From contig MFIX01000140.1 in NCBI GenBank assembly GCA_001780825.1, positions 1-34,323 on the forward strand: a stretch of 34,323 nt of DNA. Direction: 5' to 3'. This document shows, one piece after another, positions 1-34,323 of this stretch; position 1 is the stretch's first letter, and the number at the start of each line of letters is the position of its first letter. Both the position numbers and the translations under genes were made by a program. A model generated the notes under the pieces. It made no database searches and was not told where the DNA came from. It saw nothing but the letters and a program-made list of their open reading frames with translations. Source of the stretch: Candidatus Glassbacteria bacterium RIFCSPLOWO2_12_FULL_58_11. GTDB lineage: Bacteria > Gemmatimonadota > Glassbacteria > GWA2-58-10.

Positions 1-275
1 AAGCCGACATTTTTCATCTCAAAAATGAAACTCTAAGAGTTTCTTTATCGCTCCCAAGCAAACCCCTTCGGCCTTCTTAAGTTGAGGTGCGGAACTCCCT
101 TTAATTCTTCGGCAGCTTACTATTTGAAAAACATTGTATTGATGATTTACGGGATTCGAGCAGAAGGGAATAGACTCTGAACATTCATTCTTAACCAGAG
201 AACCGCATTATTACCAGTCATTATCGGACGCCTAAGCGACCGTATTTCACCTCGCTTTTGTAGCTTTTCCATTTT

Positions 276-491
276 TCACACCAGAACTTTGTCCGCCTTC
301 TTAATCGTCTCGACATCGTAATGCTCGAGGACCTTGTAGAAGTCGAGCAGCTTGCCGCAGTCCGGGCATTTCTGCGGCAGGTAGAAGAACGTCGCTTTCA
401 GTTTCCCATCCACCACCCGCACCGGCTGCTCGACTTTGGAATGGCAGCGGCTGCATTCCCATTTCGGTGAGATAAACTCAACTTTCGGCAA
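276..491 (-). CDS. Small zinc-ribbon protein (71 aa), function unknown
   Basis: Two CxxC pairs (CSRC, CPDC); TTG start with GAGGAG RBS 9 nt upstream on the minus strand. Confidence 0.7.
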   Translation of the reverse strand: MPKVEFISPKWECSRCHSKVEQPVRVVDGKLKATFFYLPQKCPDCGKLLDFYKVLEHYDVETIKKADKVLV

Positions 492-636
492 CGTTTTTCG
501 CTCCTCGAATCAGCGGAAACGGCAATTCCGCAGGACTGGCCGGCAAGGCAAAGGCCACATTGACAACGGGACAATATACAAGAGCACTCCCAGGAAAAGC
601 TATCCCATCCTCGATCTACGTCCCTAGCCTTTATCT

Positions 637-666
637 AAAGTAATGCAGATAGTGGAATATTGTCAA
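637..666 (-). promoter_or_regulatory. Possible sigma70 promoter for the zinc-ribbon gene
   Basis: Minus strand TTGACA (666-661), 18 nt spacer, TACTTT (642-637). Confidence 0.3.
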
Positions 667-758
667 AAGGTTGAGTTTTGCTCCCTTTTGTGTTAAAAAT
701 GATAAGGCCGTGAAATTTAGCAGGCTGCTCTTAACTTCTCAGGTTAAATAACCGGGCG

Positions 759-971
759 ATGATAGATTTTCAGGCCATACGCTCGCGGCATCTTCTGGTA
801 TTCAGAAGATACGCCGCTTTTCGCGATATGAACCTCGGACCGACCCGCCGTGCCAGTGCGGAGATCGAGGCAATTAAGAATCTGACCCTGATAGTCAAGC
901 GGCAATTAGACAACCGGGCCTCATTTCTTCCGGCGGAATTGATCGGCCGGAATATCGATGTCAGCTTCTGA
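759..971 (+). CDS. Hypothetical small protein (70 aa) ending in G-x-x-I-D-x-x-x
   Basis: C-terminus LIGRNIDVSF resembles the YjfB-like terminal motif; no clear RBS. Confidence 0.35.
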   Translation: MIDFQAIRSRHLLVFRRYAAFRDMNLGPTRRASAEIEAIKNLTLIVKRQLDNRASFLPAELIGRNIDVSF

Positions 972-1184
972 TCCTCGATCCCGAGCCGGATACGGCTCCG
1001 GACCTGTGCGGCGGATGGCCGGGTGCGGGATGAGCTATAACTATTGCTTTTTCCTGTAAAACAGTCAAATTAGTCAGAAGTGATTTGGTTTGTGCGAAGT
1101 TATGCATGCATTGATTGGCAAAGCGCCCTCCGGTATTTCATTCACTGAATGAATGATGAACCGGGGATTCAACCGTCGCAAAGC

Positions 1185-1217
1185 AAAAAAAGGCCCGGGA
1201 ATGTGATTCCCGAGCCT
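1185..1217 (-). terminator. Rho-independent terminator
   Basis: Minus strand AGGCUCGGGAAU-cac-AUUCCCGGGCCU then a U run; the single + strand C/A mismatch is a G-U pair on the minus strand, fixing orientation. Confidence 0.85.
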
Positions 1218-1310
1218 CGAGCACAAAAAGCGAGAGATCTATTTGGGGTTCCCGGAAGGGGGTAGATTGGTATCGGCTTCTTTGTGCTCCGTTGTTTCAA
1301 CCTTTGACAC
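1185..1310 (-). ncRNA. Candidate small RNA (~125 nt) with C-rich apical loop
   Basis: Bounded by a sigma28-like promoter and an intrinsic terminator; stem GAGCACAAA(G)AAGC / GCUUUUUGUGCUC (1289-1276 with 1231-1219); loop CCCCCUUCCGGGAACCCC. Confidence 0.6.
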
Positions 1311-1315
1311 TGTTT

Positions 1316-1343
1316 TTATCGGCAATCTGGAAAGTTTACTTTA
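1316..1343 (-). promoter_or_regulatory. Sigma28 (FliA/SigD)-type promoter
   Basis: Minus strand TAAA (1343-1340), 16 nt spacer, perfect GCCGATAA (1323-1316). Confidence 0.7.
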
Positions 1344-1508
1344 GTTTCCGAGCCTTTTCACACAGGGATTAGTGAAGAATATCCGGAGGAAGCCCGAGGA
1401 GTTTCGCTGAATCGAATGCCTGAAATAAGGCGCTATTCATCCTGAACGCCTGTCGCGGTTTTTAAATGATGATTAACGCTGAGCCTTAAACTTACCGGGG
1501 GGTCGGTT

Positions 1509-1919
1509 ATGGATCTCAGCTCTATGTCCAGCACGCGGTACGCCGAGCGTGCTTTTCAGCCGCAGTTTTACCAGCAGCCGCATTATTCTGCGCCCGGAGT
1601 TTCCCCGGGCCAGCCTGGAGCGAGTCCGCTTCCCGGCTCGACCTGGGGCGCCGACAAAACGGTCTGGGTGGCGCAGGACCAGGAGAAAGCCGGCCTGGAG
1701 AAAATCCATGTCAGCGAGGCCGGACAAAGGATGCTCGGCCGGATGGCCGGCCTCTGGGAACTGCAGACCGGAGTGGTCAGAAGGTTCAAGGACGAGCAGA
1801 ACAGCTCCGAGCGGGCGGCTGTCTCCAGCCAGTTTTTGACCCGCAATGCGATCAATGCCCTGGAAGCGGTTAAATCGCGCTTTGCGGTCGCCGGCGCATC
1901 GATCGACATTTATGCTTGA
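1509..1919 (+). CDS. Hypothetical protein (136 aa), low-complexity N-terminus, ending AGASIDIYA
   Basis: G-rich RBS at 1497-1502; GC-rich coding-like codon usage; internal EKIHVSEAG and terminal G-x-x-ID-x-Y-A motif. Confidence 0.6.
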   Translation: MDLSSMSSTRYAERAFQPQFYQQPHYSAPGVSPGQPGASPLPGSTWGADKTVWVAQDQEKAGLEKIHVSEAGQRMLGRMAGLWELQTGVVRRFKDEQNSSERAAVSSQFLTRNAINALEAVKSRFAVAGASIDIYA

Positions 1920-2031
1920 CATATTCGCGGCTGGAAATTATTTATCGGGTTTAATTTATCCGGCGTTATTTTCCCCGTGCCACGGCGTGGTCATCGGCCT
2001 GCGCCGTTCGTTGACTCCAGGAGGACCGATT

Positions 2032-2757
2032 ATGCGCGCTGGGCGTTCAATGTTATTCGTTTTCTCGGCAACTTTGTTTCTGTTGTTGGGATGTTCGAAC
2101 AGGCCCACATATTACTTGAAATTGCAGTTGCAAGGGGCGGATGCTGTTTGCCAGGGAGTGCAGATCGCATTCTCCTCTTATAATTACGTAGAAGTGCTGG
2201 ACAGCTTGACCAAAATGAATAACCCCGGCCCCCGGCCGGATTCGACTGAGTTGATGGCTCTGGTGGCTACCTACCAGACAATTCTGGAAAAAAGCGCCCG
2301 CATGGCGGACGCGGTCGATACCCTCCGGGATGCGCTTGAAAAACTCGACAGCAAAACCGTGGATTACCGGAAAAAATATCCCCTGTTCCAGCGGCTCGAA
2401 AAAGAACTGCAGGAACGAATGGTGGAGCGCCAGCAGATTCACGAGCAGTACCTGGAGGCCAAGGGTTCTTACGATATTAAGTTAAAGGATTGGCAGACCT
2501 CGGCCTACAAGGGTTTCAGCGATTTCAAATCGAGTATTATTCCCGAGTTCCAGACCAAGGTGGAGCTGACGGATCAGGATTGCATGGTTAAGAAACTGGA
2601 CCTGCCTTATACGAGATGGTGGCTGCATTGCGAGACCCGGAAACCGGGCTCGGCCAATGAGAAATTGATCTGGGAAATGGAAATGCCGGTGGGCGCGGAC
2701 TCCCTGATGATAATTCTTGATGAAAGCAATGCCAAGGTATCTAAAGAGATGCTCTGA
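2032..2757 (+). CDS. Predicted lipoprotein with central coiled coil (241 aa)
   Basis: GGAGG at 2020-2024 before ATG 2032 (track start 1846 is over-extended); signal peptide with lipobox LLGC. Confidence 0.8.
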   Translation: MRAGRSMLFVFSATLFLLLGCSNRPTYYLKLQLQGADAVCQGVQIAFSSYNYVEVLDSLTKMNNPGPRPDSTELMALVATYQTILEKSARMADAVDTLRDALEKLDSKTVDYRKKYPLFQRLEKELQERMVERQQIHEQYLEAKGSYDIKLKDWQTSAYKGFSDFKSSIIPEFQTKVELTDQDCMVKKLDLPYTRWWLHCETRKPGSANEKLIWEMEMPVGADSLMIILDESNAKVSKEML

Positions 2758-2792
2758 CAAAAAGTTATGGCAAAACTTTACCGGCCAGACAC

Positions 2793-2834
2793 CCGGCAGT
2801 CTTTCCTCGCCAGAATCCGGAAAACTGCCGGTTT
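2793..2834 (+). terminator. Hairpin, possible terminator after the lipoprotein gene
   Basis: CCGGCAGT-c-TTTCC pairs with GGAAA-ACTGCCGG; only TTT follows. Confidence 0.4.
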
Positions 2835-2865
2835 GTGTATCCGGCTGAATCAGTAAGCTTAAAGG

Positions 2866-2968
2866 GAGGGTTGCGGAGCGCCGCATGTCGGGTGATCAGT
2901 CTGTACCTTTCCGGTTAGTTTGCGGGACTTGCTGAAATGGCAGCCGGCGCTTCGCCGCCGGCTATTTC
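2866..2968 (+). promoter_or_regulatory. Possible divergent SAH riboswitch-like leader of ahcY
   Basis: GGAGCGCC (2875-2882) is complementary to GGCGCTTC (2946-2953), which also lies in a competing hairpin at 2942-2963; located directly upstream of ahcY. Confidence 0.3.
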
Positions 2969-2997
2969 TACGGTTGGATAGAATGGACGGAGATTAA

Positions 2998-4257
2998 ATG
3001 AACTATCATATTGCTGATCCATCCCTGGCCAAGGGTGGCAAGAAAAGAATCGATTGGGCCGAGCACGATATGCCGGTGCTGCGCCTCGTGCGCGGGCGGT
3101 TCCAGAAGGAGAAGCCGCTGGAAGGCGTAAAAATGAGCGCCTGTCTGCATGTGACCGCCGAGACTGCGAACCTGTGCCGTACGCTGGCCGCGGGCGGCGC
3201 GGACCTGGTCCTGTGCGCCTCGAACCCGCTCAGCACCCAGGATGATGTCGCCGCCTCGCTGGTAAAAGATGATAAGTTCAAAGTATTCGCAGTCCGCGGT
3301 GAGGACCACGATACCTATTACTCCCATATTCACAGCGCGATCAAGCACAAGCCGACAATCACGATGGACGATGGGGCGGACCTGGTCTCCACGATACATG
3401 CCGAGTATCCCGCCCTGGTGGGCAAGATCATGGGCAGTATGGAAGAGACTACGACCGGGGTGATCCGCCTCAGAGCGATGGCCGTCGATGGGGCGCTGAA
3501 AATCCCGGTGTTCGCGGTCAATGATGCGCAGACCAAGCACCTGTTCGACAACCGCTACGGCACAGGCCAGTCAACTGTGGATGGGATTATCCGGGCGACG
3601 GATATTCTGCTGGCCGGAAAAAATGTGGTCGCCGCCGGATACGGTTTCTGCGGGCGCGGTTTTGCCATGCGCGCCCGCGGCATGGGCGCCAATGTCATTA
3701 TTACCGAGGTTGACCCGATCAAAGCGATCGAGGCGGTGATGGATGGCTACCGGGTGATGACCATGAAAGAAGCCGCGGTTGTCGGCGACCTGTTCTGCAC
3801 CCTGACCGGCGATATCAATGTTGTACGCCCCGAGCATTTCAAGCTGATGAAGGATGGAGCGATTGTCTGCAACAGCGGACATTTCAATGTCGAGCTCGAT
3901 CTGAAGGGCCTGGCCAAGCTGGCGGTCAAGGTCGAAAAGAACGTACGAAAAGAAGTGGATGCTTATTATCTCAAGGATGGCCGGAAAATTTTCGTACTCG
4001 GTGAGGGCCGGCTGATCAACCTGGCCGCTGCCGAGGGCCATCCGGCCTCGGTGATGGATATGAGCTTCGCGGTCCAGGCCCTGACCACCGAGTACGTGGT
4101 CAAAAACCACAAGAAATTCAGCCCCCGGGTGTATGAGGTCCCGGAAGCGATCGATAACTGGGTCGCCGAGCTGAAGCTGAAATCCATGGGCGTCTCGATT
4201 GATAAGCTTACCCCGGAACAGGTAAAATATCTCGCCAGCTGGACCATGGGAACCTGA
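2998..4257 (+). CDS. ahcY: Adenosylhomocysteinase (SAH hydrolase)
   Basis: Motifs [54 protein letters not shown]. Confidence 0.97.
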
Positions 4258-4394
4258 GCGCCGGGTTCCGGTATAATTTGTGCAGTCGTTAATTGGGGAT
4301 AAGCGGAAACGACAATTCAACGCTATCGGGCGATCCGCGGGGCAGGCAATCTGCCGGGGATCGTTAATCTTTGTAGAGCGGAAGCGAGCGAGCG

Positions 4395-4889
4395 ATGATA
4401 GAACTGACTATTTCCGGCCTCGGGATCGACAGCTCGAATAACTCGCCGGTGGTGCTGCTGAAAGAGAAAAGCGGCGAGAGGGTCCTGCCGATCTGGATCG
4501 GTCCCAGCGAGGCCAGCGCTATCGCCATGGAAATATCCGGCGTCAAATTCAAGCGGCCCCTGACCCACGACCTGTTCAAACAGGTGCTGCTCGACCTCGG
4601 GGTGGTCCTGGAGTCCGTTTTTATCAGCGAGCTCAAGGACAATACGTATTATGCCAGGATTTATCTGAAACACGAGGGAAAGCGTATCGAGCTCGATGCC
4701 CGTCCCAGCGACTCGATTGCCCTGGCCCTGCGGATGAAAGCGCCGATACATACCACCGAGGAGCTCCTGGACAGCGCCAGCAAAATCATGCCCAAAACTG
4801 TCGCCCAGACCGAGGAGTACGACCCGGAGGTCCTGCGCGAAACCCTGCGCAAAATGAACCCGGAAGATTTCGGTAAGTTTTCGCTCTGA
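4395..4889 (+). CDS. Bifunctional nuclease family protein (DUF151)
   Basis: LPIWIGPSEA, RPLTHDL, DARPSDSIALA. Confidence 0.92.
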   Translation: MIELTISGLGIDSSNNSPVVLLKEKSGERVLPIWIGPSEASAIAMEISGVKFKRPLTHDLFKQVLLDLGVVLESVFISELKDNTYYARIYLKHEGKRIELDARPSDSIALALRMKAPIHTTEELLDSASKIMPKTVAQTEEYDPEVLRETLRKMNPEDFGKFSL

Positions 4890-5034
4890 AAGACATTGAA
4901 TGGATTAGGCTGAAGCTCCTGATCCACGATGTCCATTCCCTGGCGCGATTTCGGCTTCGATTTACGCCGCAAGCGCGGTAGGAAAAACAGAAAAATAAAT
5001 TCGCGCCAAAACTATATATTCTGCTGTAATTTAC

Positions 5035-5063
5035 TTGACTGGTCCGCGGGGTTTGATTAAAAT
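5035..5063 (+). promoter_or_regulatory. Sigma70 promoter of the aro/leu operon
   Basis: TTGACT-17 nt-TAAAAT with AT-rich upstream sequence. Confidence 0.8.
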
Positions 5064-5130
5064 AAGATTATTCGGAAGGATACGGGATTCTGGAACAGGC
5101 TTCCCATTTGAATTGATGCTGGAGGTATCC

Positions 5131-5163
5131 GTGTTGTACTTGTACCTTCTTTTTCCAATCTAA
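5131..5163 (+). CDS. Attenuator leader peptide MLYLYLLFPI
   Basis: GGAGG at 5121-5125; GTG TTG TAC TTG TAC CTT CTT TTT CCA ATC TAA; in-frame ATG at 5116 is an alternative start. Confidence 0.8.
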   Translation: MLYLYLLFPI

Positions 5164-5257
5164 TATTTGATTTGATAGTGAGGGAAGGGACTGCCGGAAC
5201 TCGATCAAAAGTGCAATCAAGCGTGACCCGCCACTATCAAGCCGATAGTGGTTTTTT
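5145..5257 (+). promoter_or_regulatory. Transcription attenuator with mutually exclusive 1:2, 2:3 and 3:4 helices
   Basis: 1:2 CCTTCTTT (5145-5152)/AGGGAAGG (5181-5188) plus inner stem; 2:3 TTGATAGTG (5172-5180)/CACTATCAA (5232-5240); 3:4 is the terminator. Confidence 0.8.
5231..5257 (+). terminator. Attenuator terminator
   Basis: CCACTATC-aagcc-GATAGTGG followed by TTTTTT. Confidence 0.88.
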
Positions 5258-5368
5258 GTTATTCGGACCCTGTTTGGGGTGGCATTTTCATTAAAGGCTT
5301 TCCGGCCGAAATCGAAGATATTTATATCCTAACTTACTGAATACGCTTAAATTATAAGGTTCGCTCTC

Positions 5369-5665
5369 ATGGAAAACGGATTCGATGGCTGGCGGGATAA
5401 AATCGATGAGATCGACAAAAAACTGATCGAGCTTTTCAACAAGCGCGCGGAATACGCGATTGAAATCGGACGGCTCAAGAGAATCAAAGGCCTGCCGGTT
5501 TACGATCCGGAGCGGGAGAACATGATATACGAACAGTTGAAGCTGCGCAACCAGGGTCCGCTTTCCGATCCGGCCATCCGGCGCTTATTCGAGCGGATTA
5601 TCGACGAAACCCGCCGTCTCGAGCGCGAAATCTGTGAAACAGGGGGAGCGGGCGATGATAATTAG
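5369..5665 (+). CDS. Monofunctional chorismate mutase (AroQ class)
   Basis: RDKIDEIDKKLIELFNKR, IGRLK, PVYDPERE. Confidence 0.92.
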   Translation: MENGFDGWRDKIDEIDKKLIELFNKRAEYAIEIGRLKRIKGLPVYDPERENMIYEQLKLRNQGPLSDPAIRRLFERIIDETRRLEREICETGGAGDDN

Positions 5666-6674
5666 CATGCGCCACGATGCCTCCGAGCCGCAGATCCAGG
5701 CGGTGATCGAGAAACTCCAGAGCCTGAAGCTCGATGCGCACCGCTCGACCGGCCTCGACCGGACGATTATCGGCGCTATCGGCGATACCGCCCGGATCGA
5801 CACGCGGGATTTCGAGATTCTCGAGGGTGTCGATGACGTGGTGCGCATCTCCGCGCCCTACAAATTGGCCAGCCGCCAGTTCAAGCCTTCGGACACGGTG
5901 GTAAAAATCCGGGATGTGGCTATCGGGGGAAGGGAAGTGGTGGTCTCCGCCGGCCCCTGCTCGGTGGAAAGCCGCGAGCAGATCGATTTGATCGCCCGCC
6001 TGGTGGCCGCCGCAGGCGCGAAAATCCTGCGCGGTGGGGCTTTCAAGCCCCGCACCTCGCCTTATAGTTTTCAAGGCCTGGGCGAGGAGGGTTTGATAAT
6101 GATGCGCGAGGCCGCGGATAAATACGGCCTGGCTATCGCCAGCGAGGTGATGGACGCGAGCCAGATCGAGATGATGCTCCAGTACGTGGATATCTTTCAG
6201 GTAGGGGCGAGGAACATGCAGAATTTCACCCTCCTGCGCAGCCTGAGCAAGGTCAGCAAACCGGTACTTTTGAAAAGGGGGCTCTCGGCAACCATCGAGG
6301 AGTTACTGATGTCAGCCGAGTACATCCTTTCCGGGGGCAACACCCAGGTGATCCTGTGCGAGCGGGGGATTCGCACTTTCGAAACCTACACCCGCAACAC
6401 CATGGATATCTGCGCCATCCCGGTGGTCCATAAACTCAGCCACCTGCCGATTGTCGCTGACCCGAGCCACGGTACGGGCCTGCGCGACAAGGTGCTGCCG
6501 ATGGCGCGCGCGGCGATTGCCGCGGGGGCGGACGGCCTGCTGATCGAGGTCCATCACGAGCCGGACAAGGCGGTCAGTGACGGGGCCCAGAGCCTTTACC
6601 CCAATCAGTTCGACACACTGATGAAAGAGCTGGAAATAATCGCCCGGGCAATCGGCAGAACGCTCGCGGCCTGA
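5655..6674 (+). CDS. aroF: DAHP synthase type I-beta with N-terminal ACT-like domain, paralogue 1
   Basis: [48 protein letters not shown]; start set to ATG 5655 (MIISM) after GGGGGAG. Confidence 0.93.
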   Translation: MIISMRHDASEPQIQAVIEKLQSLKLDAHRSTGLDRTIIGAIGDTARIDTRDFEILEGVDDVVRISAPYKLASRQFKPSDTVVKIRDVAIGGREVVVSAGPCSVESREQIDLIARLVAAAGAKILRGGAFKPRTSPYSFQGLGEEGLIMMREAADKYGLAIASEVMDASQIEMMLQYVDIFQVGARNMQNFTLLRSLSKVSKPVLLKRGLSATIEELLMSAEYILSGGNTQVILCERGIRTFETYTRNTMDICAIPVVHKLSHLPIVADPSHGTGLRDKVLPMARAAIAAGADGLLIEVHHEPDKAVSDGAQSLYPNQFDTLMKELEIIARAIGRTLAA

Positions 6675-6717
6675 GATCACAGCCCGACGCTCCCATGAGC
6701 GGGGACAGGTGCTTATT

Positions 6718-6798
6718 ATGTTCGATTTCGCCATAAAAATTCGCTGGTTCTCAACTACCAGCTTGCGACTCCTCCCGCTGGATACGTGCCGCAGCTGA
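6718..6798 (+). promoter_or_regulatory. Candidate leuA leader uORF (MFDFAIKIRWFSTTSLRLLPLDTCRS) carrying an anti-SD
   Basis: Codons CTC CTC CCG contain TCCTCCC (6770-6776), the exact complement of the leuA SD GGGAGGA (6861-6867); AGGT lies 7 nt before the ATG. Confidence 0.5.
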
Positions 6799-6871
6799 TT
6801 ACTCTCGTGCTTTGGACTTATTCCGGAATTATTAACGAACTGAGAGATTCCGATTTCTCAGGGAGGATGAA

Positions 6872-8443
6872 ATGTCGAGTAAAAAACGGAAAATTATCAT
6901 TTTCGATACTACCCTGCGCGATGGCGAGCAAAGTCCCGGATGCAGCATGAATCTGGATGAAAAACTGGCCATGGCCCGCCAACTGGCCAGGCTCCAGGTC
7001 GATGTCATCGAGGCAGGGTTCCCGATCGCCAGCGACGGCGATTTCGAGGCGGTAAAGGCAATCGCCCAGCAGGTACGCAATGTCAGAGTGGCCGGCCTGG
7101 CCCGAGCGGTCAAGATCGATATCGATCGGGCCTGGGAGGCGCTGCAGTACGCCGCGCAGCCCCGGATCCACACTTTTATCGCCACCAGTGATATCCACCT
7201 CAAATATAAGCTGAAAAAAAGCCGCCAGGAGGTCCTGGATGCGGCCGTGGCCGCGGTGCAACTGGCCAAAAGCTATTGTGAGGACGTTGAGTTCTCCTGT
7301 GAGGATGCCGGCCGCACTGAGGACGATTACCTGGCGCAGGTGGTCAAGGCGACTATCGAGGCCGGCGCGACCACGATCAACATTCCCGACACGGTCGGCT
7401 ATGCGATCCCCAGCGAATGGGGCGAGCGTATGAAGCGACTGGTTAAGAACGTGCCTGAGCTGACCAGGAAAGCGGTGCTCAGCACGCATTGCCACAACGA
7501 TCTCGGCCTGGCGGTGTCCAATTCAATCGCCGCCTGCCAGAACGGCGCGGGCCAGGTGGAGTGCACGATCAATGGAATCGGCGAGCGGGCCGGCAATGCC
7601 TCGCTGGAGGAGTTCGTGATGGCCTGCCGGACCAGGCACGATCTGCTCGATTTCACCACAGGGATCGTGACCGAGGAAATTTATCCCACCAGCCGCCTGC
7701 TCACCAATACCACCGGAGTATTCGTGCAGCAGAACAAGGCAGTTGTCGGCAAGAACGCATTCGCCCATGAGGCCGGAATCCATCAGGACGGGATGCTGAA
7801 AGATTCGCTGACCTACGAGATCATGACTCCGCAATCGGTGGGGATAGTCAAGAGCAACATCGTCCTGGGAAAACATTCCGGCCGCCACGCCCTGGCCAAC
7901 CGGTTCTCCGAGCTGGGCTTTGATCTGGAGAAGACCGAGCTGGACAAGGCTTACAAACTGTTTACCAAGCTGGCGGACCAGAAGAAAAACATATCGGATG
8001 AGGACCTGCTGGCGATTATTCAGGATGGGATCCAGAATATTCCCGAAAAATGGCACATGAAGTACATCCAGACCATAGGCGGCAACCAGGTGGTCAGCTC
8101 GGCCGTGGTAGTCCTGATTGATATGGACACCAGCACCGAGGTCAAAGACGCTGCTCCCGGAGATGGGCCGGTCAGCGCCCTCTGTAAATCGATTGACCGG
8201 ATTGTCGGCCTTGAAGGTACGGTCACTGACTACCAGGTGCATTCGATCACCGAGGGCCGGGATGCGGTCGGCGAGGTGTTCCTGCGCGTTACTTTCGATA
8301 AAGTCGAGTATATGGGCAAAGCGGCGAGCACCGATGTGATGGATGCGACCGCCAGAGCTTATCTCAATGCGGTCAATAAGGCCTTGTACGCCAGGCAAAA
8401 CAGCAAGTCGAAGAAACGGGACAGGCATGGGGCGGGAGTCTGA
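6872..8443 (+). CDS. leuA: 2-isopropylmalate synthase
   Basis: [41 protein letters not shown]-terminal regulatory domain GDGPV. Confidence 0.95.
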
Positions 8444-8510
8444 AACCGGAGCCCGGTCCAGCCTGGACTCAATGAACGGAAAGGATAGATCAGTTAAAGG
8501 AGCCAGTCCG

Positions 8511-9908
8511 ATGGGTAAGACCATGTTTCAAAAAATCTGGGATGCGCATGTCGTCCACGAACAGGAGGGCATCACCATCCTCTATATCGACCGCCATCTG
8601 GTGCACGAGGTAACCTCTCCGCAGGCCTTCGAGGGCTTGCGGCTGACCGGCCGCAAAGTGCGCCGGCCTGAGTCTACCTATGCCGTACCGGACCACAACG
8701 TGCCGACCCGGGATCGCGACAAGGAGATCAGCGATCCCCTGTCCGCCAAACAGGTGAAAACCCTGCGCGACAACTGTCTTCAGTTCGGAATCACTCTCTT
8801 CGACATCGATGACATCCGTCAGGGTATCGTGCATGTGATCGCCCCTGAGCAGGGCCTGACCCTGCCCGGCATGACCATAGTCTGCGGGGATTCGCATACC
8901 GCCACCCACGGGGCATTCGGGGCGCTGGCTTTCGGGATCGGGACCTCTGAGGTGGAACACGTACTGGCCACGCAAACGTTGCAGCAGCGCAAACCCAACT
9001 CCATGTTAATCCGAGTCAACGGCACGCCGCGCGAGACTATCCGGCCGAAAGATGTCATCCTGGCGATAATCGGAAAAATCGGCACAGCCGGCGGCACGGG
9101 CTATGTGATCGAGTATGCCGGGGAGGTCGTGCGCCGGATGTCGATGGAAGGCCGGATGACTCTTTGCAACATGTCTATCGAGGCTGGAGCCCGGGCCGGG
9201 ATGGTGGCGCCGGATGAGACGACATACAAGTACCTCGAGAACCGGCCGTTCGCCCCGCGGGGCGAGCAGTTCGAGCGGGCGGTCGCGGCCTGGCGCACTC
9301 TGCCTTCCGATCCGGATGCCGCGTACGATAAAGTGGTCGACCTGGATATCGCGTATGTCAAGCCGCAAGTCACCTGGGGCACCTCGCCCGGCATGGTGAC
9401 CGATATCGATGGGAGCGTGCCCGATCCGGCTAAGATAACGGACCCCGCGCAGCGCAAGACCACTGAGCTGGCCCTCGAATACATGGGCCTGGAGCCGAAC
9501 ACTCCGATCCGGAACATCGCCCTGGACAAGGTGTTTATCGGTTCCTGCACCAATGCGCGGATCGAGGATTTGCGGGAAGTGGCGCAGTTCGTCAGGGGGC
9601 GGAAAGTGGCCGGCAGCGTGCAAGCCATGATCGTCCCGGGGAGCGGCCTGGTCAAAATGCAGGCCGAGCAGGAGGGTCTGGACAAAATATTTATCGAGGC
9701 GGGTTTCGAATGGCGGGATGCCGGCTGTTCAATGTGCCTCGCGATGAACGATGACCGTCTCCAGCCGGGTGAGCGCTGCGCCTCGACCAGCAACCGAAAT
9801 TTCGAGGGCCGTCAGGGTAAGGGCGGCCGGACCCACCTGGTGAGTCCGATTATGGCCGCCGCGGCCGCGCTGGCCGGGCATTTTACCGATCCACGGACCA
9901 CGAATTAG
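8511..9908 (+). CDS. leuC: 3-isopropylmalate dehydratase large subunit
   Basis: [39 protein letters not shown]; AAGGAG RBS before ATG 8511. Confidence 0.96.
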
Positions 9909-9948
9909 TATTGCCGTTTAACTTAACTGTCAATGCGAGCTTGAATAT

Positions 9949-10575
9949 ATGAAACCATTTGTGAGACTGACCGCGCTGGCGGCCCTGCTCGACCGTCAGA
10001 ATGTCGATACAGACCAGATCATTCCAAAGCAGTACCTCAAGAAAATCGAGCGGACCGGCTTCGGCCGTCACTTGTTCCATGACTGGCGCTATCTGGATGA
10101 GGAAGAAACCCGGCCCAATCCGGATTTTGTTCTCAACCAGCCCCGCTACCGGGGGGCCGGGATCCTGGTCGCCCGGGACAATTTCGGCTGCGGATCGAGC
10201 CGTGAGCACGCTCCCTGGGCCTTGCAGGAATACGGATTCCGCAGTATAATCGCGCCCAGTTTCGCCGACATTTTTTATAACAACTGTCTTAAGAACGGTA
10301 TGCTGCCGGTGGCCCTGAAAACCGGCGAGGTGGAGCGGCTCTTTGCGGAGGTCGGCGCAACTGAGGGCTGCAAACTTACCGTTGACCTCGAGAAGCAGGA
10401 GGTTTCATCTCCGCAGGGCTTGTGTTTCAAGTTCGAGATTTCGCCATTCTCCAAGGATTGCCTGCTCAGGGGACTGGACGATATCGGCTGGACTTTACAG
10501 TTCGCGCAAAAAATCGAGGATTTCGAGAAGGTATATCACCGGGAGAATCCCTGGCTGCTGGTCGGCCGGAGTTAG
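9949..10575 (+). CDS. leuD: 3-isopropylmalate dehydratase small subunit
   Basis: [30 protein letters not shown]. Confidence 0.96.
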
Positions 10576-10589
10576 CGAGGCGGCAAAAG

Positions 10590-10739
10590 AGGAATCAGAT
10601 TTAAGAAGTCAGTATTCAGAAGTCAGGAGTTAGAATTCAGGAAAAAAGCCTGAGACAGTAGCCGGCCCGGCTAATTCGTGAAATATCGGCTGTCCGTTTG
10701 AAATATCTTTTAACTTCTGACTTCTGGCTCCTATATTCT
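10590..10739. repeat. Inverted arrays of degenerate heptamers (AGAAGTC / GACTTCT)
   Basis: AGGAATC AGATTTA AGAAGTC AGTATTC AGAAGTC AGGAGTT AGAATTC (10590-10638) and AACTTCT GACTTCT GGCTCCT ATATTCT (10712-10739). Confidence 0.75.
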
Positions 10740-10833
10740 CTTTATCTTTGCTATTAAGTGGCAATTACTAATCTCAAGATGTTGCCCGTAATTAACTAAG
10801 TCGCAAAGAATAACAACCAGAGGAGCATTCCAG

Positions 10834-11901
10834 ATGGCGGCGAGCTATAAGATCGCGGTTCTGCCGGGCGATGGCACCGGTCCGGAAGTGGTCGCGGAGG
10901 CCTTGAAAGTCCTGAAGGCGGCCGGGAAAAAATACGATGTAAAATTTAATTTTACCGAGTTCAACTGGGGCGGAGAAAATTACAAGGCCACCGGAATTGT
11001 GTTGCCGGAAGATGGCATCGAAACGCTGAAAAAGTACGACTCGATCCTGCTGGGTGCAATCGGCCACCCGGATGTCAAGCCGGGCATTCTGGAAAAAGGG
11101 CTGCTGCTGGCCCTGCGCTTCGGGCTAGACCACTATATCAACCTGCGCCCGGTAAAGCTCTACCCTGGTGTCGCCACCCCGATCCGGGACAAGGGCCCGG
11201 AGGATATCGACTTCGTGGTGGTGCGCGAGAACACCGAGGGTCTCTATGCCGGCGCGGGCGGAAACTTGAAAAAAGGCACGCCGGATGAGGTGGCGATCCA
11301 GACCTCGATCAATACCCGCAAGGGCGTGGAGCGCTGCGTGCGCTATGCTTTCGATTACTGCCGCAAGCGCGACAAACGCAAGACCCTGACCCTGGTGGCA
11401 AAAACCAACGTGCTGACCTATGCCTCGGACCTCTGGGAGCGCACCTTCCATGAGGTGGGAAAGAAAGACTATCCCGACATCAAGCGTGAGTACGCCCACG
11501 TGGATGCCACCTGCATGTGGATGGTGAAAAACCCCGAGTGGTTCGATGTAATCGTGGTGGAAAACATGTTCGGCGACATTATCACGGACCTGGGCGCCAT
11601 GGTCCAGGGCGGTATGGGAATCGCCGCCGGGGGCAACATCAATCCCCAGGGAGTTTCGATGTATGAGCCGATCGGCGGCAGCGCCCCCAAATACACCGGC
11701 AAGGGCGTGATCAACCCGCTGGCCGCTATCAGCGCGGCCCAGATGATGGTTCTGGACCTCGGGCTGGAAAAGATGGCGCACGATATCGAGCAGGCGGTAA
11801 TGTGGGCCTGCGCGAACAAGATTAAAAACCTCGGCGCGGGTAAGATGGGTTACAGCACCAGCGAGGTCGGCGACCTGATCGCTGGAAAGATTGACGGATA
11901 G
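10834..11901 (+). CDS. leuB: 3-isopropylmalate dehydrogenase
   Basis: LPGDGTGPEV, INLRP, VRENTEGLY, NMFGDIITD, EPIGGSAP; follows leuACD. Confidence 0.9.
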   Translation: MAASYKIAVLPGDGTGPEVVAEALKVLKAAGKKYDVKFNFTEFNWGGENYKATGIVLPEDGIETLKKYDSILLGAIGHPDVKPGILEKGLLLALRFGLDHYINLRPVKLYPGVATPIRDKGPEDIDFVVVRENTEGLYAGAGGNLKKGTPDEVAIQTSINTRKGVERCVRYAFDYCRKRDKRKTLTLVAKTNVLTYASDLWERTFHEVGKKDYPDIKREYAHVDATCMWMVKNPEWFDVIVVENMFGDIITDLGAMVQGGMGIAAGGNINPQGVSMYEPIGGSAPKYTGKGVINPLAAISAAQMMVLDLGLEKMAHDIEQAVMWACANKIKNLGAGKMGYSTSEVGDLIAGKIDG

Positions 11902-11942
11902 ACCTGACTAACTTGCTTTACCCTGACTGAAAGCGGCGCTTG

Positions 11943-12962
11943 ATGATTATTGTCATGCAGGAAAACGCCACCCGCGAGCAGATTGACCACGTGTTCGAGC
12001 GGGTGCGCGAGCTGGGTTACAACGTACATCCGATCTACGGCAAGCAGCGCACGGTGATCGGCGCGATCGGGGATGAGCGCGGCAAGTTCCGCCTGAAATC
12101 CCTCGAATCGGTCCCCGGAGTCGAATCGGTCATCCCAATCCTCAAGCCCTATAAGCTGGTCGGCCGGGAGCTCAAGAAAGAGAAAACCGTGGTCCGGGTG
12201 GGCGAGGATGTCGCTTTCGGCAGCAAGCAGTTCGTGATAATCGCCGGACCCTGTTCGGTGGAGAGCCGCGAACAGATTATCGAGACCGCTGAGCGCGTAA
12301 AAAAGGCTGGGGCCCGCATGCTGCGCGGCGGAGCTTTCAAGCCCCGAACCTCGCCTTACAGTTTCCAGGGTCTGGAGGAGGAAGGGCTTGAGCTGCTGGC
12401 CGAGGCCCGGGAAAAGACCGGACTCAAGATTGTCACCGAGGTGATCACGCCCCAGGACCTGCCCCTCGTCTCCAGTTACGCGGATGTCCTGCAGGTGGGC
12501 GCCCGCAACATGCAAAATTTCGCCCTGCTCAAGCAGATTGGCCAGCTCGACAAGCCGGTGCTGCTCAAGCGCGGGCTGTCGGCGACTATCAACGAGTTCC
12601 TGATGTCCGCCGAATATATCCTGAGCGAGGGCAACCGCAACGTAATCCTCTGCGAGCGCGGGATTCGGACTTTCGAAACCGCGACACGCAACACGCTGGA
12701 CCTCTCCGCGGTCCCGCTGATCCTGAAAATGAGCCATTTGCCGATAATTGTCGATCCGAGCCACGGGACCGGGGTGCCGGACCTGGTGGCGCCGATGTCC
12801 AAGGCGGCGGCGGCCGCGGGCGCGGATGGGGTCATTGTCGAGGTGCACAGCAACCCGGAAACCGCCCTTTCGGATGGCGAGCAGTCGCTGGACCCGGATG
12901 CTTTCGACCGGCTGGTGGGCGCGCTCAAGCCGATACTCAAGGCAGAGGGGCGTACGCTTTGA
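11943..12962 (+). CDS. aroF: DAHP synthase type I-beta with ACT-like domain, paralogue 2
   Basis: Same catalytic motifs as paralogue 1; start ATG 11943 or TTG 11940. Confidence 0.93.
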
Positions 12963-12985
12963 AACGCGGACAATATTGAATGCAG

Positions 12986-13016
12986 AAAGGCTGTCCCGGA
13001 ATGGACGGCCTTTTTT
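12986..13016 (+). terminator. Rho-independent terminator closing the aro/leu operon
   Basis: AAAGGCTGTCC-cggaat-GGACGGCCTTTTTT. Confidence 0.88.
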
Positions 13017-13145
13017 ATCTGAGCGCAATTTTTCGGTTCTGCAGGCAGTCCTTCCAGGGAGGCGTCACTCCATTTCCCACTTAGACCTTTCACCGGCGCC
13101 CTCCATTCAGCCCCGCGCGCGGTCAGAGGCCGCGCCCCTCAAACA

Positions 13146-13174
13146 TTGACACCCGCCGCAGGCACTGATAAATT
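13146..13174 (+). promoter_or_regulatory. Sigma70 promoter of proS
   Basis: TTGACA-17 nt-TAAATT with extended TGn. Confidence 0.7.
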
Positions 13175-13210
13175 TAAACGATTTACCAAATCCTGAAAAT
13201 TCAACGGTAA

Positions 13211-14659
<1,449 letters not shown>

Positions 14660-14688
14660 TAGATATCAATAAGCGGGAGAAGCGAGAG

Positions 14689-15216
14689 ATGCTGGTAGGA
14701 ATAGTTTCGGACAGCCATGATAATGTGCCCATGCTGAAAAGGGCGGTGGAGCATTTCAATGCCGCCGGCTGCGGGCTGGTATTGCATGCCGGCGATTTTG
14801 TCGCCCCCTTCTCGATTGCCGTGCTGGAAGTGCTGGCCTGCCCGTTCAAAGCCGTCTATGGCAACAATGATGGAGAGAAAGTGGGGCTTAAGATGAAGGC
14901 CGCGGCTGTGGGCGGGTCGGTCGAGGAGCCGCCGCTGGCTCTCGAGGCCGGAGGCAGGAAATTTGTGATACTTCACGACTGCGATAACTGGGCCGCGGAG
15001 GCAGAAAAATTCGGCGCGGATGTGGTCGTTTTCGGACATACCCATGCCCTGCTGATCGAGCGGCCACACGGGGCCCGCTTGCCGGTGGGGATTAACCCCG
15101 GGGAATGCGGCGGCTGGCTCAGCGGCTCCTGCACCGCGGCGATCTTCGACACCGAGACCCTGGATGTGCGTGTGATCGATCTCACTCTCGATCCCGGTAA
15201 AGAGGTTAAGGCTTAA
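14689..15216 (+). CDS. YfcE/MJ0936-family metallophosphoesterase
   Basis: SDSHDN, HAGD, GNND, GHTH, NPG; alternative start TTG 14656. Confidence 0.9.
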   Translation: MLVGIVSDSHDNVPMLKRAVEHFNAAGCGLVLHAGDFVAPFSIAVLEVLACPFKAVYGNNDGEKVGLKMKAAAVGGSVEEPPLALEAGGRKFVILHDCDNWAAEAEKFGADVVVFGHTHALLIERPHGARLPVGINPGECGGWLSGSCTAAIFDTETLDVRVIDLTLDPGKEVKA

Positions 15217-15290
15217 GTCAGCGGAGTGGGAAGGTTCCCTTGAATCACTTTCCGGAAAACATCTAATCCCCTGCCAGAGTAAAATCAACC

Positions 15291-18200
15291 ATGCCTAAAC
15301 GCACCGACATAAAGAAAATAATGATCATCGGCTCTGGCCCGATTGTAATCGGCCAGGCCTGCGAATTTGACTATTCAGGCACCCAGGCCTGCAAGGCGTT
15401 GCGCGAAGAGGGTTATGAGGTAGTGCTGGTGAACAGCAATCCGGCCACGATCATGACTGACCCCGAGATGGCGGAAAGGGTTTATCTCGAGCCCCTGACG
15501 CCGGAGCTGGTAGCCAAGATAATCGAGAAAGAGCGGCCCCAGGCCCTGCTTTCGACCATGGGCGGCCAGACCGCCCTAAACCTTTCCGTGGCGCTGGCCG
15601 ATTCCGGCGTACTGGAGAAGTTCGGGGTCGAGCTGATCGGCGCCAAGCTCGAGGCGATCCGCAAGGCTGAGGACCGGGAAAAATTCGGCCGGTCCATGCA
15701 GAAGATCGGCCTCGACCTGGTCCGCGGCGACTATGCCCGTGACGTGGAGCAGGCCCGGGAGGTTGTCGGGCGGATTGGCCTGCCCGTGATCATCCGGCCT
15801 TCGTTCACGCTCGGCGGCACGGGCGGCGGAATTGCCGACACTCCGGAAAATTTTCTCGAGGCCGCCAAGCGGGGTCTGGCTCTCTCGCCGATCAGCGAGA
15901 TCCTGATCGAGGAATCGGTAGTCGGCTGGAAAGAGTACGAGCTGGAGGTGATGCGCGACCTGAAGGACAACGTGGTTATTATCTGCTCGATCGAGAATTT
16001 CGACCCGATGGGCATTCACACCGGCGACAGCATTACTGTCGCTCCGGCCCAGACACTGACCGACAAAGAGTACCAGCGTATGCGGGATGCAGCGCTGGCG
16101 GTAATCCGCGAGATCGGCGTGGAGACTGGCGGCTCGAACATCCAGTTCGCAGTGCACCCGGAAACCGGGCGGATGGTGATTATCGAGATGAACCCGCGGG
16201 TTTCCCGCTCCAGCGCCCTGGCCAGCAAAGCCACCGGTTTCCCGATAGCCAAGATCGCCGCCAAGCTAAGTGTTGGGCTTACCCTGGATGAAATCCCCAA
16301 CGATATCACGCGTAAGACTCCGGCCTCTTTCGAGCCGACCATCGATTATGTGGTGGTTAAAATCCCGCGCTTCACATTCGACAAGTTCCCCGGCACGGAT
16401 GATACGCTCACCGTACAGATGAAAAGCGTGGGCGAGGTGATGGCGATCGGCCGGACTTTCAAGGAGGCCTTGCAGAAAGCCCTCCGCGGCCTGGAAACCA
16501 ACCGCTATGGGCTGGGCGCCGATGGGCGGGAGATCGCCGCCCCGGAGAACCTGCTGGCACAATTGAAGCGGCCCAATGCGGACCGGGTATTTTATATCCG
16601 CCAGGCGCTGCTCGACGGGATGGAACCCGAGCGGATCAGCGAATTGAGCAAGATCGACGCCTGGTTTATCTATCAGATGAAAGAGATTGTCGAGATGGAG
16701 GAGCGGCTGGCCAAGATCCGCACCTCGGTTGGCCTTACAGCGGAGGTTCTGCGCGCCGCCAAGCGGATGGGGTTCTCCGATTACCAGATCGGCACGCTCT
16801 GCGGGATGGAGCAACTCGATGTGCGAAGGCTGCGCAAGAGCCGGGGCGTCCAGGCGGTGTTCAAGCGTGTCGATACCTGCGGCGGCGAGTTCGAGGCCCA
16901 CACACCTTACCTGTACAGCACTTATGAAACCGAGGACGAGTCCTGGCCCACGCGCCGCCGCAAGGTGATGATCCTCGGAAGCGGGCCGAACCGGATCGGC
17001 CAGGGAATCGAGTTCGATTACTGCTGCGTCCAGGCCGCTTTCGCCTTGCGCGAGGAGGGCTTTGAGTCGATCATGGTCAACTCGAACCCGGAAACTGTCA
17101 GTACGGATTACGATATTTCGGACCGCCTCTATTTTGAGCCGCTCACCCTGGAGGATGTGCTTAATATTGTCGAACTCGAAAAGCCGGAAGGGGTGATCGT
17201 GCAGTTCGGCGGCCAGACTCCGCTCAAGCTGGCTGTCCCGCTTGCCGAGCAGGGCGTGCCGATAATCGGCACCTCTCCGGCAAGTATTGACCTGGCCGAG
17301 GATCGCGAAAGATTCGGCAAGCTCATGCTCGAGCTGGGGATCGCCCACCCGGAATACGGAATCGCCTATAACCTCAAACAGGCTCAGGAGATCGCCGCCC
17401 GGATCGGCTACCCGGTCCTGGTCCGGCCCTCCTATGTACTCGGCGGCCAGTCGATGGTGATAGTCTACGATGACCAGTCACTGATCCGCTACATGAAATC
17501 GGCAATCGACGCCTCGCTGGGCAAGTCGATCCTGATCGATGATTATCTGGAAGCCGCGGTCGAGGTGGATGTGGATGCAATCTCGGATGGCAAGCTGACC
17601 GTGATCGGCGGAATCATGCAGCATATCGAGGAGGCGGGCATCCATTCCGGCGATTCAGCTTGTGTCATGCCGCCGCACACCCTGGATGCGGAGATTCTGG
17701 AGCAGATGCGCCAGGTCACCCGGGAACTGGCCCGGGCTTTGGAGGTGAAAGGCCTAATCAATATTCAGTTTGCGGTAAAAGACCATAAGCTTTACGTTTT
17801 GGAAGTCAATCCGCGGGCCAGCCGGACCGTGCCCTACGTGAGCAAGACCATCGGCATCTCTCTGGCCAAGCTGGCCGCCAAGGTGATGATCGGGCGCACT
17901 CTCGAGGAATTGGGCTTTACCAAGGAGCGTAAGATCAAGCATATTTCAGTCAAGGAAAGCGTTTTGCCGTTTATAAAATTCCCCAATGTCGATATCCTCC
18001 TCGGTCCGGAAATGAAATCCACCGGCGAAGTGATCGGGCTGGGGCACGATTACGGGATCAGCTATGCGAAGGCCCAGATAAGCGCCGGAAACGCGTTGCC
18101 GATGGAGGGCTCAGTGGCGGTCAGCCTGGCCGACAAGGACAAAACTGCGCTCCTGCCCGGAATACGCAAACTGGTGAAACTGGGTTTCCGGATTTACGCT

Positions 18201-18500
18201 ACCCAGGGAACCCATGAATCTTTGAAGAAAAACGGTGTCAAGAGCGAGCGGGTGTTCAAGGTAGGAGAGGGGACACCGAATATTGTCGATCTGATCAACG
18301 ATAATAAAATCAGCCTGTTGATCAATACGCCGATGGGCGAAAAAAGCCAGTACGATGCCGCGGCCATGCGCCGCGGAGCGCTGACCCGCGGCATTCCATA
18401 TGTGACCACCACCTCAGGGGCGATTGCCGCAATCGATGGGATCGAGGCCCTTAAGAAAGGCCGGCTCGAAGTAACCTCACTGCAGGAATATTACGCATGA
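15291..18500 (+). CDS. carB: Carbamoyl-phosphate synthase large subunit
   Basis: [18 protein letters not shown], two ATP-grasp repeats, C-terminal MGS domain. Confidence 0.98.
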
Positions 18501-18859
18501 AAAAAATTATCGTAGTGGATGATGTCGCCGCGAACCGCGATATTTTTTTGCACTTGCTGGAAGATCAATACCAGGTCCTGGAAGCGGCGGATGGCCGGGA
18601 GGGTATCGAGCTGGCGGAGCGGGAAGCGCCGGATTTGATGTTCCTCGATGTCTCGATGCCGGGCATGGGCGGCCTGGAAGTAATCGAAGCGCTGCGCAAG
18701 CATAACGAGCTTTACCGCCTGCCGGTGATCGCGATAACCGCGCATTCGGTTTTCAGCGCCAAGAAAGCGGTGGAGAAAGGCTGCAATGATTTTCTGCTTA
18801 AACCGTTGACTCCACAGAAAATTCTGGATAAAATCGAAAAATGGATCCAGCCTACATAG
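18497..18859 (+). CDS. Single-domain response regulator (CheY/DivK-like)
   Basis: [23 protein letters not shown]; ATGA overlap with carB. Confidence 0.92.
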
Positions 18860-19431
18860 ACCGCCCCGGGCCGGGCAAGAAACGGACATCGAGCCGCGCT
18901 GGAGGCGCCGGATTTTTGCTGCCGCTGCTGTTCCTGGCGCTGGCGGCCTGTTCGCGCTCGGTCAATCAGCCCCGGGAGGTCGCCGAATGCTTTCTGGAGG
19001 CGATCCAGGAAGGTTCGCTGGAAAAAATGGATACCCTGATGAACTGGAATGAAGTGGCGGCCAATGCCTACTATTTTACGCGGGATTTCATGAAACTCCA
19101 GTCAAAGGAACAGCAGCTCGAAGCGCTCAAAGGCTTCAAACAAAGACTACGCGAGGAGGTCCTTCCGCTGGCGCGCAGAGCTAAATATGAGTTGGCGGAT
19201 GTATATATTTCAAGATGGAAAAGTGACGCTGTCTACCGGGTAACCTTCCCGGAGACGGTTACGAAGCTGAAGAAACCCAGGATCGAGCCGCAATTTACAG
19301 TCATAATGAATCTAGATTTGGGCATTAAACGCTGGTATATTACTGACTTGGGCGATTTTATCAGCCAGAACATGCTCCAGGGGAATTATAATCCTGATAC
19401 TCTTTACCTGTCCAATCCGATTCGGCCTTAG
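18841..19431 (+). CDS. Predicted lipoprotein, unknown function
   Basis: Basic N-region, hydrophobic LLPLLFLA, lipobox LAAC; start uncertain. Confidence 0.7.
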   Translation: MDPAYIDRPGPGKKRTSSRAGGAGFLLPLLFLALAACSRSVNQPREVAECFLEAIQEGSLEKMDTLMNWNEVAANAYYFTRDFMKLQSKEQQLEALKGFKQRLREEVLPLARRAKYELADVYISRWKSDAVYRVTFPETVTKLKKPRIEPQFTVIMNLDLGIKRWYITDLGDFISQNMLQGNYNPDTLYLSNPIRP

Positions 19432-19470
19432 CATGGGTAGGTTAACCTTCAAGGGATGCGGAGTAGCCTG

Positions 19471-19665
19471 ATGAGCGAACTTCAGTTTCCGAAATGCATG
19501 AAATGCAGCACCGGCGTACTGGTGCCGCTCAGCGATTACGGCCGTGACGGGGCCTCGATAATGTATAAGGCCTGGGTCTGTACCAACCCGGACTGCGGAT
19601 TTCACCTGCGGATCGATAACGGTGAAGTCAGTATCGGCAAAGACATCGGCCAGTCTTTCAAGTAG
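19471..19665 (+). CDS. Small zinc-ribbon-like hypothetical protein (64 aa)
   Basis: CMKC and CTNPDC; GGAG RBS at 19460-19463. Confidence 0.75.
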   Translation: MSELQFPKCMKCSTGVLVPLSDYGRDGASIMYKAWVCTNPDCGFHLRIDNGEVSIGKDIGQSFK

Positions 19666-19973
19666 GGCGGTCCCTGCGCCGCCCTCAGCGCTCAACTGCG
19701 ATGCACTAGCGGTTGTCGCGCTGTTGAATATTTCACCAGGCGGCGCCTGATCGAGGGGTACTGACCCGGACAATTCGAGAAATTGTTATTGAGCCTGCCT
19801 GATCTGTTGAAGGCTTTTCATATTGCTTCCGGTATGTCGTTGTGCCTCCCGCGGCCTCCCGTCGCGCCAGGCCGGGTCCAACTTCCGCGCTAGAGGCGGA
19901 CCACGCGGGATTTATAATTAACTTTCCCGGCCCGGATATCCAAAGATTGGTCCGGGATAACATTTATTCTCTC

Positions 19974-20000
19974 GGCACACTCGCATAGCATTAGTGCTAA
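19974..20000. promoter_or_regulatory. Degenerate CIRCE-like operator
   Basis: GGCACACTC-N9-TAGTGCTAA versus consensus TTAGCACTC-N9-GAGTGCTAA (5/9 and 8/9). Confidence 0.25.
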
Positions 20001-20079
20001 ATATATTTCGTAATTGTTTACATATTCTATTTTAACATAATTATTCTAAAGTCAATTATTAAGCAGTACGGAGCCAGCC

Positions 20080-21645
20080 ATGCAGCCGGTCCTTACAGCG
20101 GAACAGATGCGCCGGGTTGACCGGGCGACTATCGATGGGCTGGGGTTACCGGGCACCGTGCTGATGGAATCGGCGGGCCGGGCGGTGGCACAGGCTATCA
20201 GGGAGTTTCCGGCCACTTCGAGCCTTAAGCGTCCACTGGTACTCTGCGGCAAGGGCAATAACGGCGGAGATGGTTTCGTGGTCGCCCGCGCCCTGCAGGG
20301 GCATTCAGCCAGTGGCTTTCCGAGGATCATTCTGTGCGGAAAAGTGAACGAGCTGAGCGGCGATGCCGCACTGATGGCCCGGGTGGCCGTTAATTGTGGT
20401 ATCAAGGTAATCGAGTTGGATGAACATAACCTTCACCTGCTCGCCGCTGAGCTTGCGGCCTGCGACATGGTAGTCGACGCTCTCCTGGGGAGCGGGGCCG
20501 GGGGCGCGCCGCACGGGTTGATCGCGCGGGTCATCGAGACCCTGCAGGAATATCAGCCCGTCGTAGTGGCCGTAGATTCGCCGAGCGGAGTGGAAATGGA
20601 CAGCGGTCAAGTCCCCGGTGCGGCGGTAACTGCGGTCCTGACTGTTACTTTCGGCTTCGAAAAGATCGGCCACCGTTTCTACCCCGGGCGCTCCAGGTGC
20701 GGAAAGGTACTGGTCGCCGATATCGGCTTCCCGGAAGCCGCGCTTTCAGGGATCGACTGCAAGCTGTTTGTCTGCGAACCCGCCGATATCCGTCATCGCC
20801 TCCCGGTCCGCAGGGCGGACAGCCACAAGGGCGACTACGGCAAGGTGCTGGTGGTTGGCGGCTCTACCGGCTTGACCGGGGCTGCGGTGATGGCCGCCGA
20901 GGCCGCCCTGGTTGCCGGCGCGGGAATGGTCACCGCCGGAGTGCCGCAGTCCCTGAACCCGGTATTTGAAGCCAAGCTCACCGAGGCGATGACCCTGCCA
21001 TTGCCGGATACCGGCAATGGCTTTCTCGCGGCTAAAGGACTGGATAAAGTCCTAGAATTCCTTACCGGGATGGATGTGCTGGCGCTTGGTCCAGGCCTGG
21101 GCCGGGATGAGGAGACGGTAAAATTCGCTCGCGGGCTGGCCCGCGCTGCTGTAAAATTGCCGGTGGTGATCGATGCCGATGGCCTGAACGCCTTCGCGGC
21201 CGAGCCCTCGACGCTCGAAGCCTTCGGCGGAACGGTAGTGATAACGCCGCATCCGGGTGAGATGGCCCGCCTTTGCGGCTCGAGCGTGGAAATGGTGCGC
21301 TCTGAGCCGGTAAAGGTGGCTCGCGAATTCGCCGAGAGCCATGGCGTAGTGGTTGCGCTCAAGGGGCCGCCAACCGTGGTTGCCGGGCCGGGCGGCCGGG
21401 CGGTGATCAATCCCACCGGCGGACCGGCGATGGCCAAGGCCGGCAGCGGAGACGTGCTGACCGGGATAATCGCCGGGCTTCTAGCCCAGGGCCTCGAACC
21501 TTTCGATGCGGCTTTCTGCGGCTCGTACCTTCACGGCCTGGCCGGCGATATCGCCGCCGGGGAACTCGGGCCTTACAGCGTAGTGGCCGGCGATATTCTG
21601 GCGCGGATCGGCCGGGCGATCGGCCGGGTGAATGAGCGGGATTGA
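20080..21645 (+). CDS. nnr: Bifunctional NAD(P)H-hydrate epimerase/dehydratase
   Basis: LMESAG, CGKGNNGGDG, DSPSG, HKGDYG, TPHPGEMARL, AGSGDVLTG. Confidence 0.95.
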   Translation: MQPVLTAEQMRRVDRATIDGLGLPGTVLMESAGRAVAQAIREFPATSSLKRPLVLCGKGNNGGDGFVVARALQGHSASGFPRIILCGKVNELSGDAALMARVAVNCGIKVIELDEHNLHLLAAELAACDMVVDALLGSGAGGAPHGLIARVIETLQEYQPVVVAVDSPSGVEMDSGQVPGAAVTAVLTVTFGFEKIGHRFYPGRSRCGKVLVADIGFPEAALSGIDCKLFVCEPADIRHRLPVRRADSHKGDYGKVLVVGGSTGLTGAAVMAAEAALVAGAGMVTAGVPQSLNPVFEAKLTEAMTLPLPDTGNGFLAAKGLDKVLEFLTGMDVLALGPGLGRDEETVKFARGLARAAVKLPVVIDADGLNAFAAEPSTLEAFGGTVVITPHPGEMARLCGSSVEMVRSEPVKVAREFAESHGVVVALKGPPTVVAGPGGRAVINPTGGPAMAKAGSGDVLTGIIAGLLAQGLEPFDAAFCGSYLHGLAGDIAAGELGPYSVVAGDILARIGRAIGRVNERD

Positions 21646-21713
21646 GAGCTTGGCTAAAGCGCTCCGGCCGGTATCTTTAAGCTTGACAATCAAATAAATC
21701 GAGGATATTTTAA

Positions 21714-22256
21714 ATGTCTGTGCTGTTAATAGATTTGGACGACCTAAAGGCCGGCTCTTTCAGCGCTTCCGGTTCTTTCCGGTCCGCCTCTCTGGAGCTG
21801 GACCCGGATTCCGCTTTCAGGTTTTCCGGGCAGATAAAGCTGAGCGTCCGGATCAACACTACCGATAAGCTGACCTATTATGTCTCGGGCCGGCTGAATT
21901 ATCAGGCGCAGGGCGATTGCCGGCGCTGCCTCCGTGAAGTTAATGAGCCTGTGGAGACGGAGTTCAGGGGAGTATTCGCGTTTCCCGAGGCTTTGGAAAA
22001 GCTGGCCCCCACCCGGGAGGAGCAGGCAGCCGAAGAGATATTCCCTCTCAAGCACGGCGAGACGAATATCGACCTGACCGCGTTGGTGCGCGAAAGCCTG
22101 CTCCTGGAATATCCGTTATACGTTCAATGCGCCGAAGATTGCCGTGGATTTTGCCCGAGTTGCGGAGCCAATCTCAATGTAGAGAGCTGTAAGTGCCGGA
22201 ATCTAGTCCGCGACGCGCGCTGGGCCAAGCTGCTTGATTTGAACCGGGATAAATAA
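21714..22256 (+). CDS. yceD: DUF177/YceD family protein
   Basis: CRRCL, CAEDCRGFCPSCGANLN, DARWAKL; immediately upstream of rpmF. Confidence 0.9.
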   Translation: MSVLLIDLDDLKAGSFSASGSFRSASLELDPDSAFRFSGQIKLSVRINTTDKLTYYVSGRLNYQAQGDCRRCLREVNEPVETEFRGVFAFPEALEKLAPTREEQAAEEIFPLKHGETNIDLTALVRESLLLEYPLYVQCAEDCRGFCPSCGANLNVESCKCRNLVRDARWAKLLDLNRDK

Positions 22257-22332
22257 GCTGTACATAGGTTTTTCTTTCTTACCGGAAGGCGATTCTCGCT
22301 ATCACCTTCCGTTTGACTATTAAGGAGGAATC

Positions 22333-22512
22333 ATGGCAGTACCTCGGACTAGATGTTCGAAAACGCGGAAGAGACAAAGAAGGACGCATTTCAAGTTAAA
22401 GTCGCCTTCATTTGCGGTGTGTTCCAATTGCGGCCAGCAGAAGCAGCCGCATCAGGTTTGTGGACATTGCGGGTACTACAATGGCCGCGAGGTGATCGAG
22501 GTCGCAGAATAA
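22333..22512 (+). CDS. rpmF: 50S ribosomal protein L32 (zinc-binding form), absent from the ORF track
   Basis: [59 protein letters not shown]; AAGGAGG RBS. Confidence 0.97.
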
Positions 22513-22652
22513 CCCTGGCGCAGATCCTCTTTCTTCGTGATCTTTAACCGGCGGAATGCCGGACGGGATGCAGGCGGGAATTTGTCAGTCGGTTTCGCAC
22601 TGTATTCTGAATTCAGGCCGCAAGGCAATATTGAAAGGTATCGGGACATTCA

Positions 22653-23684
22653 ATGCGGATTGCGCTTGATGCCATGGGTGGGGATAATATCCCCGGTGTT
22701 CCGATCCGGGGGGCGGTGGAGGCGATTGAGCAGCTCGAGCCCGATTTCGAACTGATCCTGGTTGGAGACAAGGCGCTGATCAAGCGTAATCTGGATAATT
22801 ACCGGGAGCTTGATCTCAGCCGCATCGAAATCGTACACGCGCCGGAAGTGGTGGAAATGGGCGAAAGCCCGAGCGTGGCCTTAAGAAAAAAGAAGCGTTC
22901 CTCGATCGCGGTCGGGATCGAATTGACCGCCCGGAAAGAAGCCCAGGCATTTATCAGTGCCGGGAACACCGGCGCGGTCATGGCCGCCTCTCTCCTGGGT
23001 CTGGGCAGAATCAGCGGGATCAGCCGTCCCGGAATCTGCAGCGTTTTTCCGACCACTAAGAAATCCTGCGTTGTGGTGGATGTGGGGGCCAATGTGGACT
23101 CCAAGCCCGCGCATCTGCTGCATTTTGCCCTGATGGGGGCGATATACTCGGAAAAAGTGCTCGGCACCCCCCGGCCCCGTGTCGGGCTGCTCAATGTCGG
23201 CGAGGAGCCGGGCAAGGGAGATGAGCTCTCAGTCGCCACCCATAAGCTGCTTTCCGCCAGCTCGCTGAACTTCATCGGCAATGTCGAGGGCGGGGATATC
23301 TTCGAGGGGCTGGCGGATGTGGTGGTCTGTGACGGGTTCGTGGGCAATGTCGTCCTCAAGCTAAGTGAAAAGATCCTGAACCTGCTGATCAGCCACCTGA
23401 AAACCGAGATCAAAGCCAATCCTCTTGCCGCGCTGGGTTTTCTGCTGCTCAAACAGACCTTTGAGGACATGAAAAAGACCTTCGATTATACGGAGTACGG
23501 AGGGGCGCCGCTGCTGGGTATCGAAGGCACGACCATCATCTGTCACGGCGGCTCTCCGCCGCGGGCTTTCCGCAATGCCATTAAATCCGCCAGATTAGCC
23601 GTACTGAATAATATTAACGAGATTATCCGTCAGGAAGTCAAACAATACCAGACCCCGAATACGAATAATGAAAACTTATCTTAA
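22653..23684 (+). CDS. plsX: Phosphate acyltransferase
   Basis: IALDAMGGD, SAGNTGA, DVGANVD, CDGFVGN, YGGAPLLG. Confidence 0.96.
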   Translation: MRIALDAMGGDNIPGVPIRGAVEAIEQLEPDFELILVGDKALIKRNLDNYRELDLSRIEIVHAPEVVEMGESPSVALRKKKRSSIAVGIELTARKEAQAFISAGNTGAVMAASLLGLGRISGISRPGICSVFPTTKKSCVVVDVGANVDSKPAHLLHFALMGAIYSEKVLGTPRPRVGLLNVGEEPGKGDELSVATHKLLSASSLNFIGNVEGGDIFEGLADVVVCDGFVGNVVLKLSEKILNLLISHLKTEIKANPLAALGFLLLKQTFEDMKKTFDYTEYGGAPLLGIEGTTIICHGGSPPRAFRNAIKSARLAVLNNINEIIRQEVKQYQTPNTNNENLS

Positions 23685-24651
23685 AGTTGTCTCGACTGGA
23701 ATCGCCATACCGGACAAAGTAATCTCCAATGCCGATCTGGAAAAGATGGTCGAGACCAGCGATGACTGGATTGTCACCCGGACCGGCATACATGAGCGGC
23801 GGATCAGCGAAAACGGGGTATCCTCCGGCGATCTGGGCGCGCAAGCCGCACGGATGGCGCTGGACAACGCCGGATTGAGCGCCGGGGATATCGACCTGAT
23901 TATGGTCGCCACGGCCAGCGGGGACCACCTCTTTCCCTCGACCGCCTGCATAATCCAGAACAAGCTCGGCGCGAAACAGGCTACCGCCTTCGACATCTCG
24001 GCCGCCTGCAGCGGTTTCCTGTACTGCCTGACTGTGGCTCACAGTTTATTGAGCACCGGCTCCTTTCGTACGGCGCTCATCATCGGCGCTGAAACTTTGA
24101 GCAAGATCACCGATTACTCCGACCGCTCGACCTGCGTACTTTTCGGTGATGGAGCCGGCGCGATGATAGTCACCCTGGGCACCGACGATAAGGGGCTTTT
24201 TGCCAGCCATCTCGGCAGCGATGGGAGTTACGCCCCGCTGTTGAACCTCCCGGCCGGCGGCAGCCGCCTGCCGGCCAGCCTGGAGACGGTGCGGCAGGAT
24301 CTGCATTATATCAAAATGAATGGCAACGAGCTGTTCAAGGTGGCGGTCCGCTCGATGGAAGAGGCCGCTATCATGACTCTTTCCAAGGCGCACGTCAGCA
24401 CCGCGCAGCTCGACCTGCTGATACCGCATCAGGCCAATATCCGGATCATCAATTCCCTGGTCAAGCGCCTGGGAGTCGAGGAAAAGAAAGTGTATGTCAA
24501 TATCGAGCGCTACGGCAACACCTCCGCGGCCTCGATACCTATCGCCTACCACGAGGCGCGCGCGCAGGGCCTGTGCGATGAGAATTCGCTGATCCTGATG
24601 GTTGCCTTTGGCGGAGGAATCACCTGGGGTGGCGTGTTGATCAGGGGCTGA
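23668..24651 (+). CDS. fabH: Beta-ketoacyl-ACP synthase III
   Basis: AACSGF, PHQAN, GNTSAAS. Confidence 0.96.
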   Translation: MKTYLKVVSTGIAIPDKVISNADLEKMVETSDDWIVTRTGIHERRISENGVSSGDLGAQAARMALDNAGLSAGDIDLIMVATASGDHLFPSTACIIQNKLGAKQATAFDISAACSGFLYCLTVAHSLLSTGSFRTALIIGAETLSKITDYSDRSTCVLFGDGAGAMIVTLGTDDKGLFASHLGSDGSYAPLLNLPAGGSRLPASLETVRQDLHYIKMNGNELFKVAVRSMEEAAIMTLSKAHVSTAQLDLLIPHQANIRIINSLVKRLGVEEKKVYVNIERYGNTSAASIPIAYHEARAQGLCDENSLILMVAFGGGITWGGVLIRG

Positions 24652-24698
24652 GCTGTCCAGGTTGGCTTTAGCGCGGCAAGGAAAGGATTTCAGGCAAG

Positions 24699-25613
24699 TT
24701 GAAAACAGCGGTGGTTTTTCCGGGCCAGGGCTCGCAGTTCGTGGGGATGGGAAAGGACTTGTTCGAGAACAGCGAACCCTCCCGCGCGCTGTTTAAGCTG
24801 GCGAGTGAGAAACTGGGTTACGATCTGGCTGAGGTTTGTTTCAACGGGCCCGAGGAAGAGCTGAGCCAGACCCGGGTGACCCAGCCGGCGATATATGTCC
24901 ACAGTGTCGCGGTGTTCCGCCTGCTGGAAGAAAAGGGATTCAAGGCTGATTTCGCCGCCGGTCACAGCCTGGGCGAGTACAGTGCCCTGACCGCCGCCGG
25001 GTTTCTTTCTTTCGAGGAAGGACTCGAGCTGGTCGGTCTGCGCGGCCGGCTGATGCAAGAAGCCGGGGAAAAGGCCCCGGGCGCGATGGCGGCGGTGATC
25101 GGACTGGAGGACCGGAGAGTCGAGGAGCTCTGCCGTGAGACTGGAGAGACCGTGGTTCCGGCGAATTTCAATGCCCCGGGACAATTGGTGGTGAGCGGCA
25201 GCCTCCAGGGCGTCGATAAATTGATCGAGGCCGCCCAAAAAGCCGGTGCCCGCCTGGTAAAGAAACTTAAGGTAAGCGGGGCCTTTCACTCGCCGCTCAT
25301 GTCTTATGCAGCCGCGGCCATGCGCGAGCGGCTGGCGCAGGCGAAAATCGTTTCAGGCCGGATCCCGGTGGTGGCGAATGTCAGCGCCGGGTTCGAAACT
25401 GATCCGGAGCGGATCAGGGACCTGCTGGTGGAACAGATAACCAGCCCCGTGCGCTGGACTGACTCGGTCGAGACTCTGGCCGCGGGAGGGGCGCTAAGGT
25501 TTGTCGAAGCCGGACCGGGCAATGTGCTCTCCGGGCTTTGCCGCAGGATAAAGCGGGAGCTGGAAATCACGAGTATCGGTAAGCTTGAAGAAATCAAGGC
25601 ATTTAGCGCTTAA
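24699..25613 (+). CDS. fabD: Malonyl-CoA:ACP transacylase
   Basis: FPGQGSQ, GHSLGEY, AFHS; TTG start. Confidence 0.96.
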   Translation: MKTAVVFPGQGSQFVGMGKDLFENSEPSRALFKLASEKLGYDLAEVCFNGPEEELSQTRVTQPAIYVHSVAVFRLLEEKGFKADFAAGHSLGEYSALTAAGFLSFEEGLELVGLRGRLMQEAGEKAPGAMAAVIGLEDRRVEELCRETGETVVPANFNAPGQLVVSGSLQGVDKLIEAAQKAGARLVKKLKVSGAFHSPLMSYAAAAMRERLAQAKIVSGRIPVVANVSAGFETDPERIRDLLVEQITSPVRWTDSVETLAAGGALRFVEAGPGNVLSGLCRRIKRELEITSIGKLEEIKAFSA

Positions 25614-25655
25614 GAATCGCAGTTTGACTTTACTTTTTTTGCGAGTAGTATTAAA

Positions 25656-26396
25656 ATGTTGCTGAAAAATCAGGTGGCTTTGATTACCGGGGCGGCGCGG
25701 GGTATCGGCAAGGCCGTGGCTGCCCGCCTGGCCGCGGAAGGGGCTACTGTTATCCTCGTGGATATCGATGGCGGAGCGGCCGCCGCGACTGCGGCTGAGC
25801 TGGCGGCGAAGGGGATACGGACCGAATCATTTGCCTGTGATGTCTCCAACCCGGTCCAGGTGGAGGAAGTAGTCGGCAAAGCGGTGGAAAAGCTGGACCG
25901 CCTGGATATCCTGATCAATAACGCCGGTATCACGCGCGATGGGCTCCTGATGCGGATGAAACCCGAGGACTGGGACCTGGTGCTGGCGGTCAATTTGAAG
26001 GGGGCGTTTAACTTTATCCACTCCGCCTGCCGTCAGATGCTGAAACAGCGGTCAGGCTCGATTGTCAATATATCCTCGGTGGTCGGCTTGATGGGCAATG
26101 CCGGCCAGGCCAATTACTCCGCATCCAAAGCCGGGCTTCTCGGCTTGACCAAATCCGCGGCCAAGGAATTTGCCGGCCGCGGGATACGGGTAAATGCGGT
26201 CGCTCCGGGTTATATCGAATCGGAGATGACCGCGGCTTTGCCGCAGGAGGTCAGAGAGGGCTGGCTCGCCTCGATTCCGATGAAACGCGGCGGGACGCTC
26301 GAAGATGTAGCCGCCGCAGTCGCTTTCCTGGTGGGACCGGACTCGGTTTACATCACGGGTCAGGTTCTGCAGGTTGATGGCGGGATGATCATGTAG
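25656..26396 (+). CDS. fabG: 3-oxoacyl-ACP reductase
   Basis: TGAARGIG, NNAGITRD, YSASK. Confidence 0.96.
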   Translation: MLLKNQVALITGAARGIGKAVAARLAAEGATVILVDIDGGAAAATAAELAAKGIRTESFACDVSNPVQVEEVVGKAVEKLDRLDILINNAGITRDGLLMRMKPEDWDLVLAVNLKGAFNFIHSACRQMLKQRSGSIVNISSVVGLMGNAGQANYSASKAGLLGLTKSAAKEFAGRGIRVNAVAPGYIESEMTAALPQEVREGWLASIPMKRGGTLEDVAAAVAFLVGPDSVYITGQVLQVDGGMIM

Positions 26397-26449
26397 TTTG
26401 ATTGAAACGGGTCTTTTTTGTTCTGAACCTATTTTACGGAGGATGTCAG

Positions 26450-26701
26450 ATGGCCAATTATGCTAACAAGGTTAAAGAGATTATCATCGAAAAACTCGGT
26501 GTCGATGCGGAGAAAGTCACCGATGACGCGTCTTTCGTCGAGGATCTCGGAGCGGACAGCCTGGATACGGTCGAGCTGGTGATGGATTTCGAAGAGGAAT
26601 TCGACTTGGAAATCCCGGATGAGGAAGCTGAAAAGCTCACCACGGTGGGCGCGGCGATCAAGTACCTGGAAGAAAAGTTGGGAAGCAAGGAAGCCTCCTG
26701 A
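26450..26701 (+). CDS. acpP: Acyl carrier protein
   Basis: [11 protein letters not shown]; GGAGG before ATG 26450. Confidence 0.97.
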
Positions 26702-26822
26702 GTTTTGGCAGGATTGCTTCTCCGGGCCAGGAAATGGACCGGTAGGTATTATTTCTGTTTGCAGTTTGCCGCACGGGGCGCCGTCAGGGATTCAGCCTGC
26801 GCTGTTGATAAAGGAAAAGTAG

Positions 26823-28064
26823 ATGGCCAGAAGAGTCGTAATTACCGGAGTCGGGGCGGTAACTCCTTTGGGAAATGACGTTAAAACCTCCTGGGAGGGA
26901 CTCCTCGAAGGCCGCAGCGGCATCGATACGATCAAGGCTTTTGATGCCAGCCTGTTCGAAACCAGGTTCGCCGGCGAATTGAAAGGTTTCGACCCCCAGA
27001 AATACATGGACCGCAAGGAAGTCAACCGGACGGATAAGTTCGTCCACTTTGCGGTAGCGGCCAGTACCATGGCCCTCGAGGATAGCGGGGATAAGATAAC
27101 CGATCCCGCGGAACGCGAGCGCTTCGGTGTGATTATCGGCTCCGGGATCGGGGGGATCGAGACTCATGAAACCCAGCATTCGCGCTATTTGAAAGGCGGA
27201 CCGGGACGGATCAGTCCGTTTTATGTGCCGATGATGATTTCGGACATGGCCGCCGGCTACGTCTCGATCCATTTTCAGGCCAAGGGACCCAATTTCTGCA
27301 CTGTTTCCGCCTGCGCCTCAGCCGGCCATGCGGTCGGGATGGCTTTCCGCTCGATCAAATACGGCGAATCGGACATGATGCTGACCGGAGGCACTGAATC
27401 CTCGATCACTCAAATGGGTCTGGGGGGATTCTGCGCCTGTAAAGCGCTGTCCACCCGTAACGAGGATCCGCAGAGCGCCTCGCGGCCTTTCGATAAGACG
27501 CGTGATGGTTTCGTGCTTGGCGACGGCGCGGGAATCCTCTTCCTGGAGGAGTACGAGCGCGCCAGGGCCCGCGGTGCCAGGATTTACGCCGAGGTGGTCG
27601 GCGTGGGCAGCACGGCCGACGCTTATCATATCACAGCCCCGGCCGAGCAGGGCGAGGGAGCGCAGCGGGCGATGAAAGCCGCTTTGGCCGAGGCGAAGCT
27701 CAACTCCGAGGACATCGATTATATCAATGCGCACGGCACCTCGACCGAACATAATGATGCTACCGAGACTTTCGCCATTAAAAAAGTTTTCGGCGACCGG
27801 GCCAGGGATGGACTGGTGGTGAGCTCCACCAAGTCGATGACCGGCCACCTGCTGGGCGCTGCCGGCGGCATCGAGGCCATATTCTCCGCCCTGACCATCT
27901 ACCACGGAGTTGTGCCGCCCACCATCAATTACCGTCATCCGGACCCGGAGTGCGACCTGGACTATTGTCCGAATGAGGCCCGCCGGATGAACGTCTCCGC
28001 TGCCTTGAGCAATTCTTTCGGATTCGGCGGGCACAATGTGACAATCGCCCTGAAAAAGGTCTGA
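26823..28064 (+). CDS. fabF: Beta-ketoacyl-ACP synthase II
   Basis: SACAS, NAHGTST, GHLLGAAG, NSFGFGGHN. Confidence 0.96.
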   Translation: MARRVVITGVGAVTPLGNDVKTSWEGLLEGRSGIDTIKAFDASLFETRFAGELKGFDPQKYMDRKEVNRTDKFVHFAVAASTMALEDSGDKITDPAERERFGVIIGSGIGGIETHETQHSRYLKGGPGRISPFYVPMMISDMAAGYVSIHFQAKGPNFCTVSACASAGHAVGMAFRSIKYGESDMMLTGGTESSITQMGLGGFCACKALSTRNEDPQSASRPFDKTRDGFVLGDGAGILFLEEYERARARGARIYAEVVGVGSTADAYHITAPAEQGEGAQRAMKAALAEAKLNSEDIDYINAHGTSTEHNDATETFAIKKVFGDRARDGLVVSSTKSMTGHLLGAAGGIEAIFSALTIYHGVVPPTINYRHPDPECDLDYCPNEARRMNVSAALSNSFGFGGHNVTIALKKV

Positions 28065-28089
28065 TTTCACGGAATATCAGGTAAAAATA

Positions 28090-28884
28090 ATGCTGGCCAG
28101 GCCATTCAGGTTTGTGGCCGGACTTTTCAAAACCAGCCGGCCTGCGGACAATCGAAAAAAAAAGCTAAGCCGTCTTGAGCATAGTGTCGGGTACCTTTTC
28201 AAAGAACATAAACTGCTCGAGACGGCTCTTTCTCATTTATCCTATGTAAACGAAAACGCAGGCGATTACGCGGACAGCAATGAGCGCCTGGAGTTTCTCG
28301 GCGATGCGGTCCTGGATCTGGCGGTTTCCGAGTACCTTTTTACGCGCTTTGGCTCCTGCAGCGAGGGGGACCTGACCCGGATCAAATCCTCGATCGTCTC
28401 GCGCGCCGCCCTGGCGGGGAAGGGGCAGGAGCTGAGGCTGGAAGACTACATCCTTTATTCGAAGGACAGCTTTCCGGACTTGCGCAGGGGAAAAGTGACG
28501 ATCATATCGAACGCGCTCGAAGCCCTGATCGGAGCGATTTATCTGGATGGAGGGCTTGACGCGGCCAAGTCGTTCATCTATAACAAGCTCCTCGACAGGG
28601 GGCGGGCCGATTTCACTTTCGACAGCCTGCAGGAGGCCAAGAACAGCCTGCTGCACCATTCCCAGGTAAAATTTCACTGCCAGCCCTCGTACCGGATTGT
28701 CGAGGTGAGCGGCCCGGAGCACGCCAAGGAATTTGTCTGCGAAGTCCGGATCAGGGACCGGATCATGGGCCGGGGTATCGGCTCGAATAAAAAAGAAGCG
28801 GAAAAGAAAGCCGCCGTACAAGCCCTGGAGCAGTTGGCCGAAGCAGAAACTACGGAAAACAACAATCACGGATCGCCTGACTAA
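28090..28884 (+). CDS. rnc: Ribonuclease III
   Basis: NERLEFLGDAVL, EALIGAIYLDGG, C-terminal dsRBD. Confidence 0.95.
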   Translation: MLARPFRFVAGLFKTSRPADNRKKKLSRLEHSVGYLFKEHKLLETALSHLSYVNENAGDYADSNERLEFLGDAVLDLAVSEYLFTRFGSCSEGDLTRIKSSIVSRAALAGKGQELRLEDYILYSKDSFPDLRRGKVTIISNALEALIGAIYLDGGLDAAKSFIYNKLLDRGRADFTFDSLQEAKNSLLHHSQVKFHCQPSYRIVEVSGPEHAKEFVCEVRIRDRIMGRGIGSNKKEAEKKAAVQALEQLAEAETTENNNHGSPD

Positions 28885-28918
28885 TCTGAACCGGGACATC
28901 AATCGCCACGGAGTGACA

Positions 28919-30082
28919 ATGGAGTATTTCCTGACTGAAGAGCAGCTCGAGATCAAGCGCCTGGCGCGCCGGATCGCCGAGAATCATGTAATCCCCCAGC
29001 GAGCGGAGCTGGACAAGAACGCTGAATTCCCGCATGCGATCATGAAAGAAATCGCCGAAGCCGGCCTGCCGGCGATCTATATCCCGGAGGAGTACGATGG
29101 GATCGGAGCGGGGCTGCTGGAGCTGTGTCTGGCCACCGAGGAGCTGAGCCGGGCCTGCGGCGGAGTCGGTGTGACCTATGCGGCCAGCTCGCTGGGCAGT
29201 TTTCCGATAATTATCGGTGGCAGCCACGAGCAGAAGGCCAGATTTTTGCCGCCGATCGCCTCCGGCGAGCATTACGCGGCATTCTGCCTGACCGAGGCCG
29301 GGGCCGGCTCGGACGCCGGCAACATCTCGACGAATGCGCGCAAGGTCGGCAATGAATACGTAATTAATGGGACCAAGCAGTGGATCACCAATGGCTGCGA
29401 GGCGCATACCTACACGGTTTTCGCGAAGACCGACAAGGCCCGTGGGGCGCGCGGGATCAGCGCATTCGTGGTCGAAAAAGGCACCCCCGGGCTCTCTTTC
29501 GGCAAAAAAGAGGACAAGCTGGGGATCCGCTGTTCCGCCACCTATGAGGTCGTATTTGAGGACTGCGTAGTGCCCGCGGAGAACCTTCTCGGCCGGGAAG
29601 GCGCCGGGTTCAGTATCGCCATGCGCACCTTCGACAAGTCCCGTCCGGGGATCGGCGCGCAGTCGATCGGGATCGCCCAGGGCGCCTATGAGGCCGCCCT
29701 CAATTACGCCTATACTCGTCAGCAGTTCGGCCAGTCGATCCTGAATTTTCAGGCGGTCTCGTTCATGCTAGCTGACATGGCGATCCAGATCGAGGCTGCC
29801 CGGGCTCTTACCTACCAGGTCGCCCGGATGGTCGACGCCGGAATAAAGAATTACGGCAAGGAAAGCGCCATGTGCAAGGTCTTTCCCTCGGACGTGGCGA
29901 TGCGGGTGACCACCGATGCTATACAGATTATGGGCGGTTACGGCTATATGAAAGATTACCCGGCGGAGAAGTATTTCCGCGATGCCAAGATCACCCAGAT
30001 CTACGAGGGCACCAACCAGATACAGCGGCAGATCATTGCCTCCAGCCTTATTCGGGAAATGGCGAGCGGACAGAGGGGTTAG
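28919..30082 (+). CDS. Acyl-CoA dehydrogenase (short/branched-chain type)
   Basis: FCLTEAGAGSD, NGTKQWITNG, QIMGGYGY, IYEGTNQIQR; GGAG RBS before ATG 28919. Confidence 0.93.
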   Translation: MEYFLTEEQLEIKRLARRIAENHVIPQRAELDKNAEFPHAIMKEIAEAGLPAIYIPEEYDGIGAGLLELCLATEELSRACGGVGVTYAASSLGSFPIIIGGSHEQKARFLPPIASGEHYAAFCLTEAGAGSDAGNISTNARKVGNEYVINGTKQWITNGCEAHTYTVFAKTDKARGARGISAFVVEKGTPGLSFGKKEDKLGIRCSATYEVVFEDCVVPAENLLGREGAGFSIAMRTFDKSRPGIGAQSIGIAQGAYEAALNYAYTRQQFGQSILNFQAVSFMLADMAIQIEAARALTYQVARMVDAGIKNYGKESAMCKVFPSDVAMRVTTDAIQIMGGYGYMKDYPAEKYFRDAKITQIYEGTNQIQRQIIASSLIREMASGQRG

Positions 30083-31194
30083 TGATTATCAGGGAGAAAG
30101 CAGTGGGGTTCCGCGACCGGCGGCTCGAACGGATTGCCGGTAAACTGGCCGCGGGGGGCAGGCTGGACCGGAAGGATGGTCTGGCCCTTTTCGAGACCGG
30201 GGACCTGCTCGGGCTGGGAAAGCTGGCGGATGAAGCCAATCTACGGAAAAACGGCGGCCGCGTCTTCTACATAAATAACCTGCACGTCAACTATACCAAT
30301 ATCTGCGTCAACAAATGCCGCTTCTGCGCCTACCGAAGGAGCGAGGATGAGCGTGGAGCGTTTTTCCTCTCTGCGGAACAGGTGGTGGCCAAAGCGCGTG
30401 AGCTATGGCACGCCAAGGCTTGTGAGTTCCACATAGTCGGAGGCTGCCATCCCTCGGCACGCCTGGATTACTACCGCGAGATGCTCACCCGCCTTCGCCG
30501 CGAGTTTCCTCAGGTGCATCTGCAGGCCTTTACCGCGGTGGAGATAGAAAATATCGCCCAGGTGGAAAATCTCCCGGTTCCCGAGGTCCTCGCCAGCCTG
30601 GCCGAGTGCGGCCTGGGGTCGCTGCCCGGCGGCGGGGGAGAGATTTTCGCCGAAAAAATCCGGTCCAAGATCTGCCCGGAAAAAATCAGCGGGGCGCGCT
30701 ACCTGGAGGTAATGCGTCAGGCGCACCAGCTGGGGCTGCCATCCAATGTGACCATGCTTTTCGGCCATATCGAGTCGGCGGCGGACCGGGTGGACCATTT
30801 GTTGGAAATCCGCGCCCTCCAGGATGAAACTGGCGGATTCAACGCTTTTATTCCATTGCTGTTCCACCCCTGGAACACGAAACTCGAAAAGCTCCGGAAA
30901 GCAGGCGCGGTCGATGTCCTGAAAACAATTGCGGTCAGCCGGCTGCTGTTGGACAATTTCAAACATATCAAGTCGTTCTGGATCATGCTAGGTCTCCCAT
31001 TGACCCAGATTTCCCTGTTTTTCGGGTCGGATGATGTGAACGGCACGGTGCTGGAAGAGCATATTACGCACGAGGCCGGGGCCGATACTCCACAATACAT
31101 GCCCGAAGAAAAGCTCGTTTCCCTGATCCGTCAGGCCGGGCGGATTCCGGTCGAAAGGGATACACTTTACAATCCGATCTGTGGTGAGGTATAA
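30082..31194 (+). CDS. mqnE: Aminofutalosine synthase (radical SAM)
   Basis: NYTNICVNKCRFCAY, HIVGG, LPGGGGEIF, TMLFGHIE, QDETGGF; GTG start overlaps the upstream TAG. Confidence 0.88.
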   Translation: MIIREKAVGFRDRRLERIAGKLAAGGRLDRKDGLALFETGDLLGLGKLADEANLRKNGGRVFYINNLHVNYTNICVNKCRFCAYRRSEDERGAFFLSAEQVVAKARELWHAKACEFHIVGGCHPSARLDYYREMLTRLRREFPQVHLQAFTAVEIENIAQVENLPVPEVLASLAECGLGSLPGGGGEIFAEKIRSKICPEKISGARYLEVMRQAHQLGLPSNVTMLFGHIESAADRVDHLLEIRALQDETGGFNAFIPLLFHPWNTKLEKLRKAGAVDVLKTIAVSRLLLDNFKHIKSFWIMLGLPLTQISLFFGSDDVNGTVLEEHITHEAGADTPQYMPEEKLVSLIRQAGRIPVERDTLYNPICGEV

Positions 31195-31281
31195 TATTGA
31201 GTCGCACAATTTAGCAATTCTGTCTGATAACTATATTTCCGGATAATTGTGGCTTTTTATCAGGAGCAACCTGTAACCAAA

Positions 31282-31348
31282 GGACACCTCTCGCGGCACT
31301 GATGACGGGTATTCCCTCTGAGGGAATCCGACTGACTGCATCAAGTCC
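31282..31348 (+). promoter_or_regulatory. Structured 5' leader of the antiporter gene
   Basis: Nested pairs GGAC/GTCC, TGATG/CATCA, CGG/CCG and ATTCCCT-ctg-AGGGAAT. Confidence 0.35.
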
Positions 31349-31370
31349 CAAACTTTAGCCGGAGCTGAAT

Positions 31371-32849
31371 ATGCGGATTTCTGTGTTTGCCGCTGGATTG
31401 CTTGCCATCCTGTGCGGCTTGTTTCTGCTAGATGGCGCCAGTGCCGGAGCGCTGCTGCTGGCCGAGGAAGAAGCCGCCCACGGCGGGATCGATCTGGGAG
31501 CCATGCTGCCGCTCTGGAGTGTCATCCCCTTCGCCGGGATGCTGCTCAGCATTGCCTTATTTCCGCTTTTCGCTCCGGGCTTCTGGCACCATCACTATCC
31601 CAAGGTGAGCGCTTTCTGGTCGCTGATACTCGCCATCCCCTTTGTGGCGGCCTACGGGCATGCGGCCTGGCACGAGATTCTGCATATCTACCTTGTCGAT
31701 TACATCCCCTTTATCATCCTGCTCTGGGGCCTATTTACAGTCAGCGGCGGTTTGCTGGTCCGGGGCAAACTCAAGGGCACCCCGGTCGTCAACACTGTCT
31801 TTCTTCTTATCGGTACAATCCTGGCTTCCTGGGTGGGCACCACCGGCGCCTCGATGCTGCTGATCCGGCCGGTTATCCGCTCCAATAAAGACCGTCAGAG
31901 CAAGGTTCATATCATAGTCTTTTTTATTTTCCTGGTGGCTAATATCGGCGGGTGCCTGACCCCGCTGGGAGATCCGCCGCTGTTTCTCGGCTTCCTTCAT
32001 GGCGTGTCTTTCTTCTGGACGATGCAGCTTCTTCCCACCATGTCCTTTCTGGCGGTGCTCTTGCTCGTCGTCTTCTTTCTCTTCGATCTTATCCTCTATA
32101 AGAGAGAGCAGAAATCCGCCTCGACAGTGCAATCCGCTGCTGAGGCCGGAGCTGAGAAGCACGAGAAAATCTCTGTTGTCGGGCTTTACAATATCATCTT
32201 CCTGCTGGGTATCATGGGCAGCGTCTTGATGAGCGGCATACTCGATCTGGCCTCGCTCAATATCGGCGGCATCGAGGTCGAGGGGCAGAACCTGTTGCGC
32301 GATGTGCTGATATTGTTGATGGGATTTCTTTCCTGGCATTTCACGCCGCGCGAAATCCGCCAGGAAAACGAGTTCACCTGGTTCCCAATCATCGAAGTGG
32401 CCTATCTGTTCGCCGGAATTTTCATGACCATTATCCCGGCTCTGGAGATCTTGAAAGCCGGCGAGCACGGAGCCCTGGCTTTTCTGATCAAAACCGTCAG
32501 CGAGCCGGTGCATTACTTCTGGGCCACAGGCGCGCTGTCCTCCTTCCTGGACAATGCGCCCACGTATCTGACATTTTTCAACAGTGCCCTTGGACAACTT
32601 TTGCCCGGTGTCCCTGAGGCCACGGCCGTGCAGGACCTGATGACCACCCATAAGGTCTATCTTGAGGCGATCAGCGCCGGCGCAGTATTCATGGGGGCCA
32701 ATACCTACATCGGCAACGCGCCGAATTTCATGGTCCGCTCGATCGCTGAGGAAAGCGGGATCAAGATGCCGAGCTTCTTCGGCTATATGGTATATTCCAT
32801 ATTCATCTTGATCCCCATGTTCACCCTGGTGAGCCTGATTTTCTTTTAA
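31371..32849 (+). CDS. IT-superfamily membrane transporter (putative Na+/H+ antiporter or citrate-transporter-like)
   Basis: Many hydrophobic helices; LTPLGDPPLFLGF, SSFLDNAPTY, GANTYIGNAPNFMV. Confidence 0.85.
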   Translation: MRISVFAAGLLAILCGLFLLDGASAGALLLAEEEAAHGGIDLGAMLPLWSVIPFAGMLLSIALFPLFAPGFWHHHYPKVSAFWSLILAIPFVAAYGHAAWHEILHIYLVDYIPFIILLWGLFTVSGGLLVRGKLKGTPVVNTVFLLIGTILASWVGTTGASMLLIRPVIRSNKDRQSKVHIIVFFIFLVANIGGCLTPLGDPPLFLGFLHGVSFFWTMQLLPTMSFLAVLLLVVFFLFDLILYKREQKSASTVQSAAEAGAEKHEKISVVGLYNIIFLLGIMGSVLMSGILDLASLNIGGIEVEGQNLLRDVLILLMGFLSWHFTPREIRQENEFTWFPIIEVAYLFAGIFMTIIPALEILKAGEHGALAFLIKTVSEPVHYFWATGALSSFLDNAPTYLTFFNSALGQLLPGVPEATAVQDLMTTHKVYLEAISAGAVFMGANTYIGNAPNFMVRSIAEESGIKMPSFFGYMVYSIFILIPMFTLVSLIFF

Positions 32850-32937
32850 TCCGGCGCCGGCCCTGCGGGATTACTCGGCCTGACTTGCTGGCTGCCGGGA
32901 CCTGAATTCCGGCTATCGCTGAAAGGAATTTGCTCTG

Positions 32938-32987
32938 CGGTTTGGGCGCGAAAAACTGTATTTCGCGCCCAAACCGTTTTTCTTTTT
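32938..32987 (+). terminator. Strong Rho-independent terminator
   Basis: Perfect 16-bp stem CGGTTTGGGCGCGAAA-N7-TTTCGCGCCCAAACCG followed by TTTTTCTTTTT. Confidence 0.88.
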
Positions 32988-33027
32988 CTTATCATTGCAT
33001 GAAATTAAGGATTTCAGGCGGTAAAAT

Positions 33028-34059
33028 ATGAGCCGGAGCTTTTTGCGGTTCGGTCTGGAGCTGCTGCAAGATACCGAACTTCTGAGTCTTGGGGCCCTTG
33101 CCGACAGTGTCCGGCGACGGCTGCATCCCGAAGGCCGGGTGACCTTTATCAACGACCGCAATATCAACTATTCGAATATCCGTATCAGCCGCTGCCGGTT
33201 CTGCGCCTTTTACCGAGGGGAAAAAGACGCCGCGGCCTACCTTCTCAGTTACGAGGAGATCGGCCGGAAGATCGATGAGGCAAAGGCCCTGGGCGCGGTG
33301 CAGATACTTCTGCAGGGCGGCCTGCACCCGGGTCTCGGCCTCGAATGGTACACGGGATTGCTGCGTTATATCAAGCGCCGCCACCCGATCCACGTTCACG
33401 CTTTTTCCGCCCCGGAGATTGACCATATCGCCCGGCTTTCCGGGCTGGAGCCGGAACGGGTGATCGAGGAGCTGGCCGCCTCCGGGCTGGATTCGATTCC
33501 AGGCGGAGGAGCGGAAGTCCTTTGCGCCAGAGTAAGAAAGCTGGTCAGCCCGCGGAAGATCGGGGTAAAGCGCTGGCTGGCGATCCATGAGCGGGCGCAC
33601 CGCCTGGGCTTAAGGACCACGGCGACCCTGGTTTATGGGATGGGAGAGAGGCCCGAGGAGTTGATCCGTCACCTGCGTCACATCCGCGCCCTGCAGGAGC
33701 GCACGGGCGGGTTTACCGCTTTCATCCCCTGGAGCTTCCAGCCTGAGCACACCCGGCTGCGGGAGGAAAAGACCACGCCGGTCACATATCTGCGCGTACT
33801 GGCCGCCAGCCGTATTCTGCTGGACAACGTTCCCTCGATCCAGGCCTCCTGGGTCACCCAGGGCCCGGATATCGCTACGCTGGCCCTCTATTTCGGGGCC
33901 AATGATTTCGGCAGCACGATGCTGGAAGAAAACGTGGTGCGCGCCGCCGGCTGCAATTTCTCGACCATGGATGAGCCGACAATCGCCCGCCTGATCCGGC
34001 AGGCCGGATTCACTCCGGCTCTGCGGCGGCAGGATTACAGTATTATCCGGACACTTTAG
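33028..34059 (+). CDS. mqnC: Cyclic dehypoxanthinyl futalosine synthase homologue; first radical-SAM Cys reads Arg
   Basis: DRNINYSN, QILLQGGLHP, PGGGAE, GGFTAFIPWSFQP, QASWVTQG, GANDFGSTMLEENVV. Confidence 0.85.
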   Translation: MSRSFLRFGLELLQDTELLSLGALADSVRRRLHPEGRVTFINDRNINYSNIRISRCRFCAFYRGEKDAAAYLLSYEEIGRKIDEAKALGAVQILLQGGLHPGLGLEWYTGLLRYIKRRHPIHVHAFSAPEIDHIARLSGLEPERVIEELAASGLDSIPGGGAEVLCARVRKLVSPRKIGVKRWLAIHERAHRLGLRTTATLVYGMGERPEELIRHLRHIRALQERTGGFTAFIPWSFQPEHTRLREEKTTPVTYLRVLAASRILLDNVPSIQASWVTQGPDIATLALYFGANDFGSTMLEENVVRAAGCNFSTMDEPTIARLIRQAGFTPALRRQDYSIIRTL

Positions 34060-34092
34060 CCCGGGAAACGGATTCTTGAATTGAAAAATCCC

Positions 34093-34323
34093 ATGCAAAA
34101 ACTAAAGACAGCTCCCGGAGATTATTCCGGGTTCGCGGTGATCGGCGGCAGCGGGGCTTACGACTTGACCCTGGAGAGTATCGGTGAGAGGGCGGGGGGG
34201 CTGGTTCTCGAGACGCCGTTTGGCAAGGCCTCGCCGATCGAGTTCCTGCGTCCAGAGGGTTGCCGGGGAACGTTAGCTTTCCTGTCCCGTCACGGGACCT
34301 CCGGCTATCAGCGGACCGCGGGG
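34093..34323 (+). CDS. MTAP-family purine nucleoside phosphorylase, truncated by the window end
   Basis: Translation MQKLK...AVIGGSGAY...ETPFG...AFLSRHG; open to the window edge. Confidence 0.85.
   Translation, partial: MQKLKTAPGDYSGFAVIGGSGAYDLTLESIGERAGGLVLETPFGKASPIEFLRPEGCRGTLAFLSRHGTSGYQRTAG

Follow-up and report, generated by a model that had tools for sequence, protein, structure and literature searches.

A probable sigma28-driven small RNA family of Glassbacteria and its predicted pairing with the leader of a type IX-secreted cargo mRNA

Does the short minus-strand segment at 1185-1343 of this contig hold a gene for a regulatory RNA, and on which partner would such an RNA act? The window analysed here is the whole 34,323-nt stretch of DNA, in which the sequence-only reading had seen a self-contained, sigma28-driven small RNA at this place. 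Promoter conservation, covariation, Rfam searches and the comparison of reading frames support that proposal, and we regard a real, conserved small-RNA gene under a sigma28-type promoter in Glassbacteria as very likely. Its partner can be named with less confidence; the best candidate is the 5' end of a long mRNA leader that precedes the gene of a type IX-secreted (T9SS) cargo protein.

The promoter consists of a -35-type element, TAAAG, at 1339-1343 and a -10-type element, GCCGATAA, at 1316-1323, both on the minus strand, with the spacing TAAA-N16-GCCGATAA. The E. coli FliA (sigma28) promoters given in Table 2 of PMC4183435, tar, flgMN and motAB among them, have the same two elements separated by N15, so that the spacer in the window is one base longer. 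Both elements had been named beforehand from the window sequence and are borne out by the homologues: TAAAG(TTT) and xCCGAT(A) are kept in all 19, and TAAA-N15/16-xCCGAT ends 21-28 nt before the start of the covariance model in each of the 19 distinct copies, although the promoter was excluded from every homologue search, pattern scans and covariance model alike. An earlier count by eye had found it in 17 of 17 homologues. The FliA-type promoter thus lies directly upstream of the small RNA in an organism that bears FliA, which a profile search places above the curated cut-off in the window's own genome (G000, 4.17 Mb; 255 bits) and in 13 of 13 class genomes. Five flagellin-N matches are present in G000, and similar sigma28-type promoters precede the flagellin gene of C54 and occur in the interval between the two flagellin genes of C134. 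A loose sigma28 pattern is only weakly enriched across the genome, with 28 matches versus 9-21 for scrambled -10 boxes; the case for the promoter therefore rests on its conservation.

The predicted small RNA is about 125 nt long and covers 1185-1310 on the minus strand, starting near 1310-1308 and including the whole U-run at its 3' end. The start was placed by the distance from the -10 element and by a conserved xTG 7 nt after CCGAT, which in the window is the GTG at 1310-1308. This codon could also open a leaderless frame of 23 codons, the alternative that had been raised for the locus, and a start codon does fall at the predicted transcription start in 18 of the 19 copies, some of the frames being long. 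However, the frame lengths are 2, 5, 5, 5, 6, 6, 8, 23, 45, 47, 50, 55, 57, 73, 73, 50-93 and 103 codons, and one copy (L035) has no start at all. The core falls in different reading frames in different genera, indel lengths are not divisible by three, and conservation tracks the helices instead of a frame. The 5' leader of the RNA (1290-1310), variable in sequence and length in the alignments, shows no conservation, which also speaks against a peptide start there. We therefore rejected a small-protein gene, a reading that retains hardly any probability; apart from the 23-codon GTG frame the unit contains nothing but further short frames, and the earlier remark that no ORF led by a ribosome-binding site is present stands. 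As a separate observation, a 248-nt contig with six differences spans 1085-1332 of the window at a depth of 3.7 in two groundwater runs of one study. These runs are labelled metatranscriptomic and are probably DNA, and the contig extends past both ends of the unit; it shows that a near-identical strain was present in the groundwater sample.

Folding of 1312-1185 (128 nt) gives -44.0 kcal/mol compared with -30.0 ± 3.3 kcal/mol for 200 dinucleotide shuffles (z -4.2), none of which folds as well; the claim that the structure exceeds chance rests mainly on conservation and not on these single-sequence statistics. The 5' strand of the basal helix, GAGCACAAAGAAGC at 1276-1289, pairs with the 3' strand, GCUUUUUGUGCUC at 1219-1231, which is also seen in the RNAalifold consensus, and the two form 13 pairs with one bulge (1289-1276 with 1231-1219). 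Above it lie the inner stem AUCUA/UAGAU (1267-1263 with 1241-1237) and the loop CCCCCUUCCGGGAACCCC, so that the 13-bp basal stem, the inner stem and the C-rich loop described from the window alone all reappear in the fold. The loop contains a small CCC/GGG hairpin (1251-1262 in the RNAalifold consensus), whose three pairs are 100% paired across the alignment and whose loop of 4-9 nt differs in length and sequence. The predicted seed, CGGGAACCCCAAAU at 1241-1254, is unpaired in the consensus structure except for the GGG and is the most conserved unpaired stretch. The unit is closed by an intrinsic terminator at 1185-1218, with a stem at 1218-1192, a loop of three and a T-run that gives the U-run; the first reading had its presence and U-run right and counted 12 bp, where the consensus scan gives 13 pairs, seven of them G-C.

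The sequence of the basal helix is, in most genera, conserved beyond what pairing needs, and this could be taken to mean that the RNA binds a protein, for example as a decoy that acts as a CsrA sponge in the flagellar CsrA-FliW circuit. Two CsrA homologues are encoded in G000, one of them beside a flagellin-like gene, and the conserved core includes GGGAA. Known CsrA sponges of the CsrB/RsmZ type carry several GGA motifs in hairpin loops. The small RNA lacks such a series of exposed GGA loops: it has a single conserved GGA-containing motif, the G's of which are paired in the mini hairpin, and the second GGGAA lies in the terminator stem. A CsrA decoy would also leave the co-varying leader complementarity described below unexplained, and we consider this reading very improbable.

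To what extent is the structure maintained among relatives? A DNA search of 41 relatives matched five genomes including the window's own, all of one family, that is 4 of the 12 other family members and none of the 28 genomes of other families; the best match covers 1325-1188 exactly, from the -10 box to the terminator. Of the loci recovered by two pattern scans for the helix and core, 5 are in species genomes and 11 on metagenome contigs. With the covariance model, built from 13 distinct sequences with the promoter left out, 12 of the 13 class genomes each yield a single copy, in syntenic position; the exception is G011 (88% complete). A search of 121 genomes sampled from the phylum, at E <= 0.001, gives matches in 10, all belonging to this family, and none in the 108 genomes that represent 11 other families; the filtering was stricter in this search and also cost the two weakest members of the family. 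Double compensatory changes are seen at 18 of 26 base pairs, with 98.0% of cells paired, in a 21-row alignment that was fitted to the model and in which two rows are antisense matches to the palindromic terminator. None of 500 column shuffles reaches any of these measures, and 2-4 pairs with changes on both sides remain once the partners are shifted by 1-3 columns. Both helices contribute, since 9 of the 12 modelled pairs of the basal helix and 9 of 11 in the terminator change on both sides; the stem covariation that had been suggested as a check is thus present. Regarding known families, a search of the whole window against Rfam 15 at gathering thresholds returns no match, RsaE/RoxS and the curated flagellar RNA motifs included, and a permissive search of 1150-1360 gives eight best hits at E 3.1-6.9 with 11-17 bits, compared with gathering scores of 38-74; no family had been recognised by eye either. 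Among the papers listed in a literature search, none deals with small RNAs of Glassbacteria or Gemmatimonadota. The RNA is very probably previously undescribed. It combines a conserved structure, an exposed conserved seed and an intrinsic terminator with the absence of a conserved ORF, as is found for base-pairing small RNAs.

The locus is also syntenic. Upstream lie a divergent gene for a 136-148-aa protein starting MDLSSISS..RY and a lipoprotein gene; downstream follow a convergent ORF of about 70 aa and then a gene for a 71-aa double zinc-ribbon protein. In the window, the neighbouring genes occupy 1509-1919 (+), 1846-2757 (+), 759-971 (+) and 276-491 (-), and this neighbourhood is kept across the genera examined. 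Pfam and NCBIfam give no family above cut-off for the neighbours, the 71-aa protein having only weak zinc-ribbon matches. Because the zinc-ribbon gene (491-276) is syntenic downstream in several genomes, the element could be a cis-acting leader or attenuator of that gene, or else an untranscribed relic. Both readings have little to recommend them. The strong conserved terminator closes the unit, some 690 nt lie between its end and the start of the zinc-ribbon gene, and the conserved convergent 70-aa ORF falls in this interval; the terminator and this ORF make a zinc-ribbon leader unlikely. Selection acts on the promoter, the helices and the seed alike in eight genera, which argues against a relic. 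A stand-alone small-RNA gene thus remains the preferred reading.

We next consider the partner of the seed. CGGGAACCCCAAAU has a perfect 14-nt complement at G000:C5:9410-9423, the single occurrence in 4.17 Mb outside the small-RNA gene, where about 0.02-0.03 would be expected from base composition. The site starts 7-8 nt after a perfect sigma70 consensus, TTGACA-N17-TATAAT, and would thus coincide with the predicted mRNA 5' end or lie only a few bases from it. G000 holds 16 such perfect sites versus roughly 0.1 expected from composition, which indicates that the organism uses the classical sigma70 consensus; the 16 sites are in themselves candidate strong promoters of this genome. The leader is about 290 nt long and precedes the gene of a protein of 1598-1633 aa (about 1600 aa). 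This protein bears a signal peptide, the Pfam domains Por_Secre_tail and FlgD_ig and, at 41.4 bits against a cut-off of 23, the T9SS type A sorting domain TIGR04183; the neighbours of its gene encode cohesin/dockerin and cadherin/Ig-repeat proteins. Orthologues are found in 10 of 13 class genomes. The consensus promoter, the leader length (281-306 nt) and the position of the site are kept in the nine orthologous loci with an intact upstream region; from G008 the promoter and the 5' part of the leader only were recovered. The target gene was not found in G001 (91% complete), which carries the small RNA. Folded by itself, the leader leaves most of the 5' site unpaired and shows no more structure overall than its shuffles (z +0.86).

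Two features of the cargo locus are recorded here for their own sake. The leader (G000:C5:9403-9735, L070) and its orthologues contain a conserved AAAAGGAGG about 100 nt in, with no conserved ORF behind it. The gene has two in-frame start candidates, each with its own GGAGG, and use of the upstream one would place about 25 further residues (M-K/E-Q...) ahead of the signal peptide.

To compare the complementarity across genomes, the longest perfect complementary run between the interior of each small RNA and the 45 nt that follow the -10 box of the leader in the same genome was set against 5000 random 45-nt windows of G000. The run is 14 nt in G000 and G007 and 12 nt in G004, G010 and G005, lengths that none of the 5000 windows reaches, and 11 nt in G006, which is matched by one window. 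The complementarity is thus significant in 6 of 10 genomes, with runs of 11-14 nt. It is non-significant in G008 and G002 (both 7 nt; 727 and 644 windows, respectively) and in G009 and G012 (both 6 nt; 2046 and 1967 windows); in terms of genera, this concerns g3 in part and g4 fully. The duplex energies agree with these runs, those of G002, G009 and G012 falling within the shuffle range, except that the G008 duplex, which draws on G-U pairs and on the loop of the hairpin, reaches -29.2 kcal/mol, unmatched by any of 300 shuffles. Shuffling all 333 nt of the G000 leader in place of the first 45 gives 16 of 200 shuffles as good as the G000 duplex.

The changes that accompany these runs affect both partners. 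In G005 the seed UCCCCAUAGUGC and the leader start GCACUAUGGGGA form 12 perfect pairs in the same place as in G000, and in a pair table whose register was picked by hand the two genomes differ by double changes at four positions, with both partners altered. In G007 an extra U in the small RNA faces an extra A in the leader, giving 17 pairs, two of them G-U. In G006 and G010 a matched C-G versus A-U change is seen by eye beside a 1-nt bulge, and in G004 the hairpin loop CUCUCU faces AGAGAG in its own leader. Five of the six positive genomes are not independent, since they share the same inherited core, so that G005 is the one clearly independent case. Outside this locus, near-matches to the 14-mer with up to one mismatch in relatives fall in unrelated coding regions and are no commoner than for a reversed-pattern control, and a listing of 11-mer complements is dominated by chance matches. 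On this comparative evidence, pairing with the T9SS-cargo leader is somewhat more likely than not to be a genuine function.

A different possibility is a real sigma28-dependent small RNA whose main partners lie elsewhere, either G-rich ribosome-binding regions, as for RsaE/RoxS, or flagellar mRNAs. Its interior has two C-rich stretches, the T9SS-leader pairing is non-significant in two genera, and a sibling RNA family described below is predicted to pair with a flagellin leader. In G000 the interior also matches one flagellin leader, of the C54 type, at -38.6 kcal/mol, which 2-3 of 200 shuffles equal. This match is lost in the seven other genomes tested (20 to 152 of 200 shuffles), and the C54-type leader was accordingly rejected as a conserved target, being confined to G000. 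An RNAduplex scan of -150 to +90 around the starts of 3825 crude G000 ORFs (mean -19.5, standard deviation 3.8, top -35.4) is noisy, yields no clear ranking and shows no enrichment, flagellar or other, and flagellin genes rank 1419-3139 of 3825. The Shine-Dalgarno sequence before the flagellin genes is GGAGG, a poor fit to CCCC, and it is the T9SS-leader site that co-varies with the seed in G005. We therefore regard partners elsewhere as unlikely, if still the strongest of the competing readings. The earlier suggestion of a C-rich seed appears to hold as far as the seed role is concerned; its Shine-Dalgarno-type target is not supported, the best and only conserved complement being formed by the 5'-terminal nucleotides of a long mRNA leader.

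Pairing with the T9SS-cargo leader can be placed in a mechanism as follows. FliA-holoenzyme would transcribe the stand-alone gene of about 125 nt. Late flagellar genes follow FliA in the canonical cascade order, and a FliA-type promoter implies that the small RNA would build up while these genes are on. The RNA would consist of a variable 5' tail, the 13-bp basal helix closing an interior of about 45 nt with the CCC/GGG hairpin and the exposed C-rich stretch, and the terminator, and the exposed CGGGAACCCCAAAU would pair with the first 14-17 nt or so of the roughly 290-nt leader. Since the predicted duplex occupies the very 5' end and over 200 nt separate it from both candidate start codons, an effect on stability is likelier than a block of the ribosome site. 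The duplex may shield the mRNA 5' end from 5'-end-dependent decay of the RNase E/G type, which would amount to activation. A buried 5' end should hinder 5'-end-dependent decay and a duplex of 14-17 bp is short for RNase III, so we lean, by a narrow margin of judgement, towards stabilisation over destabilisation. RNase E/G is present in G000 (507 bits), and neither Hfq nor RNase J was found above cut-off in this 91% complete genome. What the comparisons show is the sequence and its conservation, the covarying structure, the conserved promoter and the partly co-varying complementarity; from these we infer that the gene is transcribed, where exactly it starts, that the two RNAs pair in the cell and in which direction the regulation goes. 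The explanation as a whole, a stand-alone FliA-driven RNA that acts in trans by pairing with the 5' end of the T9SS-cargo leader and alters mRNA stability, is moderately probable in our judgement.

Several characterized small RNAs offer comparisons. UhpU, MotR, FliX and FlgO of E. coli are described in PMC10578931 as sigma28-dependent, UTR-derived and Hfq-associated. As far as that description goes, they share with the Glassbacteria RNA the control by the flagellar sigma factor, base pairing (predicted here) and an extra post-transcriptional layer. Unlike those four, the Glassbacteria RNA stands alone with its own promoter and terminator in a genome in which no Hfq was found; its predicted partner is a T9SS-cargo leader and not a flagellar or ribosomal-protein mRNA, and no similarity in sequence or through Rfam links them. 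Campylobacter is not known to have a classical Hfq system. It has the sigma28-dependent paralogues CjNC1 and CjNC4 (PMC4626219) and a FliA-dependent partner in a two-sRNA circuit (PMC11187230). These RNAs, in the accounts cited, are likewise stand-alone and sigma28-dependent, and their paralogues recall the second related sigma28-driven family described below; they differ in belonging to another phylum, in having no sequence relation and in their different predicted targets. RoxS of B. subtilis is said to act on yflS by pairing at the extreme 5' end, which reportedly changes decay and not translation initiation, with RNase J1 as the blocked nuclease. RoxS/RsaE and our RNA share a C-rich single-stranded seed and, in the RoxS-yflS case as reported in PMC5419742, a site at the mRNA 5' end. 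In contrast, the Glassbacteria RNA has no Rfam RsaE match, is under sigma28-type control and would involve RNase E/G instead of RNase J. With no Rfam match, a stand-alone gene, another phylum and another predicted target, it is a member of none of these systems.

A second sigma28-driven small RNA family, here called family B, scores 31-42 bits with the covariance model of the first and is probably its distant sibling. Members occur in G002, G003, G004, G005, G008 and G012 (L041-L044, L046, L048), and by eye in G000 at about 3280-3460 (+) of C63 (L084). Their structure comprises a GNRA-like 5' mini hairpin, the basal helix UGCACAAAC/UGUGCAG, an ACCCCCC-loop hairpin, the CUUCUUCGCGGAAG hairpin and a terminator. 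For about 45 nt the interior of family B is the complement of a segment that lies some 100 nt inside another sigma28-driven transcript. In G000 this complement (C134:4768 to the contig end, L083) gives -55.0 versus -36.5 ± 3.1, and the cognate pair of G004 (C86, L088) gives -53.4 versus -30.3 ± 3.7, with 0 of 200 shuffles as good in both cases. Loci for the same transcript are found in G001 (C382, L086) and in G007 (C1, L087), where it forms the leader, about 830 nt long, of a flagellin gene (MPGLSINTN...). These RNAs would act on long leaders, a view to which the complement of family B in a long flagellin leader lends support.

Two further sigma28-type elements were noted in G000. At C134:1795-2095 (+), before the flagellin gene at 2515, lies the promoter TAAACTTT-N11-GCCGATAT; about 190 nt after it comes the helix GCACAACAACAUC...GAUGUUUAUUGUGCC, with a U-run. 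The segment could represent a third RNA related to these families, or else an element of a leader. At C60:7207 (-), the promoter TAAAGAGATTAATTATCTCTGCCGATAA precedes a small ORF, about 63-70 aa long and rich in lysine.

Hardly any regulatory RNAs are known from outside the cultured model phyla, and the candidate described here, found from genomes alone, is backed by promoter conservation, covariation and a co-varying target site. The covariance model can be used for annotating Glassbacteria MAGs. If the proposed explanation is true, sigma28-dependent riboregulation would reach a lineage distant from E. coli and Campylobacter, and the RNA would be a natural case of small-RNA action at an mRNA 5' end where RNase E/G is present and Hfq undetected. 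A wider and more tentative reading, to which we give somewhat less credence than to its opposite, is that in this uncultured, Hfq-less lineage FliA drives a small network of sibling small RNAs acting on the long leaders of abundant envelope mRNAs by 5'-end protection and not by occlusion of ribosome sites. The RNA described here would cap the 5' end of the mRNA for a giant T9SS-secreted surface protein, and family B would bind a flagellin leader over about 45 nt; flagellar completion would then be linked, at the post-transcriptional level, to the composition of the cell surface. For the single pair of partners considered here, flagellar assembly would be tied to a type IX-secreted surface protein, a plausible switch between the motile and the attached state.

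Follow-up and report, generated by a model that had tools for sequence, protein, structure and literature searches.

A conserved candidate attenuator with leucine, tyrosine and phenylalanine codons precedes a fused leucine and aromatic amino acid operon in a Candidatus Glassbacteria lineage

The window analysed here is a stretch of 34,323 nucleotides from Candidatus Glassbacteria bacterium RIFCSPLOWO2_12_FULL_58_11 (MFIX01000140.1:1-34323). Within it, a gene for a bifunctional-nuclease-domain protein (4395-4889) is separated from a chorismate mutase gene by a spacer of 480 nt, which holds the whole of a candidate regulatory element. The chorismate mutase gene opens a predicted operon that continues with a first DAHP synthase, the four leu genes in the order leuA, leuC, leuD and leuB, and a second DAHP synthase. 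Coordinates of the element, of the operon genes and of a second conserved upstream frame located before leuA are collected in Table 1.

Table 1. Predicted features of the leader region and of the operon behind it, with positions counted from the first letter of the window.
Feature	Position	Strand	Description
Sigma-70-type promoter	5035-5063	+	TTGACT 5035-5040, 17-nt spacer, TAAAAT 5058-5063; 10/12 matches to consensus
Shine-Dalgarno GGAGG of leader frame	5121-5125	+	5 nt 5' of GTG 5131
Leader peptide frame	5131-5163	+	GTG start, 10 codons, TAA; reads M-L-Y-L-Y-L-L-F-P-I
Control codons 2-8	5134-5154	+	4 Leu (TTG x2, CTT x2), 2 Tyr (TAC), 1 Phe (TTT)
Region 1, anti-antiterminator strand	5145-5160	+	predicted pairing with 5169-5184, -9.9 kcal/mol
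Region 2, antiterminator 5' arm	5172-5180	+	complementary to 5232-5240 at 9/9
Region 3, antiterminator 3' arm	5232-5240	+	bases in common with terminator 5' arm
Intrinsic terminator	5231-5257	+	arms 5231-5238/5244-5251 pair 8/8, 5-nt loop, T6 5252-5257
Chorismate mutase, AroQ type, 98 aa	5369-5665	+	Pfam CM_2, 2.7e-25
DAHP synthase 1, N-terminal ferredoxin-like regulatory domain	5634-6674	+	NF006421, 496.9 bits (cut-off 335)
Second conserved upstream frame	6718-6798	+	26 codons; first 16 conserved; 74 nt before leuA
LeuA (2-isopropylmalate synthase), allosteric LeuA_dimer domain	6872-8443	+	NF002086, 771.6 bits (cut-off 532)
LeuC, start approximate	8511-9908	+	TIGR00170, 793 bits (cut-off 560)
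LeuD	9949-10575	+	Pfam/NCBIfam
LeuB	10834-11901	+	NF002898, 523.7 bits (cut-off 393)
DAHP synthase 2, domain make-up as synthase 1	11940-12962	+	57% identity to synthase 1; Pfam/NCBIfam
Hairpin plus T6, probable operon end	12989-13016	+	read from sequence

The initial annotation of this DNA had described the operon as encoding chorismate mutase, two DAHP synthases and LeuACDB, and the Pfam and NCBIfam models agreed with this assignment, LeuA to LeuD all scoring above the curated NCBIfam cut-offs. All three pathway-entry enzyme families carry their usual regulatory domains (Pfam). No further copy of chorismate mutase (CM_2), full-length LeuA, LeuD or LeuB (Iso_dh family) was found in this genome, which is 91% complete, and the operon genes should therefore be housekeeping genes and not belong to a side pathway. 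Elsewhere in the genome lie the genes for prephenate dehydratase, prephenate dehydrogenase and a third DAHP synthase; no leader was detected upstream of this third synthase (C239) or of ilvB (C121). Two internal spacers, 198 and 259 nt long, interrupt the predicted operon and weigh against a single transcript that joins leuA to leuB and the second synthase to the first two genes; the longer spacer contains a promoter-like site (10710-10737, 9/12 matches). The hairpin at the probable operon end aligns to the terminator part of the Rfam Thr_leader family with 25 bits, below the gathering score, and was not picked up by a separate scan of the region; a promoter-like site followed by a gene for prolyl-tRNA synthetase lies 3' of it.

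In the spacer upstream of the operon, the promoter, the GGAGG motif and the ten-codon leader with its seven Leu/Tyr/Phe codons were all found where the initial annotation had placed them. The hairpin that it had drawn between regions 1 and 2, over the control codons, was recovered by structure prediction, and the perfect 9-bp antiterminator and the 8-bp terminator followed by T6 were confirmed base by base. Antiterminator and terminator are mutually exclusive since both use 5232-5238, and the resulting four-region layout is that of a trp-type attenuator. All four sequence-level marks of leader-peptide attenuators were thus present: a frame with its ribosome-binding site, a codon cluster, a terminator and an antiterminator exclusive of it. 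An in-frame ATG at 5117, devoid of a ribosome-binding site, could lengthen the leader frame by 5 codons. The DNA contig sets of four public runs contained a single T>C change at 5114 and were otherwise uninformative.

The control codons form an uninterrupted run (7/7 Leu, Tyr or Phe) in a genome where the joint frequency of these three residues is 0.178. The leader spells Leu as TTG and CTT, whereas neighbouring genes had been said to use mostly CTG and CTC, and counting bore this out: the 199 Leu codons of the seven operon genes comprise 116 CTG, 48 CTC, 17 TTG, 13 CTT, 4 TTA and 1 CTA. Genome-wide fractions calculated on long frames were 0.51 for CTG, 0.28 for CTC, 0.12 for CTT and 0.06 for TTG, and the Leu codons of the leader are hence minor ones in this genome. 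Rare Leu codons are also used in the leuL leader of E. coli.

As a whole, the 193-nt region had an ordinary fold energy (z = -0.49), and the six-frame translation of the genome contained 17 runs of at least seven Leu/Tyr/Phe residues including at least two Tyr. Ten of the other 16 runs fall in stop-to-stop frames of at least 76 codons, and the six that were inspected, in frames of at most 54 codons, were devoid of a leader-like context. Taken together, the ordinary z-score and the 17 similar runs render single-sequence statistics indecisive. The terminator pattern is unique within the genome of the window, and a strict scan of this genome for a terminator, a repeated arm and a leader returned the 5035-5257 locus as sole match. 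Upstream of its trpE-like gene, the same genome has another short frame, in which two Trp codons occur, together with a terminator, so that leader-peptide attenuation would be in use there, Trp being handled separately; the strict scan missed this leader and is therefore uninformative on the frequency of attenuators.

Searches against known RNA families gave no match: the Rfam leader families (Leu, Thr, Phe, His, Trp and leu/phe) on 5000-5300 and the T-box and riboswitch families over 4000-13500, both at E values up to 10, and the leader, T-box and riboswitch families together in 12 related loci at E values up to 0.1.

Conservation was assessed in the class to which the window belongs, represented by 13 species genomes, its own included, that fall into eight genera of a single family. 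Where the locus occurs in named public records, their titles read Gemmatimonadales or Candidatus Glassbacteria MAG, and in one case 'archaeon'. A homologous leader frame, the arms and the terminator lie upstream of chorismate mutase in 12/12 other class genomes, which represent seven further genera, and all 12 have a -35 box in a like place. This conservation settles that the predicted arrangement goes beyond chance. The gap from arm 2 to arm 3 is constant in length (46-50 nt) and unconserved in sequence. Leaders come in two forms. Short leaders, found in six genomes of four genera, have 10-12 codons and stop 8-10 nt 5' of arm 2; purine-rich equivalents of the Shine-Dalgarno motif stand 5-8 nt 5' of the start in these genera. 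Long leaders, found in seven genomes of the four remaining genera, have 21-50 codons and run through arm 2 to a stop located 8-16 nt past its start, so that a ribosome at the end of the frame would cover arm 2 outright; the Shine-Dalgarno motif is weak before the longer leaders of two genera, g3 and g4.

Both helices of the proposed switch are supported by an alignment of 18 sequences, in which 89.8% of the cells of the antiterminator were paired, compared to 27-46% when slid, and 91.7% of those of the terminator, compared to 33-53%. In the antiterminator, both partners had changed at two pairs, and the covariation score of this helix exceeded that of 500/500 shuffles. Most arm positions were invariant across the alignment, as expected because one strand must fit two partners. 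Pairing of the 1:2 type, between Tyr/Leu codons and the tail of arm 2, was predicted in 8 of the 13 genomes, namely 6/6 with short leaders and 2/3 of g4, with registers that differ between genera. Leu is encoded across genera by TTG, CTT, CTC, CTG, CTA or TTA and Tyr by TAC or TAT; codon changes are largely synonymous, and the three residues follow one another differently from genus to genus while the composition is kept. Synonymous change combined with shuffled residue order points to selection acting on which tRNAs the leader calls, and not on the peptide or the RNA sequence alone.

Of the 11 loci fetched, 8 contained the full series of genes in conserved order, from chorismate mutase to the second DAHP synthase, and the other three were cut by contig ends. 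Parts of the operon missing from two genomes (G004 and G008) were present on other contigs, and the locus of a third (G005) was full of frameshifts, probably owing to assembly quality. A metagenome set of 80 loci, kept from a chorismate mutase search, contained 10 class-like contigs, 8 of which had the leader and the terminator. The other two, L216 and L217, are near-identical contigs devoid of the leader; each has one additional gene and, about 320 nt upstream, a short frame rich in Phe and Cys that overlies two hairpins, and both end before the expected position of leuA. The remaining 70 loci, which are high in GC and associate chorismate mutase with DAHP synthase and no leuA, showed no leader at that position and are therefore of no use for testing whether codons track operon content. 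The terminator pattern matched genome contigs at least 120 times; among the matches listed, six were associated with a chorismate mutase locus and the rest were unrelated terminators.

The operon never varies inside the class, which makes the relation between leader codons and operon content impossible to test there. We thus compared leaders across the phylum, taking as composition the summed 10-residue cores of automatically chosen short upstream frames and leaving loci of unpublished genomes (G056, G096, G156, G203 and G204) out of the tallies, so that these five contribute to counts of genomes only and to none of the conclusions. The leuA set consisted of 20 loci from other families of the phylum, L328 being left out as it belongs to an unpublished genome. 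Their leader cores were composed of Leu (0.57), Val (0.24), Ile (0.04), Phe (0.01) and Tyr (0.00), Tyr being absent from 20/20, and a GC-rich terminator lay about 50-70 nt upstream of leuA in 16/20. The DAHP synthase set consisted of 29 loci from other classes (L341, from an unpublished genome, being left out). A crude rule, requiring at least three aromatic residues in eight plus a terminator and excluding several near misses, retained aromatic leaders at 9/29 loci, with cores of Tyr 0.31, Phe 0.18, Trp 0.06 and Leu 0.00. The fused-operon leaders of the class gave Leu 0.37, Tyr 0.27, Phe 0.09 and Val 0.05, figures that are approximate because, of the 13 frames chosen automatically, one was wrong (G003) and three began at longer in-frame starts. 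Judged from these sequences, leader composition follows operon content in the phylum.

A further case was found at locus L128, in a record titled as a candidate division KSB1 MAG. The arms and their spacing match those of the fused-operon leader and the arms align without gaps. This locus resembles the fused operon in its arms, in the distance between arms 2 and 3 and in the chorismate mutase and DAHP synthase genes that come next, the latter with the same regulatory domain. It differs in having a Tyr run and no Leu run and in an operon that is aromatic only: prephenate dehydrogenase follows, then five genes of the shikimate pathway (EPSP synthase, shikimate dehydrogenase, shikimate kinase, dehydroquinate synthase and dehydroquinase), and leu genes are absent. 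Its leader of 40 codons includes a stretch of 12 codons with eight Tyr and one Phe, and has one Leu overall. The hairpin platform thus appears to work with a Tyr-only sensor at L128, and Leu codons are found where leu genes are. As the L128 platform has no Leu run, the Leu codons would have appeared together with the leu genes. We know of no description of this Tyr-run attenuator. A pattern search in the phylum of L128 matched 3 of 167 genomes, one of them that of L128 itself. The second match is a leader with His codons that has a similar terminator stem and precedes a hisG-like gene; the third proved not to be an attenuator.

These comparisons answer two expectations of the initial annotation, conservation of the leader in related genomes and codons that follow operon content, with Leu/Val before leuA, Tyr/Phe/Trp before DAHP synthase and a Tyr run at L128. 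They also lend support to its central proposal, an attenuator that senses Leu together with Tyr/Phe. On this basis, we propose that the element is a classical ribosome-mediated transcription attenuator which opens when Leu, Tyr or Phe runs short, a reading to which we assign a probability of about 0.75, and that it most likely provides one transcription switch for the fused leucine and aromatic amino acid operon. Leader translation, termination, the response to each amino acid and the OR logic are all parts that we infer.

Transcription would begin a few bases 3' of the -10 box (5058-5063) and the leader (5131-5163) would be translated while RNA polymerase advances. When tRNA-Leu, tRNA-Tyr and tRNA-Phe are all charged, the ribosome would reach the stop codon (5161-5163), where it would overlap the first bases of region 2; alternatively, region 1 would pair again with region 2 after ribosome release. 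With region 2 sequestered, region 3 would pair with region 4 and the terminator (5231-5257) would halt transcription. When any one of these tRNAs is poorly charged, the ribosome would stall within 5134-5154 and occupy region 1, its leading edge falling short of 5172. Arm 2 (5172-5180) would then be free to form the 9-bp antiterminator with 5232-5240, and in the absence of the terminator transcription would read through into the operon. The geometry of stall and stop follows general knowledge of ribosome footprints. Since the three kinds of codons are interleaved in one stall window, any single shortage should open the switch, which amounts to OR logic. Fine control specific to each pathway would be left to the allosteric domains, ferredoxin-like on both DAHP synthases and LeuA_dimer on LeuA, and feedback inhibition would keep the non-limiting products from being overproduced.

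A real ribosome-mediated attenuator might nevertheless sense one pathway, either Tyr/Phe or Leu, the other codons being passengers that form region 1. Indeed, the last codons of the run, Tyr (UAC) and Leu (CUU/CUC), also supply the bases predicted to pair with the tail of arm 2, so that conservation there is possibly in part structural and not sensory. In Corynebacterium glutamicum, a leader named aroR with the codons Phe-Tyr-Phe precedes aroF, which encodes DAHP synthase, and stalling raises transcription; according to a review (PMC11802643), Phe limitation alone is reported to act and Tyr supply had no effect despite the Tyr codon. The aroR leader differs from the fused-operon leader by its lack of Leu codons and of leu genes. 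Similarly, exchanging codons in the leuA and ilvB leaders of actinobacteria was without effect according to PMC1262725, where a protein factor is proposed for the LEU elements for this reason. These precedents warn by analogy that codons present in a leader need not be sensed. However, Leu and Tyr codons are likewise retained 5' of the paired stretch, where they vary synonymously; Leu is at 0.00 in the nine aromatic leaders while Tyr is absent from 20/20 leuA cores, and the L128 platform seems to work without a Leu run. We therefore regard sensing of a single pathway as unlikely and retain the joint response to Leu, Tyr and Phe.

Operation of the switch by an RNA-binding protein, uncharged tRNA or a small ligand, with an untranslated short frame, would fit the weak Shine-Dalgarno motifs of g3 and g4 and the factor proposed for the actinobacterial LEU elements, in which codon changes were ineffective (PMC1262725). 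It is hard to reconcile with the lack of any T-box or riboswitch match over 4000-13500 (E up to 10) or in the 12 related loci (E up to 0.1), with a sequence between arms 2 and 3 that is unconserved, and with the fact that outside the arms the codons alone are conserved, at the amino-acid level and in varying order; we consider it very improbable. The leader could also be an arrest peptide stalling on some signal independently of tRNA charging, as conservation is at the peptide level and a Pro stands two codons before the stop in 6/6 short-leader genomes. But this Pro-x-stop ending is missing in the long-leader genera, the residue order differs by genus with composition alone kept, and that composition follows the operon products, all of which makes an arrest peptide scarcely credible. 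Finally, a chance arrangement or a terminator of the upstream nuclease-domain gene, compatible with the ordinary fold energy and the 17 similar runs in the genome, is contradicted by conservation of the arrangement in 12/12 relatives and in another phylum-level lineage, as well as by the promoter lying between the end of that gene (4889) and the leader, and can be practically dismissed.

Several leaders of E. coli contain codons for more than one amino acid: thr (Thr and Ile), ilvGMEDA (Ile, Val and Leu) and ilvBN; a lack of any one of these amino acids is taken to relieve termination. The attenuator proposed here resembles them in combining several kinds of codon in one leader. The amino acids of the thr and ilv leaders belong to one branched pathway, whereas Leu and Tyr/Phe have no common biosynthetic step in the fused operon. 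To our knowledge, the leaders described so far each respond to a single pathway or a single branched family. Genes of different amino-acid pathways are combined in one unit in the aromatic supraoperon of Bacillus subtilis, which includes hisC; that unit is controlled by the TRAP protein and by promoters, unlike the fused operon with its mixed-codon leader.

Among leucine systems, the leuL leader of E. coli and the leuA leaders of Streptococcus are described in PMC5314783 as having consecutive Leu codons that overlap an anti-antiterminator, followed by an antiterminator and a terminator before leuA. The fused-operon leader shares with them a short frame with Leu codons and, as predicted, the same succession of hairpins. 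It departs from them in that Leu is interleaved with Tyr/Phe and that the first genes encode chorismate mutase and DAHP synthase; no sequence or Rfam similarity to leuL-type leaders was found for the 5035-5257 element. In C. glutamicum, leucine and aromatic amino acid synthesis are also controlled together, by LtbR, which represses both leuCD and the trp operon (PMC11802643). LtbR differs from the fused-operon leader in being a protein repressor, acting on separate operons and concerning Trp rather than Tyr/Phe.

The initial annotation had not recognised any cross-pathway leader of this kind as described. Our literature search returned no leader with Leu plus aromatic codons, and no mention of leader-peptide control in the Gemmatimonadales/Candidatus Glassbacteria lineage or its phylum. 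As the supplements of attenuator surveys and most subscription journals lay outside the scope of this search, the Leu-plus-aromatic leader is probably, and not certainly, undescribed. The fused-operon leader would bring a new twist to a textbook mechanism, in that two unrelated pathways appear to be monitored by one leader, and it would extend leader-peptide attenuation to an uncultured lineage represented by Gemmatimonadales and Candidatus Glassbacteria records. It also offers a testable case of an RNA switch whose specificity may have been rewritten by few codon changes on a fixed expression platform, and could serve as a compact natural part for multi-input amino-acid sensors.

A more far-reaching scenario, which we put forward tentatively and hold to be doubtful as a whole, is that one platform common to two phylum-level lineages had its sensor alone rewritten, from a Tyr run to Leu/Tyr/Phe once leuACDB had joined the operon. 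The attenuator would then be an evolvable cross-pathway OR gate, and the second upstream frame (6718-6798) a peptide-dependent second tier for the leu genes. The first 16 codons of this second frame are kept in 13/13 aligned spacers, and a query with its 26 residues matched 10/12 relatives; outside the class, a phylum search returned noise only. The consensus fold of the spacer between DAHP synthase and leuA revealed no conserved RNA structure. This frame is not Leu-rich and is therefore not a classical Leu leader, and a peptide-dependent control of leuA by it is speculation. The extra states at its codon positions 1, 2 and 3 number 10, 9 and 26, respectively. Codon 10 is Trp in 12/13 spacers and codon 16 is a TTG Leu in 12/13, a stop directly following in one genus.

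The hairpin platform preceding the window operon, made of the antiterminator arms and the terminator, recurs behind a Tyr-run leader in L128, a locus whose source record is titled as a candidate division KSB1 MAG. There it lies upstream of an eight-gene aromatic operon that extends to about L128:327. The positions of this and of the other elements described here are collected in the table below.

Elements located in the window and in other loci
Element	Location	Strand	Remarks
Tyr-run leader with hairpin platform as in the window	L128:7404-7620	-	
Candidate Trp leader region (locus L369)	G000:C56, ~9880-10050		upstream of trpE-like gene, window's own genome
Conserved small upstream frame	window 6718-6798		74 nt 5' of leuA
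Promoter-like site	window 10710-10737		within leuD-leuB spacer; 9/12 matches

Two groups of metagenome loci were without the leader. In a class-like lineage, the Leu/Tyr/Phe leader was absent from L216:2600-3000 and L217:1-350; these loci carry an additional 278-codon gene 3' of the nuclease gene and, about 320 nt 5' of chorismate mutase, a short Phe/Cys-rich frame overlapping two tandem hairpins with T runs. Both contigs stop short of the position of leuA. The contigs L224-L293 belong to a high-GC lineage whose chorismate mutase is 51-62% identical, and here chorismate mutase and DAHP synthase immediately follow a gene with a TrpA-like end. Neither leader nor terminator was found between that gene and the chorismate mutase/DAHP synthase pair, and leuA was not found downstream of the pair.

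Elsewhere in the phylum, short frames rich in Leu and Val were seen 160-200 nt 5' of leuA in other families (L318-L338), followed in 16 of the 20 loci by a GC-rich terminator located about 50-70 nt 5' of leuA. These frames are probably branched-chain leaders; an Rfam scan of eight of the loci gave no match. In other classes (L339-L368), short frames rich in Tyr, Phe and Trp, with terminators, precede DAHP synthase in 9 of 29 loci, as counted by a crude rule, and resemble as aromatic leaders the aroR of C. glutamicum.

A probable Trp attenuator precedes the trpE-like gene of the window's own genome. It comprises a promoter-like site, a frame of 35 codons in which two Trp codons lie two codons apart, and a GC-rich hairpin carrying T5. 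Another probable attenuator, for His, lies on the - strand of L377 (G312:C200), where several consecutive His codons occur in a short frame that is followed by a terminator and then by a hisG-like start. Its terminator stem matches the terminator arms of the window, which may be a coincidence.

Within the operon, codons 1-16 of the small frame before leuA are conserved in 13/13 spacers, with changes mostly at third positions. Leu is not enriched in this frame, no conserved RNA structure was found around it and no occurrence was found outside the class. The DAHP synthase 1-leuA spacer reaches about 570 nt in L026 (G010:C60), compared to the usual ~200, and contains an insertion in which an inverted repeat is present. 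The AT-rich leuD-leuB spacer (10576-10833) measures 259 nt in the window, whereas it spans only ~75-160 nt in relatives. In G005, a genome 76% complete, all operon genes are split into several frames each (L016, G005:C6:141700-152700), which looks like an assembly error rather than decay.
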